Assembly (NCBI GenBank): GCA_036170915.1
Contig: JAVHQC010000030.1
Location: 66,421 to 130,420 of the forward strand
Direction: 5' to 3'
Length of the DNA stretch: 64,000 nt
Source: Cyanobacteria bacterium auto_48_18
Lineage (GTDB): Bacteria > Cyanobacteriota > Vampirovibrionia > Obscuribacterales > Obscuribacteraceae
The notes beneath the pieces were generated by a model, which saw only the letters and a list, made by a program, of their open reading frames with translations, was not told the DNA's origin and searched no databases. Shown here in pieces: positions 1 to 64,000 of the stretch. How positions within the stretch are numbered: the stretch's first letter is position 1; the number at the start of each line of letters is the position of its first letter. The position numbers and the translations under genes were made by a program.

Positions 1-1956
1 CCTCGGAACAGCAACGTAGACTTAGTCACCTACAACAGATTAGTTGCTCAAGCTCTGATCGTCGGTAAGAACGCCGAAGTAGAAAACACTGCTCTTGCTA
101 GAGGCAATGCCAATTTTCTGGCCGGTCAAGTTAAGCAAGTTGGTTTAGAACTGAAAAGCAATCTCGAAGCTGCCGGTACTCTAGACGCTGACTTCACTGA
201 CATTGCCAGCAGAAATAACACAAAAATGTGGAATGGCAGCCCTGTCAATTTGAACGGACAAGTTGTCGCTGGCTACATGAAGAGAGGCAGTTCGACAAAC
301 GTTTACTTTGATCCAGCCACCCTTGCTGCTCTGGGCGGATGGCCTGGTCTGACATTGTCAGCTCAAGCATCTAAGGTTGGACCTCGGTACCTCGCCGGTT
401 ATGAAAACTTGACTGTAATGGGCAATCCTTTCATCATGGGCGTACCTGTACTGCCACAAACCAAGCCCCACTTGGTTGACCACGGACAATTCACTGCCAC
501 CGCCTTTGATGCCAACACTCCTCCTAACGCGTTCCGCACAAACGGACGTGCTCTAGAAGCTAAGTCTGGCAATATCGGTGGAACCGTTGCTTGTGCCATC
601 GTTGGTACCATCGACAAAGACTTCCAGGCCGTTATTCCTAGAGGCTACGTGCGAGTTCTTAACGGCAACGATGCCGTCGCCAACAATGGTGCACCAACCG
701 GAGTACCAGTAAGCAACGGCGACCAGGACATATTCAACCAGGAGTTGTTCAACTCACCTGGTATCATGCAAGCCAACAGCGCTGGCGGCAACCCTGTGTT
801 CACACACGACGGTAACCTCGGCGATGCTCAAACCAGATGGGCCGCATACGTAGCTACTCTCGGTAATTATCCTCGAGGCAGTCTTGGTTCTGATGGTGTC
901 ACCGTGAACAACACCACAGACGAACCTTCACCAAACTATGGTGCTGGTGACCCTGTTCTCTTCGCCGGCATCCAGAACATGATCTCCAATCCTGCTTTTG
1001 ACCTGCGCACAACTGGTGCTCCTGACAACTTTGCCGACTATGCTGATCTGATTGCCATGGGCAGAGCATCTGGTAGCACCACATGCATCTACACAATGTA
1101 CGATGACAGCTTGTCTACTTCTAGCCCTTGCGTAACCAGCCTTGATACTTGGACAACCAACTTCAGACGCAATCTCGGTGGCGTAGCTGCTGGAGGCGCA
1201 GTTCAACCTGGTGGCTTCACCAACGTTGAATTTATGAAAGCTGACTTGCTCGGCAAAATTGCTGGACGCGCTGGTGGTAGATTCTGCGCTAACGTTGCTG
1301 CTGCTGGCAGATCTGGAATCAAGGCCTGGCCTGAATCTGGTGGTCGTGTTCTGAAACCTGGTGTCCCTGGTTCTGCCATCCCTTACACAGGTGGTGCCAC
1401 CAAAGTTAACTACTTGAGCGTAGACACTACCTACAAGTATTTGACTCAGATGAATGGTGGCTTGAATCCTTGCAACGCTAATCCAATCATTGACGAAATG
1501 ACTAAGAGAATGCAGCAAGTTGAGCCTAGAGTGACTAGACCTGAAGTAGTTGCCGCACTTAGTGATCCAGCCTACCCTCTGACACTCGCCAATGGAGCTG
1601 GAACCGGCAAACTGTACTTGTACGTTGATCCATCCACACGTAGACCTAGAATGGGTACTTCACTTCCTTGGACAGACACCAACATAGCTGCTGACGGACC
1701 TTCCGCAGCCGGCTCCAACAAATGCGATAGCAGCTACCCACTGAACGGATGGGCTGTGAACACATACAAGGGCTACTCTGGTACGACTGGTGATGGCAAC
1801 TATCACGAGAATCCATTCACCAGACCAAACCCTGGCTCTGGACCATCAGGAACAGACAGCGCCCTCTGGCAAGCTAGCTCGGGTTACAACAACCTCCTCG
1901 GAGAATTGAAATTCGAACAAGTTACCGAAGGTGCCACTTTCTGCAAACCTAACTAA
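1..1956 (+). CDS. Large Gly/Asn/Thr-rich, probably secreted protein, 5'-truncated (possibly TadG/pilus-associated)
   Basis: The frame of ORF 226..1956 is open from base 1, so the gene starts upstream of the window. Composition and paired Cys suggest an extracellular protein. The family guess is weak. Confidence 0.6.
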   Translation, partial: PRNSNVDLVTYNRLVAQALIVGKNAEVENTALARGNANFLAGQVKQVGLELKSNLEAAGTLDADFTDIASRNNTKMWNGSPVNLNGQVVAGYMKRGSSTNVYFDPATLAALGGWPGLTLSAQASKVGPRYLAGYENLTVMGNPFIMGVPVLPQTKPHLVDHGQFTATAFDANTPPNAFRTNGRALEAKSGNIGGTVACAIVGTIDKDFQAVIPRGYVRVLNGNDAVANNGAPTGVPVSNGDQDIFNQELFNSPGIMQANSAGGNPVFTHDGNLGDAQTRWAAYVATLGNYPRGSLGSDGVTVNNTTDEPSPNYGAGDPVLFAGIQNMISNPAFDLRTTGAPDNFADYADLIAMGRASGSTTCIYTMYDDSLSTSSPCVTSLDTWTTNFRRNLGGVAAGGAVQPGGFTNVEFMKADLLGKIAGRAGGRFCANVAAAGRSGIKAWPESGGRVLKPGVPGSAIPYTGGATKVNYLSVDTTYKYLTQMNGGLNPCNANPIIDEMTKRMQQVEPRVTRPEVVAALSDPAYPLTLANGAGTGKLYLYVDPSTRRPRMGTSLPWTDTNIAADGPSAAGSNKCDSSYPLNGWAVNTYKGYSGTTGDGNYHENPFTRPNPGSGPSGTDSALWQASSGYNNLLGELKFEQVTEGATFCKPN

Positions 1957-1982
1957 TCCACAAAAAAGCCCACACCTTGAAT

Positions 1983-2016
1983 CGACCGCTTCTATAATTA
2001 AAGAGGCGGTCGTTTC
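1983..2016 (+). terminator. Putative intrinsic terminator hairpin
   Basis: cgaccgcttct / agaggcggtcg stem followed by ttt, just after the stop at 1956. Confidence 0.55.
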
Positions 2017-2101
2017 ATTACTATCAATCCATGGCATTAAGCATGTAGCAGCGTCGGGCACCTGGCACGAGACCTGGCATGAGTATTAGGAGGTAAATCA
2101 A

Positions 2102-2587
2102 GTGTTTAAAAGCTCTTTAGCCAAAGCGGGTTCGTTGTCAAAACCGGCTTTAGCCATTGCCCTGGTGATTGCAAGCAGCTCGCTTGCAGCCTTTGCTCAA
2201 CAAAATAATCAGCCGCCAGGCAGTTCAACATCATCTGGTTCACCAGATAAACTCAAAGAAAAAGTAACCGTTCCCGAATTGCCTGAATACACAGGTAAAT
2301 CAAAATATTTGCATGGCCTTGTTTACCCAAGCAACCCTGATAACAAAAAGGGACCTACCTACGTAATGGTCTTCAACACCAAAGAAACAGAAAGTCAAGT
2401 GCATGACTGGTGGCTGAATAGCTTGAGACAATACAAATGGAATATCACTTACACATCTGCTGATGTAGTTCAGGGCACCAATAAAGATGGCAGCAGTTGC
2501 ATCGTGCAAATTGGTGGACCGGTGATTGGACAAGCTAAAGATGATCGGGCGAGTTATGTGATCAGATATCAGGCTGGAAAACCGTAG
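2102..2587 (+). CDS. Hypothetical secreted protein
   Basis: 161-aa ORF, aggagg RBS, signal peptide ending AFA-QQ. Confidence 0.75.
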   Translation: MFKSSLAKAGSLSKPALAIALVIASSSLAAFAQQNNQPPGSSTSSGSPDKLKEKVTVPELPEYTGKSKYLHGLVYPSNPDNKKGPTYVMVFNTKETESQVHDWWLNSLRQYKWNITYTSADVVQGTNKDGSSCIVQIGGPVIGQAKDDRASYVIRYQAGKP

Positions 2588-2825
2588 TCAGTTATCGAGT
2601 TGCTGATAACTGATTTGCCACGGCGAGCTGATTCCAATATGGTGCAAACTTGACGTCGCCAAGCGATAAATACCAGTGAAAACCCTGTAGTTTGATCTAT
2701 GCAGGTGGCGTTAAGATGACTCTTAACTCGCCGCCGTATCTCGCGAATACCGAGAAAGATTAACCACTTGCACGGCGGCAACCTTTGAAACTAGCTACTG
2801 ATTGTTCAAGTCCTCTAGCTAATTA

Positions 2826-3617
2826 TTAGTCTTCTACGAAAGCCACTACCCTGGCTGGTGCCGCGCTGGCGCCTACGATTTTAAGCGGGAAGAATGCAAC
2901 CTTAAAGCCATGTGGTGGCAACTCCTTTAAGTTGGCCAGTTGTTGCACCACGTAAAACCGATACTGGCGCATGGCAAAATGAGCGTCCCATATGCGGCTC
3001 TTGTCGCCACTCTTCTGATAATCGGCAATCATAATGTGAAATGGTCTATCCCAACCAAGAGCGTCGGTGCCACCAACCAGTGCACCACACTCCGCAAGAT
3101 ATGTAGCCGATTCGGCAGTCAGACCCGGGTAGTTGTAACGCATAGGTTCTGTAAGCGGCATTAGATCGTGATCAGTACGCAAAAGCACTGCATCACGCGG
3201 TTTAATTTGATAATCAATCTTTTCTAGCGCCGCTTTCAGATCATCAACGGTGATACCAGCACCGGTTGCTTTAAGAGCGGTTAAATCGAGCACTACGCCA
3301 TTCAAATAAAGCTCTTCAAGGGGAATTTGATCCACAGTAAGCGCACTCTCTTTTGCTGTTTTGCTGCCGTAATGCCAGGGAGCGTCTACATGAGTACCCA
3401 GGTGAGTACTGATGCTCAAATTCTCTTCTGCCCAACCCTCACCTTCAGGCAAATCGCTTTCGGGGCAACCAAACAAATGCGACATTATTTTGGCGCCGTG
3501 AGCATGGCCGACAAACTCAATTTGCGGGCAAACAATGCGGTAGAGCGGTTTAAGCACATCGGGAAATTCGCTGATATCAATTTGTTCAAGGGCTCTCGTC
3601 AGGTCAACAAGTTTCAT
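2826..3617 (-). CDS. Cyclase family metal-dependent hydrolase (kynurenine formamidase-like)
   Basis: HLGTHVDAPWH (HxGTHxDxPxH) motif and C-terminal PLKI..AAPARVVA. ATG at 3617 follows a purine-rich RBS. Confidence 0.85.
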   Translation of the reverse strand: MKLVDLTRALEQIDISEFPDVLKPLYRIVCPQIEFVGHAHGAKIMSHLFGCPESDLPEGEGWAEENLSISTHLGTHVDAPWHYGSKTAKESALTVDQIPLEELYLNGVVLDLTALKATGAGITVDDLKAALEKIDYQIKPRDAVLLRTDHDLMPLTEPMRYNYPGLTAESATYLAECGALVGGTDALGWDRPFHIMIADYQKSGDKSRIWDAHFAMRQYRFYVVQQLANLKELPPHGFKVAFFPLKIVGASAAPARVVAFVED

Positions 3618-3855
3618 GGATTCCCCTTTTAAAAGGCTCAAAGTTTGAATATTAAGACAAGCTTATCTAATTGAATACGCATGTTGGAAACTGCTTTAAT
3701 AGAAAAGTAGTGCACCAGAAGAGTGTCGCTACTTATGCACTCAGCACCGCTCCTGCAGCGGTTATCGTCGTGCTCTATTCAATTGGATTGTGCACTCACA
3801 TAGTAAACGGTTCGCCAATGCTCGGCGAGCACTCAGAACAAAAAAGGTGACTTAG

Positions 3856-4845
3856 ATGCAAGCTTTAGCAAAACAAAATCAAGGCTCGTCGGCTGCAGCA
3901 AAACTGGCCGGCAGATCACTGCGAAATCGAAAAGCAAAACCATCATTTGATCTCGACCGCATTGAAAATGAAGGCGAGATATTAGAAAAGTCAGAATTTA
4001 TCAACATCACACCTGAGGGTCAATGTGATGAAGCACTGGCTGCCTACTTAAAAGACATGGGTCGCTATCCGCTGCTCACTAAAGAACAAGAAATCGACCT
4101 GGCTAAGCAGGCTAGAGATGGCAATGAACTGGCTAAACGTCGCCTGGCGCAATCTAACTTGCGTCTTGTGGTCAGCATTGCTAAGCGTTTTATCGGACGC
4201 GGACTGCCAATGGGAGATTTGATTCAGGAAGGCAATCTGGGGCTATTGCGAGCCGTAGAAAAGTTTGACCCCGACCGCGGGTTCCGCTTCTCTACTTACG
4301 CAACCTGGTGGATACGTCAGAGCTGTTCTCGAGCGGTTCAGGATAAAGGCCACACCATTCGCATTCCTGTGCACATGAGCGAAACTGTGCAAAAGATCAA
4401 TGCAGCGGCACGCGATTTCTTTTTGCGTGAAGGCCGCCGTGCTTCAAGCAGCGAACTGGCTGCCGAAGCAGGTTTAGGTGAAGGTAAACTGAACGCGCTA
4501 CTGTTGTCGATTCAGGAGCCTGTATCTCTTGATGCTGCGACTTCAGAAGAAGGAGATGCGTTGATTGACCAGCTAGCCGATCAAGATCACCTTGCCACCG
4601 AGGATGATGCCACAATTAAACTCTGCCGCCAGGACGTGCAAAATCTGGTGCGACGTTTGAGCTCTGGCGAATCAGATGTTATTCGCTTGCGCTACGGTCT
4701 CGATAATGGTGTGCCATTGACGGCAGTGAAAGTGGCCAAGGTACTGAATATAAGCGACGACAGAGTCAGGCAACTGGAAGGCAGAGCAATTCTCAAACTG
4801 CGCAATATGGATCAGTCGGGCAGCTTGAGAGATTATTTGAAATAA
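3856..4845 (+). CDS. RpoD/SigA-family (group 2-like) sigma-70 factor
   Basis: [11 protein letters not shown] (region 1.2), [33 protein letters not shown], region 4 HTH RVRQLE. No region 1.1. Confidence 0.92.
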
Positions 4846-4881
4846 CTTTTTCAAATAGCTGCTCCAATAACCTGGAAGAAC

Positions 4882-4913
4882 AAAAAAGCCTCGCTCACCG
4901 CGAGGCTTTTTTT
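4882..4913. terminator. Bidirectional intrinsic terminator
   Basis: aaaaaagcctcgc-tcacc-gcgaggcttttttt between convergent genes. Confidence 0.85.
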
Positions 4914-4939
4914 ATTCTTTGAGACTAAGTCTGTTGAAT

Positions 4940-5065
4940 CTAAAACTCAGCCACTAGACCAAATGAGGCAATCAAAAGAATAAAGACGAAATAGAGAATG
5001 AAGAACCAGGTCCATCTGTAAATGATGTCGACTTCAGTCAGTTTTTTTGCTTTCTCTGGTGGCAT
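4940..5065 (-). CDS. 41-aa single-TM membrane peptide, last gene of the respiratory operon (not in the ORF track)
   Basis: Manual translation MPPEKAKKLTEVDIIYRWTWFFILYFVFILLIASFGLVAEF*. AGGAGA RBS at 5075-5080 on the minus strand. Lies between the MvhD-like gene and the terminator. Confidence 0.75.
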   Translation of the reverse strand: MPPEKAKKLTEVDIIYRWTWFFILYFVFILLIASFGLVAEF

Positions 5066-5090
5066 AGTCTAATTTCTCCTTCTTCAATAA

Positions 5091-5513
5091 TTATTTTGCG
5101 GCCGGTTTAGCAGCGGCAGCTGGTTCAACCGGAAGCTTGCGCACGAAGCTTACGAATTCTTTGGCTTCAGCCAAAAATCTATCTTTCTGAGGACGGGAGA
5201 GCCAGAGAGCGAGCACGCGACGACGATCAACTGTTTTCTTCAAACCTGGTGGTCGTTGTCCAAGAAGACGTTCGCGAATCATGCGGTTGCCTTCGCGATA
5301 ATAACAATCGCCAATCTGACAACCGGTAACGATCACACCAGCAGCACCAGATTTCATCGCCGCTTCAATCATCAGCGGTTGAATCATGCCGCTACATGGC
5401 AATTTGACTACATGCAGGCCATCAATTTCTTTCACTTCGCCCTGGGCGGTGCAAACTGAATCGAGATCAGCAGCACGTTCGCAGATGAGAGTGATTACTT
5501 TTTGTTCGGACAT
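5091..5513 (-). CDS. MvhD/FlpD-like [2Fe-2S] protein (hydrogenase iron-sulfur subunit family)
   Basis: LICE, KLPCSGMIQP and GVIVTGCQIGDCYYREGN motifs. Confidence 0.88.
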   Translation of the reverse strand: MSEQKVITLICERAADLDSVCTAQGEVKEIDGLHVVKLPCSGMIQPLMIEAAMKSGAAGVIVTGCQIGDCYYREGNRMIRERLLGQRPPGLKKTVDRRRVLALWLSRPQKDRFLAEAKEFVSFVRKLPVEPAAAAKPAAK

Positions 5514-5556
5514 TACCTGTGTACCTTTGTTGTTTGTGACCCTAAGCTACTGTCTT

Positions 5557-6723
5557 TTATGCACCGGGTTTAGCTTCAGCCAGAGCCCGAATTTGAGCAG
5601 TGACATCAGTATCGAGCAAGTTCGGCAAGTCAATGGCATCGAAAGCACATGCACCCACGCAAACTCCGCAAGCAGAGCAACGGTATGGTTTGACGGTGGC
5701 CAGCAGTTTGAATCTTGAACCAGCTGGTGCCGGCACCATTTCAATGGCCTGATAAGGGCAATCGAATGAGCAGAGGCTACAGCCGACGCATTTTGTCAGC
5801 ACCACTTCTGCAGCCTCAATAGGGTTAGCGGCTTTGTACAAATTAGGCAGCGGCACCAGAACTAAACCGATGGTGGCACCAATCATCAGCACCCAATAGG
5901 TGACGAGATCAACATGGGCCATCAGCCAGTAAGGGAAGAGGAAGAACCAGTCGATATCAAAGCTGGTTGGAGCTGAGTTGATATCGGCCATTTTGCCGCT
6001 GGTGATTGGAAAAGCAAATACAAAGAGCAAGAGTACAGCCATGAGCATATAGTTGATGGCTGGTGGTGGCGTAATTACTGGTCTGGTCATGCGCACATAG
6101 TGCATCCACAAACCAAACAACAAAGTGAAAGACAAACCGATGTGAATAAAGAGGAAGTTTGAAAGTGTCAGGTTTGTAATGGCGGTGCCATTCAAGAACC
6201 ATGCTTTAAGACCAGGCCCGACTACAGGCAGAGCATCAAAAGCACTTACAGTCATACGGGTCAAAACTAATGAACGCTCGTCCCAAACCAGGTAATAACC
6301 GGTTTGACCGACAAAGAGCACCATCAGCAGTAGCACGATACCTGTCACCCACTGAATCCAGCGGTATTGACGGTAGCGGTCTGTCACCCAAACACGCAAA
6401 GCGTGCAACACAATCGTAATCACCATGGCATCACCGGCGTAACGGTGGATACCACGAATAACCGCACCCATAGGCAACTTGTCGGTAATGTAGTCAACCG
6501 ATGTCCAGGCGTTGACTAGATTGGCAGAGAAATAAGCATTATCGATGGTGGGAATGTAATAAGCGAAAAGCAAAAGACCTGAGAGGAATAAGACCCACAG
6601 GTAGAACTGAGGCAGAGCGCCGTGATAATAGAAAGGATTGTACTTATTGCTGATGACAGCATTAGTGCCTTTCTCAATTGTCAGCGCTAAGTCGGTCAGG
6701 CCTTTAGGTATCGACGTGTACAT
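5557..6723 (-). CDS. Cytochrome b (second copy) fused to a C-terminal 2x[4Fe-4S] ferredoxin domain
   Basis: RGIHRY-x-LHALR and FIHIG-x-WMHY give four His at 14-residue spacing; GYYLVWD; IDWFF; CVGCSLCSFDCP and CSACGVCVGACA. Start is ATG 6723 or the ORF-track start 6747. Confidence 0.88.
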   Translation of the reverse strand: MYTSIPKGLTDLALTIEKGTNAVISNKYNPFYYHGALPQFYLWVLFLSGLLLFAYYIPTIDNAYFSANLVNAWTSVDYITDKLPMGAVIRGIHRYAGDAMVITIVLHALRVWVTDRYRQYRWIQWVTGIVLLLMVLFVGQTGYYLVWDERSLVLTRMTVSAFDALPVVGPGLKAWFLNGTAITNLTLSNFLFIHIGLSFTLLFGLWMHYVRMTRPVITPPPAINYMLMAVLLLFVFAFPITSGKMADINSAPTSFDIDWFFLFPYWLMAHVDLVTYWVLMIGATIGLVLVPLPNLYKAANPIEAAEVVLTKCVGCSLCSFDCPYQAIEMVPAPAGSRFKLLATVKPYRCSACGVCVGACAFDAIDLPNLLDTDVTAQIRALAEAKPGA

Positions 6724-6769
6724 GATGCGGAACTCCCGTTCAACCAACCAATTAAATTACTTAAGTGGC

Positions 6770-7123
6770 TTATTTCTTAACCGGCAAAATAGTTTTTTCT
6801 TCGGCTTCTTCACGGCCGACAGCTGCAATACCAATGGCGGCCGCGATCATGGCCACACCCATAACGAGCGAATAAGCATAGTCACCATAACGTGACTCTG
6901 CTCCTGATTTTTTCAAATATTCAGTCCAAGAAGCTCCCATACTTGCTACTTGATCATAGTTAGGCAAGGGCAAAAAGAAATTCTCATTTGTCCATCTGAG
7001 CCAGAGCGGCCAGTTATCGAAAGCACCATTCATGCCAAGCTCAGCCCAGGGCATTAGCCCCGTGCATGCCAGGCATACGACAGCTCCTACGACTACTAGA
7101 ACAACGTTAATTGTCTTATCCAC
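6770..7123 (-). CDS. Small 2-TM membrane protein in the respiratory operon
   Basis: Two hydrophobic helices. A GTG start with an AAGGA RBS overlaps the upstream stop. Confidence 0.7.
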   Translation of the reverse strand: MDKTINVVLVVVGAVVCLACTGLMPWAELGMNGAFDNWPLWLRWTNENFFLPLPNYDQVASMGASWTEYLKKSGAESRYGDYAYSLVMGVAMIAAAIGIAAVGREEAEEKTILPVKK

Positions 7124-7553
7124 GGTCGATCCTTTCTTGTGCTTCAGAATCTGATGACTTTTCACCAGCGCTTTTGTTCACGCTTGCTAGTTTGTAATAT
7201 ATTTTGTCGAATAGAGGAATTTTGCGAGTGCCGTCATTTTTCGATTTTTCCTCGGCATAGATAAAGAAGGCTTGCACACCGATTAAGGCTACAGTGAGAA
7301 CACTGCCGGCTATGACATATGCCACCGCAGACAGTGACAAACCATTCTGAATTTCTCTTGTGCCTTCAAAAAACCATGACAGAGTAATCACCGAAAAAAC
7401 AAAAGCGACAAGCTTCAATGACAGTTTGATTTTGAAAGTAGGCTTGCCATGAGAAGCGCCGGGATCTTTTTCAGACCCGCCATGGCTTTTAATTTCGGCG
7501 ACGCTTCTCACTTGAGACTTCTTCTCTCCATTGTTCTTATCTTGCTTAGACAC
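7116..7553 (-). CDS. Small 2-TM membrane protein in the respiratory operon
   Basis: 145-aa ORF directly abutting the cytochrome b stop, with two hydrophobic segments. Confidence 0.7.
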   Translation of the reverse strand: MSKQDKNNGEKKSQVRSVAEIKSHGGSEKDPGASHGKPTFKIKLSLKLVAFVFSVITLSWFFEGTREIQNGLSLSAVAYVIAGSVLTVALIGVQAFFIYAEEKSKNDGTRKIPLFDKIYYKLASVNKSAGEKSSDSEAQERIDRG

Positions 7554-9425
7554 CTAAGCTGCTGCCACCGGAGCGGCAGGTTTAGGCGCTTCGGCCAGAC
7601 TCTTTTTCACCATATTGGCTTGGAAGGCTGCAAGCAAGCAGGCTACACCAGCCAGCGGTCCACCAATCATCCACCACCAGTCCACAGGCGGCACGGTGAG
7701 CGGATATCCGCCCTTAACCAGGCCAGGAGTGAGTCTATCCACCAGGGTGCAATAGTCCCAGGTCCAGCGGTTGTTGACCATGAAGTCAATTATGCTGATG
7801 TATTCAGGGTGAGGCCCTTTAACAGGATCGGTAAATTTGATGGCACTAAAGGCACCATTAGGTCCTGCTGGTGTTTCAAAGGTTGGAATAAAGCGAGTAA
7901 CGATATCGAGAGGTCCCTTGGTCTGACAAAGTCTTGCAAGTTCTTCAAGATCAGCTTTAGCAGCCGGCTCACCCAACACTTTGACATAGCCAGGATCAAG
8001 AGTAACGTGATAATTCCAGTACTCTTTGTTAACCGGCACGCCTGAATTTTTCGTACTGTGCAGTTTGCGCACAATTGCTTCCACTTTATCTGCGGTATCA
8101 CCCATGGTGGGTCTGGCAATGCCGTAGAGTGCAGCGTGACCCATAGGGTCAATGAACATTTCAGTGAGGGCCATATAGTAGTAGGTGTAGCCCACGAAGG
8201 TCTGAATGGCGCAGATGGCAAACATAATCATGGCGGGCATAAAGCCTTTGGCTTTTTCCTGCATATTTTTGTTAGTCAGCATCAGCACTGCCTGCCAGAT
8301 AATACCGATGTCGATAGTACCGTAGAGGAAGGTGCGCCAGAATGGCGGGTCATAGTGAATATCGGCAATGTTGACGATAATCAAATAAGAGAAAACAATC
8401 CAGCAAGCCGCTCCCATAAAGGTGAGCATGAGAATAAACGGCCGCTTCATGATGTTCTTTTCGTGACCGGTAATGGCTGAGTCTAAGAAAGGCAAAGCAA
8501 TTACTGATACAGGAATAATCATGGTGATGTATGTTGCCACCACCGGCTCCAGATACTTGTACATCTGATACAAGCCAAGGAAATACCAGTCAGAAAGAAT
8601 CGGCAACGGAGTGACATCTGGATCTGACCGTGAACCTTGAGCGGCTGGGAGCGCGACTGCCACAAAAGCAATCATCAAAATTAGAACCCAACGCTTTGTC
8701 CAGTTCAAAGGCACCCGCACATAAGCATTGTGGAAGAAGTAGATTTCCACAAAAATCAGCGGTATCAATGAAAAGGCCAGGTGCAGTGAGAAGAATCTAG
8801 TCATGGTGTTCTGAGTAATAGCAGCACCACCACCAAGCAAGACTTCGGCTGTATTCCAACCTAAGTGCAATGATTTATAGAGAGGCTGATAGAAGTCGCC
8901 CATGACGGCGAACTGATCCATATAAGTCGGGAAAGTAGCAAATACCTTGGTCGCCCAGAAGGCGCGCTGATTCCAGATCAATAGATATCCCGACAGTCCT
9001 GAATACATGGCGAGAAGCAAAGTCACCAGAGCAATGGCGATATTGAATTCTTTCGATGGTTTGTAATCGGCATTGATAAACATGCGATAGAGGCGCATGG
9101 TGGCAGCGATGATCATGGCGTCTGCACCATACTTGTGCATGCCTCGCATCAGCCCGCCAATCGGGATGCCGTTTTGAATATTGAGAATCGAATCGAAGGC
9201 AGCTGACTTAGTGGGCACGTACCACATGATTAAAATCAGGCCAGTGGCCATGACTATGAACCAGACCAGATAGAAAATTGGCCCTAGTGCATAGAAAGGG
9301 TTGGTTCTCGCTTCGACCTGGTGATGCTCATCGAAAATATCGATGTTGTTGATGCGAGTTTTAACCCAGTCACCAGCAGCAGTGAGAGTGCTCGCAATGC
9401 TTTTATCTTGTACTGAACTAGGCAA
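7554..9425 (-). CDS. petB: Cytochrome b (first copy; b6 + subunit IV-like fusion with C-terminal extension), heme bH ligands absent
   Basis: RGMHKYG, SGYLLIWNQRAFWA, TRFFSLH and PILSDWYFLGLY (PEWY-like). Probable TTG start at 9425 with a GGAGG RBS. Confidence 0.88.
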   Translation of the reverse strand: MPSSVQDKSIASTLTAAGDWVKTRINNIDIFDEHHQVEARTNPFYALGPIFYLVWFIVMATGLILIMWYVPTKSAAFDSILNIQNGIPIGGLMRGMHKYGADAMIIAATMRLYRMFINADYKPSKEFNIAIALVTLLLAMYSGLSGYLLIWNQRAFWATKVFATFPTYMDQFAVMGDFYQPLYKSLHLGWNTAEVLLGGGAAITQNTMTRFFSLHLAFSLIPLIFVEIYFFHNAYVRVPLNWTKRWVLILMIAFVAVALPAAQGSRSDPDVTPLPILSDWYFLGLYQMYKYLEPVVATYITMIIPVSVIALPFLDSAITGHEKNIMKRPFILMLTFMGAACWIVFSYLIIVNIADIHYDPPFWRTFLYGTIDIGIIWQAVLMLTNKNMQEKAKGFMPAMIMFAICAIQTFVGYTYYYMALTEMFIDPMGHAALYGIARPTMGDTADKVEAIVRKLHSTKNSGVPVNKEYWNYHVTLDPGYVKVLGEPAAKADLEELARLCQTKGPLDIVTRFIPTFETPAGPNGAFSAIKFTDPVKGPHPEYISIIDFMVNNRWTWDYCTLVDRLTPGLVKGGYPLTVPPVDWWWMIGGPLAGVACLLAAFQANMVKKSLAEAPKPAAPVAAA

Positions 9426-9987
9426 TTGAACCAGCCTCCAACGCAACCACTTGATACGTTTCGCCTACTCTCTTGATCTCAAATTTCCGCGGTGGACGTG
9501 GTGCAGGACCGCTCACCACTTTACCGGCCTGAGCAATATCGTAGACGCTCAAGTGGCATGGGCAGGCAAACACTGGGCCAGCGGGTTTGAAGTTGTAACC
9601 TTTAGCGCATTCATCAGGATCTTTGACGAAATTGAAGATGCAACCAAGGTGCGGACAGATGCGGCTGTAGGCCACCACATCACCAGTGGGCAATTTGACG
9701 ATGAAACCAGGAATTTTGCGAATTTCAGCGCCTTCAGGGTTGTACTCAACGTACTTCTGATTGAACATGAAAGGCAGGCAGGTCCATGGATCTGGAAAAT
9801 CTTTGTCTGTGTATGTAGGAATCGGCGGCTCGGCCAATGGTTGGTCTGATTCACCAAGAATGTCGAGCGGCTTTAGTGTCGGTCTGAGATATCTGAGAAA
9901 CGGTGATATCAACAGCCCGAACGTGGCGGCCAGCGGTAAGGCTGCTACCGTCTTTAATATGACCCTTCTTCTAACTCCGTCTTCCAT
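9418..9987 (-). CDS. petC: Rieske [2Fe-2S] protein of the cytochrome bc complex
   Basis: Tat-like RRRVILK plus TM anchor; CPHLGC and CPCHLS boxes; GPAPRP. Confidence 0.93.
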   Translation of the reverse strand: MEDGVRRRVILKTVAALPLAATFGLLISPFLRYLRPTLKPLDILGESDQPLAEPPIPTYTDKDFPDPWTCLPFMFNQKYVEYNPEGAEIRKIPGFIVKLPTGDVVAYSRICPHLGCIFNFVKDPDECAKGYNFKPAGPVFACPCHLSVYDIAQAGKVVSGPAPRPPRKFEIKRVGETYQVVALEAGSIA

Positions 9988-10011
9988 TGTCTTTTTCCTG
10001 ATCTGAATGGG

Positions 10012-10914
10012 CTAGGTCTGCGGCTTACTTAGATTAGACTGCTCGCCTTTTTCTTTACTTTCTTTCTCTTCTTGGTCTTCTTTGACTTGACGAGCATGAG
10101 TAGCAACTTCGGAAGCATTGCTTTCGTGGAAGTGACGAACGAAGCCTACTAGCTTCCATATATATGGTTCGTCAAAGGTAATTTTCTTAGCTTTGTCTGT
10201 TTTGCCAAGGAAATTAGGCATCCCTTCCCACTTTATACCGTGAGCGATGTGATCCCACAAAACTTGATCGGTGCGATCATAAAACCTTGGGAAGTTTTGG
10301 AAGTTAGCCGGTGCTGGCTCAAGTACGTTGCCCTTCATGAGCGGGCCGTTGCCATAACCTTTAGCACCGTGGCAGACTGCACAGTTTCCGCCGAAGACCG
10401 GCGATATATCTGCTATTTCAGTATCGGTCAGCGGCGGAGTCGAGAGGCTGCGCACATAGAAAACCATGTTCCAAATTTGCGGTGGACGCAATTTTTGCTG
10501 CACTGTAGGGTGCTCGAAACCACCTTTTGTTGTTTCGCTTTCTTTACCGAATGTAATGAAATCGTACTGCTCAACAGGCTTTTGTTTTCTGCCCCAGTCT
10601 TTGCTGGAGAAATCAACGGTGGCCTTACCGGCAACAGGTTTACCATCAGCTCCGTGGCAGCTGGCGCAATTTTGGGCTTCGTAGACGCCTTTGCCATCAG
10701 GAACGGAAGGATCGTCATTGGGCCAGATCGGTTCACGATCGCCAAGAGTTACCTTTGCGGCAACCAGACCATCATCAGAAGCAGGCAAAGTCACCTTACT
10801 GTTGGTACAAGCCGAAAGGCCAACCACAAAAGGAATGATTGCCAGCAGCAGTGAAGCAACCGGGGAGAGATTTTTATGGTTACTTAAAACCATTTTGGGC
10901 TTACTAAGTGACAT
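10012..10914 (-). CDS. Diheme cytochrome c lipoprotein
   Basis: Lipobox LSAC; CASCH and CAVCH; distal Met in EGMP. Confidence 0.88.
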   Translation of the reverse strand: MSLSKPKMVLSNHKNLSPVASLLLAIIPFVVGLSACTNSKVTLPASDDGLVAAKVTLGDREPIWPNDDPSVPDGKGVYEAQNCASCHGADGKPVAGKATVDFSSKDWGRKQKPVEQYDFITFGKESETTKGGFEHPTVQQKLRPPQIWNMVFYVRSLSTPPLTDTEIADISPVFGGNCAVCHGAKGYGNGPLMKGNVLEPAPANFQNFPRFYDRTDQVLWDHIAHGIKWEGMPNFLGKTDKAKKITFDEPYIWKLVGFVRHFHESNASEVATHARQVKEDQEEKESKEKGEQSNLSKPQT

Positions 10915-10920
10915 CTTCCT

Positions 10921-11097
10921 CTAATAACCAAAGAAGGGAATCCAGGACACCGCTGCATAGACAAAAATCAGGATGAAGCAAATCACCAGAAAAGGTGGCG
11001 GGGCACCTTCACCGATACGGTATTCAGAGACCACTTCGTAGTGGTCATCATCAACCGGTGTATTCGGAGTAACTATTTTTTTGACTTCTTCAGCCAT
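10921..11097 (-). CDS. Small membrane protein resembling the N-terminal helix of CcoP/FixP
   Basis: 58 aa. EYRIGEGAPPPFLVICFILIFVYA resembles the CcoP_N pattern ExDxPLPxWWxxLFxxTIxF. Located in the cco cluster. Confidence 0.6.
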   Translation of the reverse strand: MAEEVKKIVTPNTPVDDDHYEVVSEYRIGEGAPPPFLVICFILIFVYAAVSWIPFFGY

Positions 11098-11113
11098 TTT
11101 CCATATCCCTTTA

Positions 11114-11353
11114 TTAAGCTTCGCCTTGAGCACGAAGTTTTTCTACAGCAGCTTTGGCTTTATTGCCTAGCACCAGCTCTTCGCTATCGTCGAGCATGTC
11201 AAATTTGACTGATTCAAGATCTTCAAATTCGCCATTGCGAAATGCCCAGAGTACGCCAACTACAGCAATAGCAAAGAAGAGTCCACAAATGCCGAATGCA
11301 ATCCATAGGCCAGAGCTGAGGCTGGCTCCATTGAGAACACAATTAGGACACAT
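11114..11353 (-). CDS. ccoS: cbb3-type oxidase maturation protein CcoS-like
   Basis: TM helix followed by LWAFRNGEFEDLE (CcoS pattern WAxxxGQFDDxE). Confidence 0.8.
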   Translation of the reverse strand: MCPNCVLNGASLSSGLWIAFGICGLFFAIAVVGVLWAFRNGEFEDLESVKFDMLDDSEELVLGNKAKAAVEKLRAQGEA

Positions 11354-11364
11354 AGTACTCTCCT

Positions 11365-12309
11365 TTATTCTTTACCGTGGTGCGGTTCATAAACCTGTTT
11401 GGTCAAGACTGGAAGATGTGTAGGTTCAACAACATTGAGTTGATCAAGATTGTTGACGGTCACTTCATGATCTTTCGGCAGAGTTTTCAAATATGCCACC
11501 AGATACCATCTTTGCTCTTCAGACAATACTGATTGGAAACGCGGCATTCTTGTGCCGGTCACCCCTTCTGAAATACGGTAGAACCAATGTTCATCAGGAT
11601 ACTGTTTGTAATAATCGCGAGTCAGATTTGGTGGTTTTTTCTCAAGAGTGATGGCGTTAGGGCCATTGCCCAGACCTTCTAAACCATGGCAAGCGGCACA
11701 GTTCTGAGTGTAGATACCACGACCAGCGTTAGCTGCGGCATCAGATGCGGTATCAACGTTTTTGCGTGCTGCAAGGCCGCGACCTTGTGGAGTAGTGGGC
11801 AAATATTCATCAGGCGGAGTAACAAAAGCAGTAACGGTGCGCTTATTACCAAGAGTCTGGATGTATTGCACCAGGTCGTTCATGTCACGTTCAGACAGAT
11901 AGCTGAAGCTCGGCATAATTGAACCAGGCTTAACTGCACGTGGTGAAATCAAGTGAGCCTTTTGCCATTGCGAAGGGAAACGTCCGCCTTCATTAGTAAG
12001 GTCAGGCCCTGTGCGAGCGGTACCCAGTTGGTGCGGAGTTTCGTAAACATAGTCGCCTTCTTTGACGAGCGGCCCGTAGCCACGATCTTGAATACGAGTA
12101 AATTGCGTATGGCAATAGAAGCAACCTTCGCGTACATATATTTGACGACCGCGAGCGGCATCACCAACAGCTAGTGGAATTACTTTGTAGTCGTTGCCGC
12201 GTCCTGATGCTTTTGGATTGAAAAGCACCATGGGCATGAGCACCGTGGAGAAAATAATGATGAAGAACGTGGTGACAATGCCAATCGCACCAAGTCGGTA
12301 ACCGTACAT
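11365..12309 (-). CDS. ccoO: cbb3-type oxidase subunit II fused to a second cytochrome c domain
   Basis: GRQIYVREGCFYCHTQ, GTARTGPDL and PGSIMP motifs; second heme site CAACH. Confidence 0.9.
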   Translation of the reverse strand: MYGYRLGAIGIVTTFFIIIFSTVLMPMVLFNPKASGRGNDYKVIPLAVGDAARGRQIYVREGCFYCHTQFTRIQDRGYGPLVKEGDYVYETPHQLGTARTGPDLTNEGGRFPSQWQKAHLISPRAVKPGSIMPSFSYLSERDMNDLVQYIQTLGNKRTVTAFVTPPDEYLPTTPQGRGLAARKNVDTASDAAANAGRGIYTQNCAACHGLEGLGNGPNAITLEKKPPNLTRDYYKQYPDEHWFYRISEGVTGTRMPRFQSVLSEEQRWYLVAYLKTLPKDHEVTVNNLDQLNVVEPTHLPVLTKQVYEPHHGKE

Positions 12310-13724
12310 TAGACCTTAACCTCCCGAGCCTTGACTGTCGCATCGGCTGAAGCTCTGGGTGTATAGAGCGTTTTAAATGTGTTGTATGCAAACAAACACT
12401 GACCAGTGACAATCATGAAACCGCTAATTGCTCTCAAGAACCAGTAAGGAGGTAGCGCATTACTCCACTGGTCCACTGGATAACCCAGCGCCCAACCGGC
12501 AGATTGCACCAGACCAGCTGTTGTTAGAGACGTCATCATCAATAAGAAGCCTAAGAATTTGAGCCAGTAGTGCGCTCTAATCAGCCCTTGACTGTGCCAT
12601 TCACGGCCAGTCAAACGCGGCATGCAGTAATAAATTGATGAGGTAAGAATGAATGAGAACGTTCCCAGCAGCGCTAAGTGAGCGTGGCCAACTACCCATT
12701 GAGTAAAGTGGATATACCAGTTAATCCAGCGAGTAGCCTGGAACGGACCTTGAGTACAAGTGATCAAATAGAACATGCATGAAGTAACGGCAAAGCGCAG
12801 TGGCAAATCGGTGGCCACTTGTCCCCATTTTCCGCGCATGGTCATGAAGAAATTGGTGAGCACGGTAAGAACCGGAACCAATAAGAAAATCGACGAGATT
12901 ACGGCGATGGCTTTTAACCACTCAGGCACAGGCGATTGCAAAATGTGGTGCGTGCCGGTTGGTGCATAAAACAGAGCAATGCCCCAGAAGCCCAACATGG
13001 ACAAACCATGACTATATAGAGGGGCTTTGGTAAAGCGTGGAATCAAGAAATACATCATGCCGACACCAACAGTGGTGAACCACATGCCAAGAATATTATG
13101 GCCGTAGAACCAACCGATGATGGCGTCATTAAGACCAGGCAAAGCAACGAAAGTGCGCTGGCCGATTACGTATACAAGCGGGAACCAGAAAAGCGATCCG
13201 AGGAAATACCAGAGTGATACGTAGAGCTTTTTCACTTTACGCTGCACGATGGTCATATAAATATTGAAAGCAACAGAAACGAGACCGATAACAACAATAA
13301 CGTCGAGAATGGCGCCTAATTCGGCATATTCTCGACCTTCAGTGTTGCCATTCAATAGTGTGCAGAACGCTCCGATCATGAGGATGTTCCAGGCCCACAT
13401 CGTAAAGTTGCCCAGTCGCTCGCTGTACAGTTTGGTTTTACAAAGCGTCGGCACCATGTGGAACATGGAACCTACGTAACCCATGGACAACCAGCCGATG
13501 GCTACGGCGTTCACGTGCCACATTCTTAAGTGCGGCATAGATAGTTGCGGCACGCCGCGAATCAGGTCGGGCATAGAAAATTCGGTTCCGGCAAGCATGC
13601 CGGCGCCCATTCCCCACAACGACCACCAGAGCGCCGACAGGAAGAAGTTGCGACTGGCGCTGCCTTCCTTGGCGCTGAGAAATCTTTCTAGCAAACTTGT
13701 TTGTGCCAAACTATTGATAGACAC
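12309..13724 (-). CDS. ccoN: cbb3-type (C-family) heme-copper oxidase subunit I
   Basis: LRMWHVN, WFYGHN, FYAPTGTHH (helix VII Tyr plus CuB His pair), WVVGHAH, GREYAE. Confidence 0.93.
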   Translation of the reverse strand: MSINSLAQTSLLERFLSAKEGSASRNFFLSALWWSLWGMGAGMLAGTEFSMPDLIRGVPQLSMPHLRMWHVNAVAIGWLSMGYVGSMFHMVPTLCKTKLYSERLGNFTMWAWNILMIGAFCTLLNGNTEGREYAELGAILDVIVVIGLVSVAFNIYMTIVQRKVKKLYVSLWYFLGSLFWFPLVYVIGQRTFVALPGLNDAIIGWFYGHNILGMWFTTVGVGMMYFLIPRFTKAPLYSHGLSMLGFWGIALFYAPTGTHHILQSPVPEWLKAIAVISSIFLLVPVLTVLTNFFMTMRGKWGQVATDLPLRFAVTSCMFYLITCTQGPFQATRWINWYIHFTQWVVGHAHLALLGTFSFILTSSIYYCMPRLTGREWHSQGLIRAHYWLKFLGFLLMMTSLTTAGLVQSAGWALGYPVDQWSNALPPYWFLRAISGFMIVTGQCLFAYNTFKTLYTPRASADATVKAREVKV

Positions 13725-13971
13725 TTAACGGTACCCCTTCAAAGGCTCCTTGCCTTGACTCATGTGTGATTCTAGGCTACTGACATCGCCTCAATCCCCT
13801 TGCCGTACCATGAGTTTTCATTCAAGAATTATTTCAGCGTTAGAGGGGCTTCCCTACACATAGTTTGTCTTTGATACAAAGCGTAACTGACGGTCATAGA
13901 CAGAAACCATACGCAAGGCAGCCAATGAGAATCGAGTAGATATGCGCCTTAGTCCAATTTCATTTTGAGCG

Positions 13972-14601
13972 TCAATTTTGCTCGCTGACCTTCGTCGACA
14001 GGTCGATGGAATTGAAGCGATTGGCACATTTGTCAATATCGTTTGTGAGCCAAAATTTAAGTGCGTCAGCAGCAGTCAAAAGCATTTTGTCGAGAATTTC
14101 TCTCTGCTCAAGCGGCACACTAGCCAAGACGTAATCACCCCTGGTGGCACCACCAGGGTCAGGACCAACCCCTATTTTCAAACGATCAAATTGCTTGTTG
14201 CCCGACAAAGATTCAATAATCGACTCCACTCCATGCTGACCCCCGGCACCACCACCCTTCTGAAAGCGTAAACGACCGGTGTTGAGCGAGACGTCATCGT
14301 GGGTGACAAGCAAAGACCCTGATTCAGGCTTGACTTTGTACCAGTGCAAAACTTTCTGTACTGCCTGGCCAGACAAGTTCATATATGTAAGCGGCTTGAC
14401 AATGATAATGTCGTCGCTGGCCACTTTCAAACGCGCATACTCGCACTGCATAGAGCTTGACTGGCGAAAATCGACTCGACCTTCGCTACTGTCAGTCAGT
14501 TTGGTAGCAAGCAATTCAGCCAGGCGAAAGCCCACGTTGTGTCTGGTTTGTTCATAGCGCGCGCCAGGATTTCCAAGACCAACAATAATTTTCACAGCCA
14601 T
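13972..14601 (-). CDS. pth: Peptidyl-tRNA hydrolase
   Basis: VGLGNPG..Y..TRHNVGF, KPLTYMNLSG, HDD, GGQHG. Confidence 0.95.
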   Translation of the reverse strand: MAVKIIVGLGNPGARYEQTRHNVGFRLAELLATKLTDSSEGRVDFRQSSSMQCEYARLKVASDDIIIVKPLTYMNLSGQAVQKVLHWYKVKPESGSLLVTHDDVSLNTGRLRFQKGGGAGGQHGVESIIESLSGNKQFDRLKIGVGPDPGGATRGDYVLASVPLEQREILDKMLLTAADALKFWLTNDIDKCANRFNSIDLSTKVSEQN

Positions 14602-14718
14602 CTAAATTCTCGAATGTGTTTTTTATTATCGCGCTCGCCGCTCTAGCTTTGCCCAAACAGTACAAAAACAGCGCTCTAATAGCTACACTTAAGGAGCTAC
14701 ACTTATAAGTGATTCACA

Positions 14719-16146
14719 ATGACCCAAATCAACAACATTGACGATCAAGAGCTGCATTTCCCTTATCTGCCTAACACCGAGGCCGAGCGAGGAGAGATGC
14801 TCAAAACTATCGGTGTCAAAACTTTCGAAGAGCTAATTAGCCACATCCCAGCCAATGTGCGCGCGAAGCCTCTAGAAATTGCCGAAGGGCTTTCTGAGCT
14901 GGAATTATCGAACGAATTGCAAAGACTGGCTGCTAAAAACAAACCAGCCAGCCAACAGATTTCTTTTCTTGGTGGTGGATCTTATAGAAGGTTTGTACCA
15001 GCAGTGGTGCCCGCCATTATTTCGCGTTCTGAATTTGCCACAGCTTACACTCCCTATCAGCCTGAAGTATCGCAAGGCAGCCTGCAAGCCATTTATGAGT
15101 TCCAGACTGCGATTTGTTTAATTACAGGAATGGATGTGGCGAACGCTTCTATGTATGACGGACCCACAGCCTGTGCCGAAGCGGCCATGATGGCAGTGCG
15201 TTTGACCGAGCGTAAAAAAGTCTTGATTGCTGCTTCAGTAAATCCTGAACATCGCATGGTCACTGAAACTTACGCCAATTCGTGCGCCATTGAGACTGTG
15301 ATGGTCAAAAATGACAATGGTGTTTCCAGCGGCCCAGGCAGTGATTTAGAGTCACTTTTGGACAGCGATGTTGCTTGTTTTGTTGTGCAATATCCTAATT
15401 TCTTTGGTTGCGTTGAAGCACTAGAAACGCTTGCTCAATCAGTGCACGCTCAAGGCGCGCTGCTTGTTGTGATAAGCGATCCGATCAGTCTTGGACTTCT
15501 AAAAGCGCCGGGCGATTTAGGTGCTGATATCGTAGTTGGTGACGCCCAAAGTTGCGGTAATTTCCTCAGTTTCGGCGGCCCATCAGCTGGTTATATGGCC
15601 TGCCGCAAAGAATTTATTCGCCAGCTGCCTGGTAGACTTGCCGGAATGACCGTCGATAACCGCGGTCAGAGAGCTTTTACTCTCACTCTGCAGACTCGCG
15701 AACAGCACATTAGACGCGCTAAGGCCACCTCCAACATCTGCACCAACCAGGCCCTCAACGCGCTTGCCATGCTGGTTTATCTCACTTGCATGGGCCCTCA
15801 AGGCTTGCGTGAACTGGCTAATATCAGCCTGCAGCGCGCTCATTATCTAGCAGACAAATTGGTGCAAATCGAAGGCGTCAGCCTGACATTTGCTGAGCAG
15901 CCATTCTTCAATGAGTTTGCACTGACTCTGCCAAAATCGGTCACAGTGCCCGAAGTGTTGAATCAGCTCAAGGCGCAGGGCATTCTTGGCGGTATAAAAC
16001 TCTCGACTAACTATCCGCAATTAAGCAATTCAATCCTCATTGCTGTGACCGAGATGAATCCTGTTGCAGATTTGAATACCTTTGTGGAGGCCGTAGAAGC
16101 CACGCTGTCCGCCAAGGCCGTCAAAAAAAAGGTTTTGACTGTATAA
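14719..16146 (+). CDS. gcvPA: Glycine dehydrogenase (decarboxylating) subunit alpha
   Basis: TAYTPYQPEVSQG, NASMYDG, TREQHIRRAKATSNICTN. Confidence 0.95.
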   Translation: MTQINNIDDQELHFPYLPNTEAERGEMLKTIGVKTFEELISHIPANVRAKPLEIAEGLSELELSNELQRLAAKNKPASQQISFLGGGSYRRFVPAVVPAIISRSEFATAYTPYQPEVSQGSLQAIYEFQTAICLITGMDVANASMYDGPTACAEAAMMAVRLTERKKVLIAASVNPEHRMVTETYANSCAIETVMVKNDNGVSSGPGSDLESLLDSDVACFVVQYPNFFGCVEALETLAQSVHAQGALLVVISDPISLGLLKAPGDLGADIVVGDAQSCGNFLSFGGPSAGYMACRKEFIRQLPGRLAGMTVDNRGQRAFTLTLQTREQHIRRAKATSNICTNQALNALAMLVYLTCMGPQGLRELANISLQRAHYLADKLVQIEGVSLTFAEQPFFNEFALTLPKSVTVPEVLNQLKAQGILGGIKLSTNYPQLSNSILIAVTEMNPVADLNTFVEAVEATLSAKAVKKKVLTV

Positions 16147-16189
16147 TCTCTAAATAATTTGGAAGAATTGAAGAATTGGGAAATACATT

Positions 16190-16948
16190 TTGCCTGTGAC
16201 CACATCAGCACCGCAACAAACAGAGAACACCGCTCCAGATAATTCCCCCAAAGGTTTTATGAGTGGTTTCATCAAAGAAGCTCTCGAGCTGATTGTCGTC
16301 ACCTTGATTTTATTGATAGGCATTCGCTGGGGCATCGCCGAAGCGCGCTATATTCCCTCGAGCTCCATGGAGCCCACCCTGCAAATCAACGATCGCTTGA
16401 TCGTAGAAAAAATCTCCGGCCACCTGGCTAAACCAATAGAACGCGGCGATATTCTGGTTTTCTATCCACCCGCAATTGAAATGGGCGGCGAAGAGCTTTC
16501 CAACGATCCGCTGCACTGGTTAGGGCGCCTGACTGGTTTGCCCTTTTTCCCTAATGATGCCGCCTTTATTAAAAGAGTGATTGGTCTGGAAGGCGACATG
16601 ATTCGCGTGGTTGCCGGCCAGGGCGTTTACGTTAATGGTCAGCTTTTAGACGAATCTGCCTACATTAAGGAAGTGCCAGCCTATAGCCTCACCGTTATGG
16701 GCGACATTAAAGGACGTAACTCAAAAAACGAATTTATTCGTCCTTGCACAGACAAACAAGTCAACGAACCCATTATCGTGCCTGCACATTGCCTTTTCAT
16801 GATGGGCGACAATCGCAATAATTCAGAAGATGGCCACGTATGGGGCTTTCTTGACCAAAAGCGTGTAATCGGTAAGGCCTGGCTGTTAATCTGGCGCCGC
16901 CTGGAAGCTCCAGCCTATCCTAAGAGTCTTCAACATCAAGATCAGTAA
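16190..16948 (+). CDS. lepB: Signal peptidase I
   Basis: IPSSSMEPTL (Ser), FIKRVIG (Lys), MGDNRNNS. Confidence 0.93.
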   Translation: MPVTTSAPQQTENTAPDNSPKGFMSGFIKEALELIVVTLILLIGIRWGIAEARYIPSSSMEPTLQINDRLIVEKISGHLAKPIERGDILVFYPPAIEMGGEELSNDPLHWLGRLTGLPFFPNDAAFIKRVIGLEGDMIRVVAGQGVYVNGQLLDESAYIKEVPAYSLTVMGDIKGRNSKNEFIRPCTDKQVNEPIIVPAHCLFMMGDNRNNSEDGHVWGFLDQKRVIGKAWLLIWRRLEAPAYPKSLQHQDQ

Positions 16949-17019
16949 ATAGCGCACTCTTAGACCATCACAAAGTATAGATTGGGTATAAGAGTTAGTG
17001 AGAGCAAGAGGCTGACAAA

Positions 17020-18540
17020 ATGGCAAAAGGATCGCAGGCTAAAGGTTCGGAGGCTAAAGGATCGACACAGGGTTCGCAAGATACTCATGTAGATCAATCC
17101 GGTCACGCCGGTCACGAGCACGAATCTGCAGCAGAGCAGGAAAAGTCTCAAAAAGCACTGAGTCAACCGAAGTTAAGTCAAACAGATTTGCGCGACATTG
17201 AAAGCGAGCTTCATCAGCGCGAAATTGTTTTGATTGAACGCGAAATAAAATCACTGCGCCTGCAAGAAGAGCTGGAGCGTCTGCGACCTCTGTCTGGTCT
17301 GTATCGCGTGGTCAAATCTATGGCCACCGAGCGCAAGCTTGACGCTCTGCTTGAGACCATCACACGCGAAACGCAAAACATGCTCAAATGCGACCGTTGT
17401 AGCGTTTTTGTTTTAGACCAGGAAAAAAGTGAACTCTGGACTCAAGTGGCCCAAGGTCTCGTTGGCGCTCGCACCATTCGCATTCCTATGTCAGGCACAG
17501 CTATTGTCAGTCACTGCGCCCGTTCCGGCAAAATTATCAATATTCCAGATGCCTATCAAGACGAAAGATTTGATCCTGCCGTGGACAAACACACAGGCTA
17601 CAAAACTCGCAGTGTACTCTGCGTGCCCATGCGCAACCGCGAAGGCAGCGTGATTGGCGTATTTCAGGTCTTAAATAAACTGGCCGGTCCATTTACCTCT
17701 GAAGACGAAGATTGGCTCGAAGCCTTGACTGCAGTAGCGTCAGGTTTAATTGAGCAGGCTCAGGCCTATGCCGAAATCGAAAGCTTCGTTGATAAAACTC
17801 TAGAAGTACTGGCTCAGACAATTGATAAACGCGACCCTCTAACCGCTGGCCACTCAGTGAGAGTGACTAATTACAGCTTGCTGATTGGTAGTGGCCTTGA
17901 TGTCATTGCCGAAGATTTAGACGTATTGCGCTATTCTGCCATGATGCACGATTATGGCAAAATCGGTGTACCAGAAGACATTCTCTGGAAGAACGGCCGC
18001 CTCACTCCTGATGAGTATGCCACTGTACAAAAACATGCCAGCATCACTTTTGACTTGCTCAATAATTTGCCTTTCACCAAACGACTGGGAGCAGTGCCTT
18101 TCGTCGCTTCATGCCACCATGAAAAGTTAGACGGCACCGGGTACTATCGCGGTTTAAGAGGCGAAGAAATTCCATTTTTGTCACGCATTATTGCTGTTGC
18201 TGACGTTTTCGATGCACTCACTTCAGTCAGGCATTACCGAAATCGCATGCCGATTGAAAAAGTGACTGAGATTTTGGATGCTGGACGTGACAATCACTTT
18301 GACATTCGTTGCGTTGATGCATTTGAAAAATTGCCGTCAGATCGCGTGTTGAAGATCATGGAAAGCGAAAGAGATCGCAATACATCAGAAGACATTACGG
18401 CCTTTCAACACATAACCTGGAAGCGCCTGGTAGAAATCATCGGCGGCTCGCGTCCAAAACGTGGTGAAGAGGGGCTGAAAGAGGCCTTCGACCGCATGTA
18501 TAACTTTGGCTTGCCTAAAGACTATAAACCTCTAGACTAA
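17020..18540 (+). CDS. GAF + HD-GYP domain cyclic-dinucleotide phosphodiesterase
   Basis: GAF (D..TGYKTRSVLCVP, LNK..GPFT); HDYGKIG, HHEKLDGTGY, IIAVADVFDALTS. Confidence 0.9.
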   Translation: MAKGSQAKGSEAKGSTQGSQDTHVDQSGHAGHEHESAAEQEKSQKALSQPKLSQTDLRDIESELHQREIVLIEREIKSLRLQEELERLRPLSGLYRVVKSMATERKLDALLETITRETQNMLKCDRCSVFVLDQEKSELWTQVAQGLVGARTIRIPMSGTAIVSHCARSGKIINIPDAYQDERFDPAVDKHTGYKTRSVLCVPMRNREGSVIGVFQVLNKLAGPFTSEDEDWLEALTAVASGLIEQAQAYAEIESFVDKTLEVLAQTIDKRDPLTAGHSVRVTNYSLLIGSGLDVIAEDLDVLRYSAMMHDYGKIGVPEDILWKNGRLTPDEYATVQKHASITFDLLNNLPFTKRLGAVPFVASCHHEKLDGTGYYRGLRGEEIPFLSRIIAVADVFDALTSVRHYRNRMPIEKVTEILDAGRDNHFDIRCVDAFEKLPSDRVLKIMESERDRNTSEDITAFQHITWKRLVEIIGGSRPKRGEEGLKEAFDRMYNFGLPKDYKPLD

Positions 18541-18585
18541 CGACTAAATTTTCGACTAAAACATTTCGACTAGGATGATTGGCAT

Positions 18586-19467
18586 TTGATGGTATCGACC
18601 GAACTTAAACAGCTGATCAGCTGCGCAGCTTTTCTACTGGCTGGCTTAATTTCAGCCAGCAGCGCTTCAGGCGCACAAAACAGTGATACTGCCAGCAATG
18701 CCACAAAAAAAATCGATAAAATCGAAAAACTAGAAATTGAAAATCGCAGCGGCCATACCAGCGACAAAGAAGATGCTCCGGCCCTGCCTCCAGCTGACGA
18801 TGCGCCTCCGGCGAAGTCAACATTGCGAGTGCGCATTTCGGTGCCGCAAATGGAGAAATGCACTCAGGCTTTTGTTATTTATCCTTACATCACAAAACCA
18901 CTGAAAATTTTGATACCACACGCACCTCTTCCTGAAGAAGATATGCAAGATTTTCGTATGCGCCTGATTCAAACCGGTTATGCCAATCGCCAATCGATGA
19001 CTAAGCCTTATCCTGCACAGGGCTGGCGCTGGCATTACGCTTATCGCAATGCTTTAAAACGTTCGGGTTTGAGCGAGCCTAAATTTGTAGGGGGCATTTA
19101 TCGTTTTGCTGACGAAATGACAAAGTATGTAAAGCCTGAATGCGAACGCATCAACCGCATTGAAGAAGCGCGCAACAAGCGCTATCAGGCGATGGTGGTG
19201 GAATATGAAGACAACCATAAAGATGAAGAAAGCGAAGCAATAAGACTGAATCGCGAACCGATTAAATTGCCCTTGCGGCTCATTGCTAAAGGCAAAGCTG
19301 TTGAAGGCACCGTTTCTCTGCCACCAGGAGAATGGTACATTACGGGCAAACACCAGGTGCCAGGCTTACTTTATTACTGGCAAGAGAGAATCAAAGTTAA
19401 TAGCGGTGAGAATATCTCAGCAAATTTGACCGACGCCAATGCTCTATTGATTCAGGGCGGTTGGTAG
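18586..19467 (+). CDS. Hypothetical secreted protein
   Basis: 293-aa ORF with an N-terminal signal peptide. Confidence 0.7.
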   Translation: MMVSTELKQLISCAAFLLAGLISASSASGAQNSDTASNATKKIDKIEKLEIENRSGHTSDKEDAPALPPADDAPPAKSTLRVRISVPQMEKCTQAFVIYPYITKPLKILIPHAPLPEEDMQDFRMRLIQTGYANRQSMTKPYPAQGWRWHYAYRNALKRSGLSEPKFVGGIYRFADEMTKYVKPECERINRIEEARNKRYQAMVVEYEDNHKDEESEAIRLNREPIKLPLRLIAKGKAVEGTVSLPPGEWYITGKHQVPGLLYYWQERIKVNSGENISANLTDANALLIQGGW

Positions 19468-19484
19468 CAATATTTTGACCAGTT

Positions 19485-21227
19485 TTATACAGCATTAACT
19501 TGATGCACAAGCACTTGCACTGTGGGTTTAGCCGAAAGTCTCTGTCGCAAAGCTTTTATCACGGCTTCTCTGACACTAGATCGCAAGGCCACAGTAACAT
19601 CGTCACTTTTATTGTTCGGTTTGGTGCGCGTTACTGCTTCTCTAATGATGCCATCAAGTTCTTGTTGCATGGTAGCCCATTCGTTAGAGCGCAAGAAGCC
19701 CGACGCGCCGACTTCCACAGTGGGGCCTGTGACAATTTCACCACTGGCGGTGACAGTTAAACCGATAGTGACAACGCCCTCTAGACTGAGGATGCGTCTT
19801 TCGTTCACTGAGGCTGTGGTGACCCGCTCACCTTGCTCTCGATTGAATAAAACCGGCTGGAAAGCAATGGAGCCTGCAATAGAGCCAATGCCGCGGCTGA
19901 TTTCAAGCATATCGCCATTGGTCAAAACAAAAATATTGCTTTCGTCTAAACCAAAAGCTGCGGCAATTTCACCATGCTGAGTAATGTGGCGCCCCTCGCC
20001 AATTGCTGGTGCAAAATAGCGGGGCTTTGTGACTGAAAGCATCAGCTTCAATTCTTCTTTCGATGCATGCTTCGATACGTGCACGCCAGGCTTTTGACCC
20101 CATAACACTTTTACGTTTTTCAAAAGCAATTCGTCGAGAATGTGCGCCATATGTCTGGCACGGCCCGGCAACACGTCACTGGAGAATATGATGGTGTCAC
20201 CATCTTTGACGGTAATTGTAGGATGGCGATCATAGGCGATGTCATCTAAAACATTGATAGGATCTGACTCTGTTGTACTGGCAATCACCAGAACTTCTTC
20301 ATTTTTCATATTGCCCAGCGCGTTGATAGACCCTTCAATGGCGCGGTCAAAAATCAGATTTCCGGTGATGGTGGCACTAACGGCAATTTTGTGGAAAGTA
20401 TCACCAAGCAAAATCACTTTGCGATTGGTTATGGCAGCCACATCAAACAAAATTTGCAGCCTGTGAGTATTGGTGCCAGGCATCACAACAATAACGCGCC
20501 CGGACGCCTCGCTGATAATTTCTTCCATGGCTTGTGCCACTACTTTCTCAGACAAAGTGTAGCCGCCCGCCTCGACATTGGCTGAGTCTGAAATTAGCAG
20601 AGTGACACCCTCATCACCGATGGTGGCAAGTCGGCCCACATCAAGAAGGGTGTGGTCAACTGGTGTCTGATCAAACTTGAAGCTAGAAGTGTAGATAATC
20701 GTGCCGGCATCGCAAGTAATTCGCAAAGCGCAAGCATCAGCAATAGCATTGTTACTGACAATCCATTCCACTTCAAATGGGCCCACCTGATAACTTTTTT
20801 TCACCTCAATCTCTTCCATGGCGGGAACCGGCCGCACGGCGGCAGTGTCACTGGAATCGCTGGAGCTATAGAGGTCGTAGACATTTTGCTTGAAGAGCTC
20901 GGCCACAAAGCGCGGCGCTAAAATGCGAGGAAAACTAACGTGATGGGTGAGATAAGTAAGGGCGCCCGCATGCTCTTCATGGCCATTGGTGAGCAACAGT
21001 GCTGTAATTTTGTCTTGATTGGCTTCAAGAAAAGATGAATTGGGCAAAAGTAAGTCGACCCCAGGTAGTTCGCGGGCCGGATACCCTGCTCCGGCGTCTA
21101 CCACGATAATTTCGCCCTGGTAGATGAAGAGCCACATCACCTGCCCCAGTTCGCCCTGACCGCCCACCGGCACTGCATAGAGGGCATGATAATCGAGTTC
21201 AGGCCAGGTAGTTAAGAAGTCGCTCAC
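19485..21227 (-). CDS. rnj: Ribonuclease J family protein with degenerate catalytic motifs
   Basis: GGQGELG, PGVDLLLP, FKFDQTP and ERRILSLEGVV; full MBL/beta-CASP architecture with the metal ligands substituted. Confidence 0.85.
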   Translation of the reverse strand: MSDFLTTWPELDYHALYAVPVGGQGELGQVMWLFIYQGEIIVVDAGAGYPARELPGVDLLLPNSSFLEANQDKITALLLTNGHEEHAGALTYLTHHVSFPRILAPRFVAELFKQNVYDLYSSSDSSDTAAVRPVPAMEEIEVKKSYQVGPFEVEWIVSNNAIADACALRITCDAGTIIYTSSFKFDQTPVDHTLLDVGRLATIGDEGVTLLISDSANVEAGGYTLSEKVVAQAMEEIISEASGRVIVVMPGTNTHRLQILFDVAAITNRKVILLGDTFHKIAVSATITGNLIFDRAIEGSINALGNMKNEEVLVIASTTESDPINVLDDIAYDRHPTITVKDGDTIIFSSDVLPGRARHMAHILDELLLKNVKVLWGQKPGVHVSKHASKEELKLMLSVTKPRYFAPAIGEGRHITQHGEIAAAFGLDESNIFVLTNGDMLEISRGIGSIAGSIAFQPVLFNREQGERVTTASVNERRILSLEGVVTIGLTVTASGEIVTGPTVEVGASGFLRSNEWATMQQELDGIIREAVTRTKPNNKSDDVTVALRSSVREAVIKALRQRLSAKPTVQVLVHQVNAV

Positions 21228-21364
21228 GAGTGTTTCCTGTGAAATTCAGCTAAATAAAGAAGGTCTTGCTACCAATCAATTTTATAGCTGTCGGACAGAA
21301 GAATGGAAAGAAGATCAAATTTGTAAGAATAGAAAGTAAAATCAGACACACAGGAAAATTGACT

Positions 21365-22963
21365 ATGCAAGAGGCGAAGATGCAGGCACAAGCTAGCAAA
21401 GAGAGTCAGATAGACCTCCTTTTAAAACCAGGCAGCGCTAAAGAGGGTTTTGCCGCCACTGGCAAACCGGCCATAATTCAAGTCTTGCCCGGGGGCAAAC
21501 TGAGAGAAATCGGCCACAGCGAGCTCGAGAAGCTGATTGGCCAGGCTGAAACTTTACTCAGCGAAGCCGGCGTCAAGCTCGGCGATAAAGTGATTATGAC
21601 CTCACCCAATAGCCCAGAGCTGCTGGCCACCATACTGGCAACCTGGCGCCTCGGGGCCGTGGCCGTGCCAATAGATTTTCGCCTCACCGAAGGCGAACTG
21701 GCCAATGTCGCTAAATCGCCCGCCATTAGTGCAAGCGCTGTGCTTGTCTTCAAGCCTCTAATTAAAGACTATGCTGCGTTAGAGACAAATTTGCAAAGCG
21801 GCAGCGGAAATATTTTCTTGTCTGACCTTAGCGCTCTGCATAATTGCGTTGAGAAAAAGCGGTCTCAAACGGACGCCGCCAGTGATTTTAAAGATTTGAA
21901 AGATCCGGCTTTTCTGATTCTCACATCAGGCACCACAGGTACACCCAAAGGGGCATTGCACGATTTAAGCAGCCTGCTCAGCAATTTAACAGAACTGGGT
22001 GAAATGGCTGATTTTTGCAAAGATCTAAAAGTGCTGCTGCCGGTGCCAATCTCGCATGTACTCGGACTGGAAGTGATGATGATTGCCCTGCTTTACGGCA
22101 GCACGGTCATTTTTTCAGAGATGACTGTCGAAGGAATAATTGCCGCCAACAATCAATTTAAACCAGAATTCATGGTGGGCGTGCCCACCATATATGGTGC
22201 CTTTGTCGCTCTTCCTCAAGGCTCTGTCGACTTGAGCAATTCTCGTGTGCTTCTCTGTGGTGGTGCGCCACTGCCCCCATCGCTGGCCGCCGATTTCCAC
22301 ACCCGCTTTAATAAGCGCCTCAATAATGGTTATGGCTCAACCGAATCAAAAATCATCGCCGTCAATTTAGAAGGCCCTGACGAATCAGTAGGCAAAGTGG
22401 TGCCGGCGGTGCAAATAAAAATTCTAGGCGATCAGGGCCAAGAAATGCCTGAGGGAGAATCTGGAGAAATTGTCATTTGCGGCTCCACTCTCATGCTTGG
22501 TTACATCGGCCAACCTGAGGCCACCAGTGCGGTGATTCATGATGGTGGCTATTACACAGGTGACATCGGTCACATGCAGGACGGCTATCTTTATATTTCC
22601 GGACGGGCCAAAGAATTGATTATCGTGGCCGGCAACAAAGTCTTTCCGGCCGAAGTGGAAGGGGTTTTGCGCTCAAACGACCTTGTGCACGAAGTGGCGG
22701 TAATTGGCGTTCCCCACAGCAAATTGGGGCAGATAGTCAAAGCGCATATTGTGGTTGAAGCCGGCGAATGGTCAAAACCACTGGACAGTGAAAATGCCGA
22801 AGAGAAAAAAGAAGCGCGGCAAAAGCTGATTCAGGCTATGCGTGAGTATTGTGCTGCCAATTTAAAGCGTGAACTGCGCCCGATGGAATGGGAGTTTTAC
22901 AGCTGTGAATATATTTTACCGCGCACTTCCGCCGGCAAAATTGATAAGAAGCAACTGAAATAA
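21365..22963 (+). CDS. AMP-binding acyl-CoA synthetase family protein
   Basis: LTSGTTGTPKG, GYGSTE, YTGDIG, GRAKELII, PRTSAGKIDK. Confidence 0.9.
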   Translation: MQEAKMQAQASKESQIDLLLKPGSAKEGFAATGKPAIIQVLPGGKLREIGHSELEKLIGQAETLLSEAGVKLGDKVIMTSPNSPELLATILATWRLGAVAVPIDFRLTEGELANVAKSPAISASAVLVFKPLIKDYAALETNLQSGSGNIFLSDLSALHNCVEKKRSQTDAASDFKDLKDPAFLILTSGTTGTPKGALHDLSSLLSNLTELGEMADFCKDLKVLLPVPISHVLGLEVMMIALLYGSTVIFSEMTVEGIIAANNQFKPEFMVGVPTIYGAFVALPQGSVDLSNSRVLLCGGAPLPPSLAADFHTRFNKRLNNGYGSTESKIIAVNLEGPDESVGKVVPAVQIKILGDQGQEMPEGESGEIVICGSTLMLGYIGQPEATSAVIHDGGYYTGDIGHMQDGYLYISGRAKELIIVAGNKVFPAEVEGVLRSNDLVHEVAVIGVPHSKLGQIVKAHIVVEAGEWSKPLDSENAEEKKEARQKLIQAMREYCAANLKRELRPMEWEFYSCEYILPRTSAGKIDKKQLK

Positions 22964-22965
22964 AA

Positions 22966-24336
22966 TCAATTTATTTTTGACAGCCGCTCAAAATAATCCA
23001 CGAACATGCGCATTCCGCCGCTGGCTTGCTGCCAATCGAAGTTTTCATTGATGGCATGATAACCGTGCTCAGGCAGGGATAAACCTAAAAAGACAATCGG
23101 CACTTGCATGATTTCTTGCATACTGACGACGGCACCGATTGACCCGCCTTCTCTGGTGAAAGCGGCTTCTTTGCCAAAGCCGGCTTTCATGGCCGCTTTG
23201 GCCGCCAAATTGAATGGCCCGCTGAATTCGCCGATGAAAGGCTTTAACGTACCTTCGCGCACCAGCTCAACATCACTATTTTTCGAGCGCACAAAAGCCT
23301 CCACCTGGTCGATTATTTTAGCCGGATCTTGGTCAGGCACCAGACGCATGCTAATTTTCGCTTCTGCTTGATGAGGAATAATGGTCTTTACGCCAGGCCC
23401 AGCGTAACCGCCGGTGATACCATGTACTTCAAAGGTAGGCTTCGCCCAGATGCGAGCACTAGCCTCCCTGGCATCTTCAGTACGGGTGTGCAGAAGCTCA
23501 TGAGCTTTCTTAAAATTATCCACGGCAAAACCGGAAGCAACAAAATTAGAGAGTTCTTCTTCATTGACTGGCCGCACGTCGTCATAGAAACCAGGAATTT
23601 TAACTTCGCCGCTCCTAGCATCAAAGCATTGTGCAATCAAATCACAAAGCTCAGCGATAGGATTGCGAGCCAGGCCACCGGTAGTACCTGAATGAACATC
23701 TTTAACACCGGTTTTCAATTTGAAAAGAAAACCCTGCAACCCTCGCAGTCCATAGGGAATGGCTGGTCGCTCGCGAGAAACCCAGATGGTATCTGATACC
23801 ACAATTGAGTTAGTGGAAAGCTCATCAATGTTGCCTTCGAGAAACTGGGCAAACGACGGGCTGCCGATTTCTTCTTCCAGTTCCCAAATAAATTTGATAT
23901 TGATTGGCACGCCCAGTTTACGAACGTATGCAGCAGCATACATGACAGACAGCGCTGGACCTTTGTCGTCTGTGGTGCCCCGGCCGCGATAAACACCGTC
24001 TTCAATTTGCATGTCGAATGGCGGCGTTTGCCACTCAGCGGCGTCGGCAGGCTGCACATCAAGATGGTTATAAACAGTCACTGTAGGAAATTCTTTGCCG
24101 GCATGAAACTCACCCACAACCACAGGTTGACCGGCAGTGCTCACAATTTTGGCCGAGGCGCCCTGCTCTTTCAGCAGTTGCACCGCTAATTCGGCGGTCT
24201 GCAGCATCTCGGCTTTGCGGTCTGGCTCCATGCTGACGCTGGCCAAATTCACCAATTTTCTCAAATTGCTTTCGTACTCACCGCGCAGCGATTCAGCGTA
24301 TGCCGAGACTTTTTCGAGATTGCATTCGACGTTCAT
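22966..24336 (-). CDS. M20 family metallo-dipeptidase
   Basis: YNHLDVQP, GRGTTDDKG, EEEIGS, DVHSG, HAINE. Confidence 0.9.
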   Translation of the reverse strand: MNVECNLEKVSAYAESLRGEYESNLRKLVNLASVSMEPDRKAEMLQTAELAVQLLKEQGASAKIVSTAGQPVVVGEFHAGKEFPTVTVYNHLDVQPADAAEWQTPPFDMQIEDGVYRGRGTTDDKGPALSVMYAAAYVRKLGVPINIKFIWELEEEIGSPSFAQFLEGNIDELSTNSIVVSDTIWVSRERPAIPYGLRGLQGFLFKLKTGVKDVHSGTTGGLARNPIAELCDLIAQCFDARSGEVKIPGFYDDVRPVNEEELSNFVASGFAVDNFKKAHELLHTRTEDAREASARIWAKPTFEVHGITGGYAGPGVKTIIPHQAEAKISMRLVPDQDPAKIIDQVEAFVRSKNSDVELVREGTLKPFIGEFSGPFNLAAKAAMKAGFGKEAAFTREGGSIGAVVSMQEIMQVPIVFLGLSLPEHGYHAINENFDWQQASGGMRMFVDYFERLSKIN

Positions 24337-24398
24337 AACACTCCAAATTTACCCAAGGTAATTATAGGAGGTTAGAAGAAAACTTAGAACGAATATAA

Positions 24399-24971
24399 CT
24401 AGGCGACTACTGCTGGCTTATCAAGCTGGGCAAATACTCTTTGCATACTTGCCACAAATTTAGGGCTTTCTAGGAAACCTGAAACTTTGAAAACTGGTGT
24501 GATGTTTCCGCCTTTCACTGTCAATACAGACACCGATGGGTAACCTTCAATATTGCAAAGCTCGGCTAATTTTTTGCCATCAGCGTTGTTTGAAGGCGTA
24601 ACCCGCAAAAATATGGCATCTTTGGCAATGGCACTTGTGCTTGATTTTTCGAGCTCTTGGCCGAAAAGCTTGCACCAACCGCAGCGGTCTTCTTGAAAAA
24701 CCACAACCAGTGGTTTGCCTTCTGCCTGAGCCCTGGTAAATGCTGATTTGACGTCGGTTTGCCATTCAATTTGAGAAATATTTTGCTCGACCGATTTCGA
24801 TCCTTCGAATGGTCTAATTAATTTAACAGCGAGTTGCTGGCTCAGTACTTCTCTTGCTGAATCACTGGACTTGCCGGAATATTCCAAAGCATTTGATGCC
24901 AAAATTTCAGGACGTGCCATTTTTATAGATATCCTCGCCGGAGAAACCTGAGCTGTTTGACAGCTCGACAA
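24399..24971 (-). CDS. Thioredoxin-fold protein
   Basis: AQAEGKPLVVVF..RCGWCK and cis-Pro GYPS. Start uncertain. Confidence 0.75.
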   Translation of the reverse strand: MSSCQTAQVSPARISIKMARPEILASNALEYSGKSSDSAREVLSQQLAVKLIRPFEGSKSVEQNISQIEWQTDVKSAFTRAQAEGKPLVVVFQEDRCGWCKLFGQELEKSSTSAIAKDAIFLRVTPSNNADGKKLAELCNIEGYPSVSVLTVKGGNITPVFKVSGFLESPKFVASMQRVFAQLDKPAVVA

Positions 24972-25026
24972 AGGTATCTACACGGTCATTAAGAAAGCTG
25001 GACAGCTAAGCTAAGATTCAAAGATT

Positions 25027-25064
25027 AAAACGCAGAGAAATTTGCGCAAATCTCTCTGCGTTTT
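25027..25064. terminator. Intrinsic terminator hairpin
   Basis: aaaacgcagaga...tctctgcgtttt inverted repeat downstream of the saccharopine dehydrogenase gene. Confidence 0.65.
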
Positions 25065-25130
25065 GGCAATGCGTATTCAAAAGGTCACGGGCGCCGACCA
25101 GTTTTTTTTAAGCCGTTTACTAAACAGACG

Positions 25131-26297
25131 CTATTTAATCTGCACAGGAGCTCTTTCACTCATCTGCATCTGAATACCCCGGGCATCCATTTCAGCCAGG
25201 AAAAGCTTACAGGGCACGGTGGTCTCCTGGCGCAAAACTCCCCGCTCAGTAATGTCACCGCGCGCAATCATCTGCGCCACGATTGAAGCAGGAAATGCGG
25301 TCATGCGCATCATGGCCGTGAGACCAGCAGCTTGATCGGCATAGTCGATACAATCCCAGATAATCTGCACCGGTTTTTTCTCTCTCAGCCCTGAAACCAT
25401 TACCCGCACAAGCACCACATCAGGCTCGTCTTTAGGCAATTTATCCGACAGCAATTTGAACAATAAATCACGAGGAATCTGCATACCTGAAGCAGTTTCC
25501 ACAGGCTCTTTCGACATCATGCCCATGTCTTTCAAAGTATGCATAATGTCGCAGTGACCAGGATAGCGAATGGTTTTGTAGTCTAAATGCTGCACGCGTC
25601 CTAGATAGCTTTGCGGTAATGTGGAAATGCCGCCTGATGTATTGAACGCTTCCATGGTGCCGAATGGGCGCGGAAACTCAATTGATTCATTGTCAGACAA
25701 TGATGGCACTGAAAATATTTTACCGTCGCGAATGACTGTGCAGTCTTCGTAGTACTCGTTTATCAAGCCATCGATAGAAAATACCTGGCAATAGTCCATA
25801 AAACAATCATCAGGATTGGCAGGTAAGCCACCTACTCTCAGGCGAATATCATAAATTTCGTCAAGACTTTCAGCGGCACTGACGGCTAGCAGTGACACCA
25901 TACCTGGTGCCAGACCAAGATCAGGAATAATGGTTACACCCTGCTCTTTTGCTAACTCGTCTAGAGCAAATTCTTTAGCGACAATTTCTTCGTTGCCACC
26001 AAGATCGATAAAGTGAGTTTTAGTGGCCAGGGCAATTTTGGCCAGTTCATAATTATGTTTGTAAGTGATGCAGCTTACGGCCACATCAATTTCGCCCATC
26101 AATTGCGCCAGCTCGTCGGTATTTGTAACGTCTAGTTCAACCGGGATAATTTTGTCGTCAGATAGTCGCTTGACTAGCTCTTTGAGGTTGTCGGTGTTGG
26201 CGTCGGCCACAACCACTCTCTCAACTTTGGCACCGCGAATGAGATCGTAAGCTACTGCATAGCCCATCTTTCCGGCACCTAGAACTAGAAATTTCAC
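25131..26297 (-). CDS. Saccharopine dehydrogenase / lysine 6-dehydrogenase family
   Basis: VLGAGKMG, DLGGN, DLGLAPG, GLINEY, YKTIRYPGH, AMMRMTAFP. Confidence 0.88.
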   Translation of the reverse strand: MKFLVLGAGKMGYAVAYDLIRGAKVERVVVADANTDNLKELVKRLSDDKIIPVELDVTNTDELAQLMGEIDVAVSCITYKHNYELAKIALATKTHFIDLGGNEEIVAKEFALDELAKEQGVTIIPDLGLAPGMVSLLAVSAAESLDEIYDIRLRVGGLPANPDDCFMDYCQVFSIDGLINEYYEDCTVIRDGKIFSVPSLSDNESIEFPRPFGTMEAFNTSGGISTLPQSYLGRVQHLDYKTIRYPGHCDIMHTLKDMGMMSKEPVETASGMQIPRDLLFKLLSDKLPKDEPDVVLVRVMVSGLREKKPVQIIWDCIDYADQAAGLTAMMRMTAFPASIVAQMIARGDITERGVLRQETTVPCKLFLAEMDARGIQMQMSERAPVQIK

Positions 26298-26351
26298 AAT
26301 TCACCTCGAACTAAAACTAGTGGTTGGCATCTTAAGCCGACAATAATACTA

Positions 26352-27140
26352 CTAATAAGTTGAGCGGCGTTTACCACCGTCAACACAGATAGTGGAACCA
26401 GTGACATAAGCAGCCTGCACCGAAGCAAGGAAAGTTACCACGGCGGCAAACTCTTCAGGAGTGCCGAGTCGGCCACAAGGAATGTGCTTCAAATATTCAC
26501 GGGTATACTCTTCTTTGCTCTGTCCACTTTTAGCCACTCGCGCGGTCATCAAATCGGTCAATCGGTCAGTAGCAATTGCTCCGGGAGCCACACAATTAAC
26601 GGTTACGCCACTTGCAGCCAATTCGTCGGCCAGACTCTTAAGCATGGCAGTCACAGCAGCTCGCAGTGAATTAGAAATAGCCAGACCGGCGATGGGCTCC
26701 ATCACAGATAGTGATGTAACGCATAACACCCGACCAAAGCCCCTCTCTTTCATACCAGGCACAAAAGCACAATTAAGTTCGGCTACTGATTGGAAAAGTT
26801 GCTCGAAACCAGCTTGCCAGTCATCATGACTAGTATTGGCTGTGTCACTAGGTTTGGGGCCGCCTACATTGTGCACCAGAATATCAATGCCGCCCACAGT
26901 TTTATTCACATACTCTATAAGTGCTTTGCGGCTCTCGCTCTTGCTCAAATCAGAACTAAAAATATGCAGCGGAGTATTCTTACGCCAGAGTCCGGCAGCC
27001 AGGGCCTCCAGATTACCTTGATCGCGGCTTGCCGCCACAATTTCCACACCTTCCGCGCCGAGTGCCTGAACCACTGCCCGGCCAATGCCTTTTGACGCAC
27101 CGGTGACAAGAGCTTTTTTACCGCGAATACCAAGATCCAT
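26352..27140 (-). CDS. SDR family oxidoreductase
   Basis: TGASKGIG, DILVHNVGGP, GRLGTPEE, VDGG; atypical SxxxR in place of YxxxK. Confidence 0.88.
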   Translation of the reverse strand: MDLGIRGKKALVTGASKGIGRAVVQALGAEGVEIVAASRDQGNLEALAAGLWRKNTPLHIFSSDLSKSESRKALIEYVNKTVGGIDILVHNVGGPKPSDTANTSHDDWQAGFEQLFQSVAELNCAFVPGMKERGFGRVLCVTSLSVMEPIAGLAISNSLRAAVTAMLKSLADELAASGVTVNCVAPGAIATDRLTDLMTARVAKSGQSKEEYTREYLKHIPCGRLGTPEEFAAVVTFLASVQAAYVTGSTICVDGGKRRSTY

Positions 27141-27148
27141 TTTCTTGC

Positions 27149-28624
27149 CTATATTTTGTATTTGTACGAAATTGTTTTTGCCTCGGAGAAAAATTCGAGG
27201 CTGTAGCGGCCGCCTTCGCGGCCCATACCAGAAGATTTCTGGCCACCAAAAGGTGTTCTCAAATCACGAGCAAACCAGGTGTTAATCCAGATCATACCAG
27301 CGCGAATTTTTGCACTGGCACGCTCAAGGCGATCGATATCTTTGCTCCACACCGAAGCCGAAAGACCATATGGTGTGGCATTAGCAAGTTCAATCGCTTC
27401 TTCTTCACTATCAAAAGGAAGTATTGGTAGAGCCGGCCCAAATATTTCTTCTTGCAAAAAGCGCGATTGAATTTTAAGCCCAGTAAAAACGGAAGGGCTG
27501 AGAAAATTACCTTCGCCAAGCTCAGTCAATCGCTCACCGCCACACTGGAGCTGCCCTTCAGCTTTTCCGATGGCTAGATACGACTGCACTTTTTCCATGT
27601 GCTCGCGCGAAATAAGCGCACCCATATCAGTGTCTTTGCTGAGTGGATCACCTACTCTAATTTTCTGCACTCGCTCTACAATTTTTTCCACTACTTGATC
27701 GTAGACTTTTCGCTCAACAAATAACCGAGAACCAGCCAGGCAAATCTGGCCTTGATTACGAAAAGCAGCTCTCACAGCAGTGGGAATAGCATCGTCGAGA
27801 TCAGCGTCAGCAAATACTATGTTGGCACCCTTGCCACCTAATTCGAATGAGAGCTTCTTCAAAGTAGCGCTGGCAGCTTGCATGATAGCGCGGCCAGTGG
27901 AAGTTTCACCCGTGAAAGAAATGGAGCGCACGTCGGTGTGACGAGTCAGGGCTTCACCGGCACCACCAGCGCCGAAACCCTGCACGATATTAAAGACTCC
28001 CGGCGGCAAGCCGGCCTCTTGCATCACTTCAGCCAGCAAGAACGCCGTATATGGTGTCCACTCTGCCGGCTTGAGCACAATGGTATTGCCCATAACCAGA
28101 GCCGGGGCTATCTTCCATGTAGCCAGATAAAGCGGCAAATTCCAGGGCGTTATTAAACCACAAACGCCCAGTGGCTCACGCACAGCTATGTGCCTTTCCC
28201 CAGGCGCTGTGCTGAATGTTTCTTCCACATAGCTGGCGGCAAAATCGGCAAAAAATTGAAAATTGAAAGCTGATCGTGGAATGTCACCGTCAAAACTTTC
28301 GTTGATTGGTTTGCCTGAATCAGTACTTTCAGCAACAGCAAATTGCTCGCGCCTTTGCAAAATCAATGCGCCGATTTTACGCAGAACATCACAACGCTCA
28401 CGCATGGAAAGACGGGGCCAAGGGCCTTTTTCAAAAGCATTACGAGCGGCAGCCACAGCTCTGTCGATATCGTCGGTGGTGCCCAGTGCCACCAGTCCGT
28501 GTACTTTGCCTGTGGCTGGATTAATAGTCTCGAAAGTTTCTTTGCTCGACCCGCTTTGAAATTTTCCATCGATAAAATGTTCGATAGATATGAGCGAATT
28601 AGCCACAGCACCAGATCTAGACAT
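27149..28624 (-). CDS. Aldehyde dehydrogenase (2-amino/2-hydroxymuconate semialdehyde dehydrogenase-like)
   Basis: PWNLPLYL, SFTGETSTG, FELGGK, NQGQICLAGSR, EEIFGP, RDLRTPFGG. Confidence 0.88.
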   Translation of the reverse strand: MSRSGAVANSLISIEHFIDGKFQSGSSKETFETINPATGKVHGLVALGTTDDIDRAVAAARNAFEKGPWPRLSMRERCDVLRKIGALILQRREQFAVAESTDSGKPINESFDGDIPRSAFNFQFFADFAASYVEETFSTAPGERHIAVREPLGVCGLITPWNLPLYLATWKIAPALVMGNTIVLKPAEWTPYTAFLLAEVMQEAGLPPGVFNIVQGFGAGGAGEALTRHTDVRSISFTGETSTGRAIMQAASATLKKLSFELGGKGANIVFADADLDDAIPTAVRAAFRNQGQICLAGSRLFVERKVYDQVVEKIVERVQKIRVGDPLSKDTDMGALISREHMEKVQSYLAIGKAEGQLQCGGERLTELGEGNFLSPSVFTGLKIQSRFLQEEIFGPALPILPFDSEEEAIELANATPYGLSASVWSKDIDRLERASAKIRAGMIWINTWFARDLRTPFGGQKSSGMGREGGRYSLEFFSEAKTISYKYKI

Positions 28625-28636
28625 ATTTTCCTCGCC

Positions 28637-29080
28637 TTAAGATGCGGTTGTAAAAGCAGCTATAGCCTTGATTTCAATAAAGTTGCGCCCTGGCAATTTT
28701 GCCACTTGCACAGTGGTGCGGCATGGTGGCACTGCCATGGCGAAATAGCGGCTATAAACCCTGTTGTATTTTTCAAAGTCGGCCATATCTGCTAAAAACA
28801 CCGTCACGTCCACAACATCGGTATAGCCAAGGCCCGCTGCTTTCAAAACTGTGCCAAGGTTTTCAAGCACTCCTTGAGTTTGTACCTCAATATCGTATGC
28901 CAAAATTTCGCCTGCCGGGCCCAGAGTCAAACCCGCTTCTATCCCAGTCTCGACGTTGCGACAGCCTTGACCAGAAATAAAGAGCAAATTGCCCACCTGT
29001 AAAGCATGCGAATAATTGCCCAGAGGGCTGGGAGCGGAAGTACCACATTTAACTACGGTTTTAATAGAGGGCTCTGCCAT
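28637..29080 (-). CDS. RidA family deaminase (2-aminomuconate deaminase-like)
   Basis: PLGNYSHA, LFISGQ, PCRTTVQV, IEIKAIA. Confidence 0.88.
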   Translation of the reverse strand: MAEPSIKTVVKCGTSAPSPLGNYSHALQVGNLLFISGQGCRNVETGIEAGLTLGPAGEILAYDIEVQTQGVLENLGTVLKAAGLGYTDVVDVTVFLADMADFEKYNRVYSRYFAMAVPPCRTTVQVAKLPGRNFIEIKAIAAFTTAS

Positions 29081-29248
29081 TTTTTCTTACAACCATTACT
29101 TACAACAACTCAGTTTTTACACCATCAGATAGCCGAGAGAGCAGCTTGAAGCGAATTTATTAAGGTAAGAAATGGAGCCTGGCATGTTTGCACTTGAAGC
29201 TGCGAGAATTAGCAGCAAGAAAGCAAAGCTCACTAAAAAGACATCACT

Positions 29249-30364
29249 ATGACTCAAACCGAGACCCTCACTATGGCAACCACAACCGGCCACGATCTGC
29301 CCTGGCAGCCGATTTTTACCATTGAGCGCAGCGGTCGCAAAGAAGTTACCGTATACGGCATTGTCGCACTGGTCGAGGGTCTAGGCTCAATCACATCCAC
29401 TACGCAGTCAATCAATGCGGTACGGCCCATTACCGAACTCGGTGACACCTCATATCAGGTGTGGAGCCGTTCAACTTTGAAACCATGGCAACTGCTTCAA
29501 CATCTGGATATTCTCAAAAATCATTATCCGGCTTTAACTGACGAGCATCTCGCTCTCTGCATGGCCTCGCACAGTGCCGAGCCACGTCATATTGAAATGC
29601 TGCAAGAAATTATTGCCATCACCGGCGCCAGCGAAGATCAATTGAAATGCCCGGCAGCAGCGCCTTTGTCAAGTGAAACTAGAGAAATGATTGGCGACGG
29701 TGAAAAAGCCAGGCGACGTTATCACAACTGCAGCGGCAAACACATCGGTTATCTCTCTGCCATCAAAGCAGTTGGTGCCAATCCTGAAAATTATTTGCTA
29801 GAGAGCGAAGCACACCATGTGCGCTTAAGAAAGATACTGGCAGAACTAGTCAACCGTCCGCTGGAAAGTTTGCTTAGCACCACTGATGGTTGCCAGCTAC
29901 CAAACTATGCTCTTTCCGTGTACGAACTGGCTTATCTTTATCAGAGTCTTCTAAGCCCGTTGCCGGTGGCATTCGCCGATAAGCAAATTGAAGAATGCGC
30001 CGCCTCATACAAACAACTTGGCCAACTGATGCGTCAGCATCCACGTGCCATTTCAGGCGGCGGCAGAGTCGACTATCGTTTGATCTCAGAAGATTTATTC
30101 GGTCCGACATTTGCGCCGATTGTGGCAAAAGAAGGTGCCGACGGTCTTCTAGGAGTGGGCATTGGTGCTTGCGAGCGCTACCCAAATGGTCTTGGGCTTT
30201 GTATCAAGTTATCGTCTGGCTTTGATAATCGCCATATGGAGCTTATTGTCAAAGAAGTATTGAAAAAGCTGCAGCTAATTGGCCCTCGCAAAGAGATGCG
30301 TAAAGTGCCAAGAGAAGTAAAAACTGATCATATAAAAACTCATTTCCATTTTAAAGTTGTTTAG
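29249..30364 (+). CDS. Class 3 (Rhizobium-type) L-asparaginase family protein
   Basis: RSTLKP, SHSAE, NCSGKH, TDGC, AKEGADG. Confidence 0.85.
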   Translation: MTQTETLTMATTTGHDLPWQPIFTIERSGRKEVTVYGIVALVEGLGSITSTTQSINAVRPITELGDTSYQVWSRSTLKPWQLLQHLDILKNHYPALTDEHLALCMASHSAEPRHIEMLQEIIAITGASEDQLKCPAAAPLSSETREMIGDGEKARRRYHNCSGKHIGYLSAIKAVGANPENYLLESEAHHVRLRKILAELVNRPLESLLSTTDGCQLPNYALSVYELAYLYQSLLSPLPVAFADKQIEECAASYKQLGQLMRQHPRAISGGGRVDYRLISEDLFGPTFAPIVAKEGADGLLGVGIGACERYPNGLGLCIKLSSGFDNRHMELIVKEVLKKLQLIGPRKEMRKVPREVKTDHIKTHFHFKVV

Positions 30365-30372
30365 AAGTATTT

Positions 30373-31053
30373 ATGTCTAAGTTCGCCTACGAAAGAATTA
30401 TTGATATTTCTCAGCCGGTGAGCGAAAAGTCAGCTTGTTTTCCCGGCGATACACCGTTTTCGCGAAAGGTCACCCTGACCTATGAAGACAGCCGTGTGAT
30501 CAACCTCACAGCTTTGACCATGAGCCCTCATGTCGGCACCCATGCCGACGCACCGGTGCACATCAAGGGCTCTCTTTCAGCAAATTCTCCTGATACAGGT
30601 GACGATACTACAGCTGGTGCCATGGAACTTTCGCCATTTATGGGCAAAGTGGTAGTAATTGATCTTGCTCCAACTACAGCAGGCATTAAAGCCGCGCAGG
30701 TAGAGGAACAGCTTAAGGCAGCAGCAGCAGCTGGTGTACAGCGCGTCCTTTTCAAGACAGCCCAGACAATTAATTTTGAAATCTTCGAAGATCAATACAG
30801 CTTTATTGAAACCGATTGCGCTGATTTATTAGGTGAGCTTGGATTTGTCCTGGTGGGCCTCGACACACCATCAGTTGATCACATCAAATCAAAAGATCTA
30901 GCCACTCATCACGCTTTAGACAAGCATCACTTAGTCTGGCTGGAAAACTTAGACCTGACAGCGGTGGTCGCAGGAGAATATTTCCTGGTTGCTTTACCAC
31001 TCAAATTTATGAATTTAGAAGCGACACCAGTGCGCGCAGTGTTGCTCGTTTAA
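30373..31053 (+). CDS. kynB: Kynurenine formamidase (arylformamidase)
   Basis: FPGDTPF, SPHVGTHADAPVH, GLDTPSVD, LENLDL, ALPLK..EATPVRAVL. Confidence 0.85.
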   Translation: MSKFAYERIIDISQPVSEKSACFPGDTPFSRKVTLTYEDSRVINLTALTMSPHVGTHADAPVHIKGSLSANSPDTGDDTTAGAMELSPFMGKVVVIDLAPTTAGIKAAQVEEQLKAAAAAGVQRVLFKTAQTINFEIFEDQYSFIETDCADLLGELGFVLVGLDTPSVDHIKSKDLATHHALDKHHLVWLENLDLTAVVAGEYFLVALPLKFMNLEATPVRAVLLV

Positions 31054-31084
31054 GGATATTGCTGACTTAAGTCTGGAGGTGTGC

Positions 31085-31891
31085 ATGTTCGGAAAAAGCT
31101 GTTCAGTCATCGGTGTAGTGCACGTACCAGCTCTGCCGGGTGCAGACGGATACACCGGCTTTATGGATCAATGCCTGGCCACTTCCATCATTGATGCCAT
31201 GACCTACAAAGAAGAAGGTGTGGACGCTCTGTTGATTGAAAATATGCACGACGTTCCCTATCTACGTGGTCGAGTAGAACCAGAAACGGTGGCAGCGATG
31301 GCTGTAATTGCCAATGCAATTAAATATGAATGCATGATGCCAATCGGTATTCAAATTTTAGCTGGTGCCAATCAAGAGGCGCTGGCAGTGGCCCACTCGA
31401 GTGACCTCGATTTTATACGTGTTGAAGGTTATGTCTATGCTCACGTAGGCGATGAAGGCATGCATGAGTCATGTGCAGCGCAGCTTGTGAGAAAACGCGC
31501 CCAGATCAAAGCTGAGAAAGTAAAAATCTTTGCCGACATCAAAAAGAAACACTCGTCTCATGCCATTACCGGTGATATCAACTTAGTGGAAACAGCGCAT
31601 GCAGCAGAGTTTTTCAAAGCAGACGGAGTAATTGTCACTGGTATGCGCACAGGCGATGCACCGCCGGTCGATGACGTCAGCACAGTTAAGGCGGCAGTTC
31701 ATATACCAGTGATGGTGGGCTCTGGAGTGACGCCAGATAATGTGGCCGACTATGCTAAATACGCCGACGCTGTCATTTTTGGCAGTTACGCTAAGTTTGA
31801 CGGCGACTGGACTAAGAAAGTCGACCCTGAGCGGGTTAAACGTTTGGTGCATGCGGCTAATCAACCATTGGCCAATGCGGTGGTGCGCTAA
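31085..31891 (+). CDS. btpA: BtpA/SgcQ family protein
   Basis: IGVVHVPALPG, IENMHDVPY, FADIKKKH, ADGVIVTG..TG, VGSGVT. Confidence 0.88.
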   Translation: MFGKSCSVIGVVHVPALPGADGYTGFMDQCLATSIIDAMTYKEEGVDALLIENMHDVPYLRGRVEPETVAAMAVIANAIKYECMMPIGIQILAGANQEALAVAHSSDLDFIRVEGYVYAHVGDEGMHESCAAQLVRKRAQIKAEKVKIFADIKKKHSSHAITGDINLVETAHAAEFFKADGVIVTGMRTGDAPPVDDVSTVKAAVHIPVMVGSGVTPDNVADYAKYADAVIFGSYAKFDGDWTKKVDPERVKRLVHAANQPLANAVVR

Positions 31892-31938
31892 AGTTAGGCA
31901 TTTGTGCCGGCATTTGGGCCGGCAGGTCTTGCCCACCT

Positions 31939-32004
31939 CCTAAGAATTTTTACAACTGATAGGTTGTAAAAATCTACAACTTAAGAGTTGTAAAAATTCT
32001 TAGG
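31939..32004. repeat. Palindromic array: perfect 19-bp inverted repeat enclosing alternating TACAAC/GTTGTA hexamers at 12-bp period
   Basis: cctaagaatttttacaact (31939-31957) / agttgtaaaaattcttagg (31986-32004). Confidence 0.85.
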
Positions 32005-32053
32005 CGAGGATTTCGACCTACCTCACTCAAGTGGCCAAGCACAAAAGACAAGC

Positions 32054-32803
32054 TTAAAAAGTCTCACCAGTTTTAATTTCAATTCTTGAAGCACCGCTGC
32101 AGTTCTGGGTAATCTGACCAGCTCTGCCAGTGGCGTAAAGAGTTATATGACTGGCACCACTGGCTGTCGCGTCAACCTTATTGCTGCCATCAAGGGCCGC
32201 TGAACTGGCACCAGAGACAGTGGCATGGCAATAATTGTTTCTCACTTCGCGCGCTACAACCATGCTCGCTCCCGAAACAGTAAGATCAAAGCTATTGAGC
32301 TGACCTTTGATGGTGACATTGGTGGCACCGCTGACATTCATTTTTAAGTCTTTTGACTTGCCCGAATTGCCCAGATTTACATTGGTATGAAAGGCACCAC
32401 TGTTCTGCAGTTCATCTAAAGCATTGGCGTCTACTTGAATACGAACAACATTGGGGTTGATACCAGGCAACAGTTGTATTTTCAAAGTACCATTATCCAC
32501 AATTGTCGTAATGCCAGACAGGCTTTTGCCATTTGCTTCCACCCTGACATTTTGCGGTTTAGAAGCGTCAAGATTGATAATCAGATCGCCGCGACCGGCC
32601 GCGTCGATTTTAGTGAAAGGAGAGAGTTTGCGATTCTCGCTTTTCTCCTCACTTTTATCCGCAGACAAAACTGAGAGCGTGACATTGGAACTGTTATTAA
32701 CGTTGTTGCCTGTGCTTGTGCAAGACGACAAAGTTATTGGAATAAAAACGGCCATGGCAAATATCGAAAGAATTGTAACTACTGTGCCGTAGCTATTGGT
32801 CAT
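32054..32803 (-). CDS. GIN-domain (DUF2807-like) lipoprotein
   Basis: Lipobox LSSC and repeated xSGAS beta-solenoid motifs. Confidence 0.8.
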   Translation of the reverse strand: MTNSYGTVVTILSIFAMAVFIPITLSSCTSTGNNVNNSSNVTLSVLSADKSEEKSENRKLSPFTKIDAAGRGDLIINLDASKPQNVRVEANGKSLSGITTIVDNGTLKIQLLPGINPNVVRIQVDANALDELQNSGAFHTNVNLGNSGKSKDLKMNVSGATNVTIKGQLNSFDLTVSGASMVVAREVRNNYCHATVSGASSAALDGSNKVDATASGASHITLYATGRAGQITQNCSGASRIEIKTGETF

Positions 32804-34328
32804 GCTTTATGTAACTTCTAGATTCGCCTAACCCTTTAAAGAGGTCGCCACCGCTGCGTGCCGCCGCAGCGGGCCTTGGGCTAGCAGCAGCAGATTCTAC
32901 GCGAGGTTTACGTACAACCCTTTTGACCTTAACCTGACTGGCAATTTTGGGTCGCTCGATTTCGCGTTTAACCACTTTTACTTCAGCAGGCTTTTCCACT
33001 TTCGCACCATCAACGGTGCCTGGTAAAGTGGCAGATTTGCTATTGTCAGGCTGAGCTGTGCCACTGGCAGTGGTGGCGCCTGATGGCACGGGGTCAGGAG
33101 TAGCAATTACCGGTTTAAGATCAGGTTTAAGATCAGGTTTCACCGGAGCAACAATGGCCTGTTGAGCCGGTTTCTTAGTGGTACTGTCAAAAATTAGTTT
33201 GCCGGTGATACCTAAAACCAAGAGCAATCCTGAAGCAATGGCCACCCAGTGAAATGGCTTTAAATTAGCCAGCGGAGAGCTTGGTTTGTCTTCCTCTTCA
33301 GTAGGCATGGTAGGAAAATCGGTGCGCAGCACCTGACTCTTTCCTGCCCGTGGAATGGCCGTATCAAGGTCTCTAGTTAACTCAGCCATAGTCTGGTGGC
33401 GGTCTGCCGGATCTTTTGCCAGGGCTTTGAAAACCACTGCTTCCAGACGTTCTGGAATATAAAGATCGGGACGCACTTCTTTAAACCGGGGCGGCGCTTC
33501 GGTAATGTGTTTGCCCATGGTCTCGACCATAGTTCTACCTAATATAGGCAGACGTCCGGTGAGGGTTTCGTAAATCACAATACCCATAGAATAAATGTCA
33601 GAGCGATTATCGAGTTCGTGGCCCTGGCACTGCTCGGGGCTCATATAAACTGGGCTGCCGCACACTTCGCCCATTTGCGTCAAACGCTGTTGTTCGCCGC
33701 CGGCGCTTATTAATTTAGCCACGCCAAAATCTACTACTTTGACGTAGTCTTTTTCATCCTCATAATCAATGAGCATGATGTTGGAAGGCTTCAAATCTCG
33801 GTGAATAACACCCATGCGGTGCGCGTGATCAAGTGCGTCAGTTGATTGAGAGAGAATTTTCAAACTGCGCTCGACGCCAAGTTGACCTTCATCTTTGATA
33901 ATGGTCGAAAGATCGGTGCCCAGCAGATAATCCATGACAATGAAGGGCTGGCCTGATGTGGGAGTAACACCGAAGTCATAAACAGTAATGACATGAGGGT
34001 GATTCATCTTCGAAGCGGCTTTGCCTTCTTGGTGGAAGCGCTTGACGCTCATGGAGTCAGCGATGTGTTGCGACTGCAACATCTTAATCGCCACAGTTCT
34101 GTCCATTAAGACCTGTCGGCCTTTGTAGACAACACCCATACCACCGTGACCAATCACATCGATAATGTCGTATTTGCCCATCAAACAGGTGCCCACCATG
34201 GGGTCGCGGGCAAGCGGAATCAGGTTGGTACCATCGTGAGGGCACGCGGCTACGATACCGGTAAATTGCCTGTTGCACTCAAGGCAGACCTTTCGATCAA
34301 GACCTTCATGTAGATGTTCAGCGAACAC
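32793..34328 (-). CDS. Membrane Ser/Thr protein kinase with an N-terminal Zn-ribbon
   Basis: CLEC..CPHDG; GHGGMGVVY, VAIK, HRDLKPSN, DFG, GSPVYMSPE; one TM helix. Confidence 0.93.
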   Translation of the reverse strand: MFAEHLHEGLDRKVCLECNRQFTGIVAACPHDGTNLIPLARDPMVGTCLMGKYDIIDVIGHGGMGVVYKGRQVLMDRTVAIKMLQSQHIADSMSVKRFHQEGKAASKMNHPHVITVYDFGVTPTSGQPFIVMDYLLGTDLSTIIKDEGQLGVERSLKILSQSTDALDHAHRMGVIHRDLKPSNIMLIDYEDEKDYVKVVDFGVAKLISAGGEQQRLTQMGEVCGSPVYMSPEQCQGHELDNRSDIYSMGIVIYETLTGRLPILGRTMVETMGKHITEAPPRFKEVRPDLYIPERLEAVVFKALAKDPADRHQTMAELTRDLDTAIPRAGKSQVLRTDFPTMPTEEEDKPSSPLANLKPFHWVAIASGLLLVLGITGKLIFDSTTKKPAQQAIVAPVKPDLKPDLKPVIATPDPVPSGATTASGTAQPDNSKSATLPGTVDGAKVEKPAEVKVVKREIERPKIASQVKVKRVVRKPRVESAAASPRPAAAARSGGDLFKGLGESRSYIKHDQ

Positions 34329-34401
34329 TCGATTGAACCTGACTATGTTTGGGGGTGTAGCGATTCTTAACCATTGTTAATGTACCCGTCAAAAGCGGCA
34401 T

Positions 34402-35652
34402 TTAATCGCTTTGCAGTTCGAAGTCACTCGATATTTCTTGATTAACTTTGTCCGATAAAATTTGTCCAGCCTGCACAGCCACTACCTTAGCGCCGTTTAG
34501 CCATTCTGGGCGGAATCCACTTAGGTCGGTGGTGGTAATTAATGTTTGCATGCCGCTCTCCACAAGTTGCATCAGCATCCCTTGACGACCGAGATCGAGT
34601 TCAGCCAGAACATCATCAAGCAACAATAGTGGTGGCTCCTCCAGGCGGTCGCTGACCAACTTCAGCTCGGCTAGTTTCAGCGCCAGTACGAGACTGCGCT
34701 GCTGGCCCTGTGATGCGTATGAACTGGCGGCAAAATCATTAAGAGCGAAGCTGACATCATCACGATGAGGACCGCACAGAGACTGCTTGCGGGCAATTTC
34801 TTCCCCACGCCTGCTTTTAAGCTGAGCCAGAATCAATTGAGCTAATTCTTCCAGCGACATCGACTTCAACTCGTCAATGCCGAGCGAATCTTTTTCAACC
34901 TTCTGTAAATCTGATGCATCAAACTGAGTGTCAGAGTCAGCTTCAAGCTGTTTGAAAATATACTGGGCAGTTAATTTTTCACGATTGCCCGAAATACTGG
35001 CTTGAGCATCTTCAGCTAAAGGCAGGGCCAGAGCCAGCGCATGCACCCTGTGTTTAATAATCTGACTGCCGTACTGAGCCAGCTGCCTGTCCCAGACCCG
35101 CAGCTCGTCTAAATCTGAAGGTCCTAAGCCACCCTTTTCAAAAAAAGTTTTGAGCAGTTTATTGCGCTGTTGCACAACTTTGTCATAACGCGTAGTCAGC
35201 TCGAAGTGACTATTTTTCAATTTGCAAACCAACTGGTCAAGCCAGTCTCGACGAAATTTTGGCCCTCCACGCAACAAATTTAAATCAGAAGCTTTAAAGC
35301 TCACGGTAGTCAGTCGGGCCGCAAACTTTTTGCCCGCCGGCTGGCTCACCCCGTTGATTCGAGCTTTACGCGACATGCGATCACCGGCGGTTAAAATCAA
35401 ACTAGCAGTCTCGCTGTAACCGGCCGAATGATAACTGACCTCAATTAAAGCTTGACTCTCACCGCGTAAAACCAGCTCACGATCGTTACTAGCCCTATCA
35501 GAACGACCAGAGGCAATCAGTTCAATAGCCTCAAGCAGATTGGTTTTGCCCTGGGCATTTTCACCAATCAAAATATTCCTGCCATCAAATAAATCTAAAG
35601 CAGCATCTTTGTAATTGCGAAAATTTTTGACTACAACTCGGCTGACTCGCAT
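34402..35652 (-). CDS. recF: DNA replication/repair protein RecF
   Basis: GENAQGKTNLLEAI, GPHRDD, SQGQQRSLVLALKLAE, LLDDVLAELD. Confidence 0.95.
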   Translation of the reverse strand: MRVSRVVVKNFRNYKDAALDLFDGRNILIGENAQGKTNLLEAIELIASGRSDRASNDRELVLRGESQALIEVSYHSAGYSETASLILTAGDRMSRKARINGVSQPAGKKFAARLTTVSFKASDLNLLRGGPKFRRDWLDQLVCKLKNSHFELTTRYDKVVQQRNKLLKTFFEKGGLGPSDLDELRVWDRQLAQYGSQIIKHRVHALALALPLAEDAQASISGNREKLTAQYIFKQLEADSDTQFDASDLQKVEKDSLGIDELKSMSLEELAQLILAQLKSRRGEEIARKQSLCGPHRDDVSFALNDFAASSYASQGQQRSLVLALKLAELKLVSDRLEEPPLLLLDDVLAELDLGRQGMLMQLVESGMQTLITTTDLSGFRPEWLNGAKVVAVQAGQILSDKVNQEISSDFELQSD

Positions 35653-35658
35653 CTCTAA

Positions 35659-36594
35659 TCAGCAAGCACGATAGCAACGCGCTATTTGACAATCGGTGGC
35701 AATTTGATTGGTCAGCGCGCTCAAATCAACAAACTTTTGCTCGTCGCGTAAATGTTTAAAAAGCGCCACTTCAATAGTTTGACCATAAAGGTCGCCATCA
35801 AAATCAAGCAAATGTGATTCGATGGTCAACCTTTTTTCTTGCTCACCAGCGGCGTTAAATGTCGGCCGGTAGCCCACATTAATCACACTAGCTTGCTCTC
35901 TGCCATCCGCTAACCTTGAAGAACCCACATAGACACCGGTGGGCGGCACCAGCTGATTGAAAGCAATATCTACATTGGCAGTAGGAAAACCCAGTTGCCT
36001 TCCGCGTTTCTCGCCGCCTACCACAATTCCCCGCATGCTATATGGTCGACCCAGAAGCTGATTGGCCAGCTCCATATCTTTATTTAAAATAAGATCGCGA
36101 ATGCGGCTGCTAGACACTTCCAGCCCTTGCACAAATACCATTTCGGCGGCGTGCACGACAAAATCGCGCTTTGCGCCCAGTTGGCTAAGCAGTTCGGCAT
36201 TGCCTTCGCGGTCACGGCCAAAGTGATGATTGTGACCAACTGAAATAGATTTAGCACCCATGCAATCAATCAAAATATTGTGCACATATTCAACGGGTGA
36301 GAGCTTGCAAAGCTCTTCAGAAAAAGTTAGAACCAGAGCCAGCTCGATGCCCAGGGAGCGGAAAAGTTCAAGTCTTTGCTCGATAGTGGTGAGCAAAAGC
36401 GGCGCCTGGCCGCGGGTGAGGCCCCGTGGATGGTCGGCGAAAGTGACGACTCCAGCCGTAGCCGCCAGACTCTTCGCTTCAGACACAGCCTTGCTAATGA
36501 CAACTTGATGGCCCGGATGAACGCCATCAAAAAAGCCCAGAGCAATGGCCGAACGCTCCACAAGTCTGGGTTTAGGGACAAAATGAATTTGCAA
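35659..36594 (-). CDS. ribF: Bifunctional riboflavin kinase / FAD synthetase
   Basis: LGFFDGVHPGH, VSSSRIR, GRQLGFPTAN, NVGYRPTF, LRDEQKF. Confidence 0.95.
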   Translation of the reverse strand: MQIHFVPKPRLVERSAIALGFFDGVHPGHQVVISKAVSEAKSLAATAGVVTFADHPRGLTRGQAPLLLTTIEQRLELFRSLGIELALVLTFSEELCKLSPVEYVHNILIDCMGAKSISVGHNHHFGRDREGNAELLSQLGAKRDFVVHAAEMVFVQGLEVSSSRIRDLILNKDMELANQLLGRPYSMRGIVVGGEKRGRQLGFPTANVDIAFNQLVPPTGVYVGSSRLADGREQASVINVGYRPTFNAAGEQEKRLTIESHLLDFDGDLYGQTIEVALFKHLRDEQKFVDLSALTNQIATDCQIARCYRAC

Positions 36595-36881
36595 GGCAAG
36601 ATTCCAGGGTTTCTAAGGGAAATTATACCTGCGATTTTATCCCAGCCACGCCTCACTTACTACTCTAAAGCCACTGAGACGGCCTTCTGTGCTAAAATTT
36701 GACCTGTACTTATGGGAATCACGGTATATCAGAGCCGTCGAACTCGCAGTGCCCACAGCCAATTATCGAACAGATAGCGAAGAGATATTTGAAGTATCTC
36801 ACCGGCATATCATCGATGATTCTGAAGGTTCTGCCTGGCGATGCGAGCTTTAGACAAAAGCGTTTGGGAATCTGAACATTT

Positions 36882-38966
36882 ATGGCAAACAAAGATCAAG
36901 GGACAGTGGCAGCTTTGACTGAAGACGAGTCTGTAAAAAAGGTCGAAGGCGAACCAATTGTTAACGAAATGGCGCCGGCTAAAATCTCCGCCGATTACAA
37001 CGCCTCGGCGATTGACGTACTTGAGGGTCTAGAGGCTGTACGCAAAAGACCAGGCATGTACATCGGTACGACCGGCCCGCGTGGTCTTCACCACCTGGTT
37101 TGGGAAATCGTCGACAATGCGGTAGACGAAGCTCTGGCTGGTCACTGCAATCGCATCGACATTTGTATCAACGAAGACGAGTCTTGCACAGTGCAAGATA
37201 ATGGTCGCGGCATTCCCACAGACATCGTAGCTAAGACAGGTAAGAGCGGTGTTGAAACCGTCTTCACCGTGCTGCACGCTGGTGGCAAATTTGGTGGCGA
37301 AGGCTACAAAGTTTCAGGTGGCCTACACGGAGTAGGTGCATCTGTAGTAAACGCTCTTTCTGAGCGTCTTGAGGTGGAAGTTTATCGCCTCGGCCGCATT
37401 CACAAACAAGCATACAACCGCGGTGATGCCGATGGTCTTTTGCAGGTTCTGGGCGAAACTGATTTACAGGGCACCAAAGTAACTTTCTGGCCCGACGATC
37501 AAATTTTCCACGACATTAATGAAGACAATGAACGCCTGAAAATCTACTTCGAATGGGACGTTCTTGCCACAAGACTGAGAGAAATGGCCTTCCTCAATAA
37601 AGGTCTCTGCATAGTATTGACCGACGCCCGCAGCACCAAGGGTAATGGCAAGTCTGAAACTTATCACTATGCCGGCGGTATTGCCAGCTATGTCGAATAT
37701 CTCAACGAAACTCGCGACACTTTGCACAAACCACCAATTTATTTTGAGCAAAGAGCAGATGAAGTGACGGTTGAATGCTCACTGCAGTGGACAACCCTCT
37801 ACTCAGAATCGGTCTACAGTTTCGTCAACAACATTAACACCCATGATGGTGGCACACACTTAACCGGTTTCAGAAACGCACTGACGCGCATCGTTAATGA
37901 GTACGCTAAGAAAAGCAACATCCTTAAAGAAGGTGAAGATCGCTTCACCGGTGAAGACATCAGAGAAGGTCTGACTGCGATTATTTCAGTCAAAGTTCCT
38001 GATCCGCAGTTTGAAGGACAAACAAAAGAGCGTCTCGGTAACCGAGAAGTGCAAGGCATTGTGCAAGGTGTAGCGGCTGAGCGCATCGCCGACTGGCTTG
38101 AATTAAATCCCAAGCCTGCCAAAGACATTGTCATGAAAGTACTGCAGTCAAAACAAGCACGTGAAGCGGCTCAAAAAGCCAAACAAACCGTGCGCCGGCA
38201 ATCAGCACTTTCCGGTGGTGGTTTGCCAGGCAAGTTAGCCGATTGCTCCGACAAAGATCCCGAAAAATGCGAAGTTTATCTGGTAGAAGGTGACTCCGCC
38301 GGTGGTTCCGCTAAACAAGGCCGCGACCGTACCTTCCAGGCAATCTTGCCCTTGAGAGGAAAAATTCTCAACGTCGAGCGTGTTCAACCAAGCCGCATTT
38401 ACGATAATAACGAAGTGCAGGCCATGATTCAGGCTCTTGGTCTGGTGGTTTCAGAGCAAGATGAAGACGGTGGTAAGAGCACCGGTATGCTCAGACCTAA
38501 CGCGCAAAATTTAGACTTGAGCAAATTGCGTTATCACAAAGTGATTATCATGACTGACGCCGACGTCGACGGCAGCCACATACGCACATTGCTTTTGACT
38601 TTCTTCTTCCGCTACGCTCGGCCTCTGGTTGACAACGGCTATGTGTATATTGCCCAACCACCTTTATTTAAGGTATCAAAAGGCAAACGTGTTGAGTATT
38701 GCTTCAACGAGCACAAACTCGAAGCAGTACTTGCTGAGATGGGCGACAAAGCAGACATTCAGCGGTTTAAGGGTCTCGGCGAAATGATGCCGGAGCAACT
38801 CTGGGAAACCACCATGAATCCTGAGACCAGAACCTTGAAGCAAGTGACGGTTGAAGACGCTTCAGAAGCAGATCACATATTCGATTTGCTTATGGGAGAG
38901 TCTGTGGCACCACGCAGGGAATTCATCGAGAAAAATTCCCACCTGGTGGCACACCTGGACGTCTAA
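36882..38966 (+). CDS. gyrB: DNA gyrase subunit B
   Basis: EAVRKRPGMYIG, LHAGGKF, VEGDSAGGSAK, PLRGK, MTDADVDG, QRFKGLGEM. Confidence 0.96.
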   Translation: MANKDQGTVAALTEDESVKKVEGEPIVNEMAPAKISADYNASAIDVLEGLEAVRKRPGMYIGTTGPRGLHHLVWEIVDNAVDEALAGHCNRIDICINEDESCTVQDNGRGIPTDIVAKTGKSGVETVFTVLHAGGKFGGEGYKVSGGLHGVGASVVNALSERLEVEVYRLGRIHKQAYNRGDADGLLQVLGETDLQGTKVTFWPDDQIFHDINEDNERLKIYFEWDVLATRLREMAFLNKGLCIVLTDARSTKGNGKSETYHYAGGIASYVEYLNETRDTLHKPPIYFEQRADEVTVECSLQWTTLYSESVYSFVNNINTHDGGTHLTGFRNALTRIVNEYAKKSNILKEGEDRFTGEDIREGLTAIISVKVPDPQFEGQTKERLGNREVQGIVQGVAAERIADWLELNPKPAKDIVMKVLQSKQAREAAQKAKQTVRRQSALSGGGLPGKLADCSDKDPEKCEVYLVEGDSAGGSAKQGRDRTFQAILPLRGKILNVERVQPSRIYDNNEVQAMIQALGLVVSEQDEDGGKSTGMLRPNAQNLDLSKLRYHKVIIMTDADVDGSHIRTLLLTFFFRYARPLVDNGYVYIAQPPLFKVSKGKRVEYCFNEHKLEAVLAEMGDKADIQRFKGLGEMMPEQLWETTMNPETRTLKQVTVEDASEADHIFDLLMGESVAPRREFIEKNSHLVAHLDV

Positions 38967-38999
38967 CATGTCGGCTACTGAAGAAGATGTCTCTGCGTC

Positions 39000-39632
39000 A
39001 TGAATGTACCTAATGTAATTACGGTATCACGCGTGGTGCTGGCTTTAGGCACCCTTTCATTGCTGTACGCCGCTCAACTACAAACAAACTCTGCCCCGAG
39101 TCGTGACAATCTTTTGTGGCTGGCATTTGCGTTGACAGTGATAGTTATTTGGGCTGACGGCCTTGATGGATATTTTGCTCGCAAACTCAATCAGACTTCA
39201 AAACTTGGTGCCATACTCGACATTGCCGGCGACAGAGCGGTGGAAATGGCATACTGGATCGTATTTTCAGCACAGGGTTGGGTAGCAGTCTGGGTGCCTC
39301 TTCTCTATCTTATAAGAGGCACATTTGTTGATGCCATGCGCAACCATGCCAGCAGCCAGGGTTTCACCGCATTTGGTGCCAAGACCATGATGCAGTCGAC
39401 TGTAGGAAAATTTCTGGTGGCATCAAACTTCAGCCGTTTTACCTATGCCATCGTAAAAGCATTAGCTTTCTGCCTGGTGATCGCCGCGCAAGTTTCCACC
39501 CTCAAAGGCGGGTGGGCAGCTACAGCAGCTGACATCACCGTCTACCTTTCGGCTGCGTTTTGTCTACTGCGTGGCTTGCCAGTACTGCTGGAGAGCGCAA
39601 GCCTCTTTACCATCGAGCCAAACAGCAACTAG
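39000..39632 (+). CDS. CDP-alcohol phosphatidyltransferase (PgsA-like)
   Basis: NVPNVITVSR and DGLDGYFARKLNQTSKLGAILDIAGD signature. Confidence 0.88.
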   Translation: MNVPNVITVSRVVLALGTLSLLYAAQLQTNSAPSRDNLLWLAFALTVIVIWADGLDGYFARKLNQTSKLGAILDIAGDRAVEMAYWIVFSAQGWVAVWVPLLYLIRGTFVDAMRNHASSQGFTAFGAKTMMQSTVGKFLVASNFSRFTYAIVKALAFCLVIAAQVSTLKGGWAATAADITVYLSAAFCLLRGLPVLLESASLFTIEPNSN

Positions 39633-40396
39633 TTATTGTTGTTGGCAGGATTATTTGGATTATTAGGATTAACGGGATTTACGCCTGGCGGAACATACTC
39701 ACCGTTTGGCAGCATACCGCCATTAGGCCCAATACCGTTTGTCGGATTTTTGTTAACGCCGCGATAATCAATGGAGCTCTGCGAAAGCTTCATCTGTTGC
39801 TCCATGCGGCTCATGGTGTAATTGGTATTTTCAATTTTGATATTCATTTGATTGCGTGTGTTGTGCAAGTTCCGCATACAATAAGCTTCCTTACCAATGG
39901 CACGATTAGCGAAACTTTCTACGCGGTCAAGCCAGCGCGCATCTTCTCGAACTTTCCTCACTTGCAGGGCAAGCACGTCATATTGTCTTCTCATGGGGTC
40001 GCCGCCGCCCATATTCTGAGCCTGCCGCTCTGAATCATCAGGATTGAGCTGCGAGTCGGTAACCATCATCATTAGATGCTGCAGTAAACCGCAACAATGC
40101 TGCTCGGTCAACTTGCTCAAACCCTTAGCGCGCTCAGCCGGCACTACGCCTTCAGCAATTTTCAAAGCTGCCAGCCAGTATTGTCTGGCTTTTTCGTACT
40201 GACGTTTCTGATAGTAATACATGCCGCCGCGATCGTACTCCACCCAATTTGGAACGTTTCGGCGAGCCTTGGAGCCTACTGCGGGCTCGCTACTGCTAGC
40301 TCGTTTTTTCGCCTTCGCCGAACAATCTGTGACCGTGCTGAATATCAACGGCACCAACAGTGAACACAGCAAAAGTGATTTTGTTGAAGCTGACAT
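39629..40396 (-). CDS. Hypothetical secreted protein with a TPR-like helix and Asn/Pro-rich tail
   Basis: 255-aa ORF with an AGGAG RBS and signal peptide. Confidence 0.7.
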   Translation of the reverse strand: MSASTKSLLLCSLLVPLIFSTVTDCSAKAKKRASSSEPAVGSKARRNVPNWVEYDRGGMYYYQKRQYEKARQYWLAALKIAEGVVPAERAKGLSKLTEQHCCGLLQHLMMMVTDSQLNPDDSERQAQNMGGGDPMRRQYDVLALQVRKVREDARWLDRVESFANRAIGKEAYCMRNLHNTRNQMNIKIENTNYTMSRMEQQMKLSQSSIDYRGVNKNPTNGIGPNGGMLPNGEYVPPGVNPVNPNNPNNPANNNN

Positions 40397-40405
40397 AGCG
40401 TTCTC

Positions 40406-41488
40406 CTAAGAGGCGGTCTGGGCCGACTGGTATACATTCAAGCATTTTTCAAAAATAAAGTCAGAAGAAAGCTCGGTGAGACATTCTCTATTATCGCAAA
40501 CCTTGTGATAGTTGCACGGTCGGCAGGGCAAATCGACATCAAACACCGCTTGATTATTGGGGCCATAAGGCCTCCAGCGCACCGGGTCGGTGGGTCCGAA
40601 AATGGCAATGGTAGGCACCTGCGCAGCGGCACAAAGATGAGCTGGGCCCGAATCAACACAAACTGCCAGGTTCATCAAGCTATAAAGGGCCATACTTTCA
40701 CGCAAACTCAAACGCCCGGCAAAATTCAGGGCTGTGCCATCAAGTCCAGATAGCGCAGTTAACTCTTGATAGAGGGCTACATCTTGCTGATCGCCTGAAA
40801 ACACCGGAATCAAGCCCACTTCATTGTACAGCCGTTTAATTAATTTGCTCCAGCTGGCAAGTGGATAGAGCTTGTCTGGATGGGCGGCAGCCGCATGGAT
40901 GAGAACATATTTTTGTTTGGTAGACAAAGACGGCTCAAGTGCGCGCACTTTTTGCAGCTCAGCTTCAGAAACCCAGGCCTCTAGTGACCGCCCCGCGGGT
41001 GATACGTCAATTGAAACTGCTTCTAAAACAGAAAGTAGCGAATCTACCTCATGAATATCCTGGCGCCATTCCACTTTGTCGGTAAGCAAAAAATTGCGGC
41101 CGGTAGCAGCATAACCTACTCGCCTTTTTGCTCCTGTGAGAAAAGCCAGTAGAGCACTGGAAAAAGACCTTTTTAAAACAAAAACCAGATCATACTTGCG
41201 CTTACGTAATTGCCATATATAGGAAGCGAAGGTGCGCGCCTTGCCCTCTCCACTATCATATTTGTGAAAGCGAGTGGTGTCATAAACAATCTGCTCGTCA
41301 ATATACGGACAGCCATCAAGCACTTCGCCACTGCGCGGCCCAGTAAGTACATCTATGCGAGCACTGGGGTACGCACTGCGTAAATTGCGCAAAAATGGCA
41401 CGGTCAAAATGGTATCGCCGATGAAGCGATAGCGAATTACGAGAATTTGCTTTCCATCCGGTTTTGTTGCAATCTTTTGTTCTGTCAT
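40406..41488 (-). CDS. waaF: Glycosyltransferase family 9 (LPS heptosyltransferase II-like)
   Basis: IGDTILTVP, DSGPAHL, IFGPT, CRPC. ATG overlaps the lpxK stop (ATGA). Confidence 0.8.
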   Translation of the reverse strand: MTEQKIATKPDGKQILVIRYRFIGDTILTVPFLRNLRSAYPSARIDVLTGPRSGEVLDGCPYIDEQIVYDTTRFHKYDSGEGKARTFASYIWQLRKRKYDLVFVLKRSFSSALLAFLTGAKRRVGYAATGRNFLLTDKVEWRQDIHEVDSLLSVLEAVSIDVSPAGRSLEAWVSEAELQKVRALEPSLSTKQKYVLIHAAAAHPDKLYPLASWSKLIKRLYNEVGLIPVFSGDQQDVALYQELTALSGLDGTALNFAGRLSLRESMALYSLMNLAVCVDSGPAHLCAAAQVPTIAIFGPTDPVRWRPYGPNNQAVFDVDLPCRPCNYHKVCDNRECLTELSSDFIFEKCLNVYQSAQTAS

Positions 41489-42609
41489 TGGCGAGATTTG
41501 TCTAGAGAAAGCTTTGACGGCGATAGACGAAGACCAGCTAGGAAATCGGGCGCGGCCGGCAACCATTGACACTGAAGCACCAGTGCCCAGGTCTTGGCAG
41601 AGAGAGCCGGGGTTAATTTCATGCGCACAATATCTTTCTCTGTTGTCACCAACATATCGGCTCCACTGCCGACAAAGTCACTTTCAATTTCTGCCAGTTC
41701 TGCAGGGCTAAACCAATGGTGATCAGAAAATTGACGAGTTCTTATGGGCACCACACCTAGTGCCGCCAGCTCAGCTGCGAAAGCCTCTGGTCGTGCGATG
41801 GCACAAAGCGAATAAATCTTTTTACCGGCCAGCTCACTTAATTTCACCGGTTGTGGTGTTCGTCCATCGCTGGCATGACCGGTTAAATAGGCAGGAGCAA
41901 AGCGACATTGATAAATTTTGGCTTGCGGAGCGATTTCAGCCAATTGTCTGTAAGTTGCGTCTATTTTATCTGCTGGGGCGTCCACAGGAACTTTTGTCAT
42001 CACTATATGGCTGGCTCGATTAAGCCCCGCGAGTGGCTCACGCAGGCGTCCGGCGGGAACAATTCTGGCATTGAGCGGGCTATCGTTGTAATCCCACAAG
42101 ACTAGATCGAAATCGCGCCTGAGTTTGATATGTTGAAAACCATCGTCAAGAATAATAATTTGGGCGCCCAGCTCAAACACCGCTTTTTGCGCTGCCGCCA
42201 GTCTGGACGAACAGACTATGACTATGGCATCGCTCACTGATTGGGCAATTAAATAGGGCTCGTCACCAGCAGCTTCAACGTCGACTAAAGGCTCGCTGCC
42301 ACTGCCGTCGCTCACCACCACCAGGCCCTTGCTTTTACGACCATATCCTCTAGATAAAACCGCTACTTTATGCCCGCCAGAAGACAACCTTTCAGCCAGG
42401 TCGATGGTCAGGGGAGTTTTTCCAGTGCCACCAACTGTAATATTACCAACGCTGATTACTGGTACCGCTGCAGACCGGCGGCTGGCCAACCCCAGTGAAT
42501 AAGTCATCAGTCTGGCGTAAGCACCCAGCCCATAGCAAAATGCAAAAGGACGCATAGCAAATCTGACGGCTGGTGTATTCAGAAATGACAGTTTATTTAT
42601 GACAGACAC
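41485..42609 (-). CDS. lpxK: Tetraacyldisaccharide 4'-kinase
   Basis: VGNITVGGTGKTP, LSRGYG, GDEP, LDDGFQH, GRLREP, TTEKD. Confidence 0.94.
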   Translation of the reverse strand: MSVINKLSFLNTPAVRFAMRPFAFCYGLGAYARLMTYSLGLASRRSAAVPVISVGNITVGGTGKTPLTIDLAERLSSGGHKVAVLSRGYGRKSKGLVVVSDGSGSEPLVDVEAAGDEPYLIAQSVSDAIVIVCSSRLAAAQKAVFELGAQIIILDDGFQHIKLRRDFDLVLWDYNDSPLNARIVPAGRLREPLAGLNRASHIVMTKVPVDAPADKIDATYRQLAEIAPQAKIYQCRFAPAYLTGHASDGRTPQPVKLSELAGKKIYSLCAIARPEAFAAELAALGVVPIRTRQFSDHHWFSPAELAEIESDFVGSGADMLVTTEKDIVRMKLTPALSAKTWALVLQCQWLPAAPDFLAGLRLSPSKLSLDKSRQ

Positions 42610-42612
42610 AGC

Positions 42613-43926
42613 TTACCTTTTTGCCAGCGCTGCATGTGTCTCTTGCAAATTGTCACTGAGCATAGTCATGGCCTTGCTGAGGGCACCCTGACTGGCCTTG
42701 AGAATAGCGTGACCGGCAGCACCGTCTTTTATACGGCTGTCTTGATTTGCAAAATAACGCAGCAATGCGTCAACAACTTCGTCACTATTATTGCCGACAG
42801 TGATGGCACCACTATTAATCAGAGTATTCGCCACATCTCTTGTTTTATCAAGATCGGGGCCTACTGCCACTGGAATGCCGTAAGCGTAAGGCTCCATAAT
42901 ATTATGGCCACCTACAGGAGCAATAGTGCCACCAACAAAAGCGACACTGGCGAGAGAATAGAAATCAAATAGACGACCAATAACATCAAGCAAATAAACT
43001 TCGCGGCCAGAGTCAGCAAAACGCTCACCACGCGAGAAACGCCTCACTGTGTAGCCTGCCTGGTCCACCAGCGCTGCCACATGATCAAAACGTTCGGGAT
43101 GACGCGGCACCAGAATCAGTCTTACTGACGCTGCCTTTTCACCACCATTGGTATCAAGCATGCGACCATAAGCTTTAAGCATGGCAGTCTCTTCACCTTC
43201 ATGGGTCGAGCCTGCCACCAGAACAAAACAGTTTGGCGGTAAATTGATTTGCTCACGCAATTTGGCAATGGCATCTTCTGAAATGGGAGTGAGCCCATCA
43301 AACTTAAGATTACCAAGCACGCGCACTTTTACATTGCCGGCAACATCACTATAGCGTTTTGCTTCTTCCATCGACTGTACGCCAATTTCGGCATAACAAT
43401 TGAGTACCGGAGCAAAAAATTTGCGATGTCGAAAATATGATTTGAACGACTTGGGCGACATACGCCCGTTCACGACTAAAAGCTTGACGCCACGTTTTTT
43501 GCACTGATGTGAAAAGCCCGGCCAGATCTCAGTTTCTGAAATCACCACCATGCGCGGTTTTAGCAAAGCCAGATATTTTCCAGTAATCCAGGGCAAGTCA
43601 AAGGGGAAATAAAAAATCTCAGCAATACCAGCTAACTTCTCTTTTGCCAGAGCCTGCCCAGTAGCCGTTGTAGTCGAAACTACCAGCGGAAGGTGCGGAT
43701 ATTTATTGTGGAAAGTCTTTACCAGTGAAAGGACGGCGTTGAGCTCACCCACCGACACAGCATGAAACCAGACACAACCAGAAAGTTTGCTTCGGTTGGC
43801 GCTTAGATTTTTTGCCACGAAGCCTAATTTTTGCGCCAAACCTGCACGCGCTTTCTTCTTGAAGAGAAGAAAGGGCCCGGCTGCAAACAGCACAAGACTA
43901 AAGCAAAAATAGTAGAGAGCGATCAT
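42613..43926 (-). CDS. waaA: Kdo transferase
   Basis: WFHAVSVGE, ETEIWP, GNLKFD, AGSTHEGEE, VPRHPERF, GGHN. Confidence 0.94.
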   Translation of the reverse strand: MIALYYFCFSLVLFAAGPFLLFKKKARAGLAQKLGFVAKNLSANRSKLSGCVWFHAVSVGELNAVLSLVKTFHNKYPHLPLVVSTTTATGQALAKEKLAGIAEIFYFPFDLPWITGKYLALLKPRMVVISETEIWPGFSHQCKKRGVKLLVVNGRMSPKSFKSYFRHRKFFAPVLNCYAEIGVQSMEEAKRYSDVAGNVKVRVLGNLKFDGLTPISEDAIAKLREQINLPPNCFVLVAGSTHEGEETAMLKAYGRMLDTNGGEKAASVRLILVPRHPERFDHVAALVDQAGYTVRRFSRGERFADSGREVYLLDVIGRLFDFYSLASVAFVGGTIAPVGGHNIMEPYAYGIPVAVGPDLDKTRDVANTLINSGAITVGNNSDEVVDALLRYFANQDSRIKDGAAGHAILKASQGALSKAMTMLSDNLQETHAALAKR

Positions 43927-44019
43927 TTGCCACGCACAGCAATAGTTAGGCAACTAGTTAGGCTAAATATGTTATCTAATTAAGCTTCGATTAGAAAGAG
44001 TACTCATCTCATTTACAAA

Positions 44020-46599
44020 TCAAATCATATCAAGGGCGTCTACATCTACCGCCACATTCACCTGTGGGCCAAAGCGCCGCACTCTCATGTAATCGGTAAT
44101 CATGCGCTGAACGGCCTCGCCGCCTTTGTTTTTGATAATCAAGTGAAAGCGGAATCGCCCTTTAATGCGCTCAATCACACAAGGCACCGGCCCCAAAAGC
44201 TTAACATCATCTTCAGGCACGTCATCTTCTAGCAATCGACTGATTTCTTCAGCCAGAAGATCGCTGACAGACTCTACCAGTAGCTGGTCTTCACCAGTTA
44301 CGACAATGCGTATCAACTGACTGAAAGGCGGATACTCAAAGTCTCTGCGGCTGGCCAACTCTGGCCCAAAGAAACTTTCATAGTCATGCTTACTGGCCAG
44401 GCGCAAGGCTTCGAGCTCTGGTGCGTAGGTTTGCAAAATCACTTCGCCAACTCGCTCTCCGCGACCAGCGCGGCCGGCCACCTGAGTGAGAAGCTGAAAG
44501 CCCCTCTCAGTGGAACGATAGTCTGGCAAATTGAAAGCGGCGTCGGCAGTCAGTACGCCGACTAAAGTAACGCGCTCAATATCTAAACCTTTGGCGACCA
44601 TCTGTGTGCCGATTAGTATGTCGGCATCACCGCTGGAAAACTGATTGAGCACTTTCTCATAAGCGCCCTTCTTGGCCGCCACGTCTGAATCAAGCCTGAC
44701 CACGCGAGCATCTGCATGCCTGCGCCTGACCTCCATTTCGACCTTTTGAGTGCCCAATCCCGATTCTTTTAGAAATGGGCTCGAGCAAGCCGGGCATTCC
44801 TCTTTAAGTGATGAGCGAAAACCGCAATGGTGACAGGCTAAGTGGCCCTGCAGAGGCCCGTCTTCAGGGCTATTATTCCGCCTGTGCAAAGTCAAAGTAA
44901 CACTGCAATTTTTGCATTTGACCACGTGCCCGCAAAGCTGGCAAAAAACATGATTGGCAAAACCACGTCTGTTAATCAACAGCACAACTTGCTCTTGCCT
45001 CTCCATACGCTCGTCGATTGCTTTATCAAGTTGCGGAGAAAAGATTGCTTTTTTCCCGTCGGCAAATTCTTTGCGCATATCTACTAGCGTTACTTTCGGC
45101 ATGGCCTGCAGAAAAACACGATTTGGCATGGCCAAAATGCGGCCGTTCTCTTTCGCCCTCTGATAAGAAACAATATCAGGAGTGGCGCTGCCAAATAAGA
45201 CTAAAGCCCCTGTTCGGCGCGCCTTTTCAACCGCTACATCCCGGGCATTATAACGGGGACTGGGAGAAGATTGTTTGTATGAGCCGTCATGCTCTTCATC
45301 CAAAATAATCACACCCAGATCAGGTATATGGGCCAAAATAGCCGATCTTGCGCCAAGCAGCACTTTTACTTCGCCGGTGCGCAGTCGCTTCCAGGTGTCA
45401 TATCGTTCACCAGCACTGATGGCACTGTGCCAGGTAGCCACAAGTTTACCGAAGCGCGATTTCAGGCGCCCGGCCAGCTGTGGAGTAAGGCTGATTTCAG
45501 GCACCAGAAACAAAGCCGAGCGATCTTGTTTAAGTGCTTCTGTAATCAGTCGCAGATAAACTTCAGTTTTACCCGAACCTGTAACTCCATGCAAAAGCCA
45601 GGGCTGTACTGGTTCTACCAGTGATTGCTCTGTGCTCAGTGCAAGCCGTGCATCTAAGTCAGCTTTGAGTGTGGCAAAGACAATCGACTGTTCTGCCGTT
45701 AATGGCAAACCTTCACTGAGAGCCGCTCTATCAACAAATGACTGAGGCAAAGCATCGAGCGAATCACGGTGTACTTCTTGTCCATTGAGAAGTAAGACAC
45801 CATTTGCCACCATTTTGTCTACAGTGGCACGGCTGACACCCGCCGCAGTTGCCAGAGTGGCAATGGTGCAAAGCTTTTTTTCTAGTTCAAATGGTGCCAG
45901 AGCCTCAAGCACAGCTTTCTGTTTAGCTGTCTTGACCAGAGTTTCGGCTTCGCTAGCAGCAGTAACGTAAGTGACAACTTTTGCAGTGGTGGCACCCTCT
46001 TCTTCAACTTCAGATGTGACCAGTGCAACTTTAGCCAGATCGCGCAATGCAAGAGCAAATTGCGACAGGTCTAGTTTTGGCTGCATGCGCCTGGCAGTGC
46101 GCTCAAAACGTTGACGCAAAACGGTCATATTGAGCTGTTCTTTAGCAGTGTCTTTGAGCAAACTAATTAAAAGAGCCGGTGCGCGCCCTTGGGCGACAGC
46201 AAGCTGCTCGTCGCTGAAACTCGTAGCTCTGGTCAACTTGACAATGCGCTTAATTTTGGTGGTCAAACAAGCGGGAATCGCCGCAGCAATTACTTCTTGC
46301 AAGGAGGCGCAGTACTGTTTGCCAATGTAAGCGAGAAAATCTATGTAGTGTTGGTCGAACAGCGGCTCAGGCTCTACGACTTCATGAATATCTTTAATGG
46401 CGTAATCAGATTCGAAATAGTCAACTTGATCAACCACATAACCTGGAACCAGTTGCCTTGGGCCAAAGGGCACAATAACTTGCGCCCCGACAAAAACTCC
46501 GCCGAGCAAATGTTCAGGCACACGATAGGTAAAAAGCCTGTCTTTAAGCCCCTTTACCTGCACATCTAAAATTACACTGGCGAAATTACAGTCAGACAT
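44020..46599 (-). CDS. priA: Primosomal protein N'
   Basis: HGVTGSGKTEVY, DEEHD, CxxC clusters, GTQMVAKG, QVAGRAGR. Confidence 0.95.
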   Translation of the reverse strand: MSDCNFASVILDVQVKGLKDRLFTYRVPEHLLGGVFVGAQVIVPFGPRQLVPGYVVDQVDYFESDYAIKDIHEVVEPEPLFDQHYIDFLAYIGKQYCASLQEVIAAAIPACLTTKIKRIVKLTRATSFSDEQLAVAQGRAPALLISLLKDTAKEQLNMTVLRQRFERTARRMQPKLDLSQFALALRDLAKVALVTSEVEEEGATTAKVVTYVTAASEAETLVKTAKQKAVLEALAPFELEKKLCTIATLATAAGVSRATVDKMVANGVLLLNGQEVHRDSLDALPQSFVDRAALSEGLPLTAEQSIVFATLKADLDARLALSTEQSLVEPVQPWLLHGVTGSGKTEVYLRLITEALKQDRSALFLVPEISLTPQLAGRLKSRFGKLVATWHSAISAGERYDTWKRLRTGEVKVLLGARSAILAHIPDLGVIILDEEHDGSYKQSSPSPRYNARDVAVEKARRTGALVLFGSATPDIVSYQRAKENGRILAMPNRVFLQAMPKVTLVDMRKEFADGKKAIFSPQLDKAIDERMERQEQVVLLINRRGFANHVFCQLCGHVVKCKNCSVTLTLHRRNNSPEDGPLQGHLACHHCGFRSSLKEECPACSSPFLKESGLGTQKVEMEVRRRHADARVVRLDSDVAAKKGAYEKVLNQFSSGDADILIGTQMVAKGLDIERVTLVGVLTADAAFNLPDYRSTERGFQLLTQVAGRAGRGERVGEVILQTYAPELEALRLASKHDYESFFGPELASRRDFEYPPFSQLIRIVVTGEDQLLVESVSDLLAEEISRLLEDDVPEDDVKLLGPVPCVIERIKGRFRFHLIIKNKGGEAVQRMITDYMRVRRFGPQVNVAVDVDALDMI

Positions 46600-46707
46600 G
46601 TTTATCTCAAAAAGCGCCCTCTATATCTATACGATAAGCAAGGCATTAAAGTTCAATAGACAGCAATTCGACTGTTCGAAAAGCTGATAGAAGCTACCAA
46701 TACCTAG

Positions 46708-47202
46708 TTAAGCGCCAATGACGTATTTCTTCCAGTCATATTCCGCCCCACCAGCATGTTTCGAAATTTCGAAAACAACGTGCGACATAGGCCGTCTTGG
46801 CGTCGTATTCAATGGCATACCAGCTTCTTTCGGGGTACGATCGCCCTTTTTGACATTACAGCGCAGGCAAGCCGCCGCCACATTGTCCCAGCTATCGAGC
46901 CCACCACGCGAACGCGGAATAATGTGGTCGATAGTCAAATCGTGCCGCTTATCGCCACAGTACTGGCAGATGTAATTGTCTCTGTGCAGAATATTCCGAC
47001 GGGAAAGGCTGATTTCTTTGTAGGGGATTTTGACGTAAGAACGCAAGCGAATAACAGTAGGCAGCGGCAAATCTGTGTAGATTTCTTTGCCGTTGTTTTC
47101 GATTTGCTCCGCTTTTCCTTTCATCAACAAAACGACAGCGCGACGCCAGGTGCAGATGTTGAGGGGTTCATAGGATGCATTAAGCACTAAAACTTTGGAC
47201 AC
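46708..47202 (-). CDS. HNH endonuclease
   Basis: VLVLNASYEP, RDNYICQYCG, TIDHIIPRSRGG, CLRCNVKKG. Confidence 0.9.
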   Translation of the reverse strand: MSKVLVLNASYEPLNICTWRRAVVLLMKGKAEQIENNGKEIYTDLPLPTVIRLRSYVKIPYKEISLSRRNILHRDNYICQYCGDKRHDLTIDHIIPRSRGGLDSWDNVAAACLRCNVKKGDRTPKEAGMPLNTTPRRPMSHVVFEISKHAGGAEYDWKKYVIGA

Positions 47203-47341
47203 TGTGGCCTCTCAACGCTTTATCTTTTTTCTACTCTTCGACTCTTCGACTTTTCGACGATCCGGTTAGCAAAAGTTTACGTTGTATTATTATAACTAGT
47301 TATTGAAAAAGAGTCTAGAAATAGGCATATATGGGCTTTTG

Positions 47342-47659
47342 TGTTACAATCGTCCGCTGTCCTTTGCGGTGCTGGTCGGCTTTCAAGCCTGCTGTCGCCG
47401 CAACTGTTGTCGGCGCGAAGCCTTACGGGCACGCGCTTCACGGCAATTAAGCAAATTCGAGACGCTCCTGGACCAATTCTTAAGCGAACCGTTAAGGTTC
47501 TCTGCAGATTGCGGCCTGAGACGCCAGAGAGTGCTACCTTGAGGATCTTATGAACTCTGACGGTCCTACGGAAGACCGGCCAGCAAGCTTTAATGGCTTG
47601 ATTTTTGACAGTTCCGACATACCTACCGGCCTACACACTAACTAAGGAGCAAACTACCC
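47342..47659 (+). promoter_or_regulatory. rpsB promoter (extended -10 TGtTACAAT) and long structured leader
   Basis: TGTTACAAT at 47342-47350. Stems 47370-47379/47576-47585 and 47397-47406/47505-47515. AAGGAG RBS. Confidence 0.55.
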
Positions 47660-48508
47660 TTGCCAGTAGCATCGATGAGACAACTTTTGGAAGCTGGTGT
47701 TCACTTCGGTCACCAGACCCGCCGCTGGAATCCTAAGATGAGACCTTACATCTATGGTGAAAGAAACGGCATCTACATTATCGACCTCGAGCAAACCACT
47801 CGCGCTCTCGATAAGGCCTGTGAATACATTAGAAAATGCGCTTCCGAAAAGAAGAACGTAATTTTTGTCGGCACCAAGAAACAAGCTTCTGAAATCGTTG
47901 AAGAAGAAGCAAAACGTTGCGGAGCCCACTATGTAAACCGTCGCTGGTTGGGCGGCATGCTCACCAACTTCGAAACCATCAGACTGCGTATTGACCGTCT
48001 GAAAAAGCTTGAAGAAATGCGCGACAGCGGAGATCTTTTCCGTCGCGGTAAAAAAGAACAATCAGTTTTGAATCGCGAATTGCTCAAACTGGAAAAATCA
48101 CTTGGTGGTATCAAAACCATGCGTGGTAAGCCAGACGTGCTTTTCATCATCGATCAAAAACGTGAATTCATTGCTGTAAACGAAGCCAAGAAAATCGGCA
48201 TCGCCACTGTGGGTATCATTGATACCAACTGCGATCCAGACGGCATCGATTACGTTATTCCAGGCAACGACGACTCCATTCGTTCAATCAAACTGATTGT
48301 CGGCAAAATTGCTGACTCTATTCTTGAAGGCAAACAAGGCGCAGGCCATGTAGAGCCATTGAAAGAAAATGCTGATTGGAAAGAACACGGAGCTCAGCCA
48401 GCTGCAGAAGGTACCGAGCAAAACGGTGCTGAACCTCAAATGGCTAGTGTCGGAGCTTCAAGCGAAACGCCAGAAGCAGCTCCAGCAGCTGAAGCTAGCG
48501 AAGCCTAA
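47660..48508 (+). CDS. rpsB: 30S ribosomal protein S2
   Basis: [44 protein letters not shown]. Confidence 0.97.
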
Positions 48509-48557
48509 GCCAAAAAATTTAATTCCCAATTTCCCCAACTTCAAAAGAGGATAGGAG

Positions 48558-49475
48558 ATGAGTACAGTGGTAGAAATATCTGCTTCCATGGTCAAAGACC
48601 TGCGCGAAAAATCAGGCGCAGCCATGATGGATTGCAAAAAAGCCCTGGTTGAAGCCACAGGCGATTTCGAAAAAGCATTCGAATTACTCAGACAAAAAGG
48701 CGCAGCATCGGCCAGCAAAAAATCTAGCCGGGCAACATCTGAAGGTCTGGTTGTTGGTTATGTGAGCCCAGACAACAAACTGGCTTCTCTAGTCGAAATC
48801 AATTGCGAAACCGACTTTGTTGCTCGCAACGAGCAGTTCGTGGCCCTCGGCAAACAAATTGCTGAACTAGCCGCAACCAAGAAACCAGCCGATGTCGAAA
48901 TTTTGATGACACTCAACTTGCCAGACGGCAAGAGCGTCAAAGATGCTGTAACTGAAACAATCGCTAAAATCGGCGAAAACATTTCGGTTAAGCGTCTGGC
49001 TGTGTTTGACCTGTCAAAACCTCATGGCATCACCGGCCTTTACATCCATACACTGGGTGGAAAAATGGGCGCCATCATTGAGATTGAAACAGACAAAGCA
49101 GCCGCCTCAGCTGCTGACCTGCAAGCTCTGGCACGTGAACTCGCCATGCATGTAGTTTCTGCTAAACCGACATTCCTCACCCGTGACGATATTTCAGCTG
49201 AAGTAATCGAAAACGAGCGCAGAATTGAGTTAGGCAAAGCTGACCTGGCTGACAAGAAGCCTGAGATGAAAGAAAAAATCGTCACCGGCCGCGTTGACAA
49301 GTTGCTGGCAGAGCGCGTTCTCAGCGAACAACCATTCGTTAAAGATCCGCAGCAGTCAGTCTCTAAATATCTCACTGCCAAAGGCAAAGAACTTGGCGTT
49401 GAAGCCAAAGTAGTGCGTTACGCTCTCTTCATTCTTGGCGACAACGCCTCTGAAGAAACCGAAGCCACAGCTTAA
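48558..49475 (+). CDS. tsf: Elongation factor Ts
   Basis: VKDLREKSGAAMMDCKKAL, EINCETDFVARN. Confidence 0.96.
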   Translation: MSTVVEISASMVKDLREKSGAAMMDCKKALVEATGDFEKAFELLRQKGAASASKKSSRATSEGLVVGYVSPDNKLASLVEINCETDFVARNEQFVALGKQIAELAATKKPADVEILMTLNLPDGKSVKDAVTETIAKIGENISVKRLAVFDLSKPHGITGLYIHTLGGKMGAIIEIETDKAAASAADLQALARELAMHVVSAKPTFLTRDDISAEVIENERRIELGKADLADKKPEMKEKIVTGRVDKLLAERVLSEQPFVKDPQQSVSKYLTAKGKELGVEAKVVRYALFILGDNASEETEATA

Positions 49476-49490
49476 GAATAAATCGACAAT

Positions 49491-49537
49491 ATAGATAGAC
49501 AGCCGTGATCGCGTTATGATCTGGCTGTCTTCTATTT
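49491..49537 (+). terminator. Hairpin (terminator or processing site) between tsf and pyrH
   Basis: atagatagacagcc / ggctgtcttctat imperfect inverted repeat. Confidence 0.5.
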
Positions 49538-49573
49538 AGAAGAGTTTTCGCAAGGATTTGCTAAGGAATCACC

Positions 49574-50290
49574 ATGGCCGTTCACTACAAAAGGATTCTC
49601 CTGAAGCTAAGCGGTGAGGCTCTTATGGGCACTCAAGGCTTCGGCATTGACCAGAACGAAATTAACCGCATCGCCAACGAAATAGCTATCGCATATAACC
49701 TGGGCGTACAAATAGCAGTAGTGGTGGGTGGCGGCAACATTTTCCGCGGCGTACAAGGCGCAGGCTGGGGCATGGACAAAGCTGCCGCCGATCACGTTGG
49801 TATGTTGGCAACGATCATGAACTGTTTGATTCTCGGCGAAGTGCTTAATAAAAAGGGCATCGACATCCGAGTGCAAACCGCCATTGCTATGCCCACCGTG
49901 GCCGAGCCATTCATTAGACTGCGGGCTATTCGGCACTTGCAGAAAAATCGTATTGTCATTCTTGGTGGCGGCACCGGCAACCCGCACGTCACCACCGACA
50001 CCGCAGCAGCCCTGCGTGCCGCTGAACTCAAAGCAGACGCAGTGCTGATGGCGAAAAACGGCGTAGACGGCGTTTACAGTGATGACCCACGCACGAATGC
50101 CAATGCAAAAAAATTAGATCGTATTAGTTTTGACGAAATGCTCAGGCAGGGTCTCAAAGTAATGGATCCAGCTGCAGTCTCTCTCTGTCAGCAAAACAAC
50201 ATTCCAATTTTAGTCTTCGATTTTGCCAAAGACGGCAGCATCGAAAAAATTGTTCAGGGTGAAGCGATCGGAACTATCGTCGGCAATTGA
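49574..50290 (+). CDS. pyrH: UMP kinase
   Basis: RILLKLSGEAL, GGGNIFRG, TTDTAAALRA, DGVYSDDP. Confidence 0.96.
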   Translation: MAVHYKRILLKLSGEALMGTQGFGIDQNEINRIANEIAIAYNLGVQIAVVVGGGNIFRGVQGAGWGMDKAAADHVGMLATIMNCLILGEVLNKKGIDIRVQTAIAMPTVAEPFIRLRAIRHLQKNRIVILGGGTGNPHVTTDTAAALRAAELKADAVLMAKNGVDGVYSDDPRTNANAKKLDRISFDEMLRQGLKVMDPAAVSLCQQNNIPILVFDFAKDGSIEKIVQGEAIGTIVGN

Positions 50291-50315
50291 GCTAGCTAGG
50301 AGAATTTAGAAATTC

Positions 50316-50876
50316 ATGAGTACAACTACCGAAGTCTTACAGAACGCAGAAGAACGCATGAAAAAGGCGCTGGTCTCTTTGCACAAAGAACTGCAAACGT
50401 TGAGAACAGGGCGTGCCAACCCACAAATGCTCGATCGCATTGAAGCAGACTACTATGGCACCATGACACCACTTAAGGGTCTGGCCAATATTTCCACCAG
50501 CGACGGCCGTTCACTTACCATTCAGCCTTACGACAAATCAAGCTTGAAAGCCATTGAACAGGCCATTCACAAATCAGATTTGGGCTTAACACCAAACTCT
50601 GACGGTAGCGTGATTCGCATCGGCATTCCACAAATGACCGAAGAGCGGCGCAAAGAAATGGGCAAAATGGTAAAAAAAATCGGTGAAGAATCGCGCGTGG
50701 CAGTGCGCAACATTCGCCGCGATTGCGATCAAGACTTGAAAAAAATGAAAGGCGCTCAGATTTCAGAAGATGAAATCAAAGACAAAGAAGAAGCCTTGCA
50801 AAAAATTACTGACAAATTCGTCAAAGAAATTGATAAGTACATTCACGACAAAGAAGCAGAACTGATGGAAGTCTAA
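50316..50876 (+). CDS. frr: Ribosome recycling factor
   Basis: LRTGRANP, SDLGLTP, TEERRKE, RVAVRNIRR. Confidence 0.96.
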   Translation: MSTTTEVLQNAEERMKKALVSLHKELQTLRTGRANPQMLDRIEADYYGTMTPLKGLANISTSDGRSLTIQPYDKSSLKAIEQAIHKSDLGLTPNSDGSVIRIGIPQMTEERRKEMGKMVKKIGEESRVAVRNIRRDCDQDLKKMKGAQISEDEIKDKEEALQKITDKFVKEIDKYIHDKEAELMEV

Positions 50877-50929
50877 ATTTGCTTGCAATTGCAACTAGCA
50901 AATAATTGGCTTAATCTGGAGGATGAAAT

Positions 50930-52807
50930 ATGTGCGGAATTGTTGGTTATCTCGGCCCCTTAAACGCAGCCCCGGTGCTACTAAACGAACTCAAATGCCT
51001 CGAGTATCGAGGCTATGATAGTGCCGGTGTGGCCGTAATCGAAAACGGTCGACTTTGCGTACTTAAAGCCGCAGGCAAGCTCTCCAATCTAGAAGCTCTT
51101 CTAGCCGACAAAAAGCCATCTGCCACAGTAGGCATCGGCCACACTCGCTGGGCTACTCACGGCATTCCCAATGATCAAAATGCCCACCCGCACACAGATT
51201 CTACCGGCACAATCGCAGTCGTTCATAACGGCATCATCGAAAATTATGAAGAGCTGAGAGAAGAACTCAAAGGCCTGGGTTATGCCTTCACCTCAGACAC
51301 CGATACCGAAGTGGTAGCGCATCTGGTATCACACGAATATGCAGTCGACAAAAACCTTTTAAAAGCGATAACAAGATCAGTCAGAAGGCTGGTGGGAATA
51401 TTTGCCCTTGGTGTAGTCAGCCAAGAGCATCCTGACCGCATCTACGCCATCAACCACCACTATTCACTTTCAGTCGGCTTAGGTAATGACGAGAATTTTC
51501 TCGCATCTGATTCAATGGCCGTGCGTCAGTATACAAACCGCGTGATCAAATTAGAGCAAAGCGAAATTGCTGAAATTACAGCAGCGAAGGTGCGCCTCTT
51601 CACCTTTGACGGTGTAGAAGTAAAACGCAGCCCTATCGCCCTCGACACCAGCCCATATGTGATCGACAAATGTGGCTACAAGCACTTCTTATTGAAAGAA
51701 ATTCACGAGCAGCCGCTGGTACTACGTCAGACACTGTCAAAATATCTGCGCCATCCAAATCACCCTATCGATTTGACTATCGATCACCTGACACCAGCAG
51801 GCAGCCAGGCTGCTAACTACGGCGTGCATTTGACCGATGAAGAAATCAAAGGTCTAACCCGCATCAATATTTTTGCTTGCGGCACTGCCTATCACGCTTC
51901 TATGGTCGGCAAACTGTTGATTGAAGAGCTGGTCGGCATTCCAGTTGACGTTGATATAGCGTCAGAAATTCGTGGCCGCAGATTGCTTTGCAATGAGTCA
52001 ACTCTGGCAATTGCCGTGAGCCAATCTGGCGAAACCGCCGATACCCTGGCCGCTTTGACCGAAGCGAAAAAGAAAGGCGCCTACACTCTTGGTATCACCA
52101 ACCGCGCCGATTCACACCTGGCTCAATTGACCCAGAATTTAATCGTCACCGAATGTGGTATCGAAGTTTCAGTGGCCGCCACCAAAACTTATCTCGCACA
52201 GCTGGCTTGCTTCTATCTACTGGCCATTTATCTTGGCGAGCGCAGAGGCACACTGACAGCAGAGCGCGCTAAAGATTTGAAGATCAAACTCAACACCGTG
52301 CCTGCCATGATCGAACAAATTCTTGCTCGCGAAGAAGAAATTCGCGACACATCCGTCAAATATGCAGAAGCTCAAGACGTTGTCTTCATCGGCCGCGGAT
52401 TGAACTTCCCCACAGCCCTGGAAGGCGCCTTGAAGCTGAAAGAGTTGAGTTATATCCACGCCTCCGGTTATGCCGCCGGCGAACTCAAACACGGACCAAT
52501 CGCCGTGCTTGACCAAAACGTTCCAGTTATAACTGTGCTTGTACCTGGTCTTGTTTATGAAAAGACTCTCTCAAATGCCCAGGAAGCCCGGGCTCGCAAA
52601 GCGAAAATGATCGCTGTGGCAGTTGATGGCGACGAACAAGCACAAAGAACATTTGACTCAGTCCTGACCATTCCACCAGTGGATGAACTCTTCTCGCCAA
52701 TGACCACAGTGGTGCCATTGCAATTGCTCTCGTACTTCATCTCTGATTATCTCGGAAAAGACGTAGACCAACCACGCAACCTGGCCAAATCAGTAACTGT
52801 AGAATAA
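50930..52807 (+). CDS. glmS: Glutamine-fructose-6-phosphate transaminase
   Basis: MCGIVG, EYRGYDSAG, HTRWATHG, SQSGETADT, DQPRNLAKSVTVE. Confidence 0.97.
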   Translation: MCGIVGYLGPLNAAPVLLNELKCLEYRGYDSAGVAVIENGRLCVLKAAGKLSNLEALLADKKPSATVGIGHTRWATHGIPNDQNAHPHTDSTGTIAVVHNGIIENYEELREELKGLGYAFTSDTDTEVVAHLVSHEYAVDKNLLKAITRSVRRLVGIFALGVVSQEHPDRIYAINHHYSLSVGLGNDENFLASDSMAVRQYTNRVIKLEQSEIAEITAAKVRLFTFDGVEVKRSPIALDTSPYVIDKCGYKHFLLKEIHEQPLVLRQTLSKYLRHPNHPIDLTIDHLTPAGSQAANYGVHLTDEEIKGLTRINIFACGTAYHASMVGKLLIEELVGIPVDVDIASEIRGRRLLCNESTLAIAVSQSGETADTLAALTEAKKKGAYTLGITNRADSHLAQLTQNLIVTECGIEVSVAATKTYLAQLACFYLLAIYLGERRGTLTAERAKDLKIKLNTVPAMIEQILAREEEIRDTSVKYAEAQDVVFIGRGLNFPTALEGALKLKELSYIHASGYAAGELKHGPIAVLDQNVPVITVLVPGLVYEKTLSNAQEARARKAKMIAVAVDGDEQAQRTFDSVLTIPPVDELFSPMTTVVPLQLLSYFISDYLGKDVDQPRNLAKSVTVE

Positions 52808-52825
52808 AGCCCAGCCTGGCTCTTT

Positions 52826-52863
52826 AAAAGGACACAGTAAATTGTTTACCGTGTCCTTTTTTT
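52826..52863 (+). terminator. Intrinsic terminator after glmS
   Basis: aaaaggacac...gtgtccttttttt. Confidence 0.8.
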
Positions 52864-52878
52864 GTGCATATTTGGAAG

Positions 52879-54171
52879 ATGATTCTGCTCCAATTATTCG
52901 TTCAGGCTTTCTGGGTTGTAGCCACCATTACTGTGCTTCTTTCGGCTCACCAGCTGGAAGAAATACATCCTGGTTGCACGGCCATGCTCTGGGCCGGCAT
53001 TATGATTTTGCAGATGAATAGTTTTACCGGATTAATCGGCACCGTTGCATTACTATTGAAGCGAAGAGCCGGTGCGGAATTATTTCTGCGCACAGCACTC
53101 TTGCATCAAACTCTCAGTGCCAAACTGCCTTTCAGATTTTTCACCATGGATTATCTCTACACGGCTAACATGCTGGTGATGGCGCTGGTTGAGCAACAAA
53201 AATTTGATCAGGCATTGCAAATCAGTCAAGAAATGCTGCTTATCTCTGAAGAAAAGTTTGGTCGCAATTCAGTAGAATTGGTCGAACAATTGATCGATCT
53301 CAGCAGCGTGTATTTAGGCATGGGCAAACATGATCAGGCCGAAGTGTCACTCAATAGAGCACTTGAAATTATCGAGGCCAAAGGCAAAAATGCTTCAGAC
53401 CGCGAGGCCAGTGCCATGGCATACGCTTTGAATAATATGGGCGTGGCCTATACCGACAGAAGAATGCCCGAAAAAGCGCAAGAGATGTTTAAACGAGCCC
53501 TAGACATCAACACAAATATATTACACGTGAACGACAATCGCCTGGCGGTCAATTTTGGCAATCAAGGCTACACGCTTCTCAAAGCCGGCAGCTATAGTGC
53601 CAGTGAAGAAATGCTAAAACGCGCGCTTAATCTCACTCGTGTTCGCAGTGACGAGAACATCGTACATGTTGCCTCTTACTTAAATAATCTCGGTGAAGCC
53701 AAACGCCGCCAAGGAAAAATTACGGAAGCACAGCCAGACCTACTAGAAAGTTTAGCCTTGCGAGAAAAACATCTTTCGGCCGGACATGAGCATTTTGGCT
53801 ACAGTTATCACAATCTAGGTTTACTTTATTTAGATTTAGACGACCTTGCCCAATGCGAAGAGTATTTAAATAAAGCTCTGCAAATTCGACAAAAATATCC
53901 TGGTGTCAAAAACAACGAACTCAAAGAGACTACTGAGGCCTTGCAGAGCCTGGCAGAACGCAAACAGAATCAAGGCCACGTGGTAACAAAATCAGCTCTT
54001 GCCACTACCAACAAAACCGATAGCAAAGATCTGGCCTTGCTCAATTCAAAATCTTCGTTGCCGTCTGAAATTTATCCGTTGCTTGTGTCTTTTGGTATGA
54101 CAGCCATTCCCCTTATACTGCTGGCTACAGGTGTACTCGACCGCATGATTCGAACTTTGAAGTGGTATTAG
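52879..54171 (+). CDS. Membrane-anchored tetratricopeptide repeat protein
   Basis: N-terminal TM helices and kinesin-light-chain-type TPRs (LNNMG, LNNLGE, YHNLG). Start uncertain (52864 or 52879). Confidence 0.82.
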   Translation: MILLQLFVQAFWVVATITVLLSAHQLEEIHPGCTAMLWAGIMILQMNSFTGLIGTVALLLKRRAGAELFLRTALLHQTLSAKLPFRFFTMDYLYTANMLVMALVEQQKFDQALQISQEMLLISEEKFGRNSVELVEQLIDLSSVYLGMGKHDQAEVSLNRALEIIEAKGKNASDREASAMAYALNNMGVAYTDRRMPEKAQEMFKRALDINTNILHVNDNRLAVNFGNQGYTLLKAGSYSASEEMLKRALNLTRVRSDENIVHVASYLNNLGEAKRRQGKITEAQPDLLESLALREKHLSAGHEHFGYSYHNLGLLYLDLDDLAQCEEYLNKALQIRQKYPGVKNNELKETTEALQSLAERKQNQGHVVTKSALATTNKTDSKDLALLNSKSSLPSEIYPLLVSFGMTAIPLILLATGVLDRMIRTLKWY

Positions 54172-54181
54172 CCGGAAATTT

Positions 54182-54862
54182 ATGGCCAAAATTCTCCTTA
54201 TCGATGACGATGTAAACTTGTCCGAGCTTCTTCAAGGAGCCCTGGAAAAAGAAGGCTGGGTAGTAGAAGCGGCGCATTGCGGCAATGATGGACTGCAGTT
54301 GTTACAGGCTTTCACTTTTGACATGATATTGCTCGATTGGCAAATGCCAGATATCAACGGAATAGAGGTCATCAAGCGTTATCGCGCCACAGGTGGAGTA
54401 ACCCCAGTCATCTTTCTGACCGGCAAATTGGAAATAGACGATAAAGAAAGCGGACTCGATGCCGGAGCTGATGATTATTTGACCAAGCCTTTTGACGTGC
54501 GTGAACTTATGGCTCGCATCAGGTCGGTGCAAAGGCGTGCAGGGGCAATTTTTCAGCAAGGTCTCTCGGCCAATGGTGCAGAACTCGATATAAAGCTTCG
54601 AACTGTACGCTGGGGCGAAACAGAAGTAAGACTTTCGGCCACTGAATCATCTTTGCTAGAATTTTTCTTCCGGCATCCTAATCAATTATTTTCATCCGCC
54701 GAAGTTTTTGACCGAGTCTGGCCCACAGAGACTGAAGCTAAAGCTGATACCGTAAGAGTTCATTTACACGTTTTGCGCCGCAAACTGACACTTGCTGGTG
54801 TGCCCGAGCTAGTGAAGACCGTCAAAGGATCAGGCTACATTTTAGAAACGGCAAAAACTTAG
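54182..54862 (+). CDS. OmpR/PhoB family response regulator
   Basis: ILLIDDD, LLDWQMP, GADDYLTKPF, winged helix TVKGSGY. Confidence 0.93.
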   Translation: MAKILLIDDDVNLSELLQGALEKEGWVVEAAHCGNDGLQLLQAFTFDMILLDWQMPDINGIEVIKRYRATGGVTPVIFLTGKLEIDDKESGLDAGADDYLTKPFDVRELMARIRSVQRRAGAIFQQGLSANGAELDIKLRTVRWGETEVRLSATESSLLEFFFRHPNQLFSSAEVFDRVWPTETEAKADTVRVHLHVLRRKLTLAGVPELVKTVKGSGYILETAKT

Positions 54863-54863
54863 A

Positions 54864-56321
54864 ATGAAACTGAGAATAATTCACAAGGGATTACTACTAT
54901 TACTTTTGCCCTTTGCCATTGAAGCTGTGCTTTTCGGTTTCCTTTTGACCTTAAACCAGAAAGCAGAAGAACTTGCAGTGGAAGAGCGTCAGCGCACTAA
55001 ATTTATGCGCTGCATCACCGGCTTATTGCAAGATTCGGGAGTGGCGTGGGCAGACATTCTTAACCGCTTAAGTTCAACCCGCCCTCACAACGACTTTGCA
55101 CCGCTGAGCCCACATAACTATAGAGTAAATACCGACCAGCAACTAAAAGAATTGAACGCTATGCCATTAAAAAGCGATCGCATGAGCGTAATTTTGCGGG
55201 AGGTTAAAGAACTGCGGGACGTACAAGCAGACACTCTCGATGCTCTTGAAGATAACAGCGACTCGTTTGCCGATTTGTCAAAACTTCGAGAATTGAAGGC
55301 GCGCAGTCTGCTTTTGCGAAGCAGCTTAAAAGTTAGCAAACGCAAATTGCTTGAAGTAAAGCGTTTAATGCAGATGGAGCAAGATCTAATTGACGAATCT
55401 ATAGCAGCCGAACGCGTTCAACGCGAAATGGTGAAAAAGCTCTTGCTGGCCGGATTAGTGGTGCAAGTAGCTTTAACTATCTGCCTGCTACTTTTCTTTC
55501 TCAATAACATTACTCGCCGCCTGAATATGCTTGTGCAAAATGCGCGCACTTTGCCCTCCGGCGAGGAGCTACCGCAAAAAGTATCTGGTCGCGATGAAAT
55601 TGCTTATCTTGATGTGGTGCTCCACGACGCCTCGGCAAAACTAGAAGAAGCTTCGCAAAATCGTCAATCTATAATGAATATGATTGCTCACGATATTCGC
55701 TCGCCTTTGATGTCGTCTAATTTATTGTTGGAAAAATTGTCAGATGAAATAAAATCGCCTACCGCAGGCGCCACCACGCAGCGGCTAAGAAATACTTTTC
55801 AACAGTTGTCTACATTAGTAGAAGACTTGCTGGCAATAGACAAACATGAATCTGGCACGCTAGAGTTGAACCTCTCGCTTTTTGATTTAGCAGCACTTGT
55901 TGACGAAGTAATTGAAATCGCTGGTCCTCAGGCCGAGAAGAACAGTGTGTCCATCATTGCTAGCGTGACAGCGGTTGAAGTCGTTGCGGACCGTGTGCGG
56001 ATTTCGCAGGTCTTGACCAACTTGATTTCAAATGCGATCAAATATTCGACAGCAGGCGGCAAAATTGAGATCACTGGAAAAACCAAAAGCAATGGCGTCA
56101 CTGTATCCGTTAAAGACAACGGCAAAGGCATCAGCGAAAAAGATCTGCCCTTTATTTTCGACAAATTCTTCCAGGCTTCAAATAGCGCAGGCAGCAGTGG
56201 CTTTGGCCTGGGTCTGGCCATAAGCAAATTAATAATAGCCAGCCATGGCGGCAAACTGGGCGCTGAGAGTACGCCAGGCCAAGGTAGCACCTTCTGGTTC
56301 AGCCTACCTTTGGACGACTGA
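54864..56321 (+). CDS. Sensor histidine kinase (2 TM, HAMP, HisKA, HATPase)
   Basis: IAHDIRSPL, NLISNAIKYS, DNGKGI, GFGLGLAI, GSTFWF. Confidence 0.93.
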   Translation: MKLRIIHKGLLLLLLPFAIEAVLFGFLLTLNQKAEELAVEERQRTKFMRCITGLLQDSGVAWADILNRLSSTRPHNDFAPLSPHNYRVNTDQQLKELNAMPLKSDRMSVILREVKELRDVQADTLDALEDNSDSFADLSKLRELKARSLLLRSSLKVSKRKLLEVKRLMQMEQDLIDESIAAERVQREMVKKLLLAGLVVQVALTICLLLFFLNNITRRLNMLVQNARTLPSGEELPQKVSGRDEIAYLDVVLHDASAKLEEASQNRQSIMNMIAHDIRSPLMSSNLLLEKLSDEIKSPTAGATTQRLRNTFQQLSTLVEDLLAIDKHESGTLELNLSLFDLAALVDEVIEIAGPQAEKNSVSIIASVTAVEVVADRVRISQVLTNLISNAIKYSTAGGKIEITGKTKSNGVTVSVKDNGKGISEKDLPFIFDKFFQASNSAGSSGFGLGLAISKLIIASHGGKLGAESTPGQGSTFWFSLPLDD

Positions 56322-56401
56322 GGCCTAAACGTAGTCTTAACGTCGCCTAACCTATATTGCAATGGTCAAGGCAATGAGGGCTACGAAATGAGGGCTACAA
56401 A

Positions 56402-56794
56402 ATGACTACAGCACAAGCTCGGTTGGAACAAAGCGACGTTCGCGAATCAGACAACTCGAACCAGTGGAGAGGCGGCAGCCAACTCTTTAACCAAGTAGCG
56501 CAGGACATTAATAGTCAGCAAAATTCAGCGAGAGTAGCTGAGCAATCAGAAGAGCTGGCAGGAAAGAACGTTTTACCATTTTTACACCTTGGCACCGACA
56601 AAATCGGGCAAGAGATCAAGCCACCAATTCCTAAGACTCCAGATGCCACACCTGGTGAAGCGCATAAAGGCGAGCATGTTGGTGCAGGCGGCAACTTCAA
56701 AGGCGGAGGTGACGTCGATTTGAAAAAATTCAAACCAAATAACGCTATTTGCGATACCAATGTGGTTTTGCCATATACAGAGCTTTGTTACTAG
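56402..56794 (+). CDS. Hypothetical protein
   Basis: 130-aa ORF with a GAGGG RBS. Confidence 0.6.
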   Translation: MTTAQARLEQSDVRESDNSNQWRGGSQLFNQVAQDINSQQNSARVAEQSEELAGKNVLPFLHLGTDKIGQEIKPPIPKTPDATPGEAHKGEHVGAGGNFKGGGDVDLKKFKPNNAICDTNVVLPYTELCY

Positions 56795-56841
56795 ATCGGC
56801 TCAAAGTCTTTATCTCACTTTTAATTCAGAGGAATAGTTAA

Positions 56842-57549
56842 ATGGACAAAGGGCAAATGGAAAAAGGGCAAGTCGATAAGCCGCAACAAACTCCAGAACA
56901 ACAAACGGAACTCTGGGATCGGATCTGTAGCGAAAACACTACAAATCTAGATAAGCCCGATGCAAAGCAAGCAGCCGAATGCGTCAATTATCTATTAGCG
57001 AAAAAGCTGTTGCCGCATACGATAATCGACGGCCTAGATGGACCAGACACTTCAAAGCTACCGCAACCTAGCGAAGAGGCGAAAGCAGAAGCTGGCAGAG
57101 TAAAGCCAGGCAGCGGATTTAAAGGCGCCGACAGCAATGAAAATCTTAAGAGTGACATCAGCCCTAAACAAGATTTGCGCGACATGAAGCCTCAGGGTGA
57201 CATCATCACAAATATAAGTGACGACATCGATGAAGACGGTAAATTGTCGCCAGAAAGCGCAAAATTTTTGCAAGATGTATTAGCCAACGGGAAACTAGGG
57301 GCAGTGGTTGATGAAATAAACCATGAATTGCATCAAGATAGATCACCCTACAGGGTCGCTGAAATTGAGTACACAGAGTCAGTCACATATGAACAAAATC
57401 GAGGCAGTGTCTCACTTAACCCCGCGCCGCTAGAACAAGAAAATAAAAGAGCGGAGTTGTCTATCTTTAGCCTTTATGAAGGAAAAGCAACCGACCAAGT
57501 ATTGATTAAACATGATCCGGATATTAGAGGTTACGAGCGCCCTTACTAA
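56842..57549 (+). CDS. Hypothetical acidic protein
   Basis: 235-aa ORF with an AGAGGA RBS. Confidence 0.7.
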   Translation: MDKGQMEKGQVDKPQQTPEQQTELWDRICSENTTNLDKPDAKQAAECVNYLLAKKLLPHTIIDGLDGPDTSKLPQPSEEAKAEAGRVKPGSGFKGADSNENLKSDISPKQDLRDMKPQGDIITNISDDIDEDGKLSPESAKFLQDVLANGKLGAVVDEINHELHQDRSPYRVAEIEYTESVTYEQNRGSVSLNPAPLEQENKRAELSIFSLYEGKATDQVLIKHDPDIRGYERPY

Positions 57550-58196
57550 ATTTGCTTCCACCTAATCGTGTTCAAAACCGCGCGGATTTGCTCCATACAT
57601 GGCTTCGCTTCACCCATCACATCGGTATCAAAAATTATGGGCTACACCGAATTTGAATCGGTTAGCATATAAGCTGTCCCGCGGGCATAATTGAGTAGAG
57701 GCATGCGAGTACGACCTGCTCCAATCGACTCACAGGGCCCGTTGAACTGACCACGTCTCTCAACTATTAGCATCCGTCGTCCGTCAATCAATGGAGCAGT
57801 GGCAATGACTTCAGCACTGTCAGCGGCACCAGAACTGGTGCCAAAATGCGGAAGTTCTTTGAGCGCGTCAACTTGCCCCTTGGCCATAATTTCGGGAAGC
57901 ATGGTTGTTTGAAGCGACTTTGCTAGCTCTGGAGTAATCTTAACGGGGCTCTCAATTGTCAGTTTAATAAGACAGTCCCACCAGCAGCCACGTCGTTTTA
58001 AAAAGTTGCGACAAGCCGGATTATCACTCTTCTCCAATTGCCATGATTCAGGTATTTCTATACTTTCAATTGCACCCAGATTAATCGATGCGCGATGGGG
58101 TGGCGTTGAGGCATTATCACCCTCTGCACAGCACGGCAGCGATGAGCACAGCAAAAGACAAACCGCAGCTATAGCCAGCAAATTTTTGTTGAACAT
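57546..58196 (-). pseudogene. Secreted protein gene with one in-frame TAG at 57642-57644
   Basis: The frame continues 31 codons past the TAG (PIIFDTDVMGEAKPCMEQIRAVLNTIRWKQI*) to a stop overlapping the convergent gene's stop. Confidence 0.55.
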
Positions 58197-58236
58197 TCAG
58201 CACCAGCTTCTTGCTTCTCTTCCGCCAGCCACCTAA

Positions 58237-59049
58237 TCAACTGTCGCTTAAAAACTCAAACTCATACGGAGCTTCCGTTGTCGTTTCTTCTTCCTGCACC
58301 GGAAGGTGTATTCCATCAAGGGTGTGCATTAAATAGCTAGCCAATGCCATCACGCGAGACGCTTGCTGGCAGCTGAGCGGAGCGCTTTCAGGAATACCCT
58401 TATAACGTTTGAAGAACCCGGCAAGCAAATCGGAAATGCCTTCGTTTTCAGAGGCGGTGCTTTCTGCACTAAACAGCGGACCACCATCAGCATCAAAAGC
58501 CTTGCGTATAAGTTCTGCACCAGACTCTTTGATATTGCCACTTGTGCGCAACCGCACGGCGTCTTCCAGTTCTTTAACGGCCAGAGCAACAGCCGCGCCA
58601 TAATGACCCAGCTCAAAGGGTCTCCAGGTGGAATGATAAATAGCTGGATGCTGCAGCGCAGCAATATAATCGCCACATGGTGGTTCAGGAATTACCGCAG
58701 CCATTTTGCGAAAGCTCGCCAGTCGCTCCAGCCTTCCACCTACGATATATGGAAATTCGTCCAGGTCTCTTTCGAAATCATCAGCCTTTAGACTGGGCAC
58801 GAAATAAACATTGGATGCAAAAAATAGCGGAACAGATTCTGAGTAAAAGCAGCCCCTCAGCATCTCTGTCGTTTCAAGCACCCATGACCAATTTTGGCGT
58901 TTCGCCTGCTCCATCATTTCGCGAGAATTGGCTTTTGTTTGCAGCATACTGCGACCATTGTGGATTGCCAGCTCGATCGCTTGTTCGACCATTTCTTTTG
59001 GCCTGGCTAAAGTCAAACCAATTGAAGGTACGGGTGGAAGTTGGTTCAT
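58237..59049 (-). CDS. Protein with a C-terminal TIGR02391-like domain
   Basis: LQHPAI..F..GHYGAAVALAVKELEDAVR..GAELIRKAF..GPL..ENEGI..L.AG pattern. Confidence 0.65.
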   Translation of the reverse strand: MNQLPPVPSIGLTLARPKEMVEQAIELAIHNGRSMLQTKANSREMMEQAKRQNWSWVLETTEMLRGCFYSESVPLFFASNVYFVPSLKADDFERDLDEFPYIVGGRLERLASFRKMAAVIPEPPCGDYIAALQHPAIYHSTWRPFELGHYGAAVALAVKELEDAVRLRTSGNIKESGAELIRKAFDADGGPLFSAESTASENEGISDLLAGFFKRYKGIPESAPLSCQQASRVMALASYLMHTLDGIHLPVQEEETTTEAPYEFEFLSDS

Positions 59050-59110
59050 AGTCCCTCTGCAGCAACATAAGGAATCGAAGAAATTTTACCACCGCATAAT
59101 AGAGGAACAC

Positions 59111-59511
59111 TGTAGAAAACTCTATATACAACTGGTGATCTACACCATAGACATATGGTTCACGCGCTTGACTAACCTTGTGCATATCGAAAATAGCTCC
59201 TGGAGGCATTGTCTAAATTGTCAGCAGATATACAAAATATTTTCATCGGGGGACTTCTCAGCGCCGGCAGTTTCGCTATAATTACATGCATAAACGGTGA
59301 GCACTCACCAATCAATAAGTTGAGTGCTTTGAGCCGAGGGGTTAAGTGGAAACACCAGGTCTGCGCAGACCAGAAACTGTAGCGATAACCCGCTTACTGT
59401 GGATTCTGACTTGAAGCAGTGAGAAATATCGAGTCTACGCAATAGACTGTCAGACGATAGTAAAAAGACCGCCGCAGATTTATCTGGGTGGTCTTTTTAT
59501 TTGTACAATTT
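59111..59511 (+). repeat. ~400-bp non-coding repeat unit, copy 1 (promoter + structured RNA + terminator)
   Basis: Aligns with 60093-60492 and 63790-64000. Confidence 0.92.
59290..59498 (+). ncRNA. Unassigned structured RNA, copy 1 (~209 nt)
   Basis: TATAAT at 59277-59282, several stems, candidate pseudoknot, terminator 59462-59498; 11 substitutions versus copy 2. Confidence 0.75.
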
Positions 59512-59539
59512 TCGCTTGTGTTGATCATGAGGGCCAGGT

Positions 59540-59941
59540 ATGAATCATCGAAAGTCTTTTACATACTTGAGTGCACTTTGTATCATGTCCGGCTTTATCA
59601 ACGCCGGAGTTCAAGCCAAAGGGACAAAGTCCAAGTTAAGCAAACAAGAACACCACCAGAAAATGATGGCTCGCTTTGATGTCAATCACGACGGTAAGCT
59701 AGATGCTAACGAAAAGGCTCAAGTGCAGGTAATGCGAGAAGAGCATAAACGGCGCAAAGAGCAAAATGCAAACAGGGGCGCCATGGACCCGCAGAAAATG
59801 GCCAGACGACAAAAAATGATGCAAAAATTTGATACCAATGGCGATGGCACTCTCGACGCCAGCGAAAAATCAGCACTGCAAGCCTTCCGAGCGAAGAGAC
59901 GCCAAGCAATGGAAAGTAAGCGAGGACCAGCGCTTAAATAG
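59540..59941 (+). CDS. Secreted EF-hand calcium-binding protein
   Basis: Signal peptide; DVNHDGKLDANE and DTNGDGTLDASE loops. Confidence 0.88.
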   Translation: MNHRKSFTYLSALCIMSGFINAGVQAKGTKSKLSKQEHHQKMMARFDVNHDGKLDANEKAQVQVMREEHKRRKEQNANRGAMDPQKMARRQKMMQKFDTNGDGTLDASEKSALQAFRAKRRQAMESKRGPALK

Positions 59942-60005
59942 AAGATATAGCCGTACTCGCTGGCGGTCAGAGCTAGCCGGGGGAGGTCGTGAACGAATAG
60001 AATGG

Positions 60006-60048
60006 CCATTTAACATTGTAATTACGGTGTAATTACAATGTTAAATGG
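60006..60048. repeat. Perfect 20-bp inverted repeat with a 3-nt centre
   Basis: ccatttaacattgtaattac-ggt-gtaattacaatgttaaatgg. Confidence 0.9.
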
Positions 60049-60092
60049 TGTTTTTTAGCAAAAAAACCATGCGCTCTAGCCGAGGGCCGACC

Positions 60093-60492
60093 TGTGCATA
60101 ATTCTATATACAAATGAATATACTGAAGGTGAGCTGGTGGTTCACGAGCTTGGCTACCGCGCTTTATATAAAGAACAGCCCTGAAGTGCATCCTTCAAAT
60201 TGTCAGCAGATATGCATGATATTTTCATCGGGGGACTTTCTATCTCAACCGATCTGGCTATACTTATTACATAAGCGGTGAGCACACACCAATAAATAAG
60301 TTGAGTGCTTTGAGCCGAGGGGTTAAGTGGAAACATCAGGTCTGCGCAGACCAGAAACTGTAACGATAACCCGCTAACTGTGGATTCTGACTTGAAGCAG
60401 TAAGAAATATCGAGTCTACGCAATAGACTGTCAGCCGATAGTAATTAGACCACCGCAGATTTATCTGGGTGGTCTTTTTGTTTGTGCAATTT
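60093..60492 (+). repeat. ~400-bp non-coding repeat unit, copy 2
   Basis: Constant offset of +982 from copy 1 through the -10 box. Confidence 0.92.
60271..60479 (+). ncRNA. Unassigned structured RNA, copy 2
   Basis: TATACT at 60259-60264; same stems and terminator as copy 1. Confidence 0.75.
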
Positions 60493-60547
60493 AGAATGGG
60501 GTCATCCATAAGACTTTTAGGTCGATACAGATAAGCAGGGTCGGTTA

Positions 60548-61249
60548 TTGAAGCAATTTGTAAAAATCACAATGCTCGCCCTCGCTTGCCCGTGCCTAGC
60601 GTTGGCAGTTCTAGCATCTCTTCGATGCTTTGTGGAAGCACGCAAAATTCCCAGCACCTCGATGCAACCAACAATCATGGTTGGTGATCGAATTCTTTTA
60701 GAAAAAGTATCAAAATTGACTGGCCGACTGGCGGAGAGAGGGGCAATTATCGTCTTCTATCCGCCGCCCATGGTATTGCCGAATAGGCAAGACTTGAGTA
60801 TGGATATTCCCCATTTGCTTGGCCGTTCGACCGGTTTGCCAATTTTCCCGGTCGAACCTGCCTATATCAAACGGATAATTGCTACCGCTGGCGATACCGT
60901 CAAAATAAACAGCAATGGTGCTGTTTTTGTGAATGGCAAACTTCTTTCGGAGCCTTACTTAAAATTGAACGGCACGGATGAACTCACAACTTCACAAGAA
61001 ACAAGCGGATCCACAACAGTGCATAGTCAAATTAGGCCATTTCAAAACGTTAGCTCACCATTTGTGGTGCCCAAAGGTTCAGTCTTTGTGCTCAGCGATG
61101 ATCGTAAACATGCTACTCAAGACAGTCGAATGTTTGGCTTTGTAGATGAAAGCCGCATTATAGGTCGAGCATGGATTCTGATTACTTCGGCATCAATTCG
61201 CTACATGCGTGAGCCGAATTGGACACGGCCTGCCGACCTGCAAGATTAG
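60548..61249 (+). CDS. lepB: Signal peptidase I paralog
   Basis: IPSTSMQPT (Ser), YIKRII (Lys), divergent box E SDDR..QDSR. Confidence 0.85.
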   Translation: MKQFVKITMLALACPCLALAVLASLRCFVEARKIPSTSMQPTIMVGDRILLEKVSKLTGRLAERGAIIVFYPPPMVLPNRQDLSMDIPHLLGRSTGLPIFPVEPAYIKRIIATAGDTVKINSNGAVFVNGKLLSEPYLKLNGTDELTTSQETSGSTTVHSQIRPFQNVSSPFVVPKGSVFVLSDDRKHATQDSRMFGFVDESRIIGRAWILITSASIRYMREPNWTRPADLQD

Positions 61250-61280
61250 TGCTTATCGACACTTTATGTGTCAAACATTT

Positions 61281-62996
61281 CTACTTAACTTTCCCTATAA
61301 AGACACCGTAAGCCGGCAAAGTAAGCGACTTAAGATTCACGTTGCTTGATCCTACTTCGTACGAGGCCAGCAGCGGCGCAGCTGATTCTGCTTCGATGCC
61401 ATTTGAGTTCAAATCGAGCTGAACAACTTTGGACGCTGGTGTCATATTCAGTGCCACGACGACACTGCCTTTATCAGTCTTTCGCAAATAAGAAAGAACA
61501 TCAGGATTTTTTTCGTCGACGGCAACATACTTACCATGCATCAACGCATCTTCTGTTTTGCGAAGCCGAATCAACTGTTTGTAGAAGTTGAGTACCGAGT
61601 CTTTATCGGCTGATTCAACAGCAACGTTAACCTGTTTGTAGTTGGGCGAGACCGGCAGCCACGGCTTTGCGGTGCTAAATCCGGCATTGATGTCAGCGTT
61701 CCATTGCATCGGAGTGCGCTCGCCATCACGTCCGATTTCAGCGGGCCAACCAATTTTTCCAATTGGATCTTGTACTTCCTCTTTTGTTTTGGGATCGTTG
61801 TTCTGCATTCCCAGCTCTTCGCCGTAATACATCATTGGTGTTCCACGTAAAGTAAGAAGCAAGGTGGCGGTCAACTTAGCAATTTCATTGTTGTGAGCTT
61901 TGTCACCATATCTGACGTAATGGCGCACCTGATCGTGATTGCTGAAGAAATACAGAGGCCAACCTTTAGCGGGATTGTTGTCCCATTCTTCTATGCGCTT
62001 TCGAAACTCTGGTACAGATAATTTATTGATATAGGCCAAAATGAAATTCATAGGCAGTTGAACCTCATCGAGATCCTTGCCATAAGATTTTGAAATTTCA
62101 GCAATATCAGATCCGCTGGTTTCGCCTATCAGCACTCGGTCGCCAGGATACTTATCGAGGACAGCGCGCAACTCGCGCAGCACATCGTGAACCTCCGGCA
62201 ATTTATCGTTATGCAAATATTCGGTATTAGGATCGCCGTATTGATTCTTACCTTCGCGCACCGGATTATCTGGCAATTTAGGATCTTCAAATAATGTCTG
62301 CACAGCATCGAGCCTGAAGCCTGCAACGCCCTTGTCGAGCCAGAAACGAGCAGCATCATACATTGCGGTGCGCACTTCAGGGTTGCGCCAATTTAGATCA
62401 GGTTGTTCAGGATAGAAAAAGTGATAATTGTATTGATTAGTTTTTGGATACAACTTCCAGGCGGAACCACCAAACAATGAAATCCAGTTGTTCGGCGGAC
62501 CGCTGGCGGAACCATCTTTCCAGATGTACCAATCTCTTTTTGGATTGTCTTTTGAACTCGCCGATTCTACAAACCATGGATGTTTATCAGAGCTGTGATT
62601 CATAACAAAATCCATAATAATTTTGATATCACGCTTTTTCGCTTCGGCAAGAAGTTCATCGAAATCGGCCATGGTTCCGTACTCTGGTGCTATCGCTTTA
62701 TAGTCCGAAATGTCATAGCCGAAATCTACTTGCGGTGATGGATAGCAAGGAGTAATCCATAACGCGTCAACGCCCAGGTCTTTTAGATAATCCAACTTTG
62801 AGGTGATGCCCTTAATGTCACCCATGCCATTGTTATCAGAGTCAGCAAAGCTGCGCGGGTAAATTTCGTAAACCACCGCTTGTTTCCACCAGGGCTCAGC
62901 TTTGACTGGCTCGTTGGCCACGACTGTGGTTGCGAAGCCGCTAAACAGCGACAAAGCCATCAGCGCAACAAAAGATTTGCGAACTTTGCTAAACAT
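61281..62996 (-). CDS. Secreted GH13 alpha-glucosidase / oligo-1,6-glucosidase
   Basis: YEIYPRSF, DFGYDISDY, QPDLNW, GFRLDAV, IGE, SNHD, RDGERTPMQW; signal peptide. Confidence 0.92.
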   Translation of the reverse strand: MFSKVRKSFVALMALSLFSGFATTVVANEPVKAEPWWKQAVVYEIYPRSFADSDNNGMGDIKGITSKLDYLKDLGVDALWITPCYPSPQVDFGYDISDYKAIAPEYGTMADFDELLAEAKKRDIKIIMDFVMNHSSDKHPWFVESASSKDNPKRDWYIWKDGSASGPPNNWISLFGGSAWKLYPKTNQYNYHFFYPEQPDLNWRNPEVRTAMYDAARFWLDKGVAGFRLDAVQTLFEDPKLPDNPVREGKNQYGDPNTEYLHNDKLPEVHDVLRELRAVLDKYPGDRVLIGETSGSDIAEISKSYGKDLDEVQLPMNFILAYINKLSVPEFRKRIEEWDNNPAKGWPLYFFSNHDQVRHYVRYGDKAHNNEIAKLTATLLLTLRGTPMMYYGEELGMQNNDPKTKEEVQDPIGKIGWPAEIGRDGERTPMQWNADINAGFSTAKPWLPVSPNYKQVNVAVESADKDSVLNFYKQLIRLRKTEDALMHGKYVAVDEKNPDVLSYLRKTDKGSVVVALNMTPASKVVQLDLNSNGIEAESAAPLLASYEVGSSNVNLKSLTLPAYGVFIGKVK

Positions 62997-63009
62997 GGTT
63001 TTCTCCGCC

Positions 63010-63663
63010 TTAATTTTCAATCTTTATAGACTTAGCCAGGGTTTTCAATTGTTTGATGCTTTCGTCGTAGACTTCCTGGCGGTCGGTCGTGGTCAAAGAA
63101 TAGATACCGTCTTTTACAGGAATCGTCACCACAAAACCGCGCAAGTTGCCCGCACCACCCAGAGCACCACTAAATTCAGTGCCGGCTTCACGCCTGCCGT
63201 TGGCAAGCTCCAGAGTGAATGGCTCTTCTTTATAGTCAGAGAGGCGCTGGCGAAAAGGATGCAACATTCCTTTCATCAATTCATCTTTGTTTGGCACCTT
63301 CTCAGACGCGCCACCATTAACGATCAAAATTGAAAAAACATTTTGTCCTAAGTTTTTACGCTCAGGCCCAAGAAATGCAAAAGTTCTACTGTTGCCTCGA
63401 TTTAATACCTGTAGTTTTGTTGGAGCACTGGCATGGATAGCGAATTTATGACCTTCAAATGTGAACGTTTGAGGGGGCGGTTGCAAACTAACTGTTGGTG
63501 TCTCGTCTGCACTTTTTATTCCTTCTTTAACTGCTTCATTATCTTTGTCAGTAATGGGGCCTTCACCATTGTTCGCGCTGCATGACTGCATCACAAAACA
63601 AACAGAAATTATTGACAGACTGGCGGTACAAAATCTAAAACAGTTTTTCCAATTCAGCATCAT
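63010..63663 (-). CDS. Hypothetical lipoprotein
   Basis: Lipobox-like MQSC. Start uncertain (63660-63687). Confidence 0.65.
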   Translation of the reverse strand: MMLNWKNCFRFCTASLSIISVCFVMQSCSANNGEGPITDKDNEAVKEGIKSADETPTVSLQPPPQTFTFEGHKFAIHASAPTKLQVLNRGNSRTFAFLGPERKNLGQNVFSILIVNGGASEKVPNKDELMKGMLHPFRQRLSDYKEEPFTLELANGRREAGTEFSGALGGAGNLRGFVVTIPVKDGIYSLTTTDRQEVYDESIKQLKTLAKSIKIEN

Positions 63664-63789
63664 CAACCCTTTGTATTTGTCCCGCATTGACCGGTTCGTT
63701 TTTGATGAAATTATGATACCAGCGCTTAAGGCCGCCCTATCTTTGCGCATGCTCGAATTGCGCCACGGCACTGGCATAGATTAGCTGCT

Positions 63790-64000
63790 TGTTCATAAGT
63801 GCATATACAAACGAAGTTGGTTATGGTGCAAGCCTGGTTCAAAATCTTGACTAGCTCAGCATATATGCGAATCGACCACTAAAGCCACTCGCAGAATTGT
63901 CAGCAGATATGCACTATATTTTCATCGGGGGACTTCCTATCTCAACCGATCTGGCTATACTTATTACATAAGCGGTGAGCACACACCAATAAATAAGTTG
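63790..64000 (+). repeat. Repeat unit copy 3 (promoter and first ~33 nt of the RNA; truncated by the window end)
   Basis: Offset +4679 from copy 1; near-identical to copy 2 from 63895 onward; TATACT at 63956-63961. Confidence 0.9.

Follow-up and report, generated by a model that had tools for sequence, protein, structure and literature searches.

An operon with two unlike cytochromes b in an Obscuribacterales genome: complementary losses suggest a possible asymmetric complex III with a cytoplasmic Fe-S arm

The window analysed here is a 64,000 nucleotide stretch from the Obscuribacterales genome Cyanobacteria bacterium auto_48_18 (GCA_036170915.1 JAVHQC010000030.1:66421-130420). On its minus strand lies an operon that runs from cbb3-type oxidase genes through a Rieske protein and two cytochromes b (b#1 and b#2) to an MvhD-like gene, a short membrane peptide and a terminator-like hairpin (Table 1).

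Table 1. Features of the complex III-IV operon; positions are counted from the first letter of the window.
Feature	Position	Strand	Evidence and remarks
CcoN, cbb3-type (C-family) oxygen reductase catalytic subunit	12309..13724	-	Pfam COX1 E 1.5e-80; TIGR00780 E 1.3e-81, under its cut-off
CcoO with a second, fused c-type haem domain	11365..12309	-	FixO and Cytochrom_C; two CxxCH
CcoS/FixS maturation protein	11114..11353	-	PF03597
Membrane protein, 58 residues	10921..11097	-	family-less, operon-conserved
Dihaem class I cytochrome c	10012..10914	-	two CxxCH; Cytochrom_C / CBB3; same position in distant loci
Rieske [2Fe-2S] protein, S-Y signature (predicted high-potential)	9418..9987	-	PF00355
Cytochrome b #1 with extra C-terminal helices	7554..9446	-	H104/H222, R118, Y236, WNQRAFWA, SDWY
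Conserved small membrane protein 1, encoded between b#1 and b#2	7116..7553	-	no Pfam family above cut-off
Conserved small membrane protein 2, encoded between b#1 and b#2	6770..7123	-	no family
Cytochrome b #2 with C-terminal 2x[4Fe-4S] domain (predicted cytoplasmic side)	5557..6747	-	four haem His, L162, IDWF
MvhD/FlpD-like [2Fe-2S] protein	5091..5513	-	four conserved Cys
Single-helix membrane peptide, 41 residues	4940..5065	-	C-terminal part of b#1 in other lineages
Terminator-like hairpin, operon end	4882..4912	.	13-pair stem, A- and T-runs; pattern match only

The module is wider than an earlier, sequence-only reading of this DNA had it, taking in two small membrane ORFs, the 41-residue peptide and the upstream dihaem cytochrome c. 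The three small membrane subunits belong to it; Pfam returned no family for the small membrane proteins, and the ESM Atlas gave no usable match for the C-terminal part of b#1 or for small protein 2. The start of b#1 is probably the TTG at 9425, and a promoter scan stayed at chance level. Both cytochromes b, the only ones in the genome (86% complete), are fused forms rather than split b6 plus subunit IV, and both lack the haem ci Cys (CxGG), b#1 having ALGP and b#2 YHGA at this motif. The c-type partner is the upstream dihaem class I cytochrome c, not c1 or f, and this protein is likely the acceptor of the Rieske electron. The operon gene list contains no flavin NAD(P) oxidoreductase subunit, multihaem cytochrome c, flavoprotein or named electron acceptor.

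Two of the four haem His are found in b#1, and all four in b#2. As the sequence-only reading had stated, b#1 retains the haem bL ligands H104 (9135-9137) and H222 (8781-8783, in ORF-track numbering from 9446) and a PEWY-like SDWY (residues 285-288), while the haem bH positions are occupied by R118 (9093-9095) and Y236 (8739-8741). The His-to-Arg change is borne out by alignment to solved cytochromes b6, in which R118 takes the place of the second haem His. Y236 matches the fourth His only where a one-residue gap is opened, in two of the alignments; a His at +14 or +15 is absent from all of them. The replacement extends to orthologues. Among 76 full-length b#1 from Vampirovibrionia (loci L031-L118; 25 fragments left out), position 118 is Arg in 72 and Lys in four, and position 236 is Tyr in all. 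In 120 more distant homologues position 118 is again Arg (116) or Lys (four), and position 236 is Tyr in 44, Leu in 27, Arg in 17, Phe in 16, His in 15 and Gln in one. Because it is conserved across homologues, the R118 change in this b#1 is no sequencing accident. The helix C motif W-x-x-G of four-His cytochromes b (W 94/96, G 95/96) is kept in 82/82 b#2, and its Gly persists in only 30/76 and 6/120 b#1. The Qo site of b#1 is invariant, with SDWY and the cd1 Trp-Ala present in 76/76 and 120/120, and an AF2 model of b#1 (pLDDT 80) matches bc1 cytochrome b.

Other candidate bH ligands were considered. H239 is present in this b#1, yet it recurs in only 3/76 Vampirovibrionia and 4/120 distant proteins; H41, H194 and H364 are invariant in close homologues, not across the class or beyond; and Tyr236 varies too much among the 120 distant homologues to be an obligatory ligand. 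Since the fourth position varies and H239 is not conserved, haem bH of b#1 has most likely been lost and not re-ligated.

In b#2, H101, H115, H202 and H216 are all in place beside an IDWF motif, and the fused 2x[4Fe-4S] domain recognized earlier is seen as two CxxCxxCxxxC motifs (C320-330 and C357-367); the four His and eight Cys are complete in 82/82 b#2. A Leu or Ile (L162 here) occupies, in 82/82 and a further 7/7 proteins, a position that is Ala or Gly in 89/96 four-His proteins and that we take to be R. capsulatus G158. The cd1 Trp is lost as well, and the Qo site of b#2 is, to judge from these residues, degenerate. Canonically, the chain that binds both haems also carries the Qo motif and the cd1 helix; here the Qo elements lie on b#1 only. 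Past the fourth His of b#2 the basic residues R219 and R222 (or His) are invariant and could mark a candidate Qi site; H42, also considered, is invariant in Vampirovibrionia only. A His at +5 from the fourth ligand has a role in Qi of bc1; in 82/82 b#2 this position is Thr, Ala, Ser or Gln.

The gene that follows b#2 is indeed MvhD-like (Pfam FlpD/MvhD, E 2.5e-19): Cys40, Cys65 and Cys70 align to Cys of the MvhD chain 5odc_D, while Cys11 falls within the N-terminal Cys stretch of the alignment. In 13/13 longer matches MvhD and the b#2 homologue make up one protein, and such fusions nest within the b#2 clade with a support of 100 in a quick-search tree of 81 hand-picked rows, outside of which stand the named Magnetospirillum and Turneriella proteins. 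The same quick search of 81 hand-picked rows groups b#1 with b#2 at a support of 65 only, and an origin of the pair in a single duplication was not adopted.

The complementary loss on which the sequence-only reading laid most weight, of the bH site in b#1 and the Qo site in b#2, is conserved, and b#1, b#2 and MvhD strictly co-occur. Both cytochromes b are full length in 73 of the loci L031-L118, FlpD accompanies b#1 in 81/82 class genomes, and b#2 and MvhD were seen in 8/12 metagenome b#1 loci, the remaining four ending too soon; wherever a b#1 locus extends far enough downstream, b#2 is there. The 41-residue peptide, found in 90/99 loci, corresponds to the C-terminus of b#1-family proteins (e.g. 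P0144, P0147, P0149, P0339); as a peptide encoded behind MvhD is elsewhere fused to b#1, b#2 and MvhD sit between parts of a b#1 complex. The wiring to cbb3 that was also proposed earlier, and whose cbb3 genes this operon carries, would be lineage-specific: four loci with flanks of ~9 kb have the module, including b#2 and MvhD, and no haem-copper oxidase nearby (CcoN search on both strands; Pfam on 49/109 plus-strand ORFs). These loci also weaken the idea that b#2 is a dedicated cbb3 helper. In a phylum-wide sample b#1 occurred in 3/301 genomes, all of one class, and some relatives have a separate canonical bc complex in addition.

We consider it quite probable that b#1 and b#2 form a heterodimer. 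A complex model of both chains with four haems gave weak support (score 0.48; best of three controls 0.00), with at least 78% of contacts agreeing between runs and a partner pLDDT of at least 74. The mark that this model passes was reached by 116/157 solved pairs vs 2/215 mismatched pairs, yet scores of 0.60 or under include only 18/157 solved pairs and both passing mismatches, and the pass may be explained by likeness to solved cytochrome b dimers. As the heterodimer alone was modelled, the score does not rank it against homodimers. A parallel comes from engineered Rhodobacter bc1 dimers, in which, according to the available part of the text, G158W and H212N halves that are cross-inactivated sustain growth, whereas symmetric H212N does not (PMC4152375). 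The natural b#1/b#2 pattern is that of these dimers: one half without haem bH, the other blocked at Qo, and bL-bL transfer obligatory, as proposed here. The engineered enzymes are man-made, however, end at a Qi site and have no Fe-S arm.

The Rieske protein adjoining cytochrome b has the CxHxGC and CxCH ligands. Its S-Y signature recurs in 71/74 operon Rieske proteins and a further 9/9, whereas 10/11 canonical complexes in this class have G-Y, and of 48 Rieske proteins beside other cytochromes b three have S-Y. By a published rule S-Y denotes a high-potential Rieske cluster (PMC4122944); the rule is an approximate predictor of potential. The genome also contains futalosine (menaquinone) genes, and together with the predicted high-potential Rieske protein they provide a thermodynamic hint of forward flow, in which the low-potential electron would be sent out through the Fe-S arm. 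A like mismatch of Rieske protein and menaquinone underlies the proposal of NAD(P)H formation by anammox complexes (PMC12954380).

The sequences themselves show the two complementary losses, how well these are conserved, the linkage of the genes and the Rieske signature. We read them, with a probability of roughly 45%, as signs of an asymmetric three-haem Rieske/cytochrome b dimer that would export electrons forward to the Fe-S arm; dimer composition, haem count, direction and acceptor are what we infer. Menaquinol would be oxidized solely at the Qo site of b#1. One electron would reach cbb3 and O2 by way of the Rieske protein and cytochrome c. The other would move from bL of b#1 to bL and then bH of b#2 and exit via the 2x[4Fe-4S] domain and then the MvhD-like cluster, to be taken up in the cytoplasm by a low-potential acceptor, probably ferredoxin. 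This acceptor might be re-oxidized by complex I or used via Hox, and the acceptor/complex I loop might stand in for the Qi half of a Q-cycle, both suggestions being speculative. For the forward direction taken on its own we would give somewhat less than even odds. By a symmetry rule (arithmetic), bH is estimated at ~-310 to -330 mV, slightly uphill to a typical ferredoxin at ~-400 mV, which weighs against this reading. Complex I in this genome lacks NuoEFG of its own in the assembly, and reduced ferredoxin appears to be the respiratory input.

That last point speaks for a reversal of the arm. The same heterodimer could have a Qi site on b#2, with a Q-cycle spanning the dimer from Qo on b#1 to Qi on b#2. 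The Fe-S arm would then serve as an inward feed from reduced ferredoxin, or as a regulator or safety valve. All the architectural evidence applies as well to this arrangement, which we regard as unlikely though serious: R219 and R222/H, with H42 in Vampirovibrionia, would line the n-side quinone pocket of b#2, the engineered dimers complete their cycle in this way (PMC4152375, available part), and n-side ferredoxin injection has been discussed for b6f cyclic flow in the accessible part of PMC7908018. The absence from b#2 of both the His past the fourth ligand and the haem ci Cys weighs against it, and with a G-Y Rieske serving a plain menaquinol Q-cycle in the same class, the conserved S-Y would be left unexplained.

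It is improbable, in our estimation, that the operon encodes two separate enzymes: a b#1 homodimer that serves as a simplified quinol:cytochrome c reductase and runs no Q-cycle, alongside b#2 with MvhD as an independent ferredoxin:quinone oxidoreductase or a haem-copper oxidase helper. Cytochrome b-FeS-MvhD fusions that lack a Rieske protein have been published (PMC4122944) and nest in the b#2 clade, so that b#2 does not depend on b#1 in every setting; one such fusion lies in an eNOR operon, according to the part available of 10.64898/2026.01.22.701106, the genome has no FixG_C match (no CcoG), and the heterodimer score is weak. Yet b#2 and MvhD follow b#1 even in the four well-flanked oxidase-free loci, and do so wherever downstream DNA suffices, other lineages carry the operon's last gene as part of b#1, and bc1 with symmetric bH loss is non-functional in vivo (PMC4152375, available part). 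We think it very improbable that b#1 works alone in a modified cycle, its bH site occupied by a further haem or another cofactor with unusual ligation (such as Tyr236 or a single His). The pocket residues R121 and G55, with Y236 and E234, are invariant in the 76 Vampirovibrionia b#1, and 15/120 distant homologues keep the fourth His; against this, position 236 is Leu, Arg, Phe or Gln in 61/120 (Arg in two cultured Holophagaceae b#1-type proteins), no usual haem ligand ever occurs at 118, and none of H239, H41, H194 and H364 is invariant.

Soo et al. reportedly described a melainabacterial complex III-IV operon in 2017. That operon matches the present one in its C-family oxidase, its two cytochrome b genes and its Obscuribacterales genome, and the sequence-only reading had likewise mentioned two-cytochrome-b complex III-IV operons of Melainabacteria (cited in 10.1101/531145; also PMC6349859). 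The available parts of these two sources make no mention of lost His, Fe-S fusion, MvhD or a heterodimer, and in PMC6349859 the genes are annotated as b6f subunits. With bc1, b6f and the Firmicute/heliobacterial b6c complexes the module shares the Rieske protein, cytochrome b fold, Qo elements, c-type acceptor and gene order; it differs in its two unlike cytochromes b, one without bH ligands and the other without a Qo pocket, in the cytoplasmic Fe-S arm, in lacking the haem ci Cys and in three small novel membrane subunits. The PDWF-FeS clade (Kao and Hunte, 2014; PMC4122944) combines a four-His cytochrome b, a 4Fe-4S domain and MvhD, like b#2 and its neighbour, but there MvhD is fused and the cluster has no Rieske gene, whereas here MvhD is separate and a Rieske gene and a His-less partner are present; sequences missing any of the four His were dropped from that study, which placed b#1 out of its scope. 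The anammox complexes Kuste4569-4574 and Kustd1480-1485 (PMC12954380) join a high-potential Rieske protein to menaquinone, a cytoplasmic Fe-S chain and a proposed export of low-potential electrons; in the present module the Rieske potential and the quinone are predicted from the S-Y signature and futalosine genes. The anammox complexes are modelled as homodimers with split b6 and subunit IV, haem cN, a flavin NAD(P) oxidoreductase and multihaem cytochromes, none of which is found here.

Three elements are already in print: the operon itself, the fusion of cytochrome b, FeS domain and MvhD, and the engineered cross-inactivated dimers. Literature searches, which did not extend to Soo 2017, Dibrova 2013 or ten Brink 2013, returned no account of the His loss, the complementary loss or the heterodimer, nor did the supplementary text of PMC5600118 (figures aside) or part of the PMC4122944 supplements match the His loss or heterodimer. 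Electron transfer between the halves of bc dimers has so far been probed through engineered heterodimers only, and the natural enzyme here seems to make this path compulsory. If the exit is ferredoxin, O2 respiration would power a route from quinol to low-potential reductant, previously proposed for anammox complexes only. A wider claim, that an obligately asymmetric complex III reduces ferredoxin by O2-driven quinol bifurcation, with all low-potential electrons crossing from bL to bL, and that a 'ferredoxin loop', closed by a ferredoxin-dependent complex I that passes them back to menaquinone, takes the place of the Q-cycle in a number of bacterial phyla, the aerobic sister group of oxygenic cyanobacteria among them, we consider doubtful at present. 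The module is the main complex III of aerobic Vampirovibrionia and bears on the origin of aerobic respiration beside the cyanobacteria. Proteins of the b#1 type are also known from the isolates Mesoterricola silvestris and Geothrix sp. 21YS21S-2, which may offer an organism for tests.

The two cytochrome b genes lie in one minus-strand operon, which reads ccoN, ccoO with an extra haem domain, ccoS, a 58-residue membrane protein, a dihaem cytochrome c, the Rieske protein, cytochrome b #1 (b#1), two small membrane proteins, cytochrome b #2 (b#2), the [2Fe-2S] protein MvhD (FlpD), a 41-residue peptide and a terminator-like hairpin, with short intergenic gaps or overlaps from end to end. Such a two-cytochrome-b complex III–IV operon of Melainabacteria is, as the sequence-only reading said, already in print (10.1101/531145, citing Soo 2017; PMC6349859 and its preprint). 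Here we argue that it most likely encodes an asymmetric three-haem Rieske/cytochrome b dimer with an Fe-S exit, a conserved and widespread variant; we put the probability of this architecture at about 0.75.

Gene order is identical in all sufficiently long Vampirovibrionia loci holding the operon (L031–L118), with both cytochromes b full length in 73 of them; the two small membrane proteins escaped BLAST detection in most of the divergent orders. Among 151 genomes of the class that are at least 85% complete, b#1 occurs in 82 (E 1e-90) and FlpD in 88, the two together in 81 of the 82 b#1-bearing genomes, and of the seven genomes with FlpD alone at least one (G041, locus L117) does carry a b#1 beneath the E 1e-90 cut; these genomes are related by kinship, so the counts are descriptive, with no statistical test. 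The source genome (86% complete), which the names of its nearest homologues assign to the Obscuribacterales in the class Vampirovibrionia, holds no further cytochrome b of the b#1/b#2 family. In the cbb3 part a CcoP/CcoQ gene is not clearly seen, and CcoG (FixG_C) has no match anywhere in this genome.

Coordinates of the features discussed (window positions, except for the orphan Rieske gene)
Feature	Position	Strand	Remarks
cbb3 part	11365-13724	-	CcoO bears the second haem domain
b#1	7554-9446	-	
b#1 C-terminal extension	7557-8246	-	~230 residues; predicted fold of good confidence
b#2	5557-6747	-	
MvhD/FlpD	5091-5513	-	
41-residue membrane peptide	4940-5065	-	ribosome-binding site; shorter than usual ORF limits
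Orphan Rieske gene	G000:C6:227823-228449	-	43% identity to operon Rieske

The residues and coordinates of the sequence-only reading proved correct throughout. When b#1 is aligned to solved cytochromes b6, H104 and H222 occupy the haem bL ligand positions while R118 and Y236 fall on the haem bH ligands, which bears out the proposed His-to-Arg/Tyr change; b#1 thus does not have the four His that ligate bL and bH in a canonical cytochrome b. Position 118 is Arg in 72 and Lys in four of the 76 full-length b#1 proteins from L031–L118, and position 236 is Tyr in all 76. More distant members, reached by a 50% cluster-representative search and a profile search, carry the source labels Armatimonadota, Fimbriimonadaceae, Holophagaceae and others. 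Among the 120 best of 606 profile-search matches, position 118 is again always basic (Arg 116, Lys 4, His 0), but position 236 varies (Tyr 44, Leu 27, Arg 17, Phe 16, His 15, Gln 1). This variation removes Tyr236 as an obligatory substitute ligand, and His239, previously named as a possible alternative, is present in only three of the 76. Since neither is required, the simplest reading is that haem bH would be absent from b#1.

E234 of b#1 (with R244), a Glu two residues ahead of the lost fourth His, is invariant (76/76 and 120/120) at a position where four-His cytochromes b have small or hydrophobic residues; it may take part in a salt bridge within the empty haem pocket, or in a proton path. 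The C-terminal extension, which is shorter or different in other orders, has no match in Pfam or Atlas. Mesoterricola silvestris and Geothrix sp. 21YS21S-2 are on record with b#1-type proteins that share its His pattern and SDWY, which may open the way to direct tests.

The losses in the two proteins are complementary, as had been proposed, and both are conserved. The Qo elements of b#1 (SDWY, cd1 Trp-Ala) are without exception in the 76 and in the best 120 of 606. All 82 b#2 compared keep the four His as well as W-x-x-G in helix C, while their Qo motif is indeed degenerate, Asp being its sole invariant residue, and the cd1 Trp is gone. The residue following that Trp position is Leu/Ile in 82/82 and in 7/7 distant partners, against Ala in 80 and Gly in nine of 96 four-His cytochromes b. 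By alignment this is the Gly/Ala site after the cd1 Trp, which we take to be G158 of R. capsulatus. There, G158W blocks Qo and H212N strips haem bH; a dimer with one mutation in each half sustains growth via the bL–bL bridge, whereas a symmetric H212N dimer does not (PMC4152375). The b#1/b#2 pair has the same design as these engineered dimers, bH being lost in one half and Qo in the other.

That b#1 nevertheless retains a haem at the bH site is very improbable, even though the pocket residues R121 and G55 never vary and the 15 distant sequences still have the fourth His. A further question is whether b#2 belongs with b#1. b#2 carries two 4Fe-4S motifs, and homologues of it fused to MvhD occur without a Rieske gene (PMC4122944; 13/13 of the longer matches carry FlpD) and also in an eNOR operon (10.64898/2026.01.22.701106); b#2 could thus serve the oxidase instead, as an enzyme separate from b#1. 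Against this stands the metagenome scan: of the best 80 of at least 591 loci, 12 have a b#1-type gene, with b#2 and MvhD downstream in eight and the other four ending too early, and the remaining 68 (many short) have no MvhD match. Outside Vampirovibrionia, L132, L134, L139 and L140 have neither a CcoN homologue nor a COX1 family member within ~9 kb either side (FixO lies upstream of the module in L136), so it is b#1, not the oxidase, that b#2 and MvhD accompany. Moreover, the 41-residue peptide, found downstream of MvhD in 90/99 loci, is the fused C-terminal part of b#1 in other lineages, so that b#2 and MvhD are enclosed by pieces of the b#1 complex. A tree of 81 chosen rows separates a b#1 clade (96) from one of b#2 with the fusions (100), the fusions nested within the latter; partners from the same loci group alike, and the b#1–b#2 sister relation has a support of 65 only. 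A heterodimer model (b#1 first 410 residues, b#2, four haems) gave weak support, scoring 0.48 against 0.00 for the best control, with at least 78% of contacts shared among runs and partner pLDDT of at least 74. Of the solved pairs 116/157 came up to the mark and of the mismatched pairs 2/215, but with a score no higher than 0.60 just 18 solved pairs of the 157 did so, as did both mismatched ones, and likeness to solved cytochrome b dimers may explain the score. We consider separate enzymes improbable and a b#1/b#2 heterodimer probable.

In such a heterodimer the low-potential electron would leave through the Fe-S arm (4Fe-4S of b#2, MvhD) to a cytoplasmic acceptor. The signature that the Rieske protein forms with its second and fourth residues after CxCH reads S-Y in 71/74 operon proteins and 9/9 metagenome b#1 loci examined, G-Y in 10/11 canonical complexes of the class, and S-Y in 3/48 cases beside other cytochromes b. 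S-Y predicts >+260 mV, and PDWY-type menaquinol complexes have been seen only with lower-potential Rieske proteins alongside (PMC4122944). The genome has two MqnA/MqnD matches above the cut-off, two MqnC-like matches below it and no MenB match above it; plastoquinone genes are reported missing from Vampirovibrionia (PMC12998194). Rieske and bL potentials are described as symmetric about the quinone (PMC12954380), which by our own arithmetic, with +300 mV assumed, would place bL near -450 mV and bH near -320 mV, conditions like those which the same source suggests for anammox complexes that form NAD(P)H. Signature, menaquinone genes and symmetry together favour outflow, and we rate forward export at slightly under even odds. 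The operon has no acceptor gene; the complex I cluster lacks nuoEFG, the sole NuoF-like gene is in the hox cluster, and a small 2x4Fe-4S ferredoxin is present, making ferredoxin the likely acceptor, by a step that, judged by standard potentials, would be somewhat endergonic. A cross-dimer Q-cycle with Qi on b#2, or inward flow from ferredoxin (for n-side input see PMC7908018), is a less probable alternative: the n-side pocket of b#2 keeps invariant basic residues, but the protein has neither the usual Qi His nor the haem ci Cys.

The fusions correspond to the PDWF-FeS clade described by Kao and Hunte, whose study dropped sequences missing any of the four His (PMC4122944). Dibrova 2017 treats a different His-less subfamily, K, from cyanobacteria, together with an SxWF subfamily, with no description of the b#1/b#2 pair in the parts covered; the passages covered of PMC5700660 and PMC13386864 hold nothing specific to the system. 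The complementary loss did not turn up in the literature searched; Soo 2017, Dibrova 2013, ten Brink 2013 or supplements may mention it.

Outside Vampirovibrionia a polyprenyl synthetase gene follows the module in 5/5 loci (L132, L133, L134, L139, L140), and ccm genes precede it in L132, L134 and L139. The source genome also has hoxEFU with NiFe hydrogenase subunits, the complex I cluster and a hydrogenase-4-like membrane complex (L212, L213, L214). Operons 57–93% identical to that of the window occur in assemblies that bear the names Flavobacterium, Chloroflexota, Proteobacteria or Bryobacterales (L040, L068, L099, L108), probably through mislabelling or misbinning. The second, orphan Rieske gene has altered ligand boxes and no adjoining cytochrome b, and some Vampirovibrionia (L119–L130) have a canonical four-His PEWY/PEWF cytochrome b with a G-Y Rieske protein, beside or in place of the b#1/b#2 system.

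What the first reader, a model, noticed from the sequence alone, without database searches (positions are those of the whole stretch)
59290..60479. Multi-copy, unassigned ~209-nt structured RNA with its own promoter and terminator (3 copies in 5 kb)
Seen: 59290-59498 and 60271-60479 differ by 11 substitutions and no indels, and a third copy starts at about 63968. Each copy sits 7-8 nt after TATAAT/TATACT; the two complete copies end in a hairpin plus U-tract. Copy 1 stems: gagcactca/tgagtgctt (59299-59329); gggtta/taaccc (59339-59391) enclosing gtg-GAAA-cac and ggtct-gcgc-agacc; cttactg/cagtgag (59393-59423); tatcg/cgata enclosing agtcta-cgcaa-tagact (59427-59459). Loop tctgac (59405-59410) is complementary to the bulge gtcaga (59449-59454), a candidate pseudoknot. 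Two changes preserve pairing (G-C to G-U in the GAAA hairpin, G-U to A-U in the terminator); a few others create single mismatches. Neighbouring genes are unrelated and no conserved ORF is present. Inference: a family of independently transcribed ncRNA genes (ribozyme, RNP scaffold or sRNA). I do not recognise it as a known class.
Basis: partly seen in the sequence, partly recalled or inferred. Interest (0 to 1): 0.92.

Follow-up and report, generated by a model that had tools for sequence, protein, structure and literature searches.

The report
Full-length poplar-1 RNA, probably self-pairing
These repeats are copies of a catalogued but unexplained bacterial RNA (poplar-1); it turns out to be longer than catalogued, typical of one little-studied bacterial order, and its sequence changes suggest that two molecules pair with each other.

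Summary
Both complete copies exceed the cut-off for Rfam poplar-1 (RF03041; 118 and 116.7 bits against 110.5), a family of unknown function.

The follow-up adds four things. (1) Host: found in 102 of 107 genomes of the window's order (Obscuribacterales by record titles), 1-12 copies each; no convincing hit in 96 genomes from the rest of the class. (2) The gene is about 210 nt, not 141: a 5' kink-turn hairpin and a 3' terminator lie outside the Rfam model, and the pseudoknot covaries. (3) It is a stand-alone gene: dedicated promoter motifs, mixed neighbour orientation, and one metatranscriptome covering only the RNA. (4) One tetraloop (59363-59366) stays self-complementary (GCGC, ACGU, GCGU, GUAC, AAUU). 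Its two adjacent central bases changed together on 5 branches. Adjacent bases cannot pair within one molecule; the same signature marks cryo-EM-proven dimer contacts in OLE and GOLLD.

Best reading: an abundant RNA that homodimerises, probably a scaffold. The partner and role are inferred, not shown.

The parts
59156..59170 (+). Far upstream conserved DNA motif of copy 1 (candidate activator site)
   Evidence: Motif ends 123-126 nt before the kink-turn in 98 of 163 copies; any match 123 of 163 against 35 +/- 6 in shuffles; logo. Role inferred.
59248..59282 (+). Copy 1 promoter: G-run motif (59248-59256) and -10 box TATAAT (59277-59282)
   Evidence: G-run motif ends 20-21 nt before the -10 box in 122 of 164 copies; the pattern precedes 7 of 7 copies with an upstream flank in this genome.
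59290..59502 (+). Copy 1, full-length poplar-1 RNA gene (about 210 nt; Rfam model covers 59328-59464)
   Evidence: 118 bits against cut-off 110.5; 203.5 bits with the full-length model. Ends inferred from promoter and terminator.
59295..59336 (+). 5' hairpin with a standard kink-turn (3-nt bulge 59328-59330, tandem G.A/A.G), mostly outside the Rfam model
   Evidence: Standard tandem pairs in 161 of 165 copies and 66 of 74 copies that lack the search pattern; flanking stems covary.
59339..59391 (+). P2 arm with a two-fold symmetric 10x10 internal loop (59348-59357 and 59372-59381; each strand R-G-N-N-A-C-N-N-Y-A)
59358..59371 (+). Apical hairpin with self-complementary tetraloop GCGC (59363-59366): predicted intermolecular pairing site
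   Evidence: Self-complementary in 164 of 165 and 73 of 74 copies; central bases change together.
59393..59423 (+). P3 hairpin; loop bases 59405-59410 form the 5' strand of the pseudoknot
59427..59459 (+). P4 arm; bulge 59449-59454 forms the 3' strand of the pseudoknot
   Evidence: 6 or more pairs in 82 of 86 sequences; 5.7 Watson-Crick pairs with the own partner against 3.5 with swapped partners.
59466..59502 (+). 3' terminator hairpin with conserved bulged G (59474) and U-tract, outside the Rfam model
   Evidence: 97.5% of cells paired, 10 of 12 pairs with double changes; G at the bulge in 83 of 86.
59540..59941 (+). EF-hand protein gene between copies 1 and 2 (neighbour, not part of the element)
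60138..60264 (+). Copy 2 upstream region: far motif 60138-60152, G-run motif 60230-60238, -10 box 60259-60264
60271..60483 (+). Copy 2, full-length poplar-1 RNA gene (palindromic loop 60344-60347)
   Evidence: 116.7 bits; RNA-seq contigs cover it from 60274.
63927..64000 (+). Copy 3: promoter (63927-63961) and first 33 nt of the RNA (63968-64000), cut by the contig end

Best explanation
Each repeat is a complete gene for the poplar-1 RNA. A dedicated promoter drives a transcript of about 210 nt that ends at its own terminator (shown by conservation; ends inferred). The RNA folds into a kink-turn hairpin, an arm with a symmetric internal loop and a palindromic apical loop, two arms locked by a pseudoknot, and a terminal hairpin (shown by covariation). 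Two molecules then pair through the palindromic loop, as a kissing contact or a short duplex (inferred from adjacent-base covariation). The dimer most likely acts in trans as an abundant scaffold or sponge for a protein not yet identified, as OLE RNA does (inferred by analogy, the weakest step). Copy number rises by local DNA duplication, which changes dosage. Step confidences: family identity and stand-alone gene about 0.95; intermolecular pairing about 0.65; protein-scaffold role about 0.4.
For: Rfam hits. Covariation score 0.453 against 0.197 shuffled, 49 of 60 pairs with double changes; 0.494 against 0.206 in a second set. Downstream neighbour of 113 copies: 62 same strand, 44 opposite, 7 another copy. 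RNA-seq contigs cover 6 of 30 bins, all on the two RNA genes, depth up to 580-740, and none on the flanking genes. Loop classes in 165 copies: GCGC 128, ACGU 16, GCGU 12, GUAC 7, AAUU 1, non-palindromic 1. In 107 genomes with 365 pattern matches, none has C followed by a non-G at the loop centre. On a tree of 230 copies, all 5 changes at loop position 3 fall on branches where position 2 also changed; 0 of 200,000 random placements do so. Kretsch et al. use the same criterion for cryo-EM-resolved contacts of OLE and GOLLD. The palindrome survives where the stem below it is mismatched. Tandem kinase-plus-RNA units show duplication at DNA level.
Against: No experiment on this RNA was seen. The central double change is rare: 4 origins of UA (3 forced by well-supported branches) and 1 of AU; a single origin of GUAC is not rejected (p-AU 0.0502). 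Two copies break the palindrome. The null is my own and ignores multi-base mutation at palindromes. No partner protein was found: L7Ae-family 0 of 28 genomes of the order, CsrA 0 of 5, Ro60 2 of 5. Five of 107 genomes show no copy, two of them 92% and 97% complete, so it may be dispensable. Expression evidence is one run, contigs only, partly from relatives.
Confidence: 0.55

Rival explanations
1. A monomeric trans-acting structured sRNA. The palindromic tetraloop is a stable loop or a protein-binding site, and its double changes come from template-switch mutation at a DNA palindrome.
For: The outer loop pair could close a two-base loop within one molecule. GCGC dominates (192 of 230). The similar-sized raiA RNA is a monomer (passage).
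Against: The inner two bases are adjacent, yet changed together 5 times with no single change kept. The stems keep G.U pairs and mismatches, which palindrome-perfecting mutation would erase (inference).
Confidence: 0.22
2. A ribozyme (self-cleaving or trans-acting) whose core is the pseudoknotted junction.
For: Compact pseudoknotted fold with invariant unpaired purines at the helix junctions.
Against: No Rfam ribozyme family matches down to E = 10. The pseudoknot and its loop vary freely in sequence. Own promoter and terminator make self-processing unnecessary (inference). No linked gene family.
Confidence: 0.08
3. [quoted passage not shown]
For: Two-fold symmetric loop with G at position 2 and A at position 5 in both pentamers. 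A kink-turn is present, as in T-boxes.
Against: The defining AGNNA...UGNNA pattern (Lehmann et al.) is not met: position 1 of the second pentamer is U in 1 of 86 sequences and the first is mostly G. No specifier or antiterminator element was seen.
Confidence: 0.07
4. A cis-regulatory leader (riboswitch or attenuator) controlling the downstream gene through the terminator.
For: Kink-turn plus pseudoknot plus terminator is a riboswitch-like inventory. Both complete window copies are followed by same-strand genes.
Against: 51 of 113 copies have no same-strand ORF next downstream. Four copies lie in a row, three of them about 500 nt apart. 228 flanking ORFs fall into 139 clusters.
Confidence: 0.03
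5. A non-autonomous mobile element or IS end.
For: Variable copy number and position; copies often sit at contig breaks.
Against: No transposase among the 10 neighbours scanned. Copies carry promoter motifs up to about 130 nt upstream. Syntenic copies recur across species (clusters of 17 and 9 flanking proteins). No match in the phage or plasmid collections. Target-site duplications were not formally tested.
Confidence: 0.03
6. A divergent stand-in for a housekeeping RNA (RNase P, SRP, tmRNA or 6S).
For: Near-universal in the order and abundant. This assembly lacks an RNase P RNA match.
Against: Normal RNase P RNA is in 20 of 20 high-quality relatives, and this 86%-complete assembly also lacks rnpA. 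SRP RNA and tmRNA are present. Separate weak 6S-like matches occur in 11 of 27 relatives of the order.
Confidence: 0.02

Closest known systems
poplar-1 RNA motif (Rfam RF03041, typed 'Gene; sRNA'; origin in Weinberg et al. 2017 is recalled, not seen)
   Same: Same family: full 1-141 model match above cut-off, same P2-P4 core.
   Different: The model starts inside the kink-turn and ends before the terminator, so it lacks about 70 nt. It draws the kink-turn's 3' strand unpaired and shows no intermolecular contact. The host order was not found in print by my searches. The original supplement was unreadable and may already show the pseudoknot.
OLE RNA dimer and GOLLD/ROOL cages (Kretsch et al., 10.1101/2024.12.08.627333, passages)
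   Same: Symmetric kissing loops whose adjacent bases covary between palindromes (OLE L9.3, GOLLD L21a); stand-alone structured bacterial RNAs.
   Different: No Rfam match to these families. poplar-1 is about a third of their size or less, and only one candidate bridge is evident.
manA and EGFOA oligomers (10.64898/2026.07.01.735769, parts 1-2 of 5 read)
   Same: Precedent that Rfam motifs under 200 nt form defined oligomers through kissing loops or strand exchange.
   Different: Different families; those contacts join different loops or exchanged strands, not one palindromic loop.
T-box Stem I / RNase P J11/12-J12/11 double T-loop (PMC3664808, parts 1-2 of 5 read)
   Same: Two-fold symmetric purine-rich loops with G2 and A5; kink-turn as in T-boxes.
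   Different: The A/U rule at position 1 is not met; not a leader of synthetase genes.
Multi-copy sponge sRNAs (CsrB/RsmZ type; recalled)
   Same: Several copies, own terminator, conserved upstream activating motif.
   Different: No CsrA in 5 genomes tested; compact tertiary fold rather than repeated GGA hairpins.

Membership tests
poplar-1 (RF03041) | Covariance-model score at or above 110.5 bits over the whole model | tested here: met
   118 and 116.7 bits, positions 1-141.
poplar-1 (RF03041) | Transcribed small RNA | tested here: inconclusive
   One metatranscriptome covers only the RNA genes, but as contigs and partly from relatives; poplar-1 reads reported in drinking-water RNA (passage).
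Standard kink-turn (Huang et al., PMC8191799, part 1 of 5 read) | 3-nt bulge followed by tandem G.A and A.G, flanked by two helices | tested here: met
   161 of 165 and 66 of 74 copies. The bulged strand was part of the first search pattern, so the second count is the less biased one.
Standard kink-turn | Kinked geometry in metal ions or with L7Ae-type protein | not testable with these tools
   -1b:-1n is C:G in 157 of 165 (favourable); 3b:3n is G.U, not covered by the three rules read. No L7Ae homologue in 28 genomes of the order.
Homo-oligomeric RNAs with symmetric kissing loops (OLE/GOLLD type contact) | Palindromic loop with covariation of adjacent bases | tested here: met
   criterion.
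Homo-oligomeric RNAs with symmetric kissing loops (OLE/GOLLD type contact) | Oligomer shown physically | not testable with these tools
   Needs native gel, mass photometry or cryo-EM.
OLE / ROOL / GOLLD / raiA families | Match to their Rfam models | tested here: not met
   No such hit down to E = 10 in 58500-64000.
[quoted passage not shown] | AGNNA ... UGNNA consensus | tested here: not met
   Both pentamers are R-G-N-N-A; U at position 1 of the second in 1 of 86.
Riboswitch / cis-leader | Consistently upstream of same-strand, functionally related genes | tested here: not met
   62 of 113 same strand; 139 clusters among 228 flanking ORFs.
Self-cleaving ribozymes | Match to a known ribozyme model | tested here: not met
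Self-cleaving ribozymes | Self-cleavage activity | not testable with these tools
   Bench assay needed.
IS end / MITE | Adjacent transposase | tested here: not met
   None in 10 neighbours scanned in this genome; the 228 flanking ORFs of relatives were clustered but not scanned against Pfam.
IS end / MITE | Target-site duplication, empty sites | not tested
   No strain-level comparison was run.
Csr/Rsm sponge RNAs | CsrA in the host | tested here: not met
   0 of 5 genomes.
Y RNA | Ro60 co-occurs with the RNA | tested here: not met
   TROVE in 2 of 5 genomes that all carry the RNA.

The most novel reading that the evidence does not exclude
poplar-1 is a compact RNA that self-assembles into dimers or larger closed or filamentous oligomers in Obscuribacterales, and paralogues in one genome carry different palindromic keys (G016 has GUAC, ACGU and GCGC copies) that sort them into separate assemblies. 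That would be a natural, genome-encoded specificity code for RNA quaternary structure in an abundant RNA.
Probability: 0.25. Interest if true: 0.75.

Novelty: new member of a known kind. Interest (0 to 1): 0.5.

Why it matters
The family is catalogued, so this is not a new RNA class. But an orphan motif gains a host lineage, true gene boundaries, a kink-turn that a published inspection of the 224 motifs did not list (it named four others), dedicated promoter motifs and a precise, cheap test of self-assembly. A ~210-nt RNA with a covariation-supported symmetric contact is a ready cryo-EM target in the active field of RNA-only assemblies. It may also be an abundant RNA of a bacterial order about whose RNA biology my searches found nothing.

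Tried and rejected
RNase P replacement: prompted by no match in this assembly, rejected by relatives. SRP, tmRNA and 6S replacement: rejected. GAAA tetraloop hairpin: rejected. Canonical double T-loop: consensus not met. L7Ae, CsrA and Ro60 as obligate partners: not supported. Phage or plasmid origin: no match; of 2 viral-contig pattern matches one is a truncated true copy and one is chance. Remote homologues: 3 of 96 other class genomes gave only about 19-bit matches; of 11 one-mismatch pattern matches in 400 phylum genomes, the 10 checked score under 15 bits. A wider regulon for the promoter motif: only 5 other genomic matches against 15-24 in shuffles. Divergent copies in the five negative genomes: none in 11 loci checked; the M16-peptidase query found nothing there at the strict cut-off used. 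Co-folding energy of two copies (-19.9 kcal/mol) is trivial for any palindromic hairpin and is not used. The pseudoknot part mis-parsed most sequences and was replaced; the nhmmer step printed nothing. Earlier scan notes: nothing relevant. Zero RNA cover on flanking genes does not prove they are silent, nor that this exact organism is in the run.

Full report
OBSERVATION. The two complete repeats are real: 209 nt, 11 substitutions, no indel. A third starts at 63968 and is cut by the contig end; the next-numbered contig opens with the 3' end of a copy, so the assembly probably broke inside it (inference). Both copies fold better than shuffles.

IDENTITY. An Rfam scan of the whole window gives two hits above cut-off, both poplar-1 (RF03041), at 59328-59464 and 60309-60445. 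Print coverage is thin. 'poplar-1' occurs in one paper of the library, a drinking-water preprint that lists it among RNAs enriched in the intracellular fraction (10.1101/2025.10.18.683149, passages). 'RF03041' occurs in none, and host-centred searches gave nothing relevant. The main text of Weinberg et al. 2017 (PMC5737381, term search only) does not name it and its supplement could not be read. That the motif comes from that paper is recalled. Anything below on the core fold, the pseudoknot included, may already be in that supplement.

DISTRIBUTION. This genome has 6 complete copies. The Rfam model hits 24 of 24 genomes of the family, 3 of 3 of a second family in the order, and 0 of 13 others in the class. 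An exact pattern finds 365 matches in 85 of 107 genomes of the order. A full-length model built here recovers 17 of the other 22, up to 12 copies per genome, giving 102 of 107. Among 96 genomes of other families in the class, 3 give only about 19-bit matches. The last group was not checked one by one; one of them shares flanking protein clusters with the order's loci. The host assignment therefore rests on titles plus the kinship labels of the genome tool.

ANATOMY. I aligned 86 representatives (under 93% identity) of 150 distinct full-length copies; 26 of 180 candidate copies were dropped for missing or unparsed ends. All ten helices hold: 93.8% of cells paired, 49 of 60 pairs with double changes, covariation 0.453 against 0.197 +/- 0.005 in shuffles and about 0.07 with slid partners. 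These shuffles ignore relatedness. A second set of 75 copies, 74 of which lack the search pattern, gives 0.494 against 0.206, though that alignment is fitted to the model. The pseudoknot has 6 or more pairs in 82 of 86 sequences, in many sequence variants, and loses pairs when partners are swapped.

Two elements lie outside the Rfam model. The first is a standard kink-turn at the 5' end: tandem G.A/A.G after a 3-nt bulge in 161 of 165 and 66 of 74 copies, with compensatory changes in both flanking stems. Huang et al. inspected the 224 motifs and reported four other kink-turns (PMC8191799, part 1 of 5). The second is the terminator with a bulged G in 83 of 86.

A STAND-ALONE GENE. The -10 box ends 11-12 nt before the kink-turn in 133 of 164 copies. 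A G-run motif ends 20-21 nt before the -10 box in 122 of 164. A far motif ends 123-126 nt upstream in 98 of 163. The proximal pattern marks 7 of 7 copies here and otherwise occurs at or below chance. The next feature downstream is a same-strand ORF for 62, an opposite-strand ORF for 44 and another copy for 7 of 113 copies with enough flank (heuristic ORF calls). Flanking ORFs are diverse; the two largest clusters (17 and 9) mark syntenic positions beside what look like an M16 peptidase and a UbiD-like gene (labels by eye). One metatranscriptome was found. Its 25 contigs cover only the two RNA genes, including the 5' hairpin from 60274, at depth up to 580-740, with no cover on the flanking genes. 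Contigs give neither strand nor ends, several differ from this genome, and it is one study.

HOW COPIES MULTIPLY. In G086 nine copies lie in one 19-kb stretch, most alternating with paralogous kinase-like genes; the full-length kinase-like proteins are about 36-52% identical while the RNA regions keep 82-94%. In G019 four copies lie in a row. This is local DNA duplication with promoter attached, not transposition (inference). No transposase was among 10 neighbours scanned, and phage and plasmid collections gave no match.

THE PALINDROMIC LOOP. The apical tetraloop is self-complementary in 164 of 165 copies (GCGC 128, ACGU 16, GCGU 12, GUAC 7, AAUU 1) and in 73 of 74 of the second set. That count includes loci fetched on purpose for unusual loops. 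A directed search of 107 genomes found no C followed by a non-G. It found 24 matches without C at position 2: 6 GUAC, 1 non-palindromic outlier and 17 register shifts that keep GCGC. A metagenome scan for the same gave 2 matches, GUAC and AAUU. On a tree of 230 copies with the loop masked (one copy with an insertion left out), position 3 changes 5 times, each on a branch where position 2 also changes. Those branches hold 5% of tree length, and 0 of 200,000 random placements match this. Adjacent bases cannot pair within one strand. Kretsch et al. apply exactly this argument to OLE L9.3 and GOLLD L21a, contacts seen by cryo-EM (10.1101/2024.12.08.627333, passages).

Against this: the events are few, a single origin of GUAC is not rejected (p = 0.0502), two copies break the palindrome, and template switching could make double changes, although the stems keep wobbles and mismatches.

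MECHANISM. Shown: membership, fold, promoter and terminator conservation, order-wide multi-copy presence. Strongly inferred: trans action and pairing of two molecules through the loop. Weakly inferred: a protein-scaffold or sponge role. No partner was found (L7Ae 0 of 28, CsrA 0 of 5, Ro60 2 of 5). The symmetric loop resembles a double T-loop but fails its A/U rule (PMC3664808, parts 1-2 of 5; PMC4919913, passages). Housekeeping RNAs exist separately. Short RNA oligomers have precedent (10.64898/2026.07.01.735769, parts 1-2 of 5; PMC12990946, passages). The JAR3D Rfam paper does not name poplar-1 in its main text (PMC13085918, passages). Supplements of these papers were not seen.

VERDICT. New members of a known, functionally unexplained family, with useful extensions and one sharp, testable structural prediction. 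Interest 0.5.

Noticed in passing
L267-L268 (G086:C8:163856-182617) and L315-L316 (G087:C10): Arrays of 9 and 12 RNA copies; in G086 most alternate with convergent, diverged Ser/Thr-kinase-like paralogues (label by eye), a tandem gene-plus-RNA amplification.
   Followed up: partly
window 60005-60049: A 20-pair AT-rich perfect inverted repeat after the EF-hand gene, terminator-like on both strands.
   Followed up: no
G000:C36:211971-212176 (L001): A divergent sixth copy with a non-standard kink-turn (A.C in place of G.A), transcribed away from tRNA-Thr(CGU) about 200 nt off.
   Followed up: partly
L221:1500 region (G053:C51): A highly divergent paralogue with a non-palindromic loop; the other six pattern matches in that genome have the usual C and G at the loop centre.
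   Followed up: partly
L338, L339 (G119, G118): The UbiD-like gene match holds one in-frame TGA in both genomes of one genus; gene end, split gene or recoding not examined.
   Followed up: no
L182:1-178: A 2.6-kb viral-collection contig starts inside a copy whose 3' part is replaced by other sequence.
   Followed up: partly
G000:C33:15652-16458 and 164122-165603: Two arrays of 9 tRNA genes each.
   Followed up: no
G000 whole assembly: RNase P RNA and rnpA are both missing from this 86%-complete assembly but present in most relatives; 6S matches across the class are all below the Rfam cut-off.
   Followed up: yes
G000 ends of contigs C1, C5, C11, C30, C34 and of C8, C10, C12: Two shared repeat sequences at contig ends, probably collapsed insertion sequences.
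   Followed up: no
G067, G083, G084, G118, G119: Five genomes in three genera of the family with no detectable copy; useful negatives for partner profiling.
   Followed up: partly
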